A stretch of DNA of 63,955 nucleotides, counting the filler, from Reticulomyxa filosa (Eukaryota > Protista > Foraminifera), in assembly GCA_000512085.1 (NCBI GenBank). It is 16 parts of 16 records of this genome, joined end to end, with 100 filler letters (N's around TTAATTAATTAA, not from the genome) between each part and the next. Parts side by side here need not be neighbours in the genome. Positions count along the whole stretch, not along the records: positions 1 to 12,386 come from ASPP01011787.1; 15 more parts are not named here. One strand, written 5' to 3'. Each line of letters starts with the position of its first letter. Positions within the stretch are counted from its first letter, which is position 1. This document shows, in pieces, positions 1 to 63,955 of this stretch. The notes beneath the pieces are model-generated. The model saw nothing but the letters and a program-made list of their open reading frames with translations. It had not been told where the DNA came from and ran no database searches. The translations under genes and the position numbers were made by a program.

Positions 1-723
1 ACAGTGGTTGTTATGGACGCAACTGGCTCCATGTCTCATTTGCTACAAAAGGCCAAAAACGCAGTTTGCACAATGTTTGAACGAATTGCGACTATTTTAA
101 AGGGACACGGTTTATCTTCCAATAGTTTCGAAATACAATTTGTGGTATATCGAAATTACAATGCACCTGAAGATATACTTTTGCAAGTTTCCCCATGGGA
201 ATCAAAACCTGACAAATTGCGCAGTTTTATGGAAACTGTGAAACCATGTTATGGAATTGATTCTGAAGCTGTTGAAGTCGGGTTAGCCCATGTTAACAGA
301 GAACGTGCAAAAGACGGGGTTTCGCAGGTAATACTGATTGGTGACGCTCCGGCAAATGCCAAAAATGATGTAATTGCTTGGCGACAATCATCTTATCGAG
401 GAACAGAAAGTTCTGGTGCTGAATATTGGAGAAAAACGAAGTTATTCTCCAGCCCGACATATTATGAAGAAGAACTTACAATCTTAAAACAATACAATAT
501 CCCTGTGCACGCTTTTTATGTGGAAAGACAGGCAAAAGAAAATTTTGAAGCAATAGCTCGTATTTCAGGTGGTCGGTGTGCGGAATTAAAGATTAATTCA
601 GATGAAGGATCAGATCAATTAACCAACGTAGTTTCTGAGGAAGTCCTTAGAAATGCTGGTGGATCGAAAGGAAGCGCACTTGTTGATGCTTACCGAGCCA
701 AATTTTCTAAAGCACACGTTTAA
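1..723 (+). CDS. vWA (von Willebrand A) domain; probable C-terminal part of the giant GTPase-SecA protein that runs off the other end of this contig
   Basis: Reads TVVVMDATGSM (DxTxS MIDAS-type), FVVYRNY, EAVEVGL and VILIGDAP, ending at TAA 721-723. It is open from base 1. Bases 1-10 (acagtggttg) equal bases 12377-12386 in the same reading frame. Confidence 0.85.
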   Translation, partial: TVVVMDATGSMSHLLQKAKNAVCTMFERIATILKGHGLSSNSFEIQFVVYRNYNAPEDILLQVSPWESKPDKLRSFMETVKPCYGIDSEAVEVGLAHVNRERAKDGVSQVILIGDAPANAKNDVIAWRQSSYRGTESSGAEYWRKTKLFSSPTYYEEELTILKQYNIPVHAFYVERQAKENFEAIARISGGRCAELKINSDEGSDQLTNVVSEEVLRNAGGSKGSALVDAYRAKFSKAHV

Positions 724-1249
724 CAAAGTACATAAAGTGTAAAGAGTATAAAATTATCAAGCGTTGATGTTGATGATTTATTCAAATTTTCACAATAGAA
801 AACAAAAGCAAGCTATCCCGATAACAACAAAAATACAATTCAGTATTTCTTTTTATACCAGCTGATTCATTTCAAATAATTGTCGCTACAGATGATTTCG
901 TATTTTGCATTTTGATAATCTAACATCAATTTCTCGCTCTTTTACACAAAGTAAAAAGAATTTCAAATACGATAATTTGTAAGCTTCACTCCTTTCTGGA
1001 GCTTTTTCGTCTTTATTTGTTGCATTAATAACACAGAAAACAGTCTGAGATGGAAATAAAAATAATAAACAAAAATTGGATTTGAATTTTAAATGGAAAT
1101 TAGAATTAATCAAAGAGTTTGACAAACGTGTCCGCAAGAAATTCACTGGACAAATATACTGCCTAAAATATAGTAAAATGTATTGTATGTTAAATCTTTT
1201 AAATTGTTAAAAATGTTACAAGGGAAAGAAGTGATTTATTTAGCGTAAA

Positions 1250-1750
1250 TTTTTCACCAGATAGGCGAATGTTGTTTTGTAATTGCTAGACAAGACAGTT
1301 AAAATATAGGACTCATGCCAAGCAAATTCAAAATTTCACTGGTTTATGGATTGGGTGTATATACAAGAGTTTTCACGCAATGCAATAATTTGGCTTCATG
1401 TTCAGCAGATCAAATAATTCGATTGTTGGATGTAAAATTATGAAGAGAAATAACGAAATTTGAAGGATATTATAGGCTAGTATGTCATGAAAATTGCTCC
1501 CTGATGGTAAAATTATTGCATCTTGTTCAGATGATGTACAATTTGTTGGTGTGATGTGAACGCTAGAAAAGGTATATAGAAATCAAAGGTCATCATGCTT
1601 ATATACTAGGAATAGATATAATCAAATGGCAATACTATTGTATCATGTTCAGTTGCATGTCAATGAATAATTCGACATTACAATGATATTTATTAATGCA
1701 AAAAGCACAGACAATAAATCTGTTATTGGTATGATACATCTCTCACTGAC
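1250..1750 (+). pseudogene. Highly degraded WD40-repeat relic
   Basis: Fragments such as ASCSADQIIRLLDV and IASCSDD are interrupted by stops and frameshifts. Boundaries are approximate. Confidence 0.6.
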
Positions 1751-3448
1751 TAGAGCTCCTTTTCTGTTTTAGGAATAGTTGGAGGAGAAACACAAAAACT
1801 GCACAATTATACAATAGTTCATGAATTTGTTGCATGAAGCTGTTGTTGTGCTATCTCTTTGTACATTACAATAATCATCGCAAAATATTCCATGTTGTAC
1901 CGTTGCCTTGTTAATTTGGCAGTCACTACCAATAATCTGAAAGCATATGAAAAAAGTACTTAGTACGTTTTCCCATTTCAAAGAATTTTGGTTGGCCATA
2001 TAATTTTTTTAAGGTAAATCTAATTATATAATTGTTCGTTTAAGTGATATATACTTCATCAAAATTGTCAATTGTGGTACTGTCACCCAAAGGTTCAGCG
2101 TTTAATATTGGAACATGCATATTAAAAAAAATTTGCACAAATTAATGTTTTTCACTGATACAAGAAGTTATTGCTTTGTCAACAACTAAAGTACTTGCGT
2201 TTTCTCTAACGGCGATTTAATCGACACGGAAAAGCATTCACATTTGTTTATCTGCTTTTGAAAAATGAAAGTATGTTAAATTTCGCTTTTAAAATAAGTA
2301 GGAGAATATCTTAAACTGTAGCACATTTTTTTAGCAATATTTTTTATAAGCATAGTTCGCAGATGTTTATTTAGATTATTTTTTTTATGAAGAATCAACT
2401 ATTTCTATAATGTGAAATTTTAGATTTGAACTTTATTTCTTATTTTAACTGTTTTAGAAAAAAACAAAATCAAACTTTAACAATTCTTTCACATTTTTTC
2501 ACAAACACATTTTTAGACATCAAGATGCACAGATATCACTTTAAAAACTTTGAATAATTATTCTTTCATTTTTTTTTTACAAAACAATGCAAACTAATTC
2601 AAGTGTTACACAATTTTCATCAATTCTGCTTGCATTGTTCAAAGGATGTCATTTGAGAATCTGATATTTGAATATGTGTTAATAAAAACATAATCATTTA
2701 TTGTTAATTTAAAACAATTCATTCTGCTCCAAAAAAAAAGTTTTCACAAAATTACTGGATTATTGTTCCTTTATCCCTTTAATTTTCCATTTGTATTTGC
2801 CAGTTGCTTACCATTCTTGTGCATCAATCAAAAACAAGAATGGTTGATTCATTTCTTTTAAACAAAAAAATAGAGTAGATCCAAAAAAAATATATATAAT
2901 TCAAATAAAACACAAAAGGATAAGCATTTTGAAATTCAACCTGACTACACACTTTTGTGTTATGCTGTTTTGACTTGGTTACGGTAAATTTTTCTTGGTT
3001 GGTTGTTTTTTTTTGCTTTAGAGTTTTCTGCACATTTTTAAAAAATTAAACCATTTGTTTTCATCCTCAAATAACGTTTATCGTTAAAAAAAAAGACGTC
3101 TTCAAGATTTTAAACTCACTCGAAATTAAGATATCGTTTATCATGATATAACGACAGAACAATGTGAAAACAAACAAATTTAAGATAAATCCTAGACATT
3201 ATTAAATCACACAACCATTCCTGTCGATATTTGAGAACAGTTCTTCCGAACTAAAAAAAAGGGTATTCCACAACACCAAAGTGTAGTGCTGCTTTTTTTT
3301 TTCTTTTTGTATTGGAGGAATTGACTTTCCATTCTGTACGTTCTTAACCAAACAAAAGCAGAAATGGTTTGTCTTTTTAGTTGCAAAAAAAAAAATGGAG
3401 TGGATCCAAAAAAATTACACCTAACAAAACACAAAGGACAAGCACTTT

Positions 3449-3715
3449 GTGATTGAATCCTATGGAGAAGAAACAGCAATATTTAAGGCAACTGGGTTGC
3501 GCAATGATGGAAGGATGCTAGACAACTCAAAAGAAAGCAACTGGGAAGGGTTGTTGAATACAATCAAAGAGAAGTTCCATCTGACAACCAACTCCTCGTT
3601 TCTTTTAGTAAAAAAAGATAACATTGATGATCATGTCGACAATGATGATGACCTATTTGATCTTTGGAATGTACTTATTAAAGATAAAAAGGCAACATCC
3701 TATACATTAAAAATG
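3449..3715 (+). CDS. 5' exon of giant GTPase-SecA-vWA gene; first PB1/ubiquitin-fold-like module
   Basis: The ORF is followed by a phase-0 GT...AG intron (3716-3790, 75 bp) that joins in frame to RCLEITKEG at 3791. It contains W..L...IKEKF.L ... VDNDDDL..LW. The true start codon is unresolved. Confidence 0.6.
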
Positions 3716-3790
3716 GTGTGTATGACTTCTCTCTTTAAAAAAACAAATAAATAGAAACAATACAGTATTAATAAACAATAAAAAAAATAG

Positions 3791-6400
3791 AGATGTTTGG
3801 AAATAACAAAAGAAGGCAAGAAAATAGAGTGGTGTCCAAAAGGATCGACTGACCCACAGTTTTATGGTGCAATGGAACAGCAAGACTGGACACAAATTTT
3901 TGAAGATCTAAAACGATTAATTGGACTGTCAGACAGTGAATATTTAGAGAATGAAAATCAAAATAATAAAATAGAGACTGCAGATGACTTGAAAAGTATT
4001 TGGGCTGATCGATATGACGAACATGACAGCGATAAATGGTATTTGAGACTTCAAGTCAATCCAAATTCTCTAAAGGAAACTGTAGCGAGTCCAGGAGTTG
4101 AGGGAGGTATAACTGCACAAGCTCATAGGGAAAAAAGTGAAGAGAAGGAGCAAGATAATGAAGATTCCAAGATAGCAGATAGCAACACAGCCAATCTTAA
4201 AAATGACAGCAACAACACAAAAAGAAGTGACAAAAGAGAGGAGAAGAAAGGAGATAAAACATCCGATGAAGACAAATCAAAAAAAATACAACAATCACAA
4301 GAGGTCAACGACGAAGAAGACGAAAAAAAAGAGACAATAAACAAACCAATTCAAAGAAATGAGCATTTTGACATAAAATTGATGTTGGAGTTGGTAAAAA
4401 AGGCAGAAGAGGCAGCAGACGCAATTAAAGATCAAAATGTGGTATTGCTGTTAGGAGGCACTGGAGCTGGAAAATCAACATTAATTCATTTTCTGGCCGG
4501 ATCAACCATGGAGAATCTAATTGTAGATGGGAAGCCCCATATAGCTCCAGTGAAAGTCAAAAATAAAGCATTGGCTAATGTTCGTACAAGTGCAAAAGCA
4601 ACATCCGAGACACGATATATTACGGCTGTTCCCATCAATTTAAAAGGAATGGGTCTGCTTGTGGACATAGATAGTGTTGTTCTTTGTGACACACCTGGAT
4701 TTGAAGACACAAGTGGTCCTGAAGTCGATGTTGCAAATGGCCTTGGAATCATTCGAGCATTACAAAATAGTAAAAGTGTCAAACCTGTGGTGTTGATTTG
4801 TTACACTGCTCTGGGTTATCGAATGAACTGTGTCAAGGAATTGGCCCGTACACTCGTGTCCATTATTCCATCCATCGAAAATCATCTTACTTCATTCTCG
4901 TATGTATTTACCAAACTACCCAAAGAGCAAAAAGAGTATATGCATTCGTTGGTGAAGGATACTTGGATAAGTGTGAAAGACGAGCCAGATGAGGGATTCA
5001 AAGCCATTTTGAAGGACATTGCCAAAAAAACAAAAAATGTTGTGATCGCACCAAATTTAGTGAGTGACTCACCAGATTCTTTGCTGGAGCGTCTTGCCGA
5101 TATAAAGGATTTCATTAAGAATCCTGGAGAGGTCTTTCAACCTTTTGTTTCTGAAAGTTCCAAAGGGGCAGTCCAAATGCAAGTGCAGAAACACAAAGAA
5201 AATATTTGGTTGGCTTATCAAAATGAAGATTATAATGTTGCTAAAACAAAGTTGGATGAACTCACAGACCTAAATAATGTGTTGAAACTTCCAACAATTG
5301 AAAATGAATACAAGGATATTGTGACAAAGTTGACCAATGAATGGAACAAAAAAAGTGAAAATGCCAAATCGATGTTCAACGAACGTATTGCATCTCCACA
5401 TCTAAGCAAAAATGATGTGTTGGCTTATCAGAAAGTCGTAAATGAACTTGTTTCTGCAAAGGGATTACGAAATCATTTGAAAGATGCAATTTGTGGCGAG
5501 TGTTTAATTCAAAATATCAATCAACAAATGCAACATTTGATTAATGCAATTGAAGATCAAAAGGAAGGGGACGAAAGCGCATTACAATCTCATTTGGATA
5601 AAATTTCACAAGTGCAGGCCTGTTTCCCTGATTTTAGTAGTTCTTACAACGAAGCTTGTCAAAAATTGAAAAAAAGAGTCGTAAAGTGTGCGGATGAAGC
5701 AAGAGAATGCATTAAAAAGAATAAATTTATGGAGTTTCGAAAAGAGTTAGAGAAGATTGGAAAGATTTTAATTCTTCAAGAACATCTTCGTTCTCTCATA
5801 GATATCAAGAAAGAGATCAAAGATTTGGAAAATGAATTATTAGTTTATCTCAATAATATTGCAGATGAAGGGCACGCCGTATTGAAAAAAGTAATTAAAG
5901 AAGAGTCTACTCCAACAAAAGGGGAAAAAGAAGGTGAAGGAGAAAAAGTTGAAATAGTTAATGTTCGAATTGAAAAACTCGACAAAACTGCTGTCGATAT
6001 CTTGAAAAGAGCATTTCCTCTCTTGGAGGAAGCAGCAAATGCATTTGACTTGCCTTATGAACATGTTGGACTTGACAAGTCGACAAAAGAGTTGGTTCGT
6101 TCGTTTGTAAATCAAATGATTGGATATTTTGAAAAAGTTAGACAAAAGATTGCATACCTTTTTGAAAAGCAAAGATATCAAGCATTTGATGAAATTAAAA
6201 AATTTATTTTGGTGATGGACGAGCTTCGAACCATAGAAGCCGTAAAACAAAGAACAGGAAGTCAGTATTTTCAAACTATCGAAAAGATATTTGGTTTTGT
6301 GCGTGATGTCCAAAAAGCATTGACACAATACTTAACTCTCTCAATAAGCCAAACGTATCTTTTGATTACAATCGATTGTACGAATGCGTCTTGTGTATAA
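3791..6400 (+). CDS. Giant protein part 2: second PB1-like module, acidic linker, TRAFAC-class P-loop GTPase (AIG1/septin-like), helical region
   Basis: G1 GGTGAGKS (~4454-4477), switch-I SET, G3 DTPG (~4688-4699) and G4-like VFTK are present. An apparent 1-nt frameshift near 6317 continues the frame as ...IDTILNSLNKPNVSFDYNRLYECVLC. Confidence 0.8.
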   Translation, partial: RCLEITKEGKKIEWCPKGSTDPQFYGAMEQQDWTQIFEDLKRLIGLSDSEYLENENQNNKIETADDLKSIWADRYDEHDSDKWYLRLQVNPNSLKETVASPGVEGGITAQAHREKSEEKEQDNEDSKIADSNTANLKNDSNNTKRSDKREEKKGDKTSDEDKSKKIQQSQEVNDEEDEKKETINKPIQRNEHFDIKLMLELVKKAEEAADAIKDQNVVLLLGGTGAGKSTLIHFLAGSTMENLIVDGKPHIAPVKVKNKALANVRTSAKATSETRYITAVPINLKGMGLLVDIDSVVLCDTPGFEDTSGPEVDVANGLGIIRALQNSKSVKPVVLICYTALGYRMNCVKELARTLVSIIPSIENHLTSFSYVFTKLPKEQKEYMHSLVKDTWISVKDEPDEGFKAILKDIAKKTKNVVIAPNLVSDSPDSLLERLADIKDFIKNPGEVFQPFVSESSKGAVQMQVQKHKENIWLAYQNEDYNVAKTKLDELTDLNNVLKLPTIENEYKDIVTKLTNEWNKKSENAKSMFNERIASPHLSKNDVLAYQKVVNELVSAKGLRNHLKDAICGECLIQNINQQMQHLINAIEDQKEGDESALQSHLDKISQVQACFPDFSSSYNEACQKLKKRVVKCADEARECIKKNKFMEFRKELEKIGKILILQEHLRSLIDIKKEIKDLENELLVYLNNIADEGHAVLKKVIKEESTPTKGEKEGEGEKVEIVNVRIEKLDKTAVDILKRAFPLLEEAANAFDLPYEHVGLDKSTKELVRSFVNQMIGYFEKVRQKIAYLFEKQRYQAFDEIKKFILVMDELRTIEAVKQRTGSQYFQTIEKIFGFVRDVQKALTQYLTLSISQTYLLITIDCTNASCV

Positions 6401-6723
6401 ATCAGTCGGAGTGGGTTGACGAACGTCAGGAAGATGGCAACAGCAATTTGAAGGAAACAGTAAAACAAAAGTTGACATTGCATTTACATGAATTACAACA
6501 ATCGAGTCAAGAATTTGAACTCGATTTAGATCATCCTGAACTTCTCAAAGAAGCTCGTAATATCTTCACCCATCTTGGAAATTTGCGTCGTTTGGACGTG
6601 GTCATTCCAGAATTGGCTCCTTTTCGTCAAAAGGTGAGTATCCCATTGGAAAAATCGGTGCGAGCCACATTGGCCACAATTCGTCGTGAATTTGCATTGA
6701 ACACAAAATGTGCCAAATTATGA
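6376..6723 (+). CDS. Giant protein part 3: helical segment between two apparent frameshifts
   Basis: It overlaps both neighbouring long ORFs, with similar composition. The second shift is in an A-run near 6705-6710 (LNTK / NVPNYEK). Confidence 0.65.
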   Translation: MYECVLCINQSEWVDERQEDGNSNLKETVKQKLTLHLHELQQSSQEFELDLDHPELLKEARNIFTHLGNLRRLDVVIPELAPFRQKVSIPLEKSVRATLATIRREFALNTKCAKL

Positions 6724-9700
6724 AAAAATGAGAGAAGAGTTGATCCGGCTCAAACCATGTGCAGAAAGTATTCAAAATGCCAATTCATACCTGCAGAAAG
6801 AGACGTTTAAGAATGTGAAAGACCTTGACTCCAAAATTAATACAATCAAAGAAAAATTAACCAACATTGAGGCTACGTTTAAATCAAAATGTCAACCGAT
6901 TGCAAATAAGATACAAACAGCCGAGGAAAAAATTTCACACTTGGAAAATCTTAAACAAGAGTATGGGAAAATGAATTCCAAGTCACTGTTGGATTCTTTG
7001 TTCTCATCAGATAACAAAGCAATAAAAAATTTGAGTGCACAAGGATATAAATCAATAGAAGCTGTAGAGGAGGATATTCGAAAAGAACAACAAAATTTGG
7101 AAAAGTTATCAGAAGAAGGAGCGAAAATCAAAGAAAGCCTTCAAGAGGAAGTGAAGGAATTAAAAGAAAAGCTGGACAAGGACGAACAAGTAAAGAAGGA
7201 ATATGAAGAACTATTACAAAAGGGAATGGAATCATTGCAAAGCATTACTGAATCATTAAAGAGCCATGGCTTTTTGGAAAGTGATGTGCAAAGATTAATT
7301 AATAATGAAAAAGAATTGAACGATAAAATTCGTCAATGCGAACGGGAACTTGCAAAATTAAAAAAAAATTCTGGATACACTTTTGAAGTGTTGAATGCCG
7401 CCAGAACTGCAAAAGTGTTGCAGTATTTGAAAGAGTGTAAAGCCACTGCCTTCCCTGTTGAAACAACAACAACAACAACAACAAATCAATCTGATAAAAA
7501 TGGCAATGAAAGTAGCAACAATGAGACGAAAGAGGATGAAAAAAAACAAACAGAGAATAGATCAGTAATCCCTCTGAGACAAGAAACCACAAACACATTG
7601 GATTTGGTGGAAGAATTTTTAAGAAAGTATTCCATCTTTGTTCAAAGTCAACTCAATTCTTTAAATTTTATTGAAAGTACAGCAACATTAGAAAATGACA
7701 ATGACAATATGGATATGATTGAGAAAGTTGAGAATATTCTCAACCAATTGACTGAAGTGCAGAAATTGCAAAAAGATTATCCAACGATATTTACACACTT
7801 TCCACAAGATATAATTGAACTATTTAACAAACGATTGAAACAGACTTATTTGAATCTTCACGATGAAATGATGAAATTAGCAGCCGTGGAGACAAGCACG
7901 AAACCGTTAAAAAAAAAAATAGCAGTAGCCAAAATATTGAGTGCATTGGATGATTTTGCCCAACCAAATAACAAATTTCGTGAATTGTTTGTAAAGTATC
8001 AAACGAAAATCTACGATGATGCAATTGACATCGAACCAATACTGGAAGCAATCAGAAAACATGAATATCCTACAATCGTTTCAGAATTGCTTCGCATTCA
8101 ACAAAATATTGACGATCCAAATGTAAAAAGAGCATACGGTAATGTTAGAGCCTCTTTGTCGCGCTTTTTGAACACTTTGGCCAGAACTACTTTGAGAAAA
8201 GTGTTTCTTCTGGGAGAGAATGATGTGGACTTAGATAAAGTGACAGAACTGATGGACAATCTAGAACAGATAAAAGATGCACAACAATTTGTTATCCAAT
8301 TTGTGGATGAAGTGACACAAAAAGAAATTGAAAGAACAGCAGACAAGACCAAATCTGCCATTGGGGGATGGATGGAAGGAGTGTTGGAAACATTTGATGC
8401 ATCCGTGAATGCTTTGAATTTTTTGGAAGCAGAAAAGAAAATTCGATTGGTTCGAAGAGTGGTACACATTTTAGGAGATTATTGTGATCCTGTTCCTTTG
8501 GATAGTTCTGGCAACAACATGACAAGGAAAGTAGAGGACAATGGAAAAGGGGAGACAGGTACAATCATAAGTCGCATCGATAAACTCGAGAAAAAAATTG
8601 AAGCCAAATTGAAAGGTATTTTAAATCGATATAAAAAAATTCAATTAGCTGGAAGCACATTCAATCCCTATTCTTCGTATCCACCCAGAGAAATTTATGC
8701 CAAGCTTGGCAAAGTTATGAGCGGGTGTGCAATGTACGAAGATACGTGGAGAGAAATTGAAGACGACATTATCCAAAAAATTCGAAATCAACTGGAGGAT
8801 GCTCGTGAGAAAGTAGGCACTTTACGTCCATGGGAAATGTTTGCTAGCGTTCGGCTTTGTAAGACAGTATTGAATGTTTTGCCCGACCATATGAAAAGCA
8901 CGCTTGAGGGAGAAATCAAAGAATGCGAACAAGATCTCGTATACGAAATGAATAATGCTGAAGAAACAGTATCAGAAGTGTTGAAGACAAGAGATGTAAA
9001 TGATATTAATCAATTCTTGGATAAATGTACACCCAATCAAAAAAAATTGGTTGAGATCCAAGTGGTTACAATGGCTCGAGGATATGCCACAGGAATGGAT
9101 CAGAAATTGGCTGACGGAAATACGGCTGAGGCATTAGGGAATTTGAAAGAGCTGCTTCATTTAAAAAATTCAATCAAAACAAAACCGATCGAGCTCGAGA
9201 ATCAATTTAAATCGACTAAAAGCAAATTTAACAATCATTTCGAAAAGACACAACAAGAGACAGTGACTGGTTTCGATGCATTGAGTCAGTGTAATTTTGG
9301 AGAAAATACCATCAATTGGATGGAAAAATCATTTGACTTTGTCATTCAATGCATGGACTTGAAGTTAGATTTGAAACAAGAAGCCAGTGAAGTAATGCCA
9401 CTCAATTTCGAAGAAAAAATCAAGGAAATGGATAGAAAGATCTTCTATTCTTTTACATCTTTGCAACAAAAATACAAAACCAATTTTGATCAGAACCATG
9501 CAGTAAATTTACGAAAAGTATTAGACACAGTGCAGACAGTGGGTGATGATAGTCCTTTCCGAAAGAAACTTGAAACGTTTAAACAAAAAATGAAATCTTG
9601 TGATATTCCTGAAGATCCAAGCACGTCCTCCGGTCTATGGACGTATTTAGAAGCGAAAGATACTCTCGATCACCAATTGGAAAATATGGTACAAGAGACA

Positions 9701-12386
9701 ATCAAAGAAGGGATTGTCAATGACACAACCAAGGCAAGCGATACGGAAAGAGATCAATTTTTTCAAAATTTGAAGAAAAAACTTATATTTATGGATCAAA
9801 TGTCTCAATGGAAAGTTCATGTCACAGATGGTAACAAATATCGGCAATATCAAAATCAAGTAGGAAGTGAAATAGATAATATTATTAAAAAAGTAAAAGA
9901 GATTACAAATTGGTCTCGCTCCGATTGTAGTAATCTCAATCATTACTACAAATGTTTCTTGTCCATGCAAAAACATTGCATTTTTCAAATCATTGCAAAA
10001 TCCCAATTTGAAGTTATTGAGTCCATGATAACCGAACGAGTCCAAAAATTGGAAAAAGACGCATCCAAAGGCCCAAATATTTTGGTGTCTTGCTTAATAG
10101 CAATGAAAACAATGTCCGTGCACCTGTTCGATTTTAAGGATACCATCAACAAAAGAATTGATGAATTATTGAGTGGTTACAAAAAAAAAACCAATAGTGG
10201 TATTAGTATTGCAACACTAGCAGCAAAATTAGAAGAAGATCAAAGTGGGATGGGTAAAATGATTATTTTTGAACATAGTGTGTTTAAAGGATACTCGATT
10301 GCGTTGTTCAATCAGAAAACTAAAGCACATGGAATTGACTATGTTTTGGAAAAGATTGAAGTCAAAAATGAAAAAATCGACACATCAAAATTGAAGGACA
10401 TGTATGAGGAATTTCATACAGCATACAATACATTTGTATTCAGCAATTTGGCCAAAGCCAAAGACGACCCAAAGCACCTCAATGTACTTGCGAATAATGC
10501 AAAACTGTGTGCTAACATTTCCAATCAAACACCAGGGGATGAACGCTGGGATGCAAATATTCGAAACAAAATCCCTGGAATAATGGCCAATATTTTTGCA
10601 CTGTGGACACTTCAACACGCACAATACTATCATGATGCAAAAGGCGTAGACGATCAAAAATCTTGTTTGGTACAACCACATCCAGCTCAAGTGATTTCCA
10701 TATTCCGCATGTTGGGTATTGAGGAAAACAAAACTGGATTGACAAATCACTTGATTCAAATTGGAACAGGAGAAGGAAAATCAGTGATTTTAGCGATCAC
10801 TTGTTGTGTTTTAGCATTATTCGGCTTTGATGTGAGCTGTACTTCGTACAGTGAATACTTGAGCAATAGAGATTTCAAAAGCTTTGAGCAATTATTTGAT
10901 ATCTTGGGTGTAATTGATCATATTCATTATGGCACATTCAATATGATTTGTGAAAGGATTATTAATGAAGGAGGTGATATGCGCAGACTAGTTGAAAATT
11001 TAATCCTTCCTGGAAATGATGATGAGAAAAAAGTTGATGATGTTTCTCGAACTGTTCGTTCAAAGATACTTTTAATTGATGAAGTCGATGTATTTTTCAA
11101 CAAAGACTTTTATGGAAGCTGCTATTCACCTGCAGTTACATTGAGACATGATACCATCACCAAACTTATTGATTTCATTTGGAATAATAAAAGGTCATTT
11201 TTGAAATTGAAGGATGTAAAACAATCCAATGAATACAAAGCATGTTGCAATATATTGAGAGGATGGGATTCATTGTTGGATGAAGCGATTAAAGATATGT
11301 TGAGCGCTGTTCAAAACTTTGAGTCTCATGGATATCAAGTGAGCAATGATAAAATTGGATACAAAGAACAAGATGGTATTTCTTACAATATTCGATATGG
11401 TTACAACACTTTATTTGCGTATTATCATGAGAATGCACAAAATAAAATCAGTGATGAAAGTTTAAAAAACAATATATTCCTTTCATTTCAAATTGGAAAT
11501 TTTTCTTATGCCGAGGTTCCCAAAAATTTCTATCGTATTATGGGTGTGAGTGGGACATTGAAAACGTTGAGTGCATCTGAACAAGAAGCAGTGGAGAAGG
11601 AGTATCATGTTTCCAAATATACTTACATGCCATCTTTGTTTGGTAAAAATCAATTAATCTTTGCAGAAAAAGCAGATATTTTTATTGCGGATAAAGACGA
11701 TTATTTCATTATTCTTAAAAAGGAGATTGGTGATCGACTTGTTGGGAAAACGCCAGAAACAAAGCGAGCTGTGTTGGTGTTTTTTGAAACCAAAAAACAA
11801 TTGATGGAATTTTATGAATCGCCACATTTTTCTCCAATTAAAGATGATACAATTGTAATGACTGAAGACAATTCGTTCACAGAGAAAGGATCTCTTATTA
11901 AGCGTGCCACCAGTTCTGGTCAAGTGGGGTTATTCACCAGAGCATTTGGAAGAGGAACAGACTTTATTTGTCGTGATGAAATTGTGGCTTCCAATGGTGG
12001 GCCACATGTGATTCAAACCTTCCTTTCTGAAGAGTTATCTGAGGAAGTGCAAATCAAGGGACGTACAGCCAGACAAGGAGAATCTGGTTCTTACAGTTTG
12101 GTGTTGTGCGACAAGTCACTTGAAAAATTCTCGATTACACAACAAGATATTCAAGATGCGCGTAATGCAGGCAACTTTTATCCAATGTTCAATGCAAAGC
12201 GAAGTGACTTCTTCAAAACTCAATACGCTGAGAACAAAAAATTTGTAGATTATGCTGCAAAAGAGCACAAATTGGGACAGAAACTGATTGCGGCGTTGAA
12301 GAGGAATAATGTAGCTGAGGTGAAGGGAATGTTATGTGAAAAAAACAAAGGAGCTGAAGAGGCTAAATCTTCACGAACAGTGGTTG
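6710..12386 (+). CDS. Giant protein part 4: coiled-coil/helical stalk followed by a SecA-like SF2 ATPase (both RecA lobes); open at the contig end
   Basis: SecA-collinear motifs: QPHPAQ, QIGTGEGKS, SEYLSNRD, IHYGTFN, LIDEVD, GVSGT, AVLVFF, TRAFGRGTDF, GGPHVIQT and QIKGRTARQGESGS (~10670-12110). There is no stop before the spacer. Confidence 0.9.
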
Positions 12387-12486
12387 NNNNNNNNNNNNNN
12401 NNNNNNNNNNNNNNNNNNNNNNNNNNNNNNTTAATTAATTAANNNNNNNNNNNNNNNNNNNNNNNNNNNNNNNNNNNNNNNNNNNN
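12387..12486. other. Artificial contig spacer (44 N + TTAATTAATTAA + 44 N); 15 such spacers in the window
   Basis: The identical 100-bp pattern, with stops in all six frames, also occurs at 20477-20576, 22611-22710, 25157-25256, 29275-29374, 30483-30582, 33533-33632, 35992-36091, 37381-37480, 44507-44606, 52974-53073, 55451-55550, 57738-57837, 60356-60455 and 62196-62295. Confidence 0.98.
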
Positions 12487-13060
12487 TTACAATCTGTACT
12501 TTCGTTGTTCTTTTCCAACGACACAAATTTAAAACAAAATATTATCTTTCACTCGCTTTGACTGTACACAATACATTCATTATTTGATCGAATATCCCAA
12601 AAAACGAACTGTATTATCACTTGATTCAGAACATATCACATTTGAACTAACGCCAATTTCACTTTTCACTACAACGATGAATTCATACTGCATTCAAATT
12701 TTTATGTCCATTAAACACTTGAATATGTTCACGAGATCGAATATCCCACAAACACTATTATCTTTTGATCCAAATAATATTATATTTGCACTAACAATTA
12801 ATAGTGCATTTGATCTATATTTTACACTAAACAAATACCTTTGAAGTTATTTGAATACAATCATTTGTTGGGCTGTTTCAATATCACATATACGAATGGT
12901 ATTATCAAATGATATGCAATTGTGAAATATACACACCAAACACGATTCCTTGTCATTTGAAAGCATGTAATGATTTGACTGTTTCAACCATAAACGATCT
13001 GTTTTACCATTTAATCCAGAACGTAAATGTATACAATCTCAAATCATGCTGAGAAGAACT
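12487..13060 (-). pseudogene. Degraded WD40-repeat gene copy
   Basis: The minus strand gives NVICSESSDNTVRFWDIRSN-like fragments matching the family at 13644-15039 and 47505-48883, broken by indels. Confidence 0.75.
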
Positions 13061-13643
13061 AATACCACGTTTGACCTTGATTGAAAGAACTACAAAAAAG
13101 GCAAGCAAATGAATATTGCCAAAAAAGGTTGAAATAACAATAAAATTGGATTATGATAATGCACGCAAAATATCAATGAATTTGTGGCCTCTAAATCTGC
13201 CTTTCAAAAAAACTCATTTTTATTTCTTTGTAAAAGTAACAATTTTTTAAACTGTTTAGAAAATAGTTGTTACTTGTTTCTTAAAAAATTGTTTTGAATG
13301 AAGTATCTTTTATTTGTCTGTATTCTCAATGCTGTGTTCTGCATGGTATTGCTCCCGTATTGCATTTCTAAGTCGAATACATGCTTGACTAGTTTTTGGT
13401 TGGAATTCTCGTATTCTCTCCGAAAATAAACAAAAAAATCTTGAATCTCAAAATTAAACATCATCAGTCATGAAAATATCTTCAATCATTTCAATACAAG
13501 TGTAAAAAAAAAAGTGATGCTATTATCAGAATTTGCACGAGAAAAACGCGAATTCTCTTTTCACTTGATTTTAATGAATTGAACAAATTGGAAAATTGAA
13601 ATAAAACAACTCCATTCAAAACAAACTTTTCATTAATATGTGT

Positions 13644-15039
13644 TCATCCCCAAACACGAATTAAGCCGTTGTTTGAACCATAAAATAAATTAATATAGCT
13701 ATCACCATTTGATCTTTGTTCATTGTTATTTACCTTCTTTTTAAGTTTTATAAATTTAAGACATAATACTCCTTCATCTACTTTCATCACATATAATTCA
13801 TTTTTATTTGACCGAATATCCCAAAATCGAATTGTTTTATCAATTGATCCAGAACATATCACATTTGAATTACCACCAAAGTCACTATTCTCTATTACAA
13901 ATGGTGAATATTCAACATCCCATACGTAACTTGCGTGTCCATTGAACACTTGAATTTGTCGACCAGATCGAATTATCCCACAAACGAACACTTTTATCAT
14001 CTGATCCTGATAATATTGTATTTATTAATTCATTTGATCCATATTTTACACTCCTCACATAATGTTCATGTCCTTTGAACACATTCAATTGTTTGGCTGT
14101 TTCAATATTCCATATTCGAATAGTTTTATCATGTGATCCAGAACAAATTGTATATCCATTTCCACCAATTACACCAATATTATTACTTTTATTTCCATTA
14201 TTGTTATTATTGCTTTGTAATGGTGAAATATCAACACATTCAATACCATCTTCATGTCTATTGAAAACATATAATGTGTTGGATGTTTCAACATCCCATA
14301 AACGGATCGTTTTGTCCCATGATCCAGAACACAAATATCTACCACCGTTAAATGGTGAAAATTCAATACTACAAACATTCCATGTGTGTCCATTTAGTAT
14401 TTGTAATTGTTTATTATGTTTGAAATCCCAAAAACGAATGGTATTGTCGTGTGATGAAGAACATGTAACATTTTGGTGATGATTATGATAATGATATGAT
14501 GAAAATTTCACACAATTTACATTACTTGAATGTTCATTGAATGATTGAATTTGTTTGTCGTTATCAACATCCCATACACGAACTGTATTATCATTTGATC
14601 CAGAACAAATGAATTGACAACCATCAAATGTCGAACAATCAATACTATTTACACAATCTGTGTATTCAGTGAATGTTTTAAGTAATTTAGATGATAAGCG
14701 AAATGTATCAAGCATGAAAACAGCAGTTACCTGTGTCAAGTTATGATTATGGAGACAACAACTAAATATGGAATATTTTAACACTAAATGAAAGAAAAAA
14801 CAAATAAACTAAATATTTGATGACAAGTTTGTCGAATTCATGAATCCAGCCAAATTTGATGTGCAATATTCGAATCCAATGTCGTATAACTACTTGAACT
14901 TTTTTTTCAGACTGTTTTAATTACAAATTGCTTACAACAAATAGAACAAAAAAAAAGAAACAAACTTTCTAAAAGCTTGAATAAAGGTTACCAACGCTAG
15001 TGGAGTTAAAGTTTGCTTCCCATTGCTAAGAGTTGTCAT
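13644..15039 (-). pseudogene. WD40-repeat protein (three-exon family member), frameshifted
   Basis: Exon 1 is MTTLSNGKQ..., exon 2 (14813-14911) is SEKKVQVVIRHWIRILHIKFGWIHEFDKLVIKY, then about 7 WD repeats (CSGSxDxTIRxWD). There is an extra A near 13975 (tgggataattcg vs tgggatattcg), and the exon-2 donor reads TT rather than GT. Confidence 0.8.
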
Positions 15040-15239
15040 TTTTCAATTTCTTTGTTTTTTTGATTAAGATAGTATTTGATGACGTAAAATGGAAAATGAT
15101 TGAGCTTTTTTCATCAAGAACAATGAAAGGGGCTCAACACGAAAGACTGAGTTTAACAGATTTCATAATTATGAAATAAAACCAAAATCAAAACCTTATT
15201 TAAAGATAGCATAGTAAACAGATTCATAATTGTGCTTCT

Positions 15240-15510
15240 TACTATATTTTATAATGATTTTATCAAAATCATCGATCCATCCTAATTTCGTCTTTAAAGC
15301 TCAAGTCAATATTGAACAATAAATTTATTTCATTTTTTGACTGTATTATTTATTATTTATTATTTTCAATCAGTTTCATACAATACAATTTATTTGTGTT
15401 TTATTAATAAATAAATAAATCATTACCAACAGTGAAGATCCCATACACGCACTTTTGTCTTCATGTGAGTTGATAATGTGGTATATTTATCATCAATGAT
15501 GTGTATATGA
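15240..15510 (-). pseudogene. 3' remnant of a Kelch-repeat family gene
   Basis: STHMKTKVRVW plus an intron plus a frameshifted ...KLGWIDDFDKIIIK match the 3' end of the Kelch gene at 49152-50429. Confidence 0.65.
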
Positions 15511-15793
15511 TTGACGCAATGTACTTGAAATTGTCCCCTTAACCGCATCGTTGTGAAAATACAAGCATGGAAACATTTACACACAAAACGTGTTCAATGA
15601 ATCCGAAGAAGAAAAAGAAGAATTGAGCAAACAAAAAAAGCACTAAAATTGTTGAAAGCTTGATGCATACACCATACTATCATAACTTTCAAAGTTTAAA
15701 CGATTTCTCCACTCCACTTGCTAAATTTGTTCTCATCGAGAAAGAAACATTTCAGAGTGCTTTTAAAAAAGATTTAAAAAAAAAATCAAACAA

Positions 15794-17650
15794 TTAAGTA
15801 AGTGGAAGCAATGATGGAAGCACTTGACAATGAAAAATATTAGTGTCAAAATAAAATTGAACCCAATTTTGATCAATGTCTTTAAAATGTTGAATAAGTT
15901 TGGGAAATTGCGAATTATAAAATTGATAAAAATAGGATCTTTCGCTTAAATTGAGACATAATTGAAAATAAGTGTGATTGGTTAATGCGTCACGACGAAA
16001 ATAAGCCCCTTTTTGAATTTTGTCAATTTTTGCTTTGGAAACAAGAGATTGTTCGACTGCAATTCCATTTAATACTTCATCATGTGGAACTTTTAATTGT
16101 TTGGAAAGTAGCTTCATCAATTCGACATGACTGGGAATGTCAACCAGCGGAGAAGAAGAAGATACATTTGATGATTTTTTACCCATCACTTTGTTTAAAG
16201 GTTCATTCACCATGTTTTCATAGCCACTCTTTTGTTGATGATCACGTCTTTGATTAAATACAAAACTCTTACCTTCTTGCTTACGAAACCATTCATAAAG
16301 AGTATTTCCCAAACGAATTCGATATCCAACATTATGACTTCTCAAATAACAATTATTTGCATCTGTTTGGACTGGACGGTATGGCCAATTTTTTATAATT
16401 GATGATATATCCTTATTACAAGGAGAGATATTATGTGATGGCTGATCACACCAATACAAATGTTTCATGCTCACATTGTTATCACTATCTCTTAATTTGG
16501 TTGCAATTTTGACATAATTAATCAGCCATTTCTTATATTCATTGATATTTGCAGTATTCCATCGAAAATATGAAACAATATAAGGTTGTATTAATTCGGA
16601 ATTATTATCATTATTTATTGATACAATCTTTGGATGAAGCGTTTTGGACGGAACTGTATTCATCCATCGATTATCAATCCGTATTACAATAGCATCAACT
16701 GTTTTACACAAACTTAAATAAATACAATGACCATCATGACCAACTACCAAACTCATTTCACAACATTCATTTGATGATGTTGGTTGTAAATCCATTAAAC
16801 GGTCTACTACATTCTCACTCCAATCATCAATGAGATATGAAAATTTGTATTGAAATTCTTGTGTTGTGATATAATCCCAATAAGTTGTCAATTGCACTTG
16901 CAATTCTTGTATTCCTTTTTCATACACTTGCTTAAGTGTTATCTGTCTTGGCAATCCAATGTAATTTTTTCCTTCTCGTTTCAAACGAACACATATTTCA
17001 AATAATAAAAATATTCGACAAATTAGAAATCGTCTTGGATCCCATCCTTCATCAAATCTTTTTTGATTTGAATTTTCAAACTCTATCGCTTTAATATTCC
17101 TACGAGCCGCCCAATACAATGAACTACCATTGATTAATATCTCTTGTAAGTCTTTTTGATTTATTCCTAATAAAAAACTCGCACCTTCTTGTAATAATAT
17201 CTCATAACTTTCTTCATCAACAACTTTGGTGACACCATCTCCATCAATTAATTTATCTTTAACATAATCAATTGAATACTCAATTTGTTTCATTGGATAC
17301 ATTGTCCTTTTTTTCAATATCCATTTACACATTTCTTTCATTTCTAAATATTCTTTTTCATTTTCTTTATGTTTCTCTTTTTGAATGAATTCCATAATAT
17401 ATTCAAGTGGAGTATGTGAAGTAATTGCATCAATAGCGCCTTCTCTAAAATCAATCCATGCACCTTGCTCAATACAATAACGAGCAGCCTTCCAATGTCT
17501 GTTATTTATCGCTAAATGCAATGGAGTTTGTCCATATTCATTCAATGAATTATTAATATTCATAGAATGATTTTCCAATGCAGATTTTAGTTGTGTCACA
17601 TCACCTAATTGTGCAGCTTCATGAACAGTGACGTAAGGACCTTTGATTGT
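15794..17650 (-). CDS. Ankyrin-repeat protein with a putative cysteine-peptidase domain (His-Asp-Gln-Cys order)
   Basis: The ORF is 601 aa. N-terminal VHEAAQLGD and YGQTPLHLAINNRHWKAARYCIEQGA are ankyrin repeats. The later region has VGHDGHCIYL...IRIDNR...PVQTDANNCYL. The 5' end is unresolved. Confidence 0.7.
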   Translation of the reverse strand, partial: TIKGPYVTVHEAAQLGDVTQLKSALENHSMNINNSLNEYGQTPLHLAINNRHWKAARYCIEQGAWIDFREGAIDAITSHTPLEYIMEFIQKEKHKENEKEYLEMKEMCKWILKKRTMYPMKQIEYSIDYVKDKLIDGDGVTKVVDEESYEILLQEGASFLLGINQKDLQEILINGSSLYWAARRNIKAIEFENSNQKRFDEGWDPRRFLICRIFLLFEICVRLKREGKNYIGLPRQITLKQVYEKGIQELQVQLTTYWDYITTQEFQYKFSYLIDDWSENVVDRLMDLQPTSSNECCEMSLVVGHDGHCIYLSLCKTVDAIVIRIDNRWMNTVPSKTLHPKIVSINNDNNSELIQPYIVSYFRWNTANINEYKKWLINYVKIATKLRDSDNNVSMKHLYWCDQPSHNISPCNKDISSIIKNWPYRPVQTDANNCYLRSHNVGYRIRLGNTLYEWFRKQEGKSFVFNQRRDHQQKSGYENMVNEPLNKVMGKKSSNVSSSSPLVDIPSHVELMKLLSKQLKVPHDEVLNGIAVEQSLVSKAKIDKIQKGAYFRRDALTNHTYFQLCLNLSERSYFYQFYNSQFPKLIQHFKDIDQNWVQFYFDTNIFHCQVLPSLLPLT

Positions 17651-18649
17651 AATTGTGACTGTGATACATTTGAATGATCAAAATAAGGATAGGAAATATC
17701 ATAATCTGATATTTGAAATTGTTAATGTTGAAGCTCTATAAAAAAAAGACATTATGAAGTAATATAATCAAAAAAAATAAAAAATCAGCAATTTTCGATT
17801 AATATTTTACATTTTCCAAACAAATTATTTCAGCTTGTGCTCTCTATTGAAAATATTGTTAAAGTATTTTTTTGTTGCGACTTTATTGTTTTTCACAAAC
17901 ATTTTTAAAATTATTTAAATTGTTCCGTTGGTGAATTGCGGTTAAAGTTTCAAATATGACTACAAATACATCGTATCTCTGATAAAACATGAAACGTGTG
18001 TTATTTCTTACTGCTAATTAATAAGTAAAGAAGTGTACAAACATCATGATATTAAGGAAGAATCCTTGGATCAATTTTATTTTTAAAAATAAAGTAATGT
18101 TGCCACAACACGGAAATTATTTGATAAAATGAGTGATCAGTTCATGTTTATTTTTCAAAACGACCAAATTAACATACAAAAAATCAATCGTTGTCAACCA
18201 ATAAGAAGACCACTGACAAGAGAAATGCAAAATAATTAACATCATAATCTAAAAAAGTTAAGAAGCAAAAAAAAAAATGATGAGAGGGGAAATTTTTCAG
18301 CCTGTCATCTCATTGATCAAACATGTTGGTAAAAAGACTCCCACCAAAAAAACCGCACTCCAATATACAATATTTCAAAAATTTATTTTTTGTTGTTGTG
18401 GTCAACATTACTGATGTTTAGAAAGTTCAAAGTAGGAAGACCACAAAGTGTCACTCAAATGCACACAACAAAAAAAGAAAGCAGAGGGAAAACCGCTCAT
18501 TAAAAGTAAAACTCAGGCTTTCTTCGGTAAAAATATTCAAAGAAAATATAATTATTAATGCAATCCTTTTTTTCTATGTCTTTGTCATCCTTTAATTGGT
18601 TCCACTTACAGAAAAAAAAAAAATAACAGTTGCACAATAAAAATACGGA

Positions 18650-20321
18650 TTACAACCCAAATGGGGCCAAGACATGGAAATGTGCCAAAACAATAGGTGC
18701 TTTGGTTTCCAGTGATCTTAATTCTTTAAGTTTTTTGTCTCTAAACTGGGAAAGCTTTGGATCAATTTGATGTGGAGAGGCGTCGTTGGAAGAACGGTTC
18801 TTTGAATCCTTTTGTGGTTCTTCTGCTTCTTCACTTTCACTGGAAGGACCATTATCCTCTCGACTGTTTGTATGAAAACCATATTTTCTGCGTATTTTCA
18901 GCAATTGATTTTTTCGCATTCGCAATCGAGAAGAGACGCCATTTTTGATGCGTTCAAACCGACTATAGATGGGCCTTAAGATAGGTGACTGCATGTGGAG
19001 TGCACTCATGGCCGAGCGTCGATCTGCATCCAAATTGGGACTGTTGTTGGCATTCCAATTCAAATTGAGCTTGGCCGCAGAGTTCTGCAAATGCACCGGG
19101 AGGGAAGAAGGTGAATTGGGACAGCAAGACAAGGTAATGATAGCATCACTGAATGAATCTCTCAGCAAATCAGGATTTTGATGATGATTCATCGAATGAT
19201 GATGGTTCATTGCACGATGATGAAAACGACTATTATTATTATTGGTGGTAGTAGTATTACTATTGTCTCTGTAACCACACGTGGAAGCAGTTGGTCCAGG
19301 ATTGTTGGAGGAATTGCTTTCCTCAAATTCGCTTTCACTGTCGCATTCGTAATCACTTTCACTCTCACTTTCATTGTCGTTGTCATTGTCATTGTCATTG
19401 TCATTGTCATTACCATGGCCGTTGCCACTGTCGTTGTTGTCACTGTTACTGTCGTCCTCACGTACACTCTCTTCCGTCTCTTCCGTGTAACGATGCCCTC
19501 CTTCTTTGTCCCGGTCTACAGTCGTATCGCTGTCTGATTCCGTCACCCCATTCACGCAAGGCGTGCTACTTTTGCTTTTGTCACCGCTCGCGTGGGATGG
19601 GGATGAGGATGAGGATGAGGATGAGGATGAGGCCGCTGCCGTGCACTGTTGCAATTGGCGACGGACAGCTTGGACCACTTGACTCTGCAGGTCATTGTAA
19701 TACGCAAAACAGACAACATAATGATGAAATGAATCCTCATTGTTGCGTTCTTCGTAGCCAATTATGACAATATCTTCAAACGTTGATATTATCTTTTATG
19801 TTTCAAAAAAAAAAAAATAATAATAATAATATAAATAACAAAAATTATACATATGTATATATAAACTTGATGATTTCTTTGCCATAATTCATACTTTTCA
19901 CTCATCATCGCATGTCTTTCATCGACCATGACGCAAAAGTCTTTTAGGGACATAAAATTCCAACGCGTATGGGCAATGTGGAAATGATCATCGATGAGTT
20001 GATTGAATACTTGCCATTCTTTGCACGTTTTGTCTTCGATAACACCGCGAGACCATTTGGTGAATAAGGAGTGAATGGCTCCACAACATTCTTCATAACA
20101 TAGTCCAAGCTGCAGTCACAAAAATCGCTAATAATGTCACAGATTTCAACGGGTAATTCCGACACGTACACGCCAAGCCAATAGCTAATATGACGTTTGC
20201 GATACATTTCTATTGAAAATTGGTTTTTATCACTTGTATATCGGTCTCCACCTGGATAAGTGTTCATTATCGTCGATGTCAGCCAATGGGATTCGGCTGA
20301 TGCCGCTGTCGCCATAATCAC
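18650..20321 (-). CDS. Multi-exon hypothetical protein with an F-box-like motif and a Ser/Asp/Asn low-complexity region
   Basis: ORFs 19944-20321 and 18650-19678 are separated by an AT-rich intron-like segment (~19795-19860). The motif is ISYWLGVYVSELPVEICDIISDFC. Exon junctions are not fully resolved. Confidence 0.55.
19371..19411. repeat. (TCATTG)n coding microsatellite (Asp-Asn repeat on the minus strand); (GATGAG)n poly-Ser tract at 19602-19631
   Basis: Directly visible hexamer repeats. Confidence 0.9.
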
Positions 20322-20654
20322 TCCTTTCTCTTCTTCTTCTTCTTCTTCTTTTCATCTTTGCTATTGAATTTCAATTTGGTCACGCTTGAACTTGTCAACG
20401 GACGTTTCGTTTGATAGGGTTTCCACGCCTTCGAAGAGAAGGCATACAGCATAAATGCATTCGTGAAAAAATTTGANNNNNNNNNNNNNNNNNNNNNNNN
20501 NNNNNNNNNNNNNNNNNNNNTTAATTAATTAANNNNNNNNNNNNNNNNNNNNNNNNNNNNNNNNNNNNNNNNNNNNCTTTCCAATGTGTGCATTTTTTTT
20601 TTTGTTTTATTTGAATAGTAAAAAAAAATAGGATACGTAGTTTTCATTTTTTTC

Positions 20655-21104
20655 TTATTTTCCTAAAAAAATCTTTGTGGATTTAAAAAAAAAAAAACAA
20701 AAAAAAACTAGACTTTCTAAGACGCCGATATAATAAAATACTTTATTTTCGTGGTTCTCGGGCTTCATGCTGTCAATTTGCTTATGTAAAATTTCCAATT
20801 TTCCTAACACTTTCAATATTAACAACCTTTCGTTGGTGTAAAAATCTCGCACCAATGCCTTCTTTGCTACCATGTCTGCTCCATGGGCCGGGAAACGCGC
20901 CTTTCTTCTGTCACGGTCCGTTTGGTCCAGTAACTCCAAGTAGTCGTAGTCCAGTCTCCTTGGATCTTTCGGCGGGGTCCACTCCTCATCTTTTCCACAG
21001 TCGAACACCAACACACAATCATATTCTCTATCTTTCAAATCTATCGACTCCAAATCTCCATCATCGCTCACCCTCTCATAACCCCGGCCAACATACGTGC
21101 CCAT
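20655..21104 (-). CDS. First exon of a possible anoctamin/TMEM16-like protein
   Basis: ATG start. YDCVLVF and ERLLILKVL...NKVFYYIGV resemble anoctamin cytosolic N-termini. The ORF runs into an intron-like T-rich tract and the contig end. Confidence 0.4.
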   Translation of the reverse strand: MGTYVGRGYERVSDDGDLESIDLKDREYDCVLVFDCGKDEEWTPPKDPRRLDYDYLELLDQTDRDRRKARFPAHGADMVAKKALVRDFYTNERLLILKVLGKLEILHKQIDSMKPENHENKVFYYIGVLESLVFFCFFFFKSTKIFLGK

Positions 21105-22275
21105 TATTATGGTTTTTGATTAATGTTATACTTTTTTTTTTTGGCAGGGAAATTATTTTCGTTAGAAAAAAAAACGTTAGAGAAAACATTGCGTTTTGTC
21201 ATGTTTTCGCCAAACTAGTTTGTAGAAATCTCAAAGCAGTACTGTGTCGATTGAAACCTGTCTTCTTCAAAGAAAAAACGGAATTTTTTTTGTATTCTGA
21301 TATCAACTAATCTCGCAATTTTTTTTCAACTCGTATTAAGATGAATTACAATTTGTACTAGAATAAAAATTACAACAAAATTGAACAGTCATTAGATATT
21401 GTCCAACTTTGAAGTGAAAATTATTTTTTTTGGATCACTGAAGATACATTTTTATGTTATTATATCATATTCCAAAATGGCGAAATACAAATTTAATATT
21501 CACATAAATGCATTTCAATTGCATCTCAATCACATACAATTCATTTGGTATAATAACGATTTGCCACTTATCGCTTGATTCATTCTATAATTGATCAATT
21601 GTGGAGAATTTATTTAATTCATAAAACAAATTCTTATATGCTGTTGTCAGTATTATTCATAATGTTGTAAACAAGTCAAAAATAAGAATTACTAAAAAAG
21701 AAACATTTAAGAAAACACACGACATTTTCCGTTTCGAAGAAACTTGTAAAAAGTAACAAAAATTTTTCTACAAATATAAAACAAGAGTTGTAATTGTAAT
21801 CACACAGGCAACAAAACTATTTGTTGAAGCAACAATTCCCTTTTGAGTTATCGAAAGGTTGTCTTTTTCAACAAACAAAAACTAGTTCAGCAATTATAAA
21901 GGGAAAAATAAGAAAAAATACTCAAATAACAAAAAAAGGCAACTGGTGATTCGCAAAGCATGGAGGAATGGAAATTTACTGATTCTGGGCAATTATTTAA
22001 GACGATTTTCGAAGGTACAAGCAAACTCGTGCACTGTGTTCGCGCCCTTTTTTTTATATACTAAAAATACATTGAAACGAAACGTGAAAGCAGGTTTTCA
22101 AGAAACAGCTATGTCGGTGCAGCTGGATATCAACAACTTTGAATTTAACAATGATGGATCACTACTTATAGAAACACATAAAATTGTATACTTCTATTGT
22201 CCACTTTTTTGTAAAAAAAAAAGATAGATAATGAGCAATTTATTAATAATATTAATTAATTAGGCGCAAGAAGTA

Positions 22276-22539
22276 ATGCATTTATTTGCGCACAGCAGTG
22301 CAAATACGCTATTTTTTCTTGATAAGCTATCTATCAAACTTGCAGGAGGCATGCAAGATAAGCCAAAGACAGAAAAGTATGAAGCGGAAATGAAAGCATT
22401 GGTGAAGTTGTACGGTGATGTAATCAAAGAAGATGTATTGAGGAAAAATCTCGAACAAAACAATGGAAATGTGTCAGAGGTGATCGATCAGATGACAGCC
22501 ATATTGTTGAATCAAAGTGTTATGCTCGCTTTTCCATAG
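22276..22539 (+). CDS. Exon of ubiquitin-tail (LAGG-MQ) + CUE/UBA-like protein family
   Basis: [18 protein letters not shown] is followed by [32 protein letters not shown]. There is a close paralog at 41366-41758. It is truncated by the contig end. Confidence 0.55.
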
Positions 22540-23070
22540 CAACAAAAAATATAATATATATATATATAATATATACAAAGTACTAATTTTTACAAATAAA
22601 TAGACTGCTGNNNNNNNNNNNNNNNNNNNNNNNNNNNNNNNNNNNNNNNNNNNNTTAATTAATTAANNNNNNNNNNNNNNNNNNNNNNNNNNNNNNNNNN
22701 NNNNNNNNNNATATATATATATTTTGATGATGCAACTGGTTTATACGTGTGTTTATGTTTTTGTGCATGAGAACCAATTATGTGATGTAGCCCACACAAT
22801 GCAACAATCTAAAAAAGATAGGCACTCCAAAAGGCATTTGCAAAAAAAAACAATTGGGCTCGGTATTTGGACAAGTTTGGAGGGCCAGTCCTATTTGGAA
22901 AAGTACTTTTGTACGCACGTGGACAGTAGTGGTGCCAATGGCATGCAGACTCCACAGTCAATACTGGAGGGCCGAGATAACGGACGTATATTGCCCATCG
23001 CAACAAACATCGATTGGGCAGTGTTTAAAAAAAAAATGTAATTCCAAGTGGTCTTCTTCTTCCAATCGAT

Positions 23071-23361
23071 TTGGTGGCTATTTTGGCCATGAAAAAAGGT
23101 ATTCCATTTTGGAATACCAAAGTCCTCATTGAAGATGTTGCTTTGTTGACACAAGTACTGGAACATTCGTTGCAAATTTGTGATCTTTTGACAACAAAAC
23201 GAAAAGCTGTTGCTATGAACCGCAGTGAACTTTCCCCAGATTGCATACAACACACCATTCCTTCTTTTCAAGACACTCATCATTTGAAGCACCGTTCTGG
23301 CCCTTCTCTTCCTGCTTCTTTTTTGAACCCTGATGCTCCTGAATTTGTTCCTAATTTCTAG
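23071..23361 (+). CDS. 3' end of a gene or pseudogene ending in a PAM2 (PABP-interacting) motif
   Basis: The C-terminus is ASFLNPDAPEFVPNF*. The upstream in-frame sequence (22820-23030) looks protein-like but has stops. Confidence 0.55.
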   Translation: MVAILAMKKGIPFWNTKVLIEDVALLTQVLEHSLQICDLLTTKRKAVAMNRSELSPDCIQHTIPSFQDTHHLKHRSGPSLPASFLNPDAPEFVPNF

Positions 23362-24173
23362 ACTCTTGTTTTTTTTTTGTGTTATTGCACAATGGAAACA
23401 TTAACAAACAAAAAAAAACCTTGGGTAGTGTTCAAATTTAACTTCAGGAGCTCTCGAACAGTGTTTTTCTTGTAATAACGTCGCAAACCAAAATCTAAAA
23501 CAAATTAGAAAGATACAGAGGGCAAATAGCAATAGCATGACTAATTTTCGTTTTAAAGGTCTTGTTCAAATGTTCAGATAGATCTTCTTAAAAAAACTTT
23601 TTTTTAGTTTAAAACTTTTTTCTTGTTTACCATAAATGGATTGGAGTTGTATTAATAAAATGTGTTGCTAAAAGCAATTTTTGATAAAGTTTATTGGTCA
23701 AAATTCAAATTTCGTTTTTATGAAAGTTGTGCAGTCGTAAAAACCTTTTCTTTTTCTTGGTCAAGTCAGAGTTCTGGGCTGGCGTTGAAGGATGGTCACG
23801 CTGTATCAATGTTCTCACATCAATAATGCCCACATCAATAATTTAAAAGTTGGCTGTCTGCACACTACAAGTAATTTCACTACAGCAACGTCCAACGGGT
23901 GCCAAGGCCATATCTACAGCCATCACATCAACCATATCACTGATCACATACACACCACCATCACACAAATTGGGAATATAATGGCAGCCGTTGCTCGGCC
24001 AATCACGGGATTTGAAAAAAAAAATGAGTCACTACAACATGACATTGCACTCCAGTTCAGTTTATTATATCTTTCTTTCAATAAAAAAAATATGGAGTTA
24101 TGTAAAAAAACTTTGACAATAACAAAATAACAGTACGTTCAATTTTATAATATAACAAAAAAAAATAGACAAC

Positions 24174-24682
24174 ATGCTGATACTCCCAGAGCAAGTGCTT
24201 TGCTCAAGTCAATGCCACGATGGCGACATACGCTGGCAGACAAAGCATGCACAAACGATGGGATTATTAGCAACGTTCGTTGTGAGCAAGAATGATATGG
24301 TGGATGTTGTCAAGGGCCCACTGATACGATCGCCCAAGATAATATGGAGTGAACGTTTACTGCACTTATACACGCCAATATAACAAACGGCGCGACATCC
24401 AAAGGGTATTATATGGGCATCGAATAGGCCCGATATGCCATGTGCAAATGGAAGGGCCATTATTGTGATGTTGTGCACTATTGTCTGGGTGATCGCTCAA
24501 TCGGCTCAAATCGCGTCAATTTGTCGGCGCAATGATCAATCGTTGAGAATAATGAACCCGGCCGTCACACAAAAAGACACATACATGGAGTGGCATAAAG
24601 TGCAGGTTCAGCATAATGACGGCGCGTTGCGCAACGACAAAAGAGGGGCCAGTCGATCACCAGCAAGACGACAGAGCCGATT
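24174..24682 (+). pseudogene. Unknown exon with a single in-frame stop
   Basis: ORFs 24174-24383 and 24435-24743 share a frame and are separated only by TAA 24381-24383. The segment is GC-richer than its flanks. Confidence 0.3.
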
Positions 24683-25436
24683 GGTATCTAAAACATTTTT
24701 TACATACGTATATATACGTAAATACTTTTTGTCTTTAAAATAAATTCGCAAAAACAATATATGATTTTTTTTTAACGTATAAAAAAAACCATAGGACAGT
24801 GACGCAATGACAACAACGATGATCAAAACGGGACAGAATCCAACTCCGTCTCCGAAAGGAGAAAAAGAGGCTTGTTATATTTTTTTTTTTGTTTATAAAA
24901 ATATATCGATCTGCTTTGTGTTTGTGTATAGGATTCCCCGTCCACAAAGACCGTTACTTCTTTATCCCTATATCCACATACAAAAAAAAAAATGGGGTCG
25001 AAGACCAACTGGCCCACAATAAAAAAAAAAACGGTATGTTGTGTTTATATTTTTCTTTTATCAAAATAATGTGATTGTGTATGTGTGTAATAAATAGGAA
25101 TTCCCCCGCACAAGAAAAAAAATTGTATTTATATTTTGTTTGCCCCATCCCTATATNNNNNNNNNNNNNNNNNNNNNNNNNNNNNNNNNNNNNNNNNNNN
25201 TTAATTAATTAANNNNNNNNNNNNNNNNNNNNNNNNNNNNNNNNNNNNNNNNNNNNCCCTTCAAATTGCCAAAGAAAAAAAATAGATATTGGAATTGGAG
25301 ATAAGCTCCGAGATTCAAAGTTTTATTTATTTATTTTTTTCTTCAAAAAAATGAAAAATTGTTGATTTTGTTATGCTCATAGGTTGCAAGTCGTCGACGA
25401 AAGATTGGATTTTTTTGTTGTTTTTTTTTATTCGTA

Positions 25437-25620
25437 TTGGGGAAGATAGGGGAAAAATAAAGGGAACATTGGGGAAAAGTAAATGGAAAATAAAAGGGAA
25501 AATTATGAAAATGAAAGATATAATTGGGGAAATTAAAGGGAAAATGAAATGGAGAATTGGGGAAATTAAAGGGAAAATGAAAGGGAAAATAAAAGAGAAA
25601 AAAGGGGGAGGGGGGAGAAC
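25437..25620 (+). repeat. Purine-rich low-complexity tract (GGGAAA(T)-like degenerate repeats)
   Basis: Near absence of C, with recurrent gggaaaat/ggggaaattaaa units. Confidence 0.8.
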
Positions 25621-25849
25621 GTGTTGGAAAAAGACGGGAAATGTCCCGTACAAGCGCTAGAACAAGCGCAATTTATTGCTGCAATGACCAAGAATGTCGA
25701 AGTGGCAAACGTAGCAAATGAGAAGTCGTTAAGAATTTGTTTGATGTTGGATTGTTTGTTTGATTCTCAGGATCGACTATGGACCGATGGACGCTTGTTG
25801 GGCTCGAGCAGACTAGTTTTTAATTGGTAAATCGCACATGGACCGTTGG

Positions 25850-28800
25850 CGCAATCAAAAGTATATTTGGATTATGGCAATCAAGAAAGAAGATTCAAGT
25901 GATGATAGTACCAAAAGTTGGAATATTTGGAAAAGATAATGTCATCTGGACAACATTGACCTTGGTGCTGCCAACACAAAATCAAGACAGCTAAGATGAA
26001 GAAACGAATACTCGATATCTCGCGCAAAGTTGTAACACTGGTGGCAAATAACGACGTTCGACGAACTATATAGATTGGCTCAGTTTGTTGGAGTAATGTG
26101 CGAAACGCAAGCCAAGATGCTGGCAAAAATGAAGATGAAGCGTGAAGAAAGTGGATCTCAATAGTCCGGTGATAATCCATTGGTTTTTGTTTGTTTTTTT
26201 AAAAATGATTCTAGGTTTTGCTGCGTATGATTATAGAATGATTTTTACTTATACAAATGGCGATTTTGTGTGTCTCAATATAGCATACTTCTCATAGAGC
26301 GCCTCAATGGAACTTCCGGACGAGTGTGGCAATATCAAGAAAATAGCAACCACCTGAATCATTAGAAGGACTTGTTCGCAATCAACGTATAAATATACAA
26401 GTCTCTGAGGATGGTTCTTCAACAACAGTAAAAGAAGTTCGAATTGGATTCAACTGTCACCAAACTCTACATAGGATGAAACAGAATCAAAGATAGTGTA
26501 ATTGCGATTTACCGGCGCCAAGACAGCAAGTCCTATTCATTTTTGCTGTATACAATGAACACACCACAAACCGACCATTTACACGTGTGTTCATATATAT
26601 TCACAACGTGGGATCTTTTTTATTAAAATAGAAAAACAATAATGTATACGTGTATATAGACAGATGCGGCAATAAAGCGAAACTGATTGGTAGCATTAAT
26701 CGAATTTTGTGAGCTGTTTGTGGTACGTACATGATATCTTGCGTAACGGGAAAAGCGCAGCATGATTTTGCTGACTTTATATCAATGGTAGTGATCGTAG
26801 TGAATTTTTGTTGACAATGCTGTCTCTATTTTTGAAATGTGATAGCGAACGTTCAACAGCAACAACAGACAAAGCCAAGACGCAGACCTCACCTATGGGC
26901 TTAAATAGTGGAAACAGTGATTGTTGTACGTCATCCAATTCTAACGGCGCCGAAAGAAAGGACTAATAAAATAGAGAGATCATAATCAGAACAACAAGAC
27001 GACCTCCGACCGCCGACGAACAAGAAAAAGTCATTGTTTTGGAGATTGGCGCTAGTTTATGGATTGCATCAAGAGCCGCGCTGATTATTTTTACTAGATT
27101 GTCTCCGAATTGGCTTCGGTGATAGAGTTGGAATAATTTGACAAGCTCTGTCAGATTAAGCCAGGACAAACTGGATCTTGGTGATCATGACCACAAAAAC
27201 AAACTTGCCAAGATAAATGAAAACGAAGACGTGATGATCTTGCGCAAAGTGACAGCGATTGGATGGATCGAAGAAATAGAAGACAATGAATATGATGACG
27301 AGAACGTTATGGGTGAGCAAGAGTTGCTATATGCGAGTGGCCAGGAATTATACGAAACGAAGCCAAGATCACTGGCAAAAAAAGAGAAGAAGAGCAAAGA
27401 AAGGATATTTCAAGAGTCCGGAGGCTATACCGCGTTGGATTTGTTTTTGTTTTTTTTTTAAAAAAAAAGTTGTAGGTTTTGCTACGTTTAATTATGAAAT
27501 TGCTCGTTATAAACACGAGTGGCGGTTTTGCGCGATATGGACGAACTTCCATAGTTCACCACAATGGAATTGCTGGACGAGCGTGGCAATATCAAGACAG
27601 TGGCACCCAAAGCATTGGAAAGACTTGTATATACATACGTTGATGGCGAACAAGTCTCCGCGGATGATTCTCCTTCAGCGAAAACAGTAGGGGCAGTTCA
27701 AATGGAATTCAATCGGTCACTGCAACTCTACACGGGATGGCACAGCATCAAAGAGGGAGCGGAATTACGATTTACTGGAGAGCCAAGTATAACAAGAATT
27801 TTGGAATATCCAACAAAAAAAAAAAGGATAAACCAGTGATTCCTTTACGGCATTTCGGTTATTTGCAATCTCACATTCATTTGTGCTTGAACACCACCGC
27901 ACACAAATCTGAAAATTTATACGTATGTTTATAACCTACTCACAATGCAAGACCTTTTTTTATTTATTAAAAAAAAAAAAAATCATTAATGTATACGTGT
28001 GTATATGTGTATATAGAGACAGATTCGAACAATAAAGCGAAAACTGTGGTTGGTGGTGGTAATAGAATTTTGTGGTATGTGCCTAATATTTCGCATAACG
28101 GGAAAAGCGCAAGCGATTTCGCTGACTTCGTATGCAAGGTGTAGTGATCGTAAGTGGATTTTTGTTGGCAATGTTGTTGGACGTTCGCTATCACATTTCA
28201 ATAACAGAGACCGCAACAACAACCACGACGACAGGCACGGGCAAGACTCAGACCTCTTCCATGGACTCAAACAGTGGAAACATTGGAAACAGTGGTGGTG
28301 CGTCATCCAATTCCAACAGCGCCGAGAGAAAGAGCTAATACAATAGCTAAATCAGAATCGAGATGCAAAGAAACTGCATTACAATTCAAAACTCAAGTCG
28401 ATTCGAACTCACGCAAATATGCACAAAGTAGCTATGGGCTGATAGACGACTTGATTGATGCCACGCGATGCTTGTATCCGCCTCATTATCCAACACTTCA
28501 AGAACAACGAAATGCAGGTACTAAATTCCGAAGACAGTCCAGCAAAATTGAGCAAATCCATAAACAGACCAATTTCCACAACGACAAGTTTTTCTTGTTA
28601 TTGGCGGTCGTCTTGCTGCATGCTACCATTTCCAAATACAGTCGAATCATGGCACGCAAGAACAAGAAAGGCGAAGACAATGCAAAAAGAAAGAAGAATA
28701 CGTCCAAGACTGAAGAAGAAGAAGAATAAGAAGAAGAATAAGAATAAGAATAAAATAATGGTATTCTCCCTCCTTGGATCATGTCAGTTCAAACGTCGGA

Positions 28801-29274
28801 CATGGTCGTTATTGGAAATGCTATCGTCACAAGGGTGACCAGAGCGGATTGACATCGTATTCTGAAAGAATCCATCGTGATATAGCATTATAACAGTTGG
28901 ACAAGATTCTCTCAAATAAATCCCGGACAATCTCGATTTTTGCAATCGGACGGCACCAAGATCCAGTTTCCAAGATAAAAGAAAAGAAAAATGTGATGAT
29001 ATCGCGCAACGTGCTAACGATATGAACATTACGATGTCGCAACGGCGGCAGCGATGGGATTTACTGAAGGAATAGAAAAAGATGAAGAAAAGGACGTGGA
29101 CGTTGTCACATGTGTGGCGATCGAGTAAACCACAGCATCAAAAGAACCATTTCATATGCAAAGTTTCAATTTGATGGGGGAGTTATTCGAAGCTCAAGCC
29201 AAGATCATCCGCAAAACATGACGGGAAGATGGAGATGATAAACGTAAGAAAGAGAAAACCAAGAATCGGGGGGG
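25850..29274 (+). repeat. About three degenerate tandem copies (1.25-1.8 kb) of an unidentified intron-containing gene
   Basis: Shared anchors: aagccaagat...caaaa at ~26110, ~27360 and ~29197; taggttttgct at ~26212 and ~27473; cgtcatccaatt...cgccga at ~26929 and ~28301. Confidence 0.7.
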
Positions 29275-29374
29275 NNNNNNNNNNNNNNNNNNNNNNNNNN
29301 NNNNNNNNNNNNNNNNNNTTAATTAATTAANNNNNNNNNNNNNNNNNNNNNNNNNNNNNNNNNNNNNNNNNNNN

Positions 29375-30482
29375 AATTGTGATGAAATCGTTGCAAGTGC
29401 ATGTGCACAGTGATAACAACTTGTAATTTTTCCACTCTCAAAGGCATTCATCAAATATTTAAATACTTTATTCAATTGTCTCTCATTCAATTGCAATGAT
29501 ATTTTTGCAATTAATTCTGCACATCTTTTATGAGTATCTTCATTTTCGTCAACAAGTCCATCTATGAACAATTGAATAACATCATCCAATTGTTGTTCAT
29601 TTAATTTCACTGATATCACACAAAGTAAGTCTGCACACATCCAATAGCACATCTCAAAAACTTGTTTGTAACATTGGACAATAACATCTGAAGTTTCTGT
29701 TGAAATACACAAATACTGTAATAAATATAACTGTGATAAATATAATCGATCGCTTATTAATTTTCGCTCATCAATTGTATTGAATTGCGTTTGAAATATC
29801 TTAATTTGATCAATGATACACAAATGGATATCTGGATGATGCAAAACATATTGAAAATTGGGTAAATGCAATTTCATCACTTTATTCAATAGTCTATCAT
29901 CATCAAAATATTTTTTGTCATCAAAATGAATCCAAGCAATAATCCATGATTTGAATGAATGAACAAGTAATGTATGACAATTTCGAAGTTGTGATGAAAA
30001 AAAAGAATTATCAGTGTCTGCTTTACAAGCATCCAGACAATGCATAAATAACATCATTTGATGAATTGGAACAATTTGAGGTGGTGATGAATGTAATAAT
30101 TTCCAAAAATACAATAAGCCTGATCCCGATGGATCTTTCTTGGAAATGGTATTGTTATACAATATTCCAGACATGAATGGAATCATCACTGAATATCTTG
30201 GAGTGAGTTGTTCATTCATCAAAATTGAACATATTTGTTCATGCTCTTTTGATTCATTTGATTGATACAAACATCTAACTAAATAATAAGCAGCAAGCCA
30301 TTCTTGAAATGTCAAATGAGGGAAATACACTGAATCACTTGGTTGTGATAAATCTCTTGATTCTTGTCCTTGAACAAATCCAAATGAATTGATTCGAGAC
30401 CATTGAGATATCACTGATATATCTTCACGTGGATATTGATATTTTATCATATGTAATACTCTTTGTTGGATTTCACAAGAAA
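29375..30482 (-). CDS. Internal fragment of a NACHT (STAND/NLR-like) NTPase with C-terminal HEAT-like repeats
   Basis: VYFPHLTFQEWLAAYYL is the NACHT-associated F.H.TFQE.LAA motif. The repeats are LNEQQLDDVIQLFIDGL and LNERQLNKVFKYLMNAF. It is open across the whole contig. Confidence 0.85.
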
Positions 30483-30734
30483 NNNNNNNNNNNNNNNNNN
30501 NNNNNNNNNNNNNNNNNNNNNNNNNNTTAATTAATTAANNNNNNNNNNNNNNNNNNNNNNNNNNNNNNNNNNNNNNNNNNNNATTTGAAAGAATGTTGAT
30601 TTCATCAAACAAAAAAAAAATTTATTAAAAAACCAATTTCATATTTAAAAACTACAAGATTTGTATATATTTTAAAAAAAAATTATGTCTAAATGTTGAT
30701 TTTCATTGATAAAATCAATTATCATCATAAGATA

Positions 30735-33037
30735 TGTTTTAGGCGTTCAGTTTTCTTTGCAACATACTGTATTATGTCATCGAATTGTCTCTCAATGCTT
30801 GAGCATTCATTATTCTTTACATATTCGCCGACCATCAGTATTCTCCAGTAACCAATGAGCATGGCGAATCAACCATTATGTAACTGACAATGACTTTTTC
30901 TACCTTGTCCACTAAAATTTTTTTCATTTTTTTTGTTTGCGATTCATAAGTCGCTTTTTCGTCTTATTGTTTCTATAGATTACGTACAAAACCAATTATT
31001 TATACGTAAATACTTTTTTTTTTAAAGAAGTATACTTTAAAAAATAACTTTTTTTTCTTCGCTCAAAGGCAAATCCAGTCCTTCTTTGGTCACGCAAATC
31101 AATTTATTTCAATCATATTCTCTTAATTGTTGGACTGAGTATTCGTCAATAGGATCGCCAAGAACAGGACTTCGAGGTCTATCTTCTTCAATGCTTCCAA
31201 AAACAGCGACGCTTCCACATTTGCTCGCGATTCTCCTGTGATGTAGTAGATATGCTTTTGATTTTCTTTCATTATACCAACGTATTCTTTCATCGACGTA
31301 AGTTCTTCACACGATTTTGTCGAATAATAACGAAGCAGGTCGGCTAATTTATTTCTATTTTTCGAATCTTCATGGATTCCAAGCTTGATGTTCTTGTGGA
31401 ATTGTTCGTAAAATGTCTTGAAATCGGCCTTGTTCTCCGCAATTTCGCCAAATAATTACAAACATTTTTTCACGATGTTCTTCTGGATTATTTTTAATAT
31501 CTTATTTTGCTGCAACGATTCTATGCTAAGGTTCAATGGCAAATATTCGCTGTCCACCACTCAACGAATAAACGAAAGATATTCAGGTCAAAGATCTTTG
31601 CAATCATCCATAATGAAAACTCTTCGAACGAAGAGCTTAATGTTATTCTTTTTCTTCGTTGGTTCAAACAAATCAAAAGGTGCCTTCTTTGGCACAAATA
31701 ATAATCTGGAGAATTCCAACTAGCAATCAACACTAAAATGTTTCACCGCCAAATACTCTTCCCAATTATTGCTGATTGACTTATAAAATGCTGCGTATTC
31801 CTCCTTTGACACTTCTTCAGGCTTTCTAGTCCATATGGGCTTCTGCTTGTTCAGCAGTTCATACTATTCTTTCTTTTCCTTAATTTTTTTTATTTATTTA
31901 TCTTTTTTTTTATCCTTGTCGTCACTAACTTCCACTTACTCTTTGTTCTTGTCTTTATCTTTGTCATTATCATCCTCTTCGTTTACTTCCTAAAATTAAA
32001 CAGGATTAAACATCCTTTTTTTTCTTGTCTTCAAAAAAAAACCAGTAACACTTACCACCCCACACGTATGTACGTATATCAAAACAGATAAAAATACAAA
32101 CCTTTTCTTCTTCTTTGATTGTTAACAAGTTGATCTGGAAAGCCAAAAATTGCGAGGGTTTTTAACAATTTATTTTACAGTTTTTTTCTTACAAAAGTTT
32201 GCGCAATCATCTTTTAAGTATAAATAAATATCAGTTCCCCGTTTTATTTGGTACGGGTTATCGCTGTCACTACGAACACTGAAAGTGCCTCTTGCTGTAC
32301 TTTCCCACACATGTTGTTCTTCATCGTTGTGCTTACTTCTCACCATCACGCGCTCACTTACTAAATAGGCGCTATAAAAACCAACACCAAACTGGCCTAT
32401 CATCGAAATGTCTGCGCCTGCAGATATTGCTTCCAAAAACTGTTTTGTGCCACTTCGGGCAATTGTTCCAAGGTATTCACAAGATCTTCTTTCGTCATCA
32501 CGATCCGGATATATCTTATTATTAACAATTTTTCATCGGGATCTGGTATAATCTCAATTTAAAGTTCTTTTTCTTTTTCTAACACTTCAGGGTTCGTCAG
32601 CGATACTTATATTATTTTGTCAAGTGCATCACTCGCATTTGATATTAACTATCGCAAAAAAATTTCCTTATTCGAGTAAACGGCATTAATGATTAAACTA
32701 TTTTTTTATCATACTTATGTGTGTTTTTTTGTTATACGTTTATCTTTTTTTTAGTTATACATACATACGTTTTTTTTTTTTGAACTCTTCGAGTAAAGAA
32801 ATTTCTTTTTAAAAAAATACTTCATCAATTGTGCGATATCCGCATTAAATTGAAATGTCTCAGCTTCGCGGCTCGACTTCCAATGCTCTTTTGCTTCTAT
32901 TTCTTCTTGAGTCTTAGTTTTTTTATGGACATCTTCTGCTCGTTCGTCGAAGCCGCTGCCGTTTCCTCTTGTTGATGTTTTTCACCATTTACATTTTCTG
33001 TTGTAGGCGCGGGTGGGTTTTTGTTATTTTCACTCAT
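30735..33037 (-). pseudogene. HSP90: Cytosolic HSP90 pseudogene that retains introns
   Basis: [67 protein letters not shown] and SPCSLVTGEY*WSANM*RIMNAQALRD are present, with many stops and frameshifts. Confidence 0.93.
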
Positions 33038-33730
33038 TTTTTTTTTTAGATTAACGAATAAACAACAAGCAAGCTTCAAAGAAAAAAAAAAAGGGTTCCT
33101 TTTCTGAAAACAAATGCCTGCCGATGACAATTGTACAGAAGGTACAAGTAACGACTAGAGTCCATTAAATGACTCAGATAGATTCACACAATTAATTTCT
33201 AATTTAAAGAAACAATACAAATCCTATAAATTTTTATCCAGCTGCCGATGGTGTCATCAAGAATAAAAAAAAGAAAATATAAAACAACAAATGAAACGGT
33301 AAAATTCTGACGAAAAAGCTGGAATATAGAAAAAATAAATGCATTTTCAAATAGAAAAAAGATGCAAAAATGGAATATTAAAACGGCAAAAAAAGTCTAC
33401 AGTCTTTTTATTACGGAATATTTGCAGTTTGTCATATAAATCTATCACTAACTTGAAATGATAACTATTCATAGTATAAACCTCAAGGTTGTTCGAAGAC
33501 TTTTGGAGATGTAATTATAAATATACAGTAAGNNNNNNNNNNNNNNNNNNNNNNNNNNNNNNNNNNNNNNNNNNNNTTAATTAATTAANNNNNNNNNNNN
33601 NNNNNNNNNNNNNNNNNNNNNNNNNNNNNNNNATCTATAATAAAAAATTTCACCCTTTCGACTCAAGAAAACTCTTGAAATTCATTCAAATTAAATAATA
33701 ACATATAAATATTTGTCAAAGACACATAAC

Positions 33731-33927
33731 ATATTTGACAACAAGTTTGTCAAACTCTTGAATCCATCCTAATCTAATCTTTAATATTCGAATCCAATGA
33801 CGAATAATTACCTGGATCTCTTCATCTAACTGGTTCAATTATAAAAAAACAATCTAAAATCACTTAAATTTATGAAACTTTAACCAAGGCTTACCAATGT
33901 CAGTCCTTTTGTTTTTCTTTCGAGCAT
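33731..33927 (-). CDS. First two exons of another HWxR...GW-module gene, downstream part missing
   Basis: Exon 33731-33829 is LDEEIQVIIRHWIRILKIRLGWIQEFDKLVVKY, flanked by AG and GT. Confidence 0.65.
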
Positions 33928-34919
33928 GGCTTAGATTGAACTTTTTTATCTCGACATCAATGAAGGGGTATCAAGAATACTCAAAGGTGTGATGCTTTAC
34001 TTGAAATTGTGATTTCTTAATCTTAGTTACCTCCTTTGACCACATGTAATTCATCATATTTGATCAGGTATCTCACAAATGAACACTTTTATCATATGAT
34101 CCAGATAATATTGTATTATTTTATTTAATTCACACAAAAGGAATTATCCAAAAAAAAATTAAAATAAAAGCAATTGATTTATCAAATTATATATCAGTTG
34201 ATACAAGATTCAATAATTGATTTTCCTTGAATAATTTAAAATTTTTTATAAATATTTCAACGCGGACAGAAACTATCCTTTATAGCAGATTTTTTTCGGA
34301 TGTATGCTTTATATTAAAAAAAAAGAGTTTGTCACCAAAATTCTTTAGTTCAATAAAATTTTGAAAAAACTTGATATAGCAAGAAATCAAAATTTAGTAA
34401 AACGGAAGAGAAAAAAATTGAAGGAGGATGTAAAAACTGACCTAACATCAGTGTTTCAGCCACAGTCGTGCTTTGCTAAAAATTGGATTTTACAACTGAA
34501 TCAGCAATGCTATTTGTGCCTATTGATCGTCGGAGAGAATTGTTTGAAACAATTTCTTAATTAAAATCCAAACCCTTGTCATGGCAACTATTCGTATTTT
34601 CAAAATCGATTGGCAAAGCGATACATGTTGTGATTTTAAAGAAAAAGTCAAACAGGTGAATGGTCATTTGGAAAATTCTTGTTATTTACAAGTAGTCAAA
34701 TGTTGGTTTGAGCCATTTGTGTGTGAGATCATACATATTTAAGATCACTTGATTTCGACTATGCGATTGCATTTTACTTTGATGATTAAGCCTTTTAATA
34801 CATTAAAACAAAATATTAAAAAATTATCAGGTATTATTACTATTTATTATTTCGATGATTATAATAAAAGAATATATATCCATATTGAAAAAATACAAAA
34901 TAGGATGAGATTATAAAAA

Positions 34920-35414
34920 TTGAAAAAAAAAAATGAAGATATTTCACCATTACAAAGCAATGACAATAAAAATAATAGTATTGATGGTAATGGATGTACA
35001 ATTTGTTCTGGATCATGGATAATATCATTCGAATATGGGATATTGAAACAAAAAAAATTGACTGTTTTCAAAAAACATGAAAATGAATTAATAAATATAA
35101 TATTATCTGGATCAGATGGTTGCAGTGTTCGTTTGTGGTGTATTCGATCTGGACAACAAATTCAAGTATTCAATGGACATACAAATAATGTAATGTGTGT
35201 TGAATATATACCATTTGTAATAAAGAGTAATAGTGAAGTTGTTAGTGATAATTCAAATGTGATATGTTTTGGATCAATTGATAATTCAATTTGTTTTGGA
35301 TCAAATAAGAATGAGTTGTATTTGATCAAAGGAGATGAAAGAAAAGATTTTGGAATAACATGTCTCAAATTTATAGGATTGAAAAGGATAGAGAAGAACA
35401 AAGATAATATGTAA
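34920..35414 (+). pseudogene. Degenerate WD40-repeat gene (3' half)
   Basis: DISPLQSN, ILSGSDGCSVRLWCIRSGQQIQVFNGHT and NVICFGSID match the WD40 family, with internal deletions. Confidence 0.8.
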
Positions 35415-36469
35415 TAATTTATTGCAATTATAATATTAATTTAGTTATTTATTTTTTAAAAAAATTTTGAACGTGCAATATTATATACTGTTAACAATGA
35501 TTTGCTATTTGTTGATAAAATAAAAAAATATTAGTAAACAAAAATGCATCAAATTTACAAGAGTAAATATCCAAAAATTATTTACTTTTGTCAGTTCAAA
35601 TATTCACTGAGTTGTTATAAAGTAATATTTTAAACAATTATGCACATCAATTTTAACTCATTTCAACTAAACATTAAATTGGAAATTTGTCACAAACTTT
35701 TTTTAATTAAAAAGTTCAAACTCAAAGTTCAAGTTTTGAATTGATCATTAAAAAAAAAAGACAACAATGATGATCACAACTCTCAGAAGAACCGGTTTTA
35801 GACAAAAAGAGCTAAACAAGAGACCAATCTGGAACCTCATTCCTTGTGTTCTCATTAGACGACTTCGTCAGCCCAACACATATCAAGTCAAGTTGAACGA
35901 ACAATATCAAATGACTCAATACAAAAAAAAGCTACAGGGACAACAGGGTGCATTATCAAAAACAACACCATACCCCTGAATCAAGACATGANNNNNNNNN
36001 NNNNNNNNNNNNNNNNNNNNNNNNNNNNNNNNNNNTTAATTAATTAANNNNNNNNNNNNNNNNNNNNNNNNNNNNNNNNNNNNNNNNNNNNGAGTCAAAG
36101 TAGAGTGTGAGTTTTGGAGTGCTTTGCATGTTGGTACAAGGATATCGTATCGACAACAAAGCAAAACATTTTCGTTTCTTTTTCGTTTTTTGATATTTAA
36201 TTAAAACATTTCAATTCAATTCAAAAATACTTTTTCTGCAGGAAAATTCTAATGAAATGCAGGGAAAACGATCGCATTCTCGTTTGATTCGATACAAAAT
36301 AATTTGAAAACGCACTTTTGGAATTTGCACTTGCTGTTGTTTTTTTTTGCTATTAAAATTTTTTGGACTTAGCACAAAATGTGGATAACATTTTCAAAAG
36401 CAAGAACATAGATATTGCGTGACGAAAAATTTTTTTCAATCAATAAATGAAAGACAAACGAAAGCTTAA

Positions 36470-37110
36470 GTACTGGACCATGTGAAACCAAAATATGCTA
36501 TATAAATTTTTTTATTTATTTCACCAAATACGCCTGCATATGTTTGTTGCTTGCAGTATTTTTTTTTATTTTTACAATTTTTGACGATTGTAAGGTCGTA
36601 CCCCGCGCGACCTGAAATGAAAAAAATCAAACAAATTTAAATAATCACATATATTTATTAATCGTCAAAATAGCATACACTTACCAAAGCTCGGCCCATA
36701 ATTTAAGTGGTTACAAATGGCATAGTTGCTTTGACTCGGTTTAATGTCCCATTTTTGCGGAGGGCGACTTAAATTGTTTCTCAATAAATATACAAACGCT
36801 CCATTATCTCTAGAATACGCAACACCTCTGCTGGAATATCATTTCGCATTAGTAAACCCACCAAACACATGATTACATTCGTACATTATAATTGTGGCCG
36901 TTTTCCCTTTATTGTCACATGTTTGGTGGAAATCAGTTGGATCAAACCCATCACGACTTCCCCGATACAACAACACCAATTTACTGCAAAGTCCTTGTGG
37001 CAAATAGTACAATAGTAATTTGCTTTCTTGATTTGTTAAAATAATTGAACTAAACTCGTCTTCAGTTGATGTATCAAATGTTACATCGTTTGAGAAATTA
37101 GTAAACCCAA
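36470..37110 (-). pseudogene. TLDc-domain gene with an in-frame TGA
   Basis: LLYRGSRDGFDPTDFHQTCDNKGKT, VFGGFT and YGPSFG are present, with an intron at 36612-36684. The TGA at 36839-36841 sits at the position of the conserved Trp. It is missed by the ORF track. Confidence 0.85.
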
Positions 37111-39129
37111 GACCCTAGCAAAACGATAATCTCATTCTTATCGAATACGTCGTGCCACCCCATTCTAATAAATGTTCTTTTTCTTCACCAATTTCAATTG
37201 TGCCATTGGATAAAGCTTGTCCAGGAATTTTCTTAAATATTTCCCATCGTTCTAAATCTTTATTATATTGAATTTTGTCACCTCCAATTCATAAAAAGAT
37301 CTACCTTTTAATTCATTTTCAATACTTTCTATCGAACAACTCAAGGATACTATTGGATTAATATGACTTTTTGAATCTTCNNNNNNNNNNNNNNNNNNNN
37401 NNNNNNNNNNNNNNNNNNNNNNNNTTAATTAATTAANNNNNNNNNNNNNNNNNNNNNNNNNNNNNNNNNNNNNNNNNNNNTGGTAATACAAAGTTGTAAA
37501 TGTTGCTGTGATGAAATAATGCATTTTCAAACTTTGTATGCTTTATCATAATAATACCTTTATTATCTTTACCTCCAAGAATACTAATACTTAATATTGT
37601 AGTATAATCAAATAATGATATTAGTAAAATATGATTCAATTTCAACCATTCAGCCTAAATCAACTAGATTTTTTTTCTTGATTAAAAGCAATTTTTCTAT
37701 TTTATCTCTAAAGCTATTTTTTCAATCTCAATGTTTTCTTTATTATAAAAGTGCAATTGTTGGAAGTTTACAAAAAATGACATGTAGTTCAAGCTTCAAA
37801 ATTTGAGCAAATTCTTTTGCTTTAAGTTAATAATTGTGTTAAAATGAAAAAAAAATCAATATTATCTCCAGTTTGCTGTTCCACTCGAAATTACCATTAT
37901 TTTATTTAGTAAATTTTTCGCAACATAATTAAGAGAATTGAATAAATCCATTTGAATTTTCAATTCTTTTTCAATGAAAAATGAAAATTTTGAAAATATT
38001 GTTTTTGATTATTTCGTCGAAATATATTAATAAATTTCAGTAACAGAAATGATAACTATAAAAATGATGCATATTATGATAGTTGATATGTATAATTAGA
38101 TTTTTAAGTCGTAATTATAATATAGAACTCGCCAGCGTGTTGCCGAAGTCAGGGAATGTCATTTATATATTTTTGTTTATTTTATTTCTTCCCAATGCAA
38201 ATACCTACAGTAACGAACCAAAAAAATACACATTTGTTTTTCTCTGCATTACACTTTTTTTAAATTTTCATAATATCATTTTTTACAATTTGTATATTTA
38301 AAAAAGACCGATTAAACGTGAAGTTTGGTACTTTTCGACAACTTCTCTTGATTTGAGACAACTGTAACAATAGACGTGGCGTGACTGATTCGCTGACTGG
38401 ACGTTCGTCCTTTACAACAGACACGCGAGATCTTTCTCACATAGCATATATATTCGATTGATTTCACCAAAGCGAATGCTTTTGCACTTATCGTACTTAG
38501 TAAAGCATTCGATACATAGTCTGTTCATCAATGGCAACAGCACTATTTCCGACTATTCTTCTTTATGTATTTCTCCACTAAGTCATTTATACCCATATTC
38601 AATCTCCACAGCATTTGCGACATCTAGCTACATTAAAAAAAAATTATGTGAGTACTGTATTTACAGTAACTAACTTGGCAAATTTTTTTTTCAATAACTG
38701 ATTTTTTTAAAAGTTTTTTTTAAATAAAATTACATTTGCAATTTTTTGATCATCGCTTATTTGATCGATTTGGCATTGACACAGCCTCGGAACTCGGCAG
38801 TGCTAAAATATATTATATGCGATGTAATGTCTTGCAAAGTCAAGCTCTAGAATTACACGGTTCCGAAGCCGACATACCTTTGGCAGTTTTGTGAATTATA
38901 TACTATTCTTATTATTCAATGGATTTGTGGCTGGAGCTTGTGCAACCTCGTTGTAAGACAAGAACAATGAAAAAAAAGCGCAAAAAGAAGCACATGAATA
39001 AAAATTTTAAAAACGTAGGCAGCACAAGAATGGAAAAACCGAACATTGTTATCAATGGAAGATATATAATCGATTTTAGAATGCAGCGTGAGCAAAGGCG
39101 ATATATTGTGAGCTAATGTTGCAACGCAA

Positions 39130-39891
39130 TATGTATAAGTCATCATACCAAAGGTGCAGCAAACCAAATTGCTATTGCTGCATAAGTTTCGAAGAGTGTT
39201 GGAAGAAAAAAAAAAAGAATTTTTAAAAAGTATAATTTTTTTTTGCGGAAACGCAGAAACAATATAATGTTTCTTTTTTCAAAAAAACGAATTAGAAAGA
39301 TAATATCCCGGTAATTAATACAGGTGGCGTAAGCATTGAACACCCAACACAAGTGCTATTGGATTGTTTACGATGTTTGAATAAAGCGATAGATAAGGAA
39401 TTGATGACATGACGGTGACTTTCATCGGCGATTTGAAATATGGAATGATGGTGCATTCATTGGTTCAGACTTTGTTCAAATTTAGAAATGTCAAGGTTCA
39501 CTTAGTGTCCCCGAAACGTATTGTCTTTCCGGATGAATAGAAAAGTAAGCTAATTGGGGATGAAGGTGTCAAGAAACATAATAATATTATTGTTGACTCG
39601 GAAGAGATTACCCAAACAATTCTTCAAAACACTGATGTCATGTATGTCACTCGAATCCAAAAAGAGCGCTTTTCTAATAGCAGCCTTTACGAAAAGTTTA
39701 AAGGCAAATACTTTATTGATAATTCATTGCCGAACAAATGCAAATCTGCAATGATTTTAGTCCATCCTTCGGCACGAGTTGGTGAAATCACTACCGAATG
39801 CGACGATAATCACAGAGCTAAGTACTTTCAACGATGAAATGTGGACTGTAAGTGCAAGTGGTTTTACTGGCCCTTATCTTGGGCAATTATT
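39130..39891 (+). pseudogene. Aspartate carbamoyltransferase (ATCase; pyrB-like or CAD C-terminal domain) pseudogene
   Basis: IPVINTG...EHPTQVLLD, IGDLKYG, DVMYVTRIQKERF and ILVHP...YFQ are present, with stops and frameshifts. Confidence 0.88.
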
Positions 39892-41365
39892 AATCAATGA
39901 GTGGTCAAACAATCTTCGAGCAAAGACGACACTATGTTTATAATAATATCTTATTCCTTTGATTATTAATCGTTTAAGTTTTTTAATTTGTTTATTTCAT
40001 CAAATGAAAATAATTTCTTAATCGCTAAAACTAATTCATTTCTTTTTTGTCTGAAAAGATCAAATAAACAACATTATTCAGTAAGGCATTGTTTTGGTTA
40101 GTTAAAAGGTAAAACTGATTTTGTTGCAGTTGCTTGAATTGTCAAGAGTATATTTTCTTTTCTTTTTAAAAAAGAAAGTGTTTAGATTACTAGTGAAAAC
40201 GCTGTTATCAAACAAACTCCTCACTTTGCTTGACGTCTGTATAAACTTTTTTCTCGCAAAGAAAGACGTTTGGGCTGAAGTTGCTTGCATCGGGTGGAAT
40301 GAATGTGTAAGGAGTTCATCAGCTGTATCAATAAATCTTATTTTTTTAGGATCATTTTATCATGTCCACGTGTCGCTATGATAGTTTTATGATTGAATTT
40401 TGTTAATCATTCGTCGTATGATTGTAAAAAAAGGGCCATTAGTTGAGTTTTTTGTTTGTTTGGTTCTTCTGTCGACAAGCTTTAAGAAAAGAAAAGATGA
40501 AATATTGGAGTCATTTGACTCCGTTATGACGTGAGTACCACTACAATTTATTATTGGTACATTATCTAATTATTACTAATCAATTCTTTATTCTTACAAT
40601 TACAATTGTTTGAAATATTTTTATGGAATTGTATTCATGACATGCTTTCTTTTATGTTGATTTCACCAAAAATGATTTGCTAAAATCATTTTTTTTTTGA
40701 ACAAACAAGAGTGCAAGTAAGAGAGCAAAGATTTTCTCTTTTGAACAAAAAAATGTTACTTCTTTATTTCGTCTTTTTTTATTTTTTTGTAATATTTGTT
40801 TAAACATTGTTGATCAAGGAAGCTGAGTATTTATCTAGATTTGATAAATCCAAAGTGTTATGTTGAATCAATTCAACTTTTAAGCTTAATTTACATTTTA
40901 TTTAAAAACTAATTTTTGTTTGACTACTTTATTGCCGTAAATATTCTTTTTGTTTTTCAAAAGCATCGTATCAAATCTCACTTCTTTGAAAACTCATATT
41001 CTCTTTAAATATAATTTGTTTTTGATTTCTTATTTTAATCATTGCTAATATTTTTGGAATGGCATTATATTTGACCATGTTCGTTTATCTTTGGAAAAAA
41101 GTTATATGTTGAGTTTTTTTTATTAAAAAAATCCTATTTTCAAATTTTTATCTATCTTTAATTGGCAAGACCAAGGAATTAATCTTTTCTTGTTTCCTTC
41201 GACCATGACATTTCCATTCAAAAAACAACCAAGTAAGGACATTTTTTTCCGATTCTCTTTAACAACAAGAAAAAAACTCCAAATAATAATATAAAAGGTA
41301 ACACCTATTATTCGCGAAGTATGAACGGATGGAAATTTATTGTAAATTCTGAATAATTACTCAAG

Positions 41366-42100
41366 ATGACTCATGAAGATACATGCATATTCGCGCATAA
41401 TAGTGCAAACCCGCTATTCATTGTTAATGAACTACCTGTCAAACTTGCAGGAGGCATGCAAGATGAACCAAAAACAGGAAAGCATGAAGCAGAAATGAAG
41501 GTATTGATAAAACTGTACGGTGACGTAGTAAAAGAAAATGCATTGAAGAAAAATCTTGAACAAAGCAATGGAAACGTGTTAGTTGTGATTGAACAGATCA
41601 CAGTCTCATTACTGAATCAGAGCGTAATTTATGCTTTTACAAAACAACAAAAAAATAACAATAGACTACTGTTCAAGGATTCAACTGAAGAGAAAAAAAC
41701 TGAACAAGTTAAGATTATTGGTATTTATCTTTTTCTTATCTTAAATTCTTTTTTTTGATATATTTGCATAATAACATGCATTTTATTTTATTGCAAAAAA
41801 AAAGGTAACGAATAACAATGATGGATTAGAGCAGATAAATTGAAGAAAGAAGAAGAGTAGAAATTCGAGAAACTAATATGGAATTAATATGCAAGGTTAG
41901 TGCACAAATATAGATTGATTGGCTTTGAAAGCAAAGTTACCAGTATGGGTGAATATTAGATTTAGTGATATTTCTTTCAACTGAGAAAAGACACCATATA
42001 TTTGCCCAGACTGGACAATTCACCGTTACATCAATATGAAGGTAATAATCTTTAATTCAGAACATGTCATCAAGTTCAAATGAAACTTAGTTCCTGCAAA
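41366..42100 (+). pseudogene. Ubiquitin-tail (LAGG-MQ) + CUE/UBA-like + Cys-rich (GINxQGxCxN...CPD) family pseudogene
   Basis: Paralog of 22276-22539. The downstream GINMQG*CTNID*LALKAKLPVWVNI...ICPD (~41880-42015) has stops. Degraded coding-like sequence continues to ~43300. Confidence 0.55.
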
Positions 42101-44740
42101 GGAATGTTCCAGAAAGCATTTGTGCAAGTATTGTCGACAAAAGAACAACAAATCTTAAGAATATTTTACGAAAAATTTTAGTAATCAAATATAAATTATT
42201 CTATGTCTTGGAAATCATACAATCGATTCCATTATGTGTACAGTCATTGAAGAAGTTATGTAAAAAAGTAGAATCAATTTCTCAAGACAGAGAAAGTACT
42301 AATATTTGAGAATAGAACAAGAAGTAAATAGACAAACAGAAGTACCAAAAACAAGAATAAAGTCGCAATAATACACATAAATCATAACTTTCTATATTAA
42401 CAACAAGTGACTTGATTAAAATGATAATAATAATCACAAATACAAAGATATTCAAGAACAAGATATCAATCAAGTAGAAAGAAGTTGTAACACAACAGCT
42501 AAGAAACCATAATGGAAAATACTGATTAACAAACTTCTTACAGAACTAGGGAAATTGTAGAAACTTTCGCAATTATCTCATTTGGTTTCAAGAAGAATTA
42601 TGCAAAAAGCATGGAACTAGATTCTTGGAATATGACCAATGATTGAATTAGTTATATTACAAACAATATTAACTGTTATTATTCAAAAACACAAATTCTG
42701 GTAATTGACCTTTACTCATATATGTATCATTCGGTAATGTTTTAGTCAGATAACATATATCTATGAGGAACAAAGAATATTTATCAATAATCAAGACAAA
42801 TTTCATTTATTAAATAAAAATCGTGTCTAGAAATGAATTTCTCAATACAAAGGAACCAATTATGTTGTGAAGCTTCTATTGTAATATTAAAAAGATAAAT
42901 TTTCTTCATAAAGGAAGTGAAACAACTAAATCGCACATACACTAGTATCATTTAATCTAATAATCGGAGAAAGATAGATGTGCAATTGGAAGCGACTGGA
43001 GTGCGCAATATCTGGCATGCCTAGATAAAGCGTTTAATGAAATAGTAAAAAGCATCATATAATTCATTATAAATAATAACAAAAATCATTAACTCTGGTC
43101 ATTTAACCTCAAGTAGCAAAAGATAATACAAAGTTGTTGATTGATATCAGAATGTGTCCTTAGTCTGCATTATCTTAAATCAGCAACTGAAGGACAGACT
43201 GCGACTAATTAGACATGCATTCTGAATACTTGCATATCACCCTCAACACTATTTTCGCATGTACAAATGCAAAAACAAAAATCTTCAATTGTAAACTGGA
43301 ATATTTTTACTATCTTCTTTTACACAATAATATATGTATTTCTTCTTAAAGTAAATATTGTTATTTAAAAAATTAAAATTAAACTAAAACTGTACAATCA
43401 TTTGAAATTGAATATATTTGCATTGTACTAGAAAGTAAATTTGCAATTGGTGCTGATAGTTGAATTTTGTGTTCGAACCAACATTGTGCAGATAATTCTC
43501 AAATGTAGCTCCAATCCTATACTAGATTCTGATTGTGGACATAGCTCGTTAGTCTCATTTGACGGCGACGTTCTTGTCATTACTTCAACTTCGCCAGCTG
43601 CCAATACAATACTATTTTTGTTTTTTTTTAAAAAAATTTTTTAAAAATCAATTCCATCATATATGCAATCACTTCTCCCACTTACTATCTCTTGCCATAA
43701 GTAACCCTCCCTTTTTTTTCATATATATTTCTTTTTTCATTTGATCTTTATATCTGTGTTATTTACCTGTATGACACTGATTTGAACGCCAATTTGAAAA
43801 AAGTCGACGAAATAACCAAAGTTGATTGGAATATATTCATGGCCTGCATTTTTATGTATGAAATATTCTTGAACAGTTTTGTATGATCAACAGTTTGCTC
43901 AATGGAAAACGTATACTTTCGTTTTCTAATACTATCGATCACTTGTTGAAATTTGCAAAGCTGATCAGATTGCCAAATTGTTGATTTGTGAACATTGCAC
44001 ATATTTCCACGTTTTCGATGTCCAAATGTATTCAATGGTGTTGCCAATATGTACATATTGTTGTGGTGTTTGTCCGTTCGCAACGTCCTTGCTTGAATTG
44101 AATATATTCACATTAGCTGCATTTAATATCACTAAGAATGCATTTAATACATGCACTACTATCAACACCAGCGATGCTTTCATGTGACCCGAAATGACCA
44201 AAGTTCTTCACACAATATTTTCTATTCCGTATGATCCCCTACACATTTTAACTCTTCAAGTTAATCACGCCTTCTATTTTAAGGCCACGGACAAAAAAAA
44301 GAGAATAATCTCCAATAAAAAAAAAAAAAAAATGAAAAAAGCAGGATGAGTGAATGATTTAATTCTTTCTAATAAAAGCAAGCACAAGTGTATTCGTGGC
44401 CACTGATCATGCAAAAATGTTTAAAGGGGTATTTTATTCATAATTAAAAAAAAACTGTGACACTTGTCAATATTTTTATCTAACAGTTTATTGTTGAAAA
44501 ACTTGTNNNNNNNNNNNNNNNNNNNNNNNNNNNNNNNNNNNNNNNNNNNNTTAATTAATTAANNNNNNNNNNNNNNNNNNNNNNNNNNNNNNNNNNNNNN
44601 NNNNNNTTTTTTTTTTTTTTTTTTTTTAATAAAAAATAATTTTCGAGAGTTTTTTTTATTGTTTGTGTGCGTGCCTCCTCTTGTCTTATCGCCTATTATC
44701 TCCCTTGTCTCGTGTGCTATATATGAAATGATTGAACGAA

Positions 44741-45461
44741 AGGTCGGTCATTGTCAAGCCCTTCAGCAATTGAAGTGTCTCCACCAATCTCCGAAGCACA
44801 GAAATTACGAGACTGGGCAAATCGAATAAAAAATGATTTTACGAACATTAACACAGTGACAACGAAAGGAGGGTCTGAAGGGTTTGCTCCGAGATTGAGC
44901 TTTGCCGAAGTGAAGAATTTGAATGTTGGTGCGCATGAAGACAGAAAAAATTCGGCAGAAAGCGACACTTTTTCCATCAAAGCGACCATCACCGCAATAT
45001 CTCACAATCAAGAAAAGCCTCCTTGGTATACCGCCGCACCTGATGCTAGTGTAAAGGCAAAAGTGATTAACGATGGCAAAGGCAGCTACTTTTGCGCGGT
45101 CAACAACAAAACCTACTCGACCTACGAGCTCAAGTATGTTTTACGATTTTGTGCCACGGACTGGAGTGGCCAACAGTGGCTCAACGCCTTTGACAAAAGA
45201 GCACAAGACATTTTAACGGTACCTGTCGAGGAGCTTGACAAAACTATCAAAGATGGAGATCTTGACAAATTTGAAGAAGTATTCCAAAGGGCTAATTTCA
45301 AAACAAAAATTTTCAAAGTACGAGCCAAACTTAGCAACTTTCAAGACGAACGAAGAGTACATTATGATGCTGTTGGAATACAAGATGTTGATCTTAAAGC
45401 CGAGTGTCAGCTCCTTCTTGACAAAATTTCAGAATTAGATCAAATTCAGTCCATTCATTAA
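44741..45461 (+). CDS. RPA1: Replication protein A large subunit, last exon (C-terminal OB fold)
   Basis: GRSLS...EAQKLRDW, FSIKATI, YVLRFCATDWSGQQWLNAFD and IFKVRAKLSNFQDERRVHY are collinear with the RPA70 DBD-C. Confidence 0.85.
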
Positions 45462-45789
45462 AAAAAACTTCCTGAAAGTTACCGAAATTTTGTTTTTTTA
45501 AAGGTTTTTATGATAAATCACAAGCGCGGGTTTGGATATCAAACAAATAACGCAATATTGTTCCTTTTAGGGGATTTTTTTTGAAATTTTAAGAAAATTC
45601 ACTCAATTGACATTGCACAATATGCTTGGGAAAAAGACCATTTTTTATTCTACAGCAAACCATCGAGTTTTTTTTAGAGATCACACTAAATAAAAAAAAA
45701 TGTTGATTAGTTGAGAAAAATATTTACTTCATTTAACCAATCGTCCAAAAAATTTGTTTTTAAAAAGATATTATCAAAAACACGAATAT

Positions 45790-47130
45790 AACCATTCCGT
45801 GTACCATAACATATATTAATACAACAATTACTATCATTACTTTTGCTTTTCTTTTTTAATTTTAGGAATTAAAGACAATATATTCCACAATCTTTTTTTA
45901 TCTCCATTGATTAAATGCAATTCTGTCTTATTTGATCGAATGTCCCAAAAACAAATTGTATTATCACTTGATCCAGAACATATCACATTTTGAAATATTA
46001 CTTACTACAAATGGTGAATATTCTACAGCATATACATCATATTTATGTTTATTGAACACTTGGATTTGTTCACCAGACCGAACATTTCACAAACGAACAC
46101 TTTGATCATATGATCCAGATAATATTGTATTCGCACGGCTAATATTTCCTAGTTGATTTGATCCGTATTTTACACTAGTCATAATATATTCATGTCCTTT
46201 GAATAAAATAAATTAATTGATTGTTTCAATATCCTATATTCGAATAGTTGATCCCATGAGCCAGAACAAATAGTATATCCATTACCACAAATAACATCAA
46301 TACTATTGCTTTTATTTTATTATTGCTATTGCAATGCAATGGTGAAATATCAACACACCAAATATCACTTTTATGTCCTCTAAAAACATGTATTGTTTCC
46401 GAAATTTCACATCCCATAAACGAATAGTTTTGTAACCAGATTCAGAGCACAAATATCTACCACCATTAAATGATGAAAATTCAATACCACAAACACAGTT
46501 AGTGTGTCCATTGAACACTTGTAATTGTCGATTATGTTTGAAATCCCAAAAACGACTGATTTTGTCATCTGATGAAGAACAAATAACATTACGATAACGA
46601 TTATAATAATATGACACAACGAACATAACCTAATGTTCATTAATAATTGTCAATTCATTTGTTCTGGATCACAAGATAATACAGTTCGTGTATGTGATAT
46701 TGAAAACAACAAACAAATACAATTATTCAAATTTCGAATAATCAACACTCAATACATAATCTGTATGGTCACCGAAAGTTTTGAGTAATTTAGATGATGA
46801 AAGGAATGTGTTTAGCATAAAGACTGTAGCTGCATACATTAAATAGTATTATAAATGACAACAGAAAACAAATATTTGAACATTTGACTAGCATTGAATG
46901 AAAAAATAACAAAAATTAACATAGCATAATTGACAACAAGTTTGTTGAAATCATCAATCCACCATAATCTGGTCTTTAATACTCTAATCCAATGTGCAAT
47001 AATCATTCTGATTTCTCCTTCTGGTTATTAATAACAGTAACTAAAGATAATAAACTTTCTGAAAGATTAAACTAAAACTTACAAATGCTTGTTGTCTTGA
47101 AGTTTGTTTTTCATTAATCAAAGTAGTCAT
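45790..47130 (-). pseudogene. WD40-repeat pseudogene with a small internal inversion
   Basis: It has the same three-exon layout (MTTL..., IIAHWIRVLKTRLWWIDDFNKLV) with multiple frameshifts. The segment at ~46640-46730 reads FICSGSQDNTVRVCD on the opposite (+) strand. Confidence 0.8.
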
Positions 47131-47504
47131 TCTTTCAGTATTATTTTGAGATTGGGTCAAATGATGTAAGAGAAAAAAAGTTTAGACTTTTTTGGTAAAA
47201 GCGGTAAGTGTTTGTCAAAACACTTTGACTACACAAATTTTCGTTCTTATTTGAAATTTTTAAAAATCTACTTAATAGTGGTAATTATATTACTTAATTT
47301 TTAAATTGTTAATGATTCAACAAGGATATTACGTATAAGATTTTCTAAAATGTACTGTTCAGATGATTGAACAATTCGATTATATGATATCAATATATAA
47401 ACTGAAATAAAGAAATTTAAAAGAAATTCCAATAAAATATATTATGTGAAATATTTTCTAGATTGCTATCTCATTTATTTCACCCAAAAAGAATCCAGTG
47501 ATAC

Positions 47505-48883
47505 TTATCCCCAAATACGAATTGGTCCCTTCGATGAACCATAACATAAATTAACATTACAATCCCAATCATTATTGCTTTTTTTGTTCTTTTTTAATCG
47601 TAGGAATTTAAAACAGAATATTCCGTCATCTCCTCTTTTATCTCCTCTAATTTTATACAATTCATTCTTATTTGATCGAATATCCCAAAACCGAATTGTA
47701 TTATCCAATGATCCAGAACATATTACATTTGAATTACCACCAACTTCGATATTATTTACTACAAATGGTGAATATTCAACAGCCCATATTTGATGTGTAT
47801 GTCCATTGAATATTTGTATTTGCTGGCCAGATCGAATATCCCACAAGTGAATTCTTTTATCAGATGATCCAGATAATATTGTATTTGAACCACCAATTAT
47901 TCCTGATTCATTTGACCCATATTTTACACTTCTCACATAATATTTTCGTCCTTTGAATTTAATTATCTGTTTGGCTGTTTCAATATCCCATATACGAATA
48001 GTGTAATCAAATGATCCAGAGCAAATGGTATATCCATTACCACCAATCACACCAATATTATTACTTTTATCATCATTATTTTTATTGCTTTGCAATGGTG
48101 AAATATCCACGCACCAAACAGTTTTTAAATGTTTACTGAAAACATGTAATGATTCAGATGTTTCAATATCCCATAAATGAATAGTTTTGTCATATGATCC
48201 AGAACACAAATATCTACCACCATAGAACGATGAAAATTCAATGCCACAAACACCACGAATATGTCCATTTAATATTTGTAATTGTTGATTATGTTTGATA
48301 TCCCAAAAACGAATAGTTTTGTCATTTGATGAAGAGCAAATAACATTACGATTGTTATTATAATGATAATATGGTGAAAATTTTACACAGTTTACAGGAT
48401 CTGAATGTCCATTGAATGATTGAACCTGTTTGTTGTTGTCAATATTCCATACACGAACTGTATTATCTTGTGATCCAGAACAAATGATTCTATCACAATT
48501 GGATGTTGGAAAATCAATACTATATACATAATTGGTGTGTCCAGTGAATGCTCCAAGTAGTCTAGATGATGGACAAAATAAATCAAGCATGAAGAATGTA
48601 GAAACCTGTGTTAAATTATGATTATGAATGAAAATAATAGCAAATAAATATTTAATATAAAAACAAAAACTTAACATAATTGAAAACAAATCTGTCAAAT
48701 TCATTAATCCATCCTAATTTAATATTCAATATTCGAATCCAATGTTGAATAATTGTTTGAATTTCTTCCTCTTTTAACTGATTCAGTCAAAATTAATATA
48801 AAACTAACTTTTAAACCTTGAAAAATGAAGCTTACCAATAAGAGTTGTGTTGAAGTTTCTTTTCTATTGGTAAGAGTAGTCAT
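47505..48883 (-). CDS. Intact WD40-repeat protein, 3 exons (48883-48836, 48777-48676, 48605-47505)
   Basis: Phase-0 GT-AG introns. Exon 2 is LKEEEIQTIIQHWIRILNIKLGWINEFDRFVFNY, followed by about 7 GH...WD repeats. Confidence 0.9.
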
Positions 48884-49151
48884 TGTTTTAACACCTGATC
48901 TTGACTCAGATGATATAAGAAGAAGAAACGGTTGAACTTTTTTCTCAAGTTCAATGAAGGAAGCCAATTATATTTTTAAATTTAATATTATTTACCTTAT
49001 TTAAAACCTTTTAAATGCATTACAAAATTTCTTGTTTAAATAATTTATTGCAGTATAAAATATACCTTTCTAGGTCACTCAAAAGAGTTTTCAAAAAGTA
49101 CAACCTTTTAAAAAAAGTTAAATTATTTAAAAATTTAGCAACATATACAAC

Positions 49152-50429
49152 ATGGGTAACCGGACTACAACACAAAAATCTACTAACAGACAAACTGAAC
49201 AAAAGCAAACTCTTACTATCTCAACTCCTTTTCAAAGTTTGAAAGACTTGCCAACTCTACTTTGTGAATCTCAATGTGTGCTATACAAACACGAAATCCT
49301 CATTTGTGGAGGTGCATATAAAAGAAATTGTTATTCTTATCATACACTTAAAAACGAATACAAACTTATCTGTGAGTATCCATATGATATTAACTTATGG
49401 GGACATTGTGTAATAAAACTGGTAGATAACAAGGACAGCAATAAAGATAGTAATAAAATTACTTTATTGTCTTTTGGCGGAAACAGATCTACAAAAAAAT
49501 TTACATTAATAATGAATTATGTAAGTGTTTGGAGTGATGACAATCAAATGAATAAGTTAAACGATTACAATAGATGGATTCCTTTTACAGATAATCAACA
49601 TCATCCAATTCACATTGGAAGAGATGATTGTTATTTTGGAGTAACACGTGCAGTGATTGGTGGAAGTAATAACCATTTGTTATTTATCATTTATAGTTAT
49701 AATAATATTAGCGTATTTAATTTAAATACATTTCAATTTATTAGATATGATATTTTACCAACTAAAAGGGCAATAATTTTCCTTGTTTTGTATCGAAATC
49801 AAAAATAGACAAGAACAAGAAACGATGAAAATAAATGGAGAAAATAAGAAAAAGAATTATGAAATGTTATTATTTGTTATAATGAAGGATTATCAATTGA
49901 ATATGATGAAAATAACAACACTTTTCAATTTTATCAACTACCTGTTTGTGATGATATTACACCATTCAGTAACTATACATATGTACATGTCAATGATTTC
50001 ATCTTGTTCTTTGGTGGATATGGTTGGAAGGATAATACTTATGCTACTTCAAAATCAGTACATAAATATTCAATACAAGAAAACAAATGGATTACATTTG
50101 AACATACTTTACCTGTTCCATTATATGGTCGTTTTGGGATATTAAATGAAGATAACACTTGTATACATATAATTGGAGGAAATTTTGAAAAAAGTACAGC
50201 ACCAACACACATGAAGACAAAAGTGAGTGAATGGAGGAATGCCTCACATTTGGTAAGATTCTTTTTTAAATATAAATAAATTTTATTGTATTGAAATTGA
50301 TTCAAAAACAATCAATAGCCCAATAATGAAATAAAACTTATTATTCAACATTGGACTCGAAGTGTAAAGATAAAATTAGGATGGATTGATGATTTTAACA
50401 AAATTATTATTAAATATAATAAAATATAA
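49152..50429 (+). pseudogene. Kelch-repeat protein with an N-terminal myristoylation-type MG start, frameshifted
   Basis: ILICGG..CYSY, LLSFGG, AVIGG, LFFGG and IHIIGG repeats are present, with frameshifts at ~49770-49880. After intron 50253-50318 the last exon reads PNNEIKLIIQHWTRSVKIKLGWIDDFNKIIIKYNKI*. Confidence 0.8.
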
Positions 50430-50595
50430 TAGTAGAATAAAACATAAAGAGAAAAAAAAATCAGAAAATTAAATGTATTCTTTCATCTTTATAAATATAA
50501 AACATTAGCGCAAATTTGTTTTAAGTGATTTGATTTTTTTGATAAATTAATACTATTTTTTAATAACCAAATTAATGTCATAGTTACAATTATTA

Positions 50596-50808
50596 TTGCT
50601 TTATTTGTTATCTTTTAATTTTGGATCAGCGGATAATATAGTTTGTGTATATGATAATATTGGAGTTATTGATAGTTCAAATGTGGTGGTGTGCTCTGAA
50701 TCATTTGATAATACAATTCGTTTTTTGGACATTCGATCAAATAAGAATGAATTGAATATAATCAATGAAAGTAAAGGAAAAAATCGACTATCATCAAATG
50801 TTGAATAA
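50596..50808 (+). pseudogene. Short WD40 relic
   Basis: SNVVVCSESFDNTIRFLDIRSNKNEL. Confidence 0.7.
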
Positions 50809-51727
50809 TTAATACTATACAATAATTGAATGTTTTGATTAATTTAGATGATACAAACGTGAAATTTTGTTTGCAAGACGTTCAATACACCCCGTACTAA
50901 CGAGAAAATACTTGGTGAAAGTGAATACGAAAATATTGCTATCTGAGCAACTTTTCAATAAGAAGCAAGCATATTAAATCAATGAGAATAAAAATGACAA
51001 CAGTAAAGAAGAAAACTAGAAAAAGAAGTAAGTTGGCAGGGAAAAGGAGTCTCAAGACTCACTTGAATCTCGACACCAAACAGTATTGCCTGTCTTTGCA
51101 TAATTTTATGCAGTTTATATAATAATTTTTTAAATGTTTCATTTGCTATTTTAGGTTTAAAATCAAATATATTGATATTACTATATTTATACAGTAGAAT
51201 GCAAAGTAAAGTTGACACATAAAACGACACCTTATATAGATGATTGATTTTCTTCATGAAAAAACAATATTCAGATCTAATTTTTAAAAAAATATCTACA
51301 AATCGTGTAGTTTTAAATATCATTTTGAATTTAGTTTTTTATTAAATCTTTCATAATTGTTTAAAAAATTTGAAAATTTCGAGAAAAAGTTGACAATCGT
51401 GCATGTCGTAACTGTGAAATTTGCCAAATTTTTGTAAGCATTTTCAGAAAGTGATCAATGCGTATATATTTAAAAAAAAATTAGCCTTTTACGTTGCATA
51501 GTTTTTGAGAAAACTTAATTTTTTGTTATCAAAAATTATTTTTTTGCATAATGTTATTTTTAAAGTTTTACATTGTGAATGCATGATGATTTTTTACTAC
51601 TGTTTGCTTTGTCTTTACTTATAATTGGCTTTTTTTGCTTTTTTTTGTCAAATGACAAACAAGTCAATTTAATTTAAAAGTATCAGAACTGAAAATTTTT
51701 TTTGTCGTAAGATTTTTTTAGTGAAAA

Positions 51728-52330
51728 TTACCATTTGGTTAAATCACCTTTTGCATTGTATAATGCTTGTATTCACTATGACATTAATTTTATTAAATTT
51801 GTGCATGTTTCTTTGTCTAATTTTTTCAATTCTAATTTAAATTGTTTCCAATGTTCTTCTTTTGGTCTGAATAGTCTATTTTTGTATATTTTTGTTTTCA
51901 CTGTCCACAACAGATTTTCGATTGTGTTCATGTCTGGAGAATTTAGATGGAAATTCAATGCTTTGATGGCATTTTGTTTAACTATTCCTTTTCTTTAATT
52001 GCTTTGTGGTTGTTGACATTATCTTGCTGAAATATCTAATTTTCATTATTTTCTAAACATCAATTTACGCACACATTTCTACTGTATGAAATAAATAATG
52101 AACAATTATCAAAACGTCAATACATAATTATTAAATATTTCATAAATTTTTGTTTGTTTTGTTCTTTTGGTAACCTTTGTGTGTTTTGATCGTAAATGAG
52201 AATGTGTTAATTCACTTACAATATGTTGTAATATTTTTGAAGAAGGGATGCTTGAAATATTGTGTTGATTGATCGGAAAAGAAAATTGTTCATTTAATTC
52301 ACTCTAAAAACAAAAATTCTTGCAGTTTAT
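51728..52330 (-). mobile_element. Degraded Tc1-family (DD34E) transposase
   Basis: TIFFSDQS (first D, ~52270), IFQQDNVNNH and NSPDMNTIENLLW are present. After repairing one A-run frameshift and a TAG, the second D and the E are 34 residues apart. Confidence 0.8.
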
Positions 52331-53073
52331 TTAAATTGGCCTATGTTGTTTTATTATGTCTACCACAGAGAACATGAGAATTTATAAATGAATATAGACT
52401 AGTGCATAAAGAAGCATATAAAATACACTAATTTCAACGAGACACTGTATTGATCAGGGCTATAATGCTCAAGATAGACACCATAAATAAGCCGTACTTA
52501 TAAAAGATTACTCCAAACTGTGACCCGAAAGAGGGAAAACGAGCACAAGCAAGCGCTTTTTTTTTTTAAGAAAAAAGAAATATCCATATAATGGAGAACA
52601 AAGAAAAAGATGATGTGGAACATGGACAACAATGGAAGTATAGAGGGCATCCCAAAACAATGAGCACGGTTAATTGTTGCTCCAACAACAGCAAAAAAAA
52701 AGAGAGTGAGGAAAAAAGGAAAAATATAATTGGGTGTGTACATAAATGATATATGCATGGGATTAGTTGATGGACAATGAAGAAATGACAGAAAACAAGA
52801 AATTGCGACAACGTCTAAAGGAAGCAGAAGAGAAGAACAAGGCATTGGAGGAACATGTGAAGGAGATGACATGTCGAAACGACTATTATAAGACAGTTTT
52901 GTAATTAAAAATTATGAGCCAAAAGAGAAGGAAAAAAAAAAAAAAAAAAAAAAAATAAAAAAAAAAAAAAAAANNNNNNNNNNNNNNNNNNNNNNNNNNN
53001 NNNNNNNNNNNNNNNNNTTAATTAATTAANNNNNNNNNNNNNNNNNNNNNNNNNNNNNNNNNNNNNNNNNNNN

Positions 53074-53108
<35 letters not shown>

Positions 53109-53149
53109 TAAAATAAAAAATTTTTTTTTTTTTTTTTTTTTTTTTTAAT

Positions 53150-54049
53150 GAAATTACACATAAAAAGTATCCTTTTCAAATTTACTTTCAAAACTACAGT
53201 TTGCAAAATGTCCATCCATTGGCGACGAACACTTTCGGAATCAGCTGCCACTTCCATTTGCAGATCAGGATTTGCCACACGGATTACAAATCTATAAACA
53301 GTGTCCTCCCCCCCTCCCTCTCATTGTTATATGTATGTATATACGTGTACATACACATATGTGTATATATATATATATAAATATAAATTTTTTTTTTTGT
53401 CCTCTGTCTCTTCTTTTTCGTCTTTTACATACCCAAAGCAATATTTGCTGTCACCACGCTTGCCCCAACTCTCCCAAACCCAAGTGTTACCCATTGGCAA
53501 AAAAATCTTTTTGTAAGGCTTCATATCTGCATCACGACTTTCTGTCGCGAACAGTCAAAGGCCACACCACCCTGAAGACAATTTGAGAGCCGATACTGAC
53601 TTATGAACAAATGGAACACAAGCACACACACACAGAACGTTGGAACTCAACTTTCAAAAAGTAGCCCTTCGTCCACTTCCACCAGTCTCCAGTATCTAAC
53701 AAGTCCATTACAAAATGGATTATTTATGGTGTAGGGATTGCCGAAAAATGGCTCAATTCCATAGTTTTTTTTTTTTTTTAAAAAAAAAAAGGGGGGAGAG
53801 GGGAGGAGATTTTTTTTTTTTTAAATACCCAGACCTTAGTTTCCAAGAGGATTTAAGTCCGAAAGCAAATTTGTGATCATGTTTCGTTCGTTCAATATTT
53901 CTCGTTTTTAGAAAGCCACTTAAAAGAATCTTTTTGTCTTTGGAATCAATCGACGTGTCTTTTTTCTCCTCGCTTTCGAACACTTGTTCTTCGGCAGCTT
54001 CTGTGTTCGGCTCTGCCTTGTTATTGATCTTCCCACAAATGCAGTACAT
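53150..54049 (-). CDS. PH-domain protein (multi-exon, partial)
   Basis: ILLSGFLK...SSWKLR forms the PH N-terminal strands and FVIRVANPDLQMEVAADSESVRRQWMDILQ the C-terminal helix. Middle exons are unresolved. Confidence 0.65.
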
Positions 54050-54812
54050 TCGACGATTTTGAATTGGAACAAAAAAAATAAATAAATCGTAGTGCACCCT
54101 TTTAAAGTACTTTCAGATGACGATTAAACAGTTTTATTAAAAAAAATTATAACGCAAGTGAAAACGGGGTAACAAAAATTCACCAATTAAGTAGTGCTAA
54201 CAAAAAATATTAAAAAACAAAAAAAAAAGAAAATTATCCGAAAAATTTCGTCCTTGTTCTATTTTTTTTTTTGTGTGTTTTTTTTATGATATCGTCGCTG
54301 GGTCTCACAAGCCTCTTTAAAACGTGTTGCTGTTGAGTACATAACTATGTACCTGTTAAAGTTTAACCCGATCGAAAATTCATCAGAAAGGCCAAAGATA
54401 TTTTTTCTTGAACAAGCCCACTTACACTTTTAGAAAAGTAGGCAATTAAAACGGTAGTGGTTCTGCTTTGAGCAGAAGGAATACAACAAAAAAAGGAAAT
54501 AATTATTATCCGCACTTCAAACAAAAAAGCCTGTTCAACTGTTCCCGTGGTTTTTATTGTGTTGTTATGTATTAAAGTGAAATTGCAAACGAAGGCCCAT
54601 TTGTGGCGTGTTTCGTTCATGAATTGTTGCTAACGTTTCAGCTCTTTTTTGTAGGTGAGTCAAAACAATATTTTGCTTCTTAAAAACATGAAATCTTGCA
54701 ATTTCAAATTCCGTGTTGTGTTTGTTTATTGTAAACAGATGAGTGAGGGAAAACGGTGACAAGAAAAAAAGAATGAAAAGGGCAAGCTAGAAGAAAATAA
54801 TCTAGCAAGATT

Positions 54813-55410
54813 ATGGAGGATGAGAAAAACTGGACTGAATGGCATTATATCACTGTTATTTGGTTTGGATTGACATATCTTGTATTCGTCCCTGTTTGTT
54901 GCTATGAAATAAAGCGTTATTGGGACGCAAGAAATGAATATTTCATTGTCGGACGAAAGCCACTGTTGACACTTGCCTTATTTTTGGCATTGTTATTTGA
55001 TTGTGCAGGTTGTTTTTTTTTTTTTTAATACCATTGTTATTTCTGATTGATTTTCTTTTCTTTGAACAAAAGCACAAAGCAATTAATGTGTGTGTGTGTG
55101 TGGGAACGGGAATAAGTAACACTAATGCTTCGGTTGTGGTTAAGTGTGTTTGGTAATATACACATTTCGAGTCTATTAATACCAGAGGTTCTAAATATAG
55201 TGTTGATATTGCTCGTAGCATTGCGAAGGTTCTGGCACATAATGTTTGACCATCAATACCACCAGCACCAAATTCAGAGCAAATGGTTGTTGACTAGCTC
55301 TCGTTACGACTCGTTTTTCCTTCAATACAAAAAAACATTCGGAGACGTATACTTCACGCGTAAAGTACTTATGCTATTATTTTTTGTGATCGCTATTGTT
55401 TGCACGTCGG
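54813..55410 (+). CDS. 5' part of a multi-pass membrane protein, resembling 7TM(-RGS)-type receptors
   Basis: Hydrophobic helices with RKPLL after TM1, RFWHIMF...W...FF...FG and then a further TM segment. One intron; truncated at the contig end. No RGS domain is visible in the window. Confidence 0.55.
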
Positions 55411-55450
<40 letters not shown>

Positions 55451-55774
55451 NNNNNNNNNNNNNNNNNNNNNNNNNNNNNNNNNNNNNNNNNNNNTTAATT
55501 AATTAANNNNNNNNNNNNNNNNNNNNNNNNNNNNNNNNNNNNNNNNNNNNCACTCGAAATTAATTTAGAATAAACACTTTCACGATTCTGTTAGTAAACA
55601 AAAAATTTGATATCTTTCTAAGTGAATACAAAATTTGTGATTGATGCACTTTTTTTATAATTTTGAGACTGGCTTGACTAAAAAGAACAACTATTCCAAT
55701 GAATCACAGACTTTGATGTATGGATAACCCGACCGCAAATGTTCAAAAAAATATTAGCACACCACAAGACCATT

Positions 55775-56053
55775 AGGTCAGACCATGCATCTCACATGGA
55801 CTGTTAGCCTATTTACAAATATTTTTAAGCCTATCCAACGATATGTTTCTTCATGAGACATATAATAGGGGAAGATCTCTTTCGTTATGGCCTTTGGCAG
55901 AAGTACTAGTAAATATAGTAGCAGGAGCTTGCTCCGAGGATTAACCGCCAATTTTATTGTAAGAACCCCTTCTATCACCTCTAGGATTTCTGCTCGAGAC
56001 CGTGGTGGAGGCCTAAGGGGCCTGCTTTAACGGACCCCTCCAATTTTTTTTTT
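55775..56053. other. GC-richer island with several inverted repeats (possible structured RNA or short repeat element)
   Basis: Hairpins cagaccatg/catggactg, ggagc-ttg-ctcc and aggggcc...gacccct are followed by a T-run. Confidence 0.3.
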
Positions 56054-56149
56054 TAAAACTTGTTGTTGTCGTGTTGATATTTGTTTCCAAGCCATTGTTG
56101 TTTGCAAGCTTCCTGTTTGTCCTTTCTCAAAAATGTAAAGATTTTCGTT

Positions 56150-57043
56150 ATCTGAAGATTATGATAACGTCCAATGGTGGTGCTATCATCACTAGATATC
56201 CCAAAGCCACAGGCAACGATCTGGTGCAATGGAGACCACCTTTGTCCAAATCCGATACCAGCATTGTTGCCATTTGCAAAATCAAACAATTGTCCAATAA
56301 CTACATGTTCAAATACGATAGAAGACATTACATTGACAATCCCCGAAAGCCTATCTTGACCCCCTTTTTTTTGCTGCTGGTCTTTTTAATATGTATTTTA
56401 TTGCAAAAAAAAATAATAATAATGATATTATATTATTTACATTTTTTTTTAGTTTGTCTTTGTTCTCCTTGCACTATCTTTTCATTTTGCACGCATCGAA
56501 TATAATATATACGTATATGTGTATAATATATATAAATTTCATATAAAAACAAAACAAAAATAAAAAGGATTTAGTTTTGGACGAGGACATCGCTTATTGA
56601 ATGTTCCAACTAATCCATATTTGCCGTACTTGTTTGACGGCGAGGAAATATTGATGTCAACTCGATTGTGGACTCATGGATATGATTTATATTTGCCTGA
56701 TCGAGATATCATCTATCATATTTATGAACAGTATTACAAAAGACCTCTGTTTTGGAACGACAACTGGAATGAAGAAAAACGAGGAGCAGTGAAAGCAGCA
56801 CAAAATCGGATCAACTATATCCTCCAATTGTATGATCAATATCCCAAACGAGGACATTTAGATTTAAGAGATATAGATAAATATAGCTTAGGGAAACAAA
56901 GAGATCCAAAGCTGTTTTGGAGGTGGTTCAAGTACAACTTCCAGACAAAGGAGTCTCCAGATTTTTGTTCCAAATTAAGAAATGGAGGGTTTGTTCGTAT
57001 TCCTACTAATAGCGAACTTGCAACTCAATCCTTATATACATAA
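56150..57043 (+). CDS. GT60-family GlcNAc-transferase (Gnt1/Skp1-hydroxyproline GlcNAc-transferase-like), 3' exons
   Basis: GFSFGRGHRLLNVPTNPYLPYLFDGEEILMSTRLWTHGYDLYLP...YHIY. The upstream AIITRYP exon is plausibly part of the same gene. Confidence 0.75.
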
Positions 57044-57837
57044 TCTTGTTTCTCTCGCTATTTATTCAGATCGTTGTCAGGTGGGAACAATCACTTGGCT
57101 TGATTCAAATTATATGTTTCAAATTTGTTACTAATCATTTATGGAAGAAATAGCATTACACTCAAAAAAAAAAAAAGTGATATTTATATTTACAATAAAG
57201 CTATATCACAAGAAATTATATTATGATAATGCAATTTTGAATCTTCGGGTATAACCATTTATAAGTGTTCTTTCAAATTAAAATAAATTAAAAAAAATAG
57301 GCCTTATTATTGTCATGTCTTAATATTTTACAAAATGAAACACTTATTTCTCATTACAAATAATTATTGTCCATTATTTAAACCTTTAAATAATTTTAAA
57401 AGAAGTCATTGCACCCAATTTATTCATTTAAAGAGACTCGACATGTGATATCTACAAACAATTGAACAAAAAGCACTTGTACTTATATTATTTTTAAAAT
57501 AAACATAATCTATGATTTCTTGCAAAGAGTTCATTATGTATATATTTTGATTTAATGCAAGAATTATTTTCGCTTATTAGTTTAATGTTACGACAAAGAG
57601 TTTTATTAATTTTTTTACGTTAACAATAAAAAAGAGATACAATGTAACTGATTAGATTTTTATTCCATATATACAGTTTCAACATAATTTTTACAATTTT
57701 TTGTTTCATTATAACTATTGGCACTAACTTAACAAAANNNNNNNNNNNNNNNNNNNNNNNNNNNNNNNNNNNNNNNNNNNNTTAATTAATTAANNNNNNN
57801 NNNNNNNNNNNNNNNNNNNNNNNNNNNNNNNNNNNNN

Positions 57838-60355
57838 GAATCAACAAGGGTACAGTTACAGCCAAAGTTAATTATGAGACCGGCGATTGCAACGAAACTG
57901 GCAAGAGATTTCGCAAAGTATGATTGGAACAAGATTGTGGACCAGTGCAGTAAAAACGAATGGGAATACGCAAAGTCGCAAGGTTTCAAGATCCAAGACC
58001 AGTTGACGGGAACGTATACTGACGAAGTAGGTGAAAAAAACAAAGAAAATGATGCGGTAGTGCATGAGGACAAAATGGCTAACAAAAAAAAAGAACGGTA
58101 CAAGGATCCAGGATTCAGGTTTAGAAAATAAGAAAGTCAAACACTGGATGACATAGAACAAACAGTGGAAGAGCCCCAAGTATCAACACAGGGATCGGCA
58201 CAAGAGGTGACGGACTGGGATTCAAAACCAAGACAGGAGATGGTGGCAAGGTTGATAACGGATAAGGCGGAAGCAAGAGGGAATCAAAATTTGTATGAAA
58301 TAATTAGAGCAGTAACTAATGCTCTGGCAGAGATGACAGTGCATAAAGCTGAAATGCTGGCTGCACAGAGTACGTTGATGGATTTTGTGCAAAGTATATA
58401 TGCGCAAATACAAGACACGAATGTGGCAGTATACCGGATGCAGAACCAGATAGCGGAGATGAAAGATCAGAATGACAAAGATATAGGTTACCAAAACAAC
58501 CAAATTGATATGGTACTGGAGGGCATGGAAGAAAAAAAGAAAGAAATACACTGTATAACAAGTGGAACAGAAAACTTAGCGGATCAGATAATAGACTGAA
58601 GAAGCAAATAAATGAAGGGGAAAAAGAAGAATGACAAGATAGAAGGAAAAGGAAAATAGAAGATAAAGCTTATATTAGACAGAAAGAAAGAACGAATAAA
58701 TTAATCCTATTCGGGCAAGATCTGAACAGGATGACCAAGGTGGGGGAAATAAAGGCTAAACTTAGAGAAGTAATAAGTTTCTCAACATTCTTACCAGCAG
58801 TTAACCTGTATACAAGTAGGAGATGTGACAGAAAATACGTGATTATAGAAGCACAAACAACAATGGATGCGACAAAAATGAGAAGAATTTTGGTCCAAGC
58901 AAAAAAGTAAGGAAGACTAAAGGAAATATCGAGAGTAAAATATAAAAAGGGTAATGACTGAAGAAGCTTTGAAAATAAGAAGCAAACAAATTTTTGGACA
59001 GAAAGATGATAAAATTGAGCGGAGCGACCAGAACAAATATGTGGAAAAAGCCAGGAGATCAAGAAGAAAATCAGAGAAACAGAGGATCGTCAAGAAGCGA
59101 AAGAGAAAGATGTATATCAAAAAATTGAAGTTAGCAGCGAAGCAGGTTAATTGAAGGAAGTATAAGGAAAGGAGATTTTATTATGGGGTTATGTATGGAT
59201 GGAACAGATCAGGCGTTCTGTTTCTTGCAACTATCGGCAAAAATGATAGAGGTACAAAAAGCAAGAGCAGTAATGGGAAAAAGGAATTCAAAGTGATATT
59301 TCTGAATATGCATGGAGACTTTCGAAATAAAATAAACAAATACTCACCATTCAGGATTTTCTTGAATAAACAAAAAGCGGACATAATCGGATGCTGCGAA
59401 ACAAAATTAGTGGTAAATTTGAAACAATGATATGAAAATAATACATCAACTATCATATTACAGAGCATTAACAAGCGAGATAAAACCAAGCAATGGAATG
59501 TGTATGATAATAGATAGTACACAAGAACACAAAGTTAAGTTAAACAAGTATGCATTGGATTTTATAAGTATGGCGATCTTTGAGGATATACCTATGGTGG
59601 TAATTTTCGTATATATCCATCCGATGGATAAAATCAATGCAGTACATATAGATAGGGCGTGGAAGGGCATACAAAACGTAGTAAATGTCTTTCAGAGCCT
59701 ACGATATGCAATACTACTGATGGGAGACATGAATGCAAGAACTATGTATACGGGGGGCCAATAATGTGCACATTTGAACAAGGAAAAACTGGAAATACAA
59801 GATCAATGAGACTACATGCACCATACCACTGTAGGGTAAGTAACGAGACAGAACGGATCCAAAGGGCGGCTAAAGCATTCGTGGAAACAAAGCGGAAGGA
59901 GAATATGGATGGTAGAACGGTAAAAGAGAGGTACAATATAATAATGGAGGAACTGTACAAAACATTAATTGATAGGAAAGTGATAACATTCAGAAAGAAC
60001 CCTACAGAATTGGCAGGAAATCGAAGGCCAGAGACTGAAGAGCTCCATAACATATTGGAAGAAATAAATAAAAAGATACAGATGAACGAGCATGAATCCG
60101 AGCGTGTAAATGATTTAATAGAAAAGTACCAAAATGAGCAACAAAAACAAAGCCAAAAGGAGATAGAAAGGTTATTGAATAAAATACAAGAGCAACACAA
60201 AAAGAGGAATGACTTTGAGGTATATAAAAGAATCAGACTGGAGGATAAAGGAGAATGGTTCCCGGTGTACGATGAGTGAGAAATAGTAATCCAGCAAAGC
60301 GAAAAGATTAAAGTGATATCAAAGTATTACGAAAAATTATACAGTGAGGATGAAG
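57838..60355 (+). mobile_element. Degraded non-LTR retrotransposon (LINE): coiled-coil ORF1 and APE-endonuclease start of ORF2
   Basis: KVIFLNMHG, DIIGCCETK, VIFVYIHP and ILLMGDMNA (~59290-59740) are present, then KYYEKLYS just before the missing RT. The strand is strongly A-rich, with stops and frameshifts. Confidence 0.82.
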
Positions 60356-60967
60356 NNNNNNNNNNNNNNNNNNNNNNNNNNNNNNNNNNNNNNNNNNNNT
60401 TAATTAATTAANNNNNNNNNNNNNNNNNNNNNNNNNNNNNNNNNNNNNNNNNNNNTTGAATCATCAAGGCAATAAACGCTCTTTCAGTTTTGTTCCTTTA
60501 TTCCGATGGATTTCTCTTTTGTACTTTGTTTCTTCTCAGATCTCTATTTTCGTATTACATGTCCATTAAAAAAAAAAAAAAAGGCTTTTCTGTTGAAAGT
60601 GGACGTGCAGAACCAGCTACTCCGTCTTCATCTAGAAAAATAACTGATAATCATGCACAGAGATCTACACTGTCAGATAGTGCTTCCATTACTGAAGATA
60701 TCACATTCATTACTAGTTATAATCGAACTGATAGAGATCCCACACCAAGTAATCACGATCTTCATAATGGGCTGACCATAACTAAAGAATTGTAACTTAT
60801 TTTGCAAGTTTTTTTTTTTTTTCTTCTTCACTTCAAAAGGAACAAAAAGGTGGAAGAGATACAAAAAAAAAAAAAAAAACAAACAAAAAACAGGTAAGCA
60901 AACAAAAACTTAACATTAAAAGTGATAAGTATCAAAATATTAAAAAAAAAAAATTATCAAACTGTTT

Positions 60968-62100
60968 CTACGTATACTGCATATATACGTACTTTAAATT
61001 CATAAAAGCTTTAAAGCGTTTCAAAGCCTCATCGATAACAGGCTGATAGCAATATCTGCTCATCTCGCTCAAAATCAGAGGTCTCAACAATGCATGTGTC
61101 TCTTCGTCTTCGTCTTTGTCTCCTTGCCAGTCAATTTTTTTAAACACTGTGAGTAACACTTTGCGCATAAAGGCCTTAAATTGTTGCGCAAGAACATCGT
61201 CATCATTAATTATATGGAAAACAGCTTGTGCGGCATCCAGGACGGTAAACCAAATGGAATAAGCGGTTTCATTTTCAAATGACACAATCAAATTCAATAA
61301 ATTTTCGGTCGCTTGTGGGATTGCCCGCTTGTGCAACTGCCAAAGTGTCTCGCACCAAGCATATCTTATCTGATACGTTCAAGTTTTTATCACCGCTTCG
61401 CAATGCGTGAGTCAAGCTCTCCATCAGTGTCTTGTCATACTGACACGCATAAAAGCCACTGCTGTCCGCATTCAAGTGCACCCATTTTGTGTTCTTTGGC
61501 AAATCCACAATTTGTTTCTTTTTTTCAAACAACACTGTTATCGTTTCATTTCCGATCCGAAGTTTCATTGGAATATTCCAAACTATTTTTTCCTTTTTTT
61601 TTTTAAAAAAAAAAAAAAAAGTATAATTTATTTATTTGTACGTATACAACAATTCAATTCAGCAACAACAAAAAAAAAAACACCTGTTCTTTAGTAAGTG
61701 TTCCTGAGGACAAATGACGGATTTGCGTGAGTATAAGCTTGTCGTCACTTCGAACACCGGTGACCAGAGGGAAGCCTTGCTCTTTGGTCCAGTTGCGCAT
61801 AATTGTGCCGACAGGAGCTTTCATTTCCTTTCCCAGAAAATCCCACAAGTCTATGGTTTTGGCATTGGAATAGCGAAAGTTGTTCAAGTACTTGGTCAAA
61901 CCTTTTCGAAACACATCGTCGCCCAAATAAACTTGCAACATTCGAACCAGCGAAGCCCCTTTGGCATACGATATCGGATCAAACACCTCATCTGCCTGCT
62001 CTGCCGTTTGCACTTCAACCTCAATAGGATGGCTTGTCGTCATCCCATCCAATTCAAATGCCATTGCAAACGAATACACGACAAAGAGATCCCACATCTG
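60968..62100 (-). CDS. M1-family (puromycin-sensitive-like) aminopeptidase fragment
   Basis: LDGMTTSHPIEVEV, EVFDPISYAKGASLVRML, WTKEQGFPLV and WVHLNADSSGFYACQYD are present. Intron at ~61590-61683. There is an apparent frameshift near 61310 (pseudogene or sequence error). Confidence 0.88.
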
Positions 62101-62692
62101 TAACATTTCAACATTTTTATTATTTTTTTTTTTTTAAAAAAAGTATGCGATAAGTGTAAGAGCACAAAAAGATAAAGGAAAAAAAAAAAAATTTTNNNNN
62201 NNNNNNNNNNNNNNNNNNNNNNNNNNNNNNNNNNNNNNNTTAATTAATTAANNNNNNNNNNNNNNNNNNNNNNNNNNNNNNNNNNNNNNNNNNNNTCATA
62301 CAATTCAAAATGGAGCATTTTATCGTCGTGATGAATCAATCAATCAAACTTATTTTCAATTATATCTTAATTCAACTGAACAAGTCCATTTTTGTCAATT
62401 TTATCAAACAAGGTTTCCCAAACTTATCACAAATATCAAATAAATTGATAAAAAATAGATTCAATTTTATTTTGATACAAATGTGTTTTATTGTGAAGTG
62501 ATTCCTTCGTTGTCTCCTATCTTTTACATTTTTTTTTGAATAAACTTGAACAAATCGTTTGAAATAAAATTTTCGTAAACTTTGGGACGAGGTGAATTTG
62601 TTTTTATTTGTTAAAAAGAAACATCGACAACTCCCCAGCAATTCTTATTGTTCACAAGAAATTTCAAAATGAAAGAATAACAAACACATCAA

Positions 62693-63955
62693 TTATTCCC
62701 AAATTTCAATTGTATTGCCAGAAGAAACTAAGAGTGTATTACCATTTGGAGAAATAACTATTTCTGTTATATCAGTGGTGATATCAAATATCTTTGTTTC
62801 ATATCCTGATTTTATATCACACAATAGAAGTGGACCCTCATAACATTCAACCAAAATTGCTTGAGAATTTGGAATATATTGCCAATCTGTTGTATATCTT
62901 CTTGTCAACACATTTTCTGATTCCAAGTTCAATTCCAAGTCCATTATTGTAATAGTACCATAGAGTAAATAAGCAAGAAATCTACCATCTGGAGATAATT
63001 TTGCTCTTAAGGTATCATTCATGTCTATTTCTTTCACTTTTTTACCCAATTTCATATCCCATAAACTAACTGTTCTGGTAGTTGAAAATGCAACTATTTG
63101 TCTATTCGGTGAATATTTCTCATTCTCATTATTTTTTTCTTCTAGTCTTTGAATTTGTTTTCCAGAATCCACATCCCAGAATCTAATATCATAATTATGT
63201 AAAATTGCAGCAATATGTTTACCATCTGAAGAAAATTGTATTTTTGTATAAGGTTCGATAATCCCTTCAAATCGCATCACTTTCTTTCCTGACTCTATAT
63301 CCCATGATTGCATTCCATTGTTTGTGTTCGATACAAAAGTACTTCCATCTGGTGAAAATACTATAAAATCTTTCATTTCATTACTTTTGTCGAAATTTTG
63401 AATTTTCTTACCTAATGCAATATCCCATATTTCAAATGTCCAATCACTTGCTATCAAATAAAACTTGCGACCATCTGCCGAAAATGCTAGCTTGCCAATA
63501 TCGTAAGATCCTCTTTTTAATACTTTCGATAATTTAAAACCTTTGGCCTATGTTAGTATGTTAACGTATCAACATGTGATTATATAATATATGAAATATG
63601 TTGATAATTTAACATATTTTGCAATTATTTTGTTAAATTCATAAATCCATCCTCTTTTAATTGTTGAAGACCGAACCCAATGTTCTACTATTAAATTTGC
63701 TTCTTGACTTGTCTATTTTTTAATTTGTTTAAAAAGTAAAAATATTTCATATTTATATATGTATATGTATATATTTTGTCCAGTTTACCGAATATAGTTT
63801 CTCTTGACGTCTCCAATACTTTTTTCTGCCTCTTTGACTCCAAAATAAAGCATCATCATCACCATAACTGTGATTACCATGACGATATCCCGTGTAACGA
63901 TTGTTGTTTTTATTATTGTGATATTTGTATTCTTGATGTTGATACACACTTTGTC
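62693..63955 (-). CDS. Divergent WD40-repeat protein, 3 exons (to 63789, 63712-63614, 63547-62693)
   Basis: Phase-0 introns. Exon 2 is TSQEANLIVEHWVRSSTIKRGWIYEFNKIIAKY, followed by FSPDG...WD repeats. The 5' end may lie beyond the window. Confidence 0.8.

Follow-up and report, generated by a model that had tools for sequence, protein, structure and literature searches.

The window, i.e. the whole stretch of 63,955 nucleotides, opens with the DNA studied here, the complete GenBank contig ASPP01011787.1 of Reticulomyxa filosa (12,386 nt; assembly GCA_000512085.1). When the end of the contig is read on into its start, the closed gene comprises an exon (3515-3715), an intron and a long coding stretch from 3791 to 12376 and then 1-723, and its product, of about 3,169 amino acids, displays a P-loop GTPase-like domain, a long helical region, a SecA-like two-lobed ATPase and a vWA domain, in this order (Table 1). 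A paralogue (L005) aligns over positions 3424-4040. The GT..AG intron and a G+C content of about 34% are consistent with a nuclear gene. The reading frame changes twice at runs of A, and the two changes offset each other. GenBank holds two gene models on the contig, a 236-aa vWA piece (13-723) and the partial, 2,840-aa RFI_15929 (3515-12379), which are the opposite ends of one gene of about 3,170 residues. The RFI_15929 model crosses both frame changes by means of invented introns, and the 18 codons that it omits are kept in all the paralogues and in distant homologues. The initial annotation had anticipated that working ORF by ORF would yield five unrelated genes; the deposited models are two and not five, and sequence comparison strongly supports that the five ORFs are pieces of one gene.

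Table 1. Features of contig ASPP01011787.1 and the corresponding junctions on other R. filosa contigs.
Feature	Contig	Position	Strand	Remarks
5' copy of terminal identity	ASPP01011787.1	1..10	+	ACAGTGGTTG; codons T V V + g
vWA domain	ASPP01011787.1	1..723	+	last 240 codons and TAA stop
Spacer	ASPP01011787.1	724..3514		stop of one copy to start of next; AT-rich (25-32% G+C), no long ORF
Exon 1	ASPP01011787.1	3515..3715	+	67 codons from ATG; agrees with GenBank RFI_15929
Spliceosomal intron	ASPP01011787.1	3716..3790	+	75 nt, GT..AG; read against P0001
Acidic N-terminal region and P-loop GTPase-like domain, then start of helical region	ASPP01011787.1	3791..6316	+	
First frame change	ASPP01011787.1	6312..6316	+	run of five A; paralogue homology resumes in another frame
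Stretch in shifted frame	ASPP01011787.1	6317..6704	+	about 130 codons, homologous to family members in the shifted frame only
Second frame change	ASPP01011787.1	6705..6708	+	run of four A; original frame restored
Helical/coiled-coil region (about 1,350 residues), SecA-like two-lobed ATPase, helical linker to junction	ASPP01011787.1	6709..12376	+	
ATPase motif GTGEGKS	ASPP01011787.1	10763-10783	+	
ATPase motif DEVD	ASPP01011787.1	11078-11089	+	
ATPase motif GRGTD	ASPP01011787.1	11948-11962	+	
ATPase motif GRTARQG	ASPP01011787.1	12059-12079	+	
18 conserved codons	ASPP01011787.1	12095..12148	+	removed as intron in the GenBank model
3' copy of terminal identity	ASPP01011787.1	12377..12386	+	in frame of ORF 6710..12386
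Paralogous junctions	L001 (ASPP01003559.1)	6215-6222 and 7326-7334		
Paralogous junction	L003	4791-4799		
Paralogous junction	L005	10654-10661		
Paralogous junction	L006 (ASPP01041520.1)	312-321		
Paralogous junction	L007	4235-4242		
Paralogous junction	L008	3758-3766		
Paralogous junction	L009	5250-5257		

The GTPase-like domain contains a G1 P-loop (GGTGAGKST) at 4454-4480 and a DTPGF motif at 4688-4702, with no canonical NKxD seen. It scores below the Pfam cut-offs (MMR_HSR1, 21.7 versus 21.9; RsgA, 24 versus 30), and its PDB matches cover the P-loop part only. The ATPase had been described initially as a SecA ORF. DEAD motor lobes are indeed present, as Pfam SecA_DEAD (PF07517) reaches 35.9 bits versus a cut-off of 24.6, together with a weak Helicase_C match, and SecA chains are the sole sequence matches of the motor region in the PDB (E 6e-8). 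However, no Pfam match to the preprotein cross-linking domain (PF01043) was found, and the NCBIfam SecA models score 27-52 bits against cut-offs of 725-1085. Hence, the motor is SecA-like, but it is not SecA. Its lobes resemble NBD1 and NBD2 of the SecA translocase, from which it differs in having no cross-linking domain and in being located inside a eukaryotic protein of about 3,170 residues, between the helical region and the vWA domain. Comparison with the PADLOC defence models produced nothing beyond weak P-loop and coiled-coil matches.

In the vWA domain strand 1 corresponds to residues 2-6, with a MIDAS-like D-A-T-G-S at nt 16-30 and a G-D-A-P at nt 340-351. The vWA fold is predicted by AlphaFold2 (pLDDT 93.7, pTM 0.90), and the top Foldseek matches of the model are all vWA or I-like domains (E ~1e-7, probability 1.00). 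Pfam matches in the window remain below threshold (VWA_4, 16.7, and VWA_2, 17.5 bits, versus 27); a homologue, P0081, passes VWA_4 with 31.1 bits. The predicted domain has the same fold as the vWA domains of TFIIH p44/Ssl1, the integrin beta I-like domain and CMG2/ANTXR2, although it is only 11-17% identical to them, and at the second position of the canonical MIDAS D-x-S-x-S it carries threonine instead of serine (D-x-T-x-S). Residues D6-A-T8-G-S10 and G-D115, whose conservation in 51 relatives reaches 90% or more, would constitute a candidate metal site.

The gene belongs to a family with at least 20 loci in the R. filosa genome. Its relatives elsewhere are uncharacterised proteins of about 2,900-3,300 aa, named 'SecA family profile domain-containing', from bdelloid rotifers, Hydra, ciliates, Arcella and some bacterial MAGs. 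They share with the R. filosa protein the domain order, the motor (43-55% identity) and a conserved motif at the helicase-to-vWA junction, but the copy described here differs from them by its two offsetting frame changes and by being split over the contig ends. A literature search for this giant GTPase/SecA-like/vWA family found no specific paper. Exact tracts of 236, 140, 130 and 85 nt are common to the contig and paralogous contig L003, and their length suggests gene conversion within the family.

Identity of the contig ends had been pointed out in the initial annotation and was confirmed by the sequence, the terminal 10-mer being found at these two places only within the contig. Two matches of the 10-mer occurred in 0 of 200 dinucleotide-preserving shuffles, and the chance, from composition, of the last 10 bases being equal to the first 10 is about 6.5e-7. 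Terminal identity was absent from all eight of the other R. filosa contigs examined and so is not a feature of this assembly in general. Reportedly, 454 data were part of the sequencing of this genome. The possibility that position 1 was an arbitrary cut inside a longer contig, considered at the outset, was also checked: the piece comprises the GenBank contig in full and, thus, position 1 is a true contig end. With very many contigs scanned, a one-in-a-million match of 10 bases could occur somewhere, and in so fragmented an assembly (50,809 contigs, N50 3.6 kb; PMC13746701) chance identity, or a chimera without biological adjacency, would have its opportunities. Nevertheless, the match is in frame and is placed exactly at the homologous helicase/vWA boundary of all the relatives, and an independent contig, L006, has the same junction sequence; an accidental or chimeric origin is extremely improbable.

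In the ORF at 6710-12386 a codon begins at 12377 (T V V), and the contig opens in frame 1 with T V V V M D A T G S M, running to a stop at 721-723. Hence, the 10-nt overlap fuses both frames, in agreement with the single frame claimed originally. The closed unit is 12,376 nt long (1 mod 3), so that the closed reading frame is not endless. On seven other R. filosa contigs the sequence reads uninterrupted through eight paralogous junctions, the 10 nt being counted once. In a protein alignment the contig end and the contig start both place their T-V-V in the same three columns of eight uninterrupted homologues, which include proteins of Hydra, Tetrahymena and a metagenome. By tblastn against the unit rotated at base 3001, the Hydra and metagenome full-length proteins gave one alignment over the junction, of 2,223 to 2,289 columns, spanning from position 6641/6704 through the junction to 717. 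The end-to-start reading as one gene is borne out by the paralogous junctions and the full-length homologues, and the continuity of the contig end with the contig start as a single gene appears strongly supported. A long exact repeat at the junction, common to L001, L003, L004 and L005, was considered and rejected, since the exact matches with them are at most 13-17 nt. The exception is L006 (ASPP01041520.1, 727 nt), with an exact match of about 79 nt spanning the junction; its upstream part is about 80% identical to the contig studied and its downstream part is 4% different from positions 1-415. Because this segment is present also on L006, the contig break could be repeat-induced instead of reflecting the closure of a cycle.

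Within the contig the gene tail lies 2.8 kb upstream of the gene start, on the same strand. Two parts of the spacer (2522-2939 and 3298-3561) share 74-82% identity with the spacer that separates two tandem family genes on L001 (ASPP01003559.1), where a full gene, a truncated helicase-tail and vWA copy, the homologous spacer and the next gene follow one another. The family member on L007 is not in tandem, as a TPR gene follows it. Seven stop-free stretches of the spacer, at 1049-1683, gave no family match; the suspicion that the spacer holds a periodic, WD40-like remnant was dropped for want of Pfam support, and internal and tandem repeats in the window showed nothing relevant beyond short chance-level families. 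Since gene, homologous spacer and next gene are arranged in tandem on a paralogous contig, a head-to-tail repeat is the best reading: the contig is probably one period (12,376 bp) of a chromosomal repeat made of complete or partial copies and collapsed by the assembler. Of the collapsed array or circle proposed initially, the one continuous gene stands and the family is in tandem on L001; however, a third layout, R-U-R, in which a full copy is flanked by a partial near-identical copy, would fit the sequence equally well (compare the truncated copy on L001).

According to the head-to-tail model, each unit of a nuclear direct repeat would consist of a gene of about 9.6 kb, with one 75-nt intron, and a 2.8-kb spacer, the gene running from 3515 to 12376 and then from 1 to 723 and encoding a protein of about 3,170 residues. 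At least two near-identical copies would adjoin, the second complete or just partial. The assembler would have merged the reads of the copies, producing a contig that circuits the repeat once and halts on meeting its own start, and the 10 shared bases would be the remainder at that meeting point. Unequal crossing-over or segmental duplication, in a family with signs of gene conversion, would be the simplest origin. The self-closing contig most likely reflects ordinary behaviour of the assembler and not a novel type of element. Collapsed tandem duplications in draft assemblies likewise give one-period contigs whose end continues into their start, but here the unit, at 12.4 kb, is of unusual size and consists essentially of one giant gene.

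The same end-to-start closure would be given by an extrachromosomal circular DNA of 12,376 bp carrying one gene and the spacer, and circular molecules excised from tandem repeats occur commonly in eukaryotes. Protist examples are the circular rDNA plasmids of Naegleria and Entamoeba, which carry rRNA genes and origins; protist circular amplicons are of the order of 10-25 kb, and the unit shares with them size and self-closing topology, but its gene encodes a protein and contains an intron, and it shows no detectable replication feature. Neither a replication nor a maintenance function came to light, the seven stop-free spacer stretches at 1049-1683 having no family match; eukaryotic origins are not recognisable from sequence. 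Moreover, the spacer is homologous to spacer DNA within a linear contig of 22.5 kb. The gene is interrupted by a spliceosomal intron, its chromosomal paralogues are numerous and occur in various contexts, and the tandem explanation requires nothing new. Nothing favours a circle, and a circle is very unlikely. It is just as doubtful that the unit is, at least partly, a circular amplicon in a multinucleate foraminifer, bearing one giant gene of a fast-diversifying and patchy family that may serve in conflict or immunity; if true, it would represent gene amplification by circle in a rhizarian.

The number of copies deserves separate consideration. L006 (95%) is the one close match among separately assembled copies of the vWA tail, and no separately assembled copy of the GTPase region was found at 90% identity or above; thus, nothing independent points to several near-identical copies. 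We infer both the near-identity of the neighbouring copy and the copy number, a number above one being indicated by the contig topology alone. An arrangement of diverged family members head to tail would agree with the failure to find a second near-identical copy in either search. In such an arrangement only a helicase/vWA junction segment of about 80-130 nt would be shared, homogenised by gene conversion, and both contig ends would have broken inside it; the tail at 1-723 would be that of a diverged upstream copy, and the gene studied would have another, unassembled tail. The L006 locus, with the junction segment and an upstream part only about 80% identical, the exact tracts shared with L003 and the diverged tandem genes on L001 are in line with it. 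However, the break lies mid-way in the shared exact tract and not at its borders, the passage of L006 through the segment implies that reads could span it, the 4% divergence downstream means that L006 is not the bridging contig, and neither the alternative tail nor the alternative upstream part that this arrangement requires was seen on any contig. Diverged neighbours are unlikely, and the collapsed head-to-tail repeat is retained.

The topology of the contig alone is an expected outcome of assembly and would not surprise a specialist. For annotation, the consequence is that the deposited RFI_15929 model loses 18 conserved residues. For genome biology, the locus would offer a concrete case of a very large gene amplified in tandem in the highly repetitive and poorly assembled genome of R. 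filosa. Moreover, it draws attention to a large family of giant GTPase/SecA-like/vWA proteins that extends over forams, ciliates, amoebae, rotifers, Hydra and some bacteria.

Positions 1 to 12386 of the window coincide base for base with the GenBank WGS contig ASPP01011787.1 of Reticulomyxa filosa, a freshwater foraminifer (GCA_000512085.1), over its whole length, so that both ends of this part are true contig ends. The sequence ACAGTGGTTG is found at both 1-10 and 12377-12386 and nowhere else in the contig; two copies appeared in 0 of 200 shuffles, and the composition-based probability of terminal identity by chance is about 6.5e-7. No such identity is present in the eight further R. filosa contigs examined, so it is not an assembly-wide property. 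The terminal repeat had been reported in the initial annotation together with a reading frame continuing from end to start, and both were confirmed by the sequence and the ORF reading. Position 12377 is a codon start in a 1,892-codon ORF (6710 to 12386), reading T-V-V, and position 1 opens T-V-V-V-M-D-A-T-G-S-M, open as far as the stop at 721-723. The unit minus the duplicated 10 nt measures 12,376 nt and, because this length is 1 mod 3, the closed frame terminates normally.

Three independent lines of sequence comparison, namely R. filosa paralogues, proteins and the short contig L006, show that the end-to-start reading is biologically real. Seven paralogue contigs (70-80% DNA identity) align to the contig end and continue unbroken to the contig start, the 10 nt entering only once, giving eight junctions. 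In a protein alignment, the T-V-V that closes the contig and the T-V-V that opens it share three columns of eight uninterrupted homologues. Among these are full-length sequences from Hydra (3,291 aa), Tetrahymena (2,920 aa) and a metagenome (3,140 aa), which at the junction read ...N-x-G ... S-R-T/I-x-x-L-M/V-D-A-T-G/S-S-M.... The Hydra and metagenome proteins, compared by tblastn with the unit rotated at base 3001, gave one alignment each (2,223 to 2,289 columns), starting at window 6641/6704 and ending, past the junction, at 717. The 727-nt contig L006 (ASPP01041520.1) spans the junction with an exact match of about 79 nt; its identity to the window is about 80% on the upstream side of this tract and 96% on the downstream side. 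A chance match or an assembly chimera is extremely unlikely as the origin of the closure, since the match is in frame and at the homologous position, and L006 carries the junction independently. L006 is mosaic over its length (1-727), its mismatches are clustered, and a 1-nt insertion and an in-frame TAA follow shortly after the MIDAS-like motif; by its sequence it resembles a pseudogene fragment altered by gene conversion.

Gene structure of the closed unit and positions of the junction (contig end joined to contig start) in paralogue contigs of R. filosa
Feature	Location	Basis
Exon 1	3515-3715	
GT..AG intron, 75 nt	3716-3790	
Rest of coding sequence	3791-12376, continuing 1-723	
Junction	L001 6215-6222	DNA alignment to window
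Junction, truncated copy	L001 7326-7334	DNA alignment to window
Junction	L003 4791-4799	DNA alignment to window
Junction	L005 10654-10661	DNA alignment to window
Junction	L006 312-321	DNA alignment to window
Junction	L007 4235-4242	DNA alignment to window
Junction	L008 3758-3766	DNA alignment to window
Junction	L009 5250-5257	DNA alignment to window

The coding total is 9,510 nt, or 3,169 codons plus stop, and full-length relatives span 2,900-3,300 aa. GenBank holds two models on the contig, a 236-aa protein (13-723) and the 'partial' 2,840-aa RFI_15929 (3515-12379); the former is the C-terminal end of the gene begun by the latter. The main frame loses homology at a five-A run (6312-6316) and regains it at a four-A run (6705-6708), the approximately 130 codons between them matching relatives only in the shifted frame; the net frame shift is zero because the second change restores the main frame. 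These changes may be homopolymer base-calling errors, or real slippage mutations or signs of a pseudogene. RFI_15929 crosses both by invented introns, and splices out 12095-12148, 18 codons present in every relative. It had been anticipated that an ORF-by-ORF view would split one gene in five, and so it does, the ORFs being exon 1, the three stretches parted by the frame changes, and the tail that wraps round to the contig start.

The encoded protein opens with an acidic N-terminal region and continues with a P-loop GTPase-like domain (G1 4454-4480, DTPGF 4688-4702; Pfam RsgA and MMR_HSR1 matches slightly below threshold), a helical or coiled-coil stretch of about 1,350 residues, a SecA-like two-lobed ATPase and a vWA domain. 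The ATPase presents the motifs GTGEGKS, DEVD, GRGTD and GRTARQG, scores 35.9 bits with Pfam SecA_DEAD (cut-off 24.6), and matches only SecA chains in the PDB (E 6e-8). Although the motor is SecA-like, the preprotein cross-linking domain of SecA is absent and NCBIfam SecA models give 27-52 bits against cut-offs of 725-1085, and identity as SecA was rejected. The first vWA strand corresponds to residues 2-6 of the window translation; an AlphaFold2 model of the domain (51 relatives) reached pLDDT 93.7, its top Foldseek matches being the vWA/I-like domains of TFIIH p44/Ssl1, integrin beta chains and CMG2 (E about 1e-7).

On one strand the contig carries a gene tail (1-723) and, 2.8 kb further downstream, a gene start (3515), which by itself amounts to a head-to-tail order. 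This order also occurs, uncollapsed, on the paralogue contig L001 (ASPP01003559.1), which carries a full gene ending in vWA, a truncated copy, a spacer and the next full gene. Its spacer shares 74-82% identity with window 2522-2939 and 3298-3561, and the truncated copy (6981-8216), annotated as a separate 356-aa gene, retains only the last 70 or so helicase-tail codons and the vWA. An inverted match of window 3389-3507 is located at L001 9367-9252. A head-to-tail repeat most likely accounts for the contig closure, and a direct repeat with a period of 12,376 bp would be the simplest account. The flanking copy could be complete or partial (R-U-R, one full copy flanked by a partial near-identical one); reads of the copies would have been merged, and extension outward from the unique part would have entered the shared part at either side until its two ends met with 10 bases in common. 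Draft assemblies commonly show collapsed tandem duplications, and closure by repeat collapse is a familiar effect rather than a new one. The R. filosa assembly is heavily fragmented, with 50,809 contigs, an N50 of 3.6 kb and about 30% repeats (table in PMC13746701). Except for the vWA half of L006, no separately assembled copy at least 90% identical was found when R. filosa contigs were searched with the vWA tail and the GTPase region.

A circle of 12,376 nt would predict identical closure, but is very improbable: the unit carries a spliceosomal intron, a family search of seven stop-free spacer stretches (window 1049-1683) detected no replication function, window spacer DNA recurs within a 22.5-kb linear contig, and other family members occupy varied chromosomal contexts (a TPR gene is next on the paralogue contig L007). 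Differing neighbouring paralogues with only a short junction segment in common would likewise break both contig ends at one place; this arrangement is unlikely, however, since the break falls midway along the exact tract and L006 reads through it, and L006, 4% different from window 1-415, is therefore not the bridging contig. The initial proposal of a collapsed array or a circle is supported in part: the wrap-around gene stands and the head-to-tail repeat is likeliest, a circle having a low probability.

R. filosa has many members of the family: at least 15 further vWA-tail fragments and at least 15 fragments of the GTPase region were detected. L003 (ASPP01000196.1) is 79% identical overall to window 7578-12250, with exact tracts of 236, 140, 130 and 85 nt, and begins exactly at the 85-nt tract. 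This pattern suggests that paralogues exchange by gene conversion and that repeats cause contig breaks. In L009 (ASPP01025435.1, 3591-5932) spacer/promoter-like sequence (window 3253-3475) is joined directly to the helicase region (from window 10945 on), an internal deletion having removed about 7.5 kb of the gene. G+C is about 34% in the coding parts of the contig and 25-32% in 724-3500. Within this spacer (1380-1660) a 24-nt motif occurs three times, 122-125 nt apart, with translations recalling WD40 repeats (..S-C-S-x-D..I..L.D); a Pfam search gave them no support, and they may reflect either chance or the decay of a repeat-protein gene.

The same domain order is found in a well-populated protein family from bdelloid and monogonont rotifers, Hydra, Tetrahymena, Blepharisma, Arcella and some bacterial MAGs, and a literature search on this giant GTPase/SecA-like/vWA family found no describing paper. 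Relatives of about 3,050 aa (e.g. the database matches P0033, P0031 and P0036), about 50% identical to the foraminiferal motor region, carry a U-box (PF04564), and one of these relatives belongs to a gammaproteobacterial MAG. Horizontal transfer or contamination of MAGs is suggested by the family's occurrence in forams, ciliates, amoebae, rotifers, Hydra and bacteria. PADLOC defence models gave nothing specific, their hits being weak ones to P-loop and coiled-coil sequence. The main value of the analysis is the correction of the annotation and the pointer to an uncharacterised giant-protein family. Conflict or immunity genes typically combine lineage-specific expansion with pseudogene-like copies, gene conversion and a patchy distribution and, purely by inference from this pattern, the giant family may be regarded as a candidate for such genes.

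Follow-up and report, generated by a model that had tools for sequence, protein, structure and literature searches.

A strongly expanded family of giant proteins in Reticulomyxa filosa joins a GIMAP/Toc34-like GTPase to a SecA-derived motor and a VWA domain

Within the window, the 63,955-nt stretch of Reticulomyxa filosa DNA that we analysed, RFI_15929 (P0152) is annotated in GenBank as a partial "hypothetical protein". It occupies the plus strand from ~3449 up to 12386, where the contig ends, and is the single gene that an earlier note, made from the sequence alone, had proposed there. Its protein is ~2,950 aa long inside the window, and a VWA tail of the kind found in relatives (~235 aa) would bring it to ~3,190 aa, in line with the ~3,200 aa first estimated. 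The order of parts given by that note, with the GTPase and the SecA motor in RFI_15929, was borne out, whereas three of its details, concerning introns and frame, an interval inside the motor and the ownership of the VWA domain, had to be revised (Table 1). The indels that distinguish the spacer from that of the intact paralogue C5526 have lengths that are not multiples of 3.

Table 1 Features of the RFI_15929 contig, in window coordinates
Feature	Position	Strand	Basis and remarks
C-terminal VWA-like domain	1-723	+	TVVVMDATGSM..., stop 721-723; probably from upstream tandem paralogue
Spacer separating tandem copies	724-3448		AT-rich, GC 25-32%
Dispersed repeat in spacer	~1037-1655		Matched elsewhere in genome
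Segment upstream of gene	~2522-3448		Conserved with paralogues
Exon 1, ~89-aa module, weakly PB1-like (beta-grasp)	3449-3715	+	Pfam PB1 below cut-off
Intron 1, GT..AG, 75 nt	3716-3790	+	In-frame stops 3752, 3779, 3788 inside
Second N-terminal module, then charged low-complexity linker	3791-4288	+	Faint likeness to exon 1
P-loop GTPase, GIMAP/Toc34-like fold	4289-5200	+	AF2 model and Foldseek; GGTGAGKS 4454-4477, SETR (G2 Thr) 4604, DTPG 4688-4699
Low-Pro/Gly region, ~1,731 aa	5201-10399	+	Composition; contains both frame breaks
1-nt deletion relative to four paralogues	6317	+	AAAAAG-CATTGA vs AAAAAGACATTGA; frame 2 to frame 1
1-nt excess in A run	6705	+	4 A vs 3 or 6 in paralogues; frame 1 to frame 2
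SecA-derived ATPase module	10400-12386	+	N-terminal helices, NBD1, 151-aa insert, NBD2, long helix
NBD1 of SecA module	Walker A 10763, DEVD 11078	+	Walker A GTGEGKS
NBD2 of SecA module	motif III 11543, motif V 11948, motif VI 12059	+	GVSGT, GRGTD, GRTARQG
Long post-NBD2 helix	~12170-12300	+	

The variable N-terminal part of the protein consists here of two small beta-grasp, PB1-like units. The PB1 likeness claimed earlier for the first is present and weak, its Pfam score of 16 bits (E 0.01) falling short of the cut-off at 23.6; this module was found in at least 70 genomic places, always immediately 5' of a GTPase exon. The second resembles the first at BLASTP E 0.049 and had no match in a Pfam search. 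Intron 1 holds all three in-frame stops, differs from C5526 by an internal 6-nt indel and is used by the GenBank model as well; at least 10 paralogous contigs repeat this arrangement of two exons about a gap, which there measures 75-120 nt. The proposed intron-containing structure therefore holds for this intron, whereas the two other frame changes are 1-nt indels. At the 5' end an in-frame TAA lies at 3422 and the first in-frame ATG at 3515, and comparison of start codons with paralogues revealed no in-frame ATG ahead of the first domain.

Past the deletion at 6317, frame 2 runs into a stop (TAA) at 6398, and between 6150 and 6850 no frame of the window is free of stops, whereas each of the four paralogues has a single open frame. 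Measured against four intact paralogues, each break is a single-nucleotide indel, which indicates that this copy was either mis-sequenced or is a recent pseudogene. The two frame breaks and the missing upstream ATG stand against RFI_15929 being a working remodelling machine, the interpretation that we favour below. The alternative that RFI_15929 is a dead or dying pseudogene, in which the indels are real, translation ends at the TAA and no GTPase-SecA fusion is made, is a serious possibility that we nevertheless hold to be somewhat less than probable. It would account for the stops in every frame and the absent ATG, and clear decay, with 5-14 stops, is seen in other genomic copies. On the other side, the 1,892 codons downstream are fully open and all catalytic motifs are intact, one indel falls in an A run as is typical of sequencing error, the assembly is highly fragmented (50,809 contigs), and the intact C5526 likewise has no upstream ATG.

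The earlier note had placed a VWA domain with a metal site (MIDAS) at the C terminus by joining the contig ends. The sequence join is real: the contig begins and ends with an identical 10-nt sequence, and joining there keeps the frame and the collinearity with paralogues. The VWA is also part of the family architecture: the contig end truncates the motor module at ...SSRTVV, the exact start of the VWA in relatives, and window 1-723 is 68% identical to the post-SecA tail in the same ORF on C196. Pfam VWA_4 and VWA_2 match this piece weakly, the fold modelled for a paralogue matches the CMG2 VWA (E 1e-6), and the family VWA carries a conserved DxTxS...D motif. The piece itself, however, most likely belongs to another family copy, probably the upstream tandem paralogue, because on C41520 a VWA that is 96% identical to window 1-415 sits on a SecA tail that is only 80% identical to window 12054-12386. 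Judging from these sequences, the contig most likely broke at a k-mer common to paralogues.

RFI_15929 is a member of a strongly expanded family whose genes stand in tandem arrays and whose cytosolic proteins, of ~3,000 aa, are built from variable N-terminal modules, a GIMAP/Toc34-like GTPase, a ~1,700-aa stretch, a SecA-like motor and a VWA domain. The R. filosa genome holds at least 70 copies, with at least 73 matches to the SecA module and at least 105 to the GTPase, several of them with multiple stops; at least 7 contigs carry the two modules collinearly at a distance of 6-7 kb, and identity between paralogues is mosaic. The wider family comprises 898 cluster representatives at E≤1e-30, from rotifers, Hydra, Arcella and Tetrahymena and, sporadically, from intracellular bacteria (in one order, 3 genomes out of 86). 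Surveying the architecture, as the earlier note had suggested, recovered the order GTPase, presumably helical region, SecA, VWA in full-length proteins of Adineta, Hydra, Tetrahymena, Brachionus and bacteria. Among 248 fetched family proteins the GTPase query matched 126 and the VWA query 211, and most of these VWA matches start within a residue or two of the end of the SecA match. The N-termini are swapped among relatives for U-box, RickCE, C2, ankyrin or jacalin, and P0202, the protein with jacalin, has also exchanged the GIMAP-like GTPase for a GBP GTPase. Bacterial lineages were basal in a quick tree, which thus does not fix the direction of transfer.

Intact GTPase motifs (GGTGAGKS and DTPG) had been read from the sequence and are confirmed: 82 homologues show no variation at G1, the G2 Thr or G3. 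For the AF2 model of the GTPase (pLDDT 92.6), the best Foldseek matches are GIMAP7/1/5/2 and Toc34/33 of the TRAFAC class (E 1e-6 to 1e-4, TM 0.4-0.57, identity 11-17%). Unlike GIMAP/AIG1 and Toc proteins, the domain had no match to Pfam AIG1, and its G4 position reads FTK (4907) and lacks the specificity Asp, which is not conserved in the homologues either; we counted this against the favoured interpretation. The oligomerisation role suggested for the GTPase gained a predicted homodimer across the nucleotide site (ipSAE 0.71 against 0.00 for the best control), with at least 67% of contacts common between runs, a partner pLDDT of 81 and an interface formed by the P-loop and switch I/II regions. 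When the tool was calibrated, 21 of 30 proteins with structures solved as pairs attained the mark and 0 of 23 solved as single chains did; for eukaryotes the figures were 17 of 29 pairs, but only 1 of 7 without an older solved relative. The prediction may reflect memory of solved GIMAP- or septin-type dimers.

Between GTPase and motor, Pro and Gly make up 5.3% of residues. A helical or coiled-coil stretch of more than 1,800 aa had been proposed; the low Pro/Gly content stands, at the shorter length given in Table 1, and from this composition a helical region is plausible. It had no Pfam domain and no usable Atlas match. PADLOC, whose only hit was a weak coiled-coil-type match to LmuB, found no convincing defence model, which we also counted against the favoured interpretation.

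GIMAP-, Toc34- and septin-type GTPases act as scaffolds on membranes. One alternative is that the family serves the everyday dynamics of membranes or cytoskeleton in large phagotrophic cells, such as vesicle or reticulopod remodelling, as a housekeeping function in which the GTPase is a membrane scaffold and microbes play no part. We regard this as unlikely: the fold match to this scaffolding class, the C2 domain of one relative and the long, presumably helical region speak for it, but the phyletic spread is very patchy with no one-to-one orthologues standing out among the fetched relatives, genomes carry dozens of divergent copies and pseudogenes, copies were captured by intracellular bacteria, and a variant with GBP and jacalin exists.

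The SecA motifs lie in order as first described (Table 1), and the HMM check gave 33 bits for Pfam SecA_DEAD (cut-off 24.6). The family profile forms one unbroken alignment with Bacillus subtilis SecA (positions 115-569 to residues 96-543). A PDB sequence search at E≤1 returned matches to SecA only; with the family profile, 24 SecA/SecA2 chains scored E 8e-16 to 1e-8 and the best DEAD-box protein 5e-6. Foldseek with the module model placed SecA in all of its top 36 matches, and VIA gave Z 30.2 with 540 residues aligned, against Z ~21 and ~325 residues for DEAD-box proteins. In the phylogeny the family occupies a long, fully supported branch apart from canonical SecA, to which identity is ~15%. 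Profile, fold and tree thus describe a SecA-derived motor that is neither an ordinary DEAD/DEAH helicase nor canonical SecA, and that shares with the latter two RecA-like lobes and the long helix after NBD2. The interval from DEVD to motif III, earlier called short, measures 151 aa and matches in length the interval that carries the PPXD in SecA. The aligned length in the fold comparison suggests that this insert is PPXD-like, although it has no recognisable sequence likeness and neither SecA_PP_bind nor SecA_SW matched any family member searched.

These data also bear on whether the module is an SF2 helicase or translocase with nucleic acid and not polypeptide as its substrate, for instance to sense or remodel foreign RNA or DNA. 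Its next-best fold matches are DEAD-box, DinG and UvrB structures, and Helicase_C was matched by 38 of 43 members and DEAD by 11 of 43; yet SecA is favoured by ~10 orders of magnitude in all sequence and profile matches, the alignment to SecA covers ~200 residues more than that to helicases, and the insert lies where SecA has its preprotein cross-linking, substrate-binding domain, which makes action on nucleic acid improbable. Still harder to sustain is the proposal that a mobile or selfish element carries the gene and that transposition, not selection, accounts for the gene's high copy number. Many copies, some decayed, and the dispersed repeat in the spacer would suit it, but the gene contains no transposase, integrase or reverse-transcriptase domain that we could find, frames are conserved in copies that have diverged to 60-80%, the repeat turns up at a distance from family genes on many unrelated contigs, and a search of IMG/VR returned no relative of the family. 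A true translocation ATPase working with a SecY- or Sec61-type channel at an organelle or symbiont membrane can be set aside almost entirely, since the motor, for all its SecA descent and conserved motifs, has neither wing domain nor C-terminal tail (the missing scaffold that the earlier note had remarked on), with the modelled VWA beginning directly after the post-NBD2 helix, ~25 residues on; it scores only 41 bits with NCBIfam SecA against an equivalog cut-off of 862, it lies deep inside a giant protein, at residue ~2,300, and bacteria with the giant gene keep a normal SecA of ~900 aa.

Relatives of this gene have been met before. Eukaryote-like giant secA genes were described in Wolbachia in 2013 without a function, where wBol1_1091/1092, the same kind of giant gene, have homologues in insect, Daphnia, Tetrahymena and Polysphondylium and a SecA domain that is closer to proteins of eukaryotes than to those of bacteria (PMC3639933), and secA-domain genes of this kind lie in the eukaryotic association module of phage WO (PMC5062602). 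Like the present family they involve transfer to intracellular bacteria and spurious annotated introns; in their accessible text, these papers present a case of HGT, mention the secA domain alone and speak of mechanism only as "secretion" (PMC3639933, PMC5062602). Our searches recovered the Wolbachia relatives, including a 1,509-aa protein that differs from the family plan in having no VWA. From canonical SecA the family is set apart further by its fusion to GTPase, long presumably helical region and VWA in a cytosolic eukaryotic protein.

We favour the reading that the family is a dimerising protein-remodelling machine for host–microbe conflict, a role and mechanism that we infer and whose chances we judge to be evenly balanced. 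Here the GTPase would dimerise or oligomerise across the nucleotide site and gather the protein at a target surface, the VWA would grip a protein ligand through its metal site, and the SecA-like clamp would spend ATP to hold and pull or unfold a polypeptide. In midasin/Rea1 and MoxR-VWA systems an ATP motor is coupled with a VWA whose metal site binds a protein ligand, either within a giant protein or as a pair. By analogy the family would follow this logic of motor plus MIDAS and not SecY secretion, although its motor is of SF2/SecA type and not AAA+, with no homology beyond the VWA fold. GBPs, IRGs and GVIN act on pathogen compartments. With them the family shares lineage-expanded, multi-copy GTPase genes and, in P0202, a GBP GTPase beside a jacalin lectin, but nearly all family members have another GTPase subfamily, and the large immune GTPases are not known to carry a SecA-like motor or VWA. 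Copy number, pseudogenes, swapped N-termini, including GBP with jacalin, and copies in intracellular bacteria are circumstantial evidence for defence, and expansion with horizontal transfer would fit other roles too. On the remodelling-machine reading, the family would serve the conflict of phagotrophic and aquatic eukaryotes with intracellular microbes, and the copies in Legionellales, Chlamydiae and Wolbachia would be captured genes acting as effectors or mimics.

The motor module at the C-terminal end of RFI_15929, the giant Reticulomyxa filosa gene that runs on the + strand from about 3449 to 12386, descends from SecA, the textbook bacterial secretion motor. PF07517 (SecA_DEAD) recognises it at 33 bits, above the cut-off of 24.6, and matches 43 of 43 relatives, and when the window's own 662 residues were compared with PDB sequences every match at E≤1 was a SecA, with both lobes covered. 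A profile built from 64 family members retrieved 24 SecA/SecA2 sequences at E 8e-16 to 1e-8, its positions 115-569 aligning in one stretch to several B. subtilis SecA chains, and the next class was the DEAD-box protein Mss116 at 5e-6. For structural comparison we folded residues 925-1815 of P0153, an 82% identical paralogue that carries the SecA module and the VWA domain in one verified ORF (pLDDT 89.5). The first 36 Foldseek matches of this model were all SecA (E 5e-19 to 7e-11), and VIA aligned 540 residues to SecA in the SecY complex with Z 30.2, against Z ~21 and ~325 aligned residues for the best DEAD-box proteins. A quick ML tree separated the family from canonical SecA with an SH-aLRT of 100 and a very long branch. 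Sequence, profile, fold and tree thus bear out the proposal in the earlier note of a SecA-type ATPase that is neither an ordinary DEAD/DEAH helicase nor a canonical SecA.

The comparison also marks where the family departs from the translocase. The module reaches only 41 of the 862 bits required by NCBIfam PRK09200 (SecA), and with the SecA2 models 32-36 bits where 725-1085 are required. Within carrier bacteria, PF07517 scores 427-441 bits for canonical SecA and only 35-45 bits for the giant ORFs nearest the window's family, and the bacteria with the giant gene also retain a normal SecA of ~900 aa. Between DEVD and motif III lie 151 aa, in the place and roughly of the size of SecA's PPXD, and not the short interval claimed before; the modelled SecA alignment is likewise longer than the ~380 residues obtained for the PPXD-less motor 3bxz. 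None of the 43 members matches the PPXD model PF01043 or the wing/scaffold model SecA_SW, and after NBD2 the P0153 model has one 42-residue helix (590-631) and one short helix before the VWA domain begins at 655, in agreement with the missing SecA-type C-terminal scaffold noticed earlier. The module thus shares with SecA a DEAD-type motor with the SecA-specific NBD1 and NBD2 signature, whereas the family lacks the translocase-specific C-terminal parts: the helical scaffold with its two-helix finger, the helical wing domain and the C-terminal SecB/zinc tail. Given the equivalog score, the absence of PPXD and wing matches, the two helices that lead straight into the VWA domain and the normal SecA kept by carriers, we describe the family as a variant on the SecA theme rather than as SecA in the functional sense.

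The giant multidomain gene itself, correctly spotted in the earlier note, is real. It lies on contig C11787, of 12,386 nt and 25-40% GC, within a 101.9-Mb assembly of 50,809 contigs, and its GenBank product, P0152, has 2,840 aa. We rejected bacterial contamination because GC is low, at least 10 paralogues share a short intron and the assembly contains dozens of copies. Neither tRNAs nor tandem repeats were found in the window. Searches were run on each exon and frame segment separately, and their concatenation was used for length and composition only.

Coding segments and neighbouring features of the RFI_15929 locus, in window positions.
Feature	Position	Strand	Remarks
Presumed end of another gene	1-723	+	contig start; ~240 last residues and stop codon
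Coding segment 1, RFI_15929	3425-3751	+	frame 2 open
Intron 1	3716-3790	+	GT..AG, 75 nt; contains all three in-frame stops separating segments 1 and 2
Coding segment 2, RFI_15929	3791-6397	+	frame 2 open
Coding segment 3, RFI_15929	6307-6720	+	frame 1 open
Coding segment 4, RFI_15929	6701 to contig end	+	frame 2 open

We take intron 1 to be genuine because of the stops that it holds and because the same layout, a module of ~89 aa, a gap of 75-120 nt and the GTPase exon, recurs on at least 10 other contigs. The earlier description of an intron-containing gene stands to that extent, but it does not extend to the frame changes near 6317 and 6705. A paralogue on contig C5526 aligns with window 2592-6988 in a single alignment at 91.6% identity. 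Before 3449 the two differ by indels of any length; from 3449 to 6988, frame-change sites aside, they are multiples of three (6 nt within intron 1, 3 nt at 3925 and 3 nt at 5932), and the only others are two single bases, at 6317 and 6705. At 6317 the paralogues on C5526, C44836, C18458 and C25345 all read AAAAAGA[C/T]ATTGA where the window has AAAAAGCATTGA, and at 6705 the window has 4 A against 3 or 6 A in the three of these four that reach that far. Across 6150-6850 one frame is open in all four paralogues and the window has stops in all three, so that the RFI_15929 copy carries two single-base changes, -1 and +1, separated by 388 nt. We accordingly rejected the second and third introns in the GenBank model, which are placed where the paralogues are collinear and open; they are artefacts masking single-base indels. 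The 1,892 open codons downstream, with all motifs intact, argue for sequencing errors or very recent decay at the two sites. For annotation, the lesson is that two "introns" of one gene model cover frame-changing single bases; according to Duplouy et al. (PMC3639933), most introns annotated in eukaryotic secA genes likewise seem spurious. At 12059-12200 the deposited P0152 also loses 18 conserved residues (SLVLCDKSLEKFSITQQD) after motif VI to a fourth "intron", and the ORF is open there.

At the 5' end, an in-frame TAA lies at 3422 and the first in-frame ATG, at 3515, falls inside the first module. In two more distant paralogues an ATG stands 6-10 codons ahead of the module, and in the closest, intact paralogue there is none. 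Further upstream, window 2522-2941 is 73-88% conserved with C5526, C3559:13390-13821 and C17292:3219-3460, and on C17292 the matching segment directly adjoins the exon-1 module. Its indels are not multiples of three; a promoter/5'UTR is one candidate explanation for the segment and a decayed 5' exon another.

A VWA domain closes the family architecture. The VWA query was matched by 211 of 248 fetched family proteins, mostly starting within 1-2 residues of the end of the SecA module, and among 43 members as many as 15 matched VWA Pfam families. Of the DxSxS...T...D metal site, DxTxS and the later Asp show full or almost full conservation, and no middle Thr was identified; in the P0153 model the fold matches the VWA domains of CMG2 and TFIIH p44 (E ~1e-6). 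RFI_15929 ends in ...SSRTVV, exactly at the SecA/VWA boundary, its own VWA lying beyond the contig end. At the other end of the same contig, window 1-723 shares 68% identity with the tail behind the SecA module in a single ORF on contig C196, and the last 10 nt of the contig equal the first 10, in frame. The earlier note had assigned this piece to RFI_15929 by joining the ends; the VWA in the architecture and the overlap both hold, and the assignment is probably wrong. A circular contig or a collapsed single unit, with 1-723 belonging to RFI_15929, is not the likeliest reading because of the short contig C41520, which combines a VWA 96% identical to window 1-415 with a SecA tail just 80% identical to window 12054-12386. 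The simplest reading of these sequences is that the assembler broke the contig at a k-mer common to many paralogues and that 1-723 is the end of an upstream tandem copy. Tandem family copies are directly visible on contig C3559. There, one tandem copy (L014, G000:C3559:14797-15342 and 15626-16315) has an additional VWA-like ORF (VWA_2, E 5e-5) immediately 3' of the VWA-like tail after its SecA module.

The GTPase region has its motifs intact, as read earlier (GGTGAGKS, SETR and DTPG), with G1, the G2 Thr and G3 invariant across 82 homologues. Against Pfam it gives weak P-loop GTPase matches, the best being RsgA_GTPase and MMR_HSR1, both below cut-off, and no AIG1 match. An AF2 model of window 4289-5200 (pLDDT 92.6) found GIMAP7, GIMAP1, GIMAP5, GIMAP2 and Toc34/Toc33 as its best Foldseek matches in PDB, the first 50 at E 1e-6 to 5.5e-4 and TM 0.37-0.58, so that the modelled domain has a TRAFAC, GIMAP/Toc34-like fold. 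The AIG1/GIMAP/septin-like assignment proposed before therefore survives at the level of fold and not as a Pfam sequence match: with the GIMAP/AIG1-Toc34 group the window's GTPase shares the TRAFAC fold and G1, G2 and G3, whereas AIG1 sequence membership and the G4 guanine-specificity motif are absent. Its G4 position reads FTK, and GTP specificity is putative only, since the usual guanine-specificity Asp is not conserved. A predicted homodimer of the domain scored 0.71 and the best control 0.00, with at least 67% of contacts agreeing between runs and a partner pLDDT of 81, although GTP and Mg were included, which lies outside the calibration. That calibration had 21 of 30 solved pairs and 0 of 23 solved single chains reaching the mark; among eukaryotes 17 of 29 pairs reached it, and only 1 of 7 without an older solved relative. 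The predicted interface involves the P-loop, both switch regions and the G4 side, and since this is the interface of GIMAP/septin-type G-dimers, the prediction may be a memory of those solved structures.

Ahead of the GTPase, exon 1 resembles Pfam PB1 below threshold (E 0.01; 16.2 bits where 23.6 are required), and the ~100 residues after it faintly resemble exon 1 (E 0.049). With low confidence, both may be beta-grasp/PB1-like, which leaves the PB1-like N-terminus suggested earlier as a weak resemblance. Extensions at the N-termini of 87 scanned family proteins include a U-box in three, a RickCE-like deubiquitinase in two, and a C2 domain and ankyrin repeats in one each. The motif MPxCxEKxL is conserved ahead of the GTPase in many relatives (alignment A3, 87 N-termini), and none was seen in the window's copy. 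In P0202, a 2,649-aa protein from a Logan assembly, a jacalin lectin and a GBP-type GTPase replace the GIMAP-like GTPase and are followed by the usual SecA-like module and VWA. Between GTPase and motor, the middle region of RFI_15929 comprises 1,731 aa, of which 5.3% are Pro+Gly and 50% are E/K/Q/L/I/N; it contains no Pfam domain, and an Atlas feature search gave no usable match. PADLOC defence models returned weak P-loop and coiled-coil matches only.

The family has expanded strongly in R. filosa, with at least 73 genomic matches to the SecA module, at least 105 to the GTPase exon and at least 71 to the exon-1 module, several of them carrying many stops. At least 7 contigs carry the GTPase and SecA modules collinearly, at a distance of 6-7 kb. 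Along C5526 the identity to the window drops from 91.6% to 79.5% (7175-12379), with the switch near 7000-7175, and this mosaic pattern suggests gene conversion or recombination between copies. Within the spacer between tandem copies, window 1037-1655 is a dispersed repeat with at least 40 matches, at 65-86% identity, on contigs without family genes. Outside R. filosa there are 898 cluster representatives at E≤1e-30, and named relatives come from bdelloid and monogonont rotifers, Hydra vulgaris, Arcella, several Tetrahymena species (43-46% identity) and a gammaproteobacterial MAG. Full-length proteins examined from Adineta, Hydra, Tetrahymena, Brachionus and the gammaproteobacterial MAG all keep the same domain order.

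Bacterial carriers in the species-genome scan include Legionellales, other Gammaproteobacteria, Chlamydiae, two Wolbachia and a few MAGs of other phyla. One carrier gene sits on a 216-kb contig with an ordinary bacterial gene neighbourhood, and in one carrier order the giant gene occurs in only 3 of 86 genomes. An IMG/VR scan found no relative of the family. The quick ML tree placed the window inside a clade of all sampled eukaryotes with bacterial lineages basal, in a sampling of eukaryotes biased to the window's close relatives and with several long branches. Two loci, L064 (G002:C6:122347-123714) and L070 (G004:C5:2858536-2859237), hold ORFs of ~3,900 aa in Wolbachia and a gammaproteobacterium with SecA_DEAD at 100-138 bits. 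Their place in the tree, with canonical SecA on one side and the window's family on the other, marks them as a separate giant SecA-like subfamily, probably of the wBol1_1092 type.

Parts of this picture have been touched on before. In Duplouy et al. 2013 (PMC3639933), Wolbachia wBol1-b is described as having two eukaryote-like secA genes of 4.5 and 11.8 kb, whose full-length matches are insect proteins and whose secA-domain matches are Tetrahymena, Polysphondylium and Salpingoeca; the same paper sets a eukaryotic secA clade apart from prokaryotic SecA and infers transfers into Wolbachia and Amoebophilus. The window's gene has in common with these proteins a very long ORF and a SecA domain that groups with eukaryotes. 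Bordenstein and Bordenstein 2016 (PMC5062602) likewise name SecA as one of the eukaryote-like domains in the phage WO eukaryotic association module, and guess at "secretion" as its role. Our literature search found no paper with the GTPase-SecA-VWA architecture or a functional test of the family, which is already in databases, briefly noted in the HGT literature and functionally uncharacterised.

The overall reading in the earlier note is partly supported once its introns, the distance from DEVD to motif III and the gene to which the VWA piece is assigned are corrected, and a working mechanism can be outlined. The GTPase would dimerise or oligomerise in a nucleotide-dependent manner and so concentrate the protein on a surface, the VWA metal site would hold a protein ligand, and the SecA-derived lobes, together with the insert and the long helix, would grip a polypeptide while ATP drives pulling or unfolding. 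This motor-plus-MIDAS logic, known from midasin and MoxR-VWA pairs, is taken as the model. We regard this specific extraction mechanism as rather unlikely. The broader role, conflict with intracellular microbes, we consider about evenly balanced on circumstantial evidence: copy number, pseudogenes, tandem arrays, mosaic paralogues, repeated capture by intracellular bacteria and swapped N-termini, the last comprising ubiquitin-system, lectin and membrane-binding modules and the GBP swap. A fuller and doubtful version, to which we give a low probability, would be a widespread innate-immune machine, in which the GTPase assembles the protein on an intracellular microbe or on the vacuole around it, the VWA takes hold of a surface or effector protein of the microbe, the channel-free SecA motor extracts or unfolds that protein, and Legionellales, Chlamydiae and Wolbachia (via phage WO) have captured copies as decoys or effectors.

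A SecA core is thus found inside a giant cytosolic protein with hundreds of diverged copies in protists, rotifers, cnidarians and their intracellular bacteria, and members in Tetrahymena and Hydra make the question of its function experimentally tractable. If the family is a defence or remodelling machine, it would represent a new type of motor for eukaryotic innate immunity; it would then also explain why a "eukaryote-like SecA" recurs as cargo in Wolbachia phage WO and in Legionellales, and offer a test case for a polypeptide translocase re-used without its channel.
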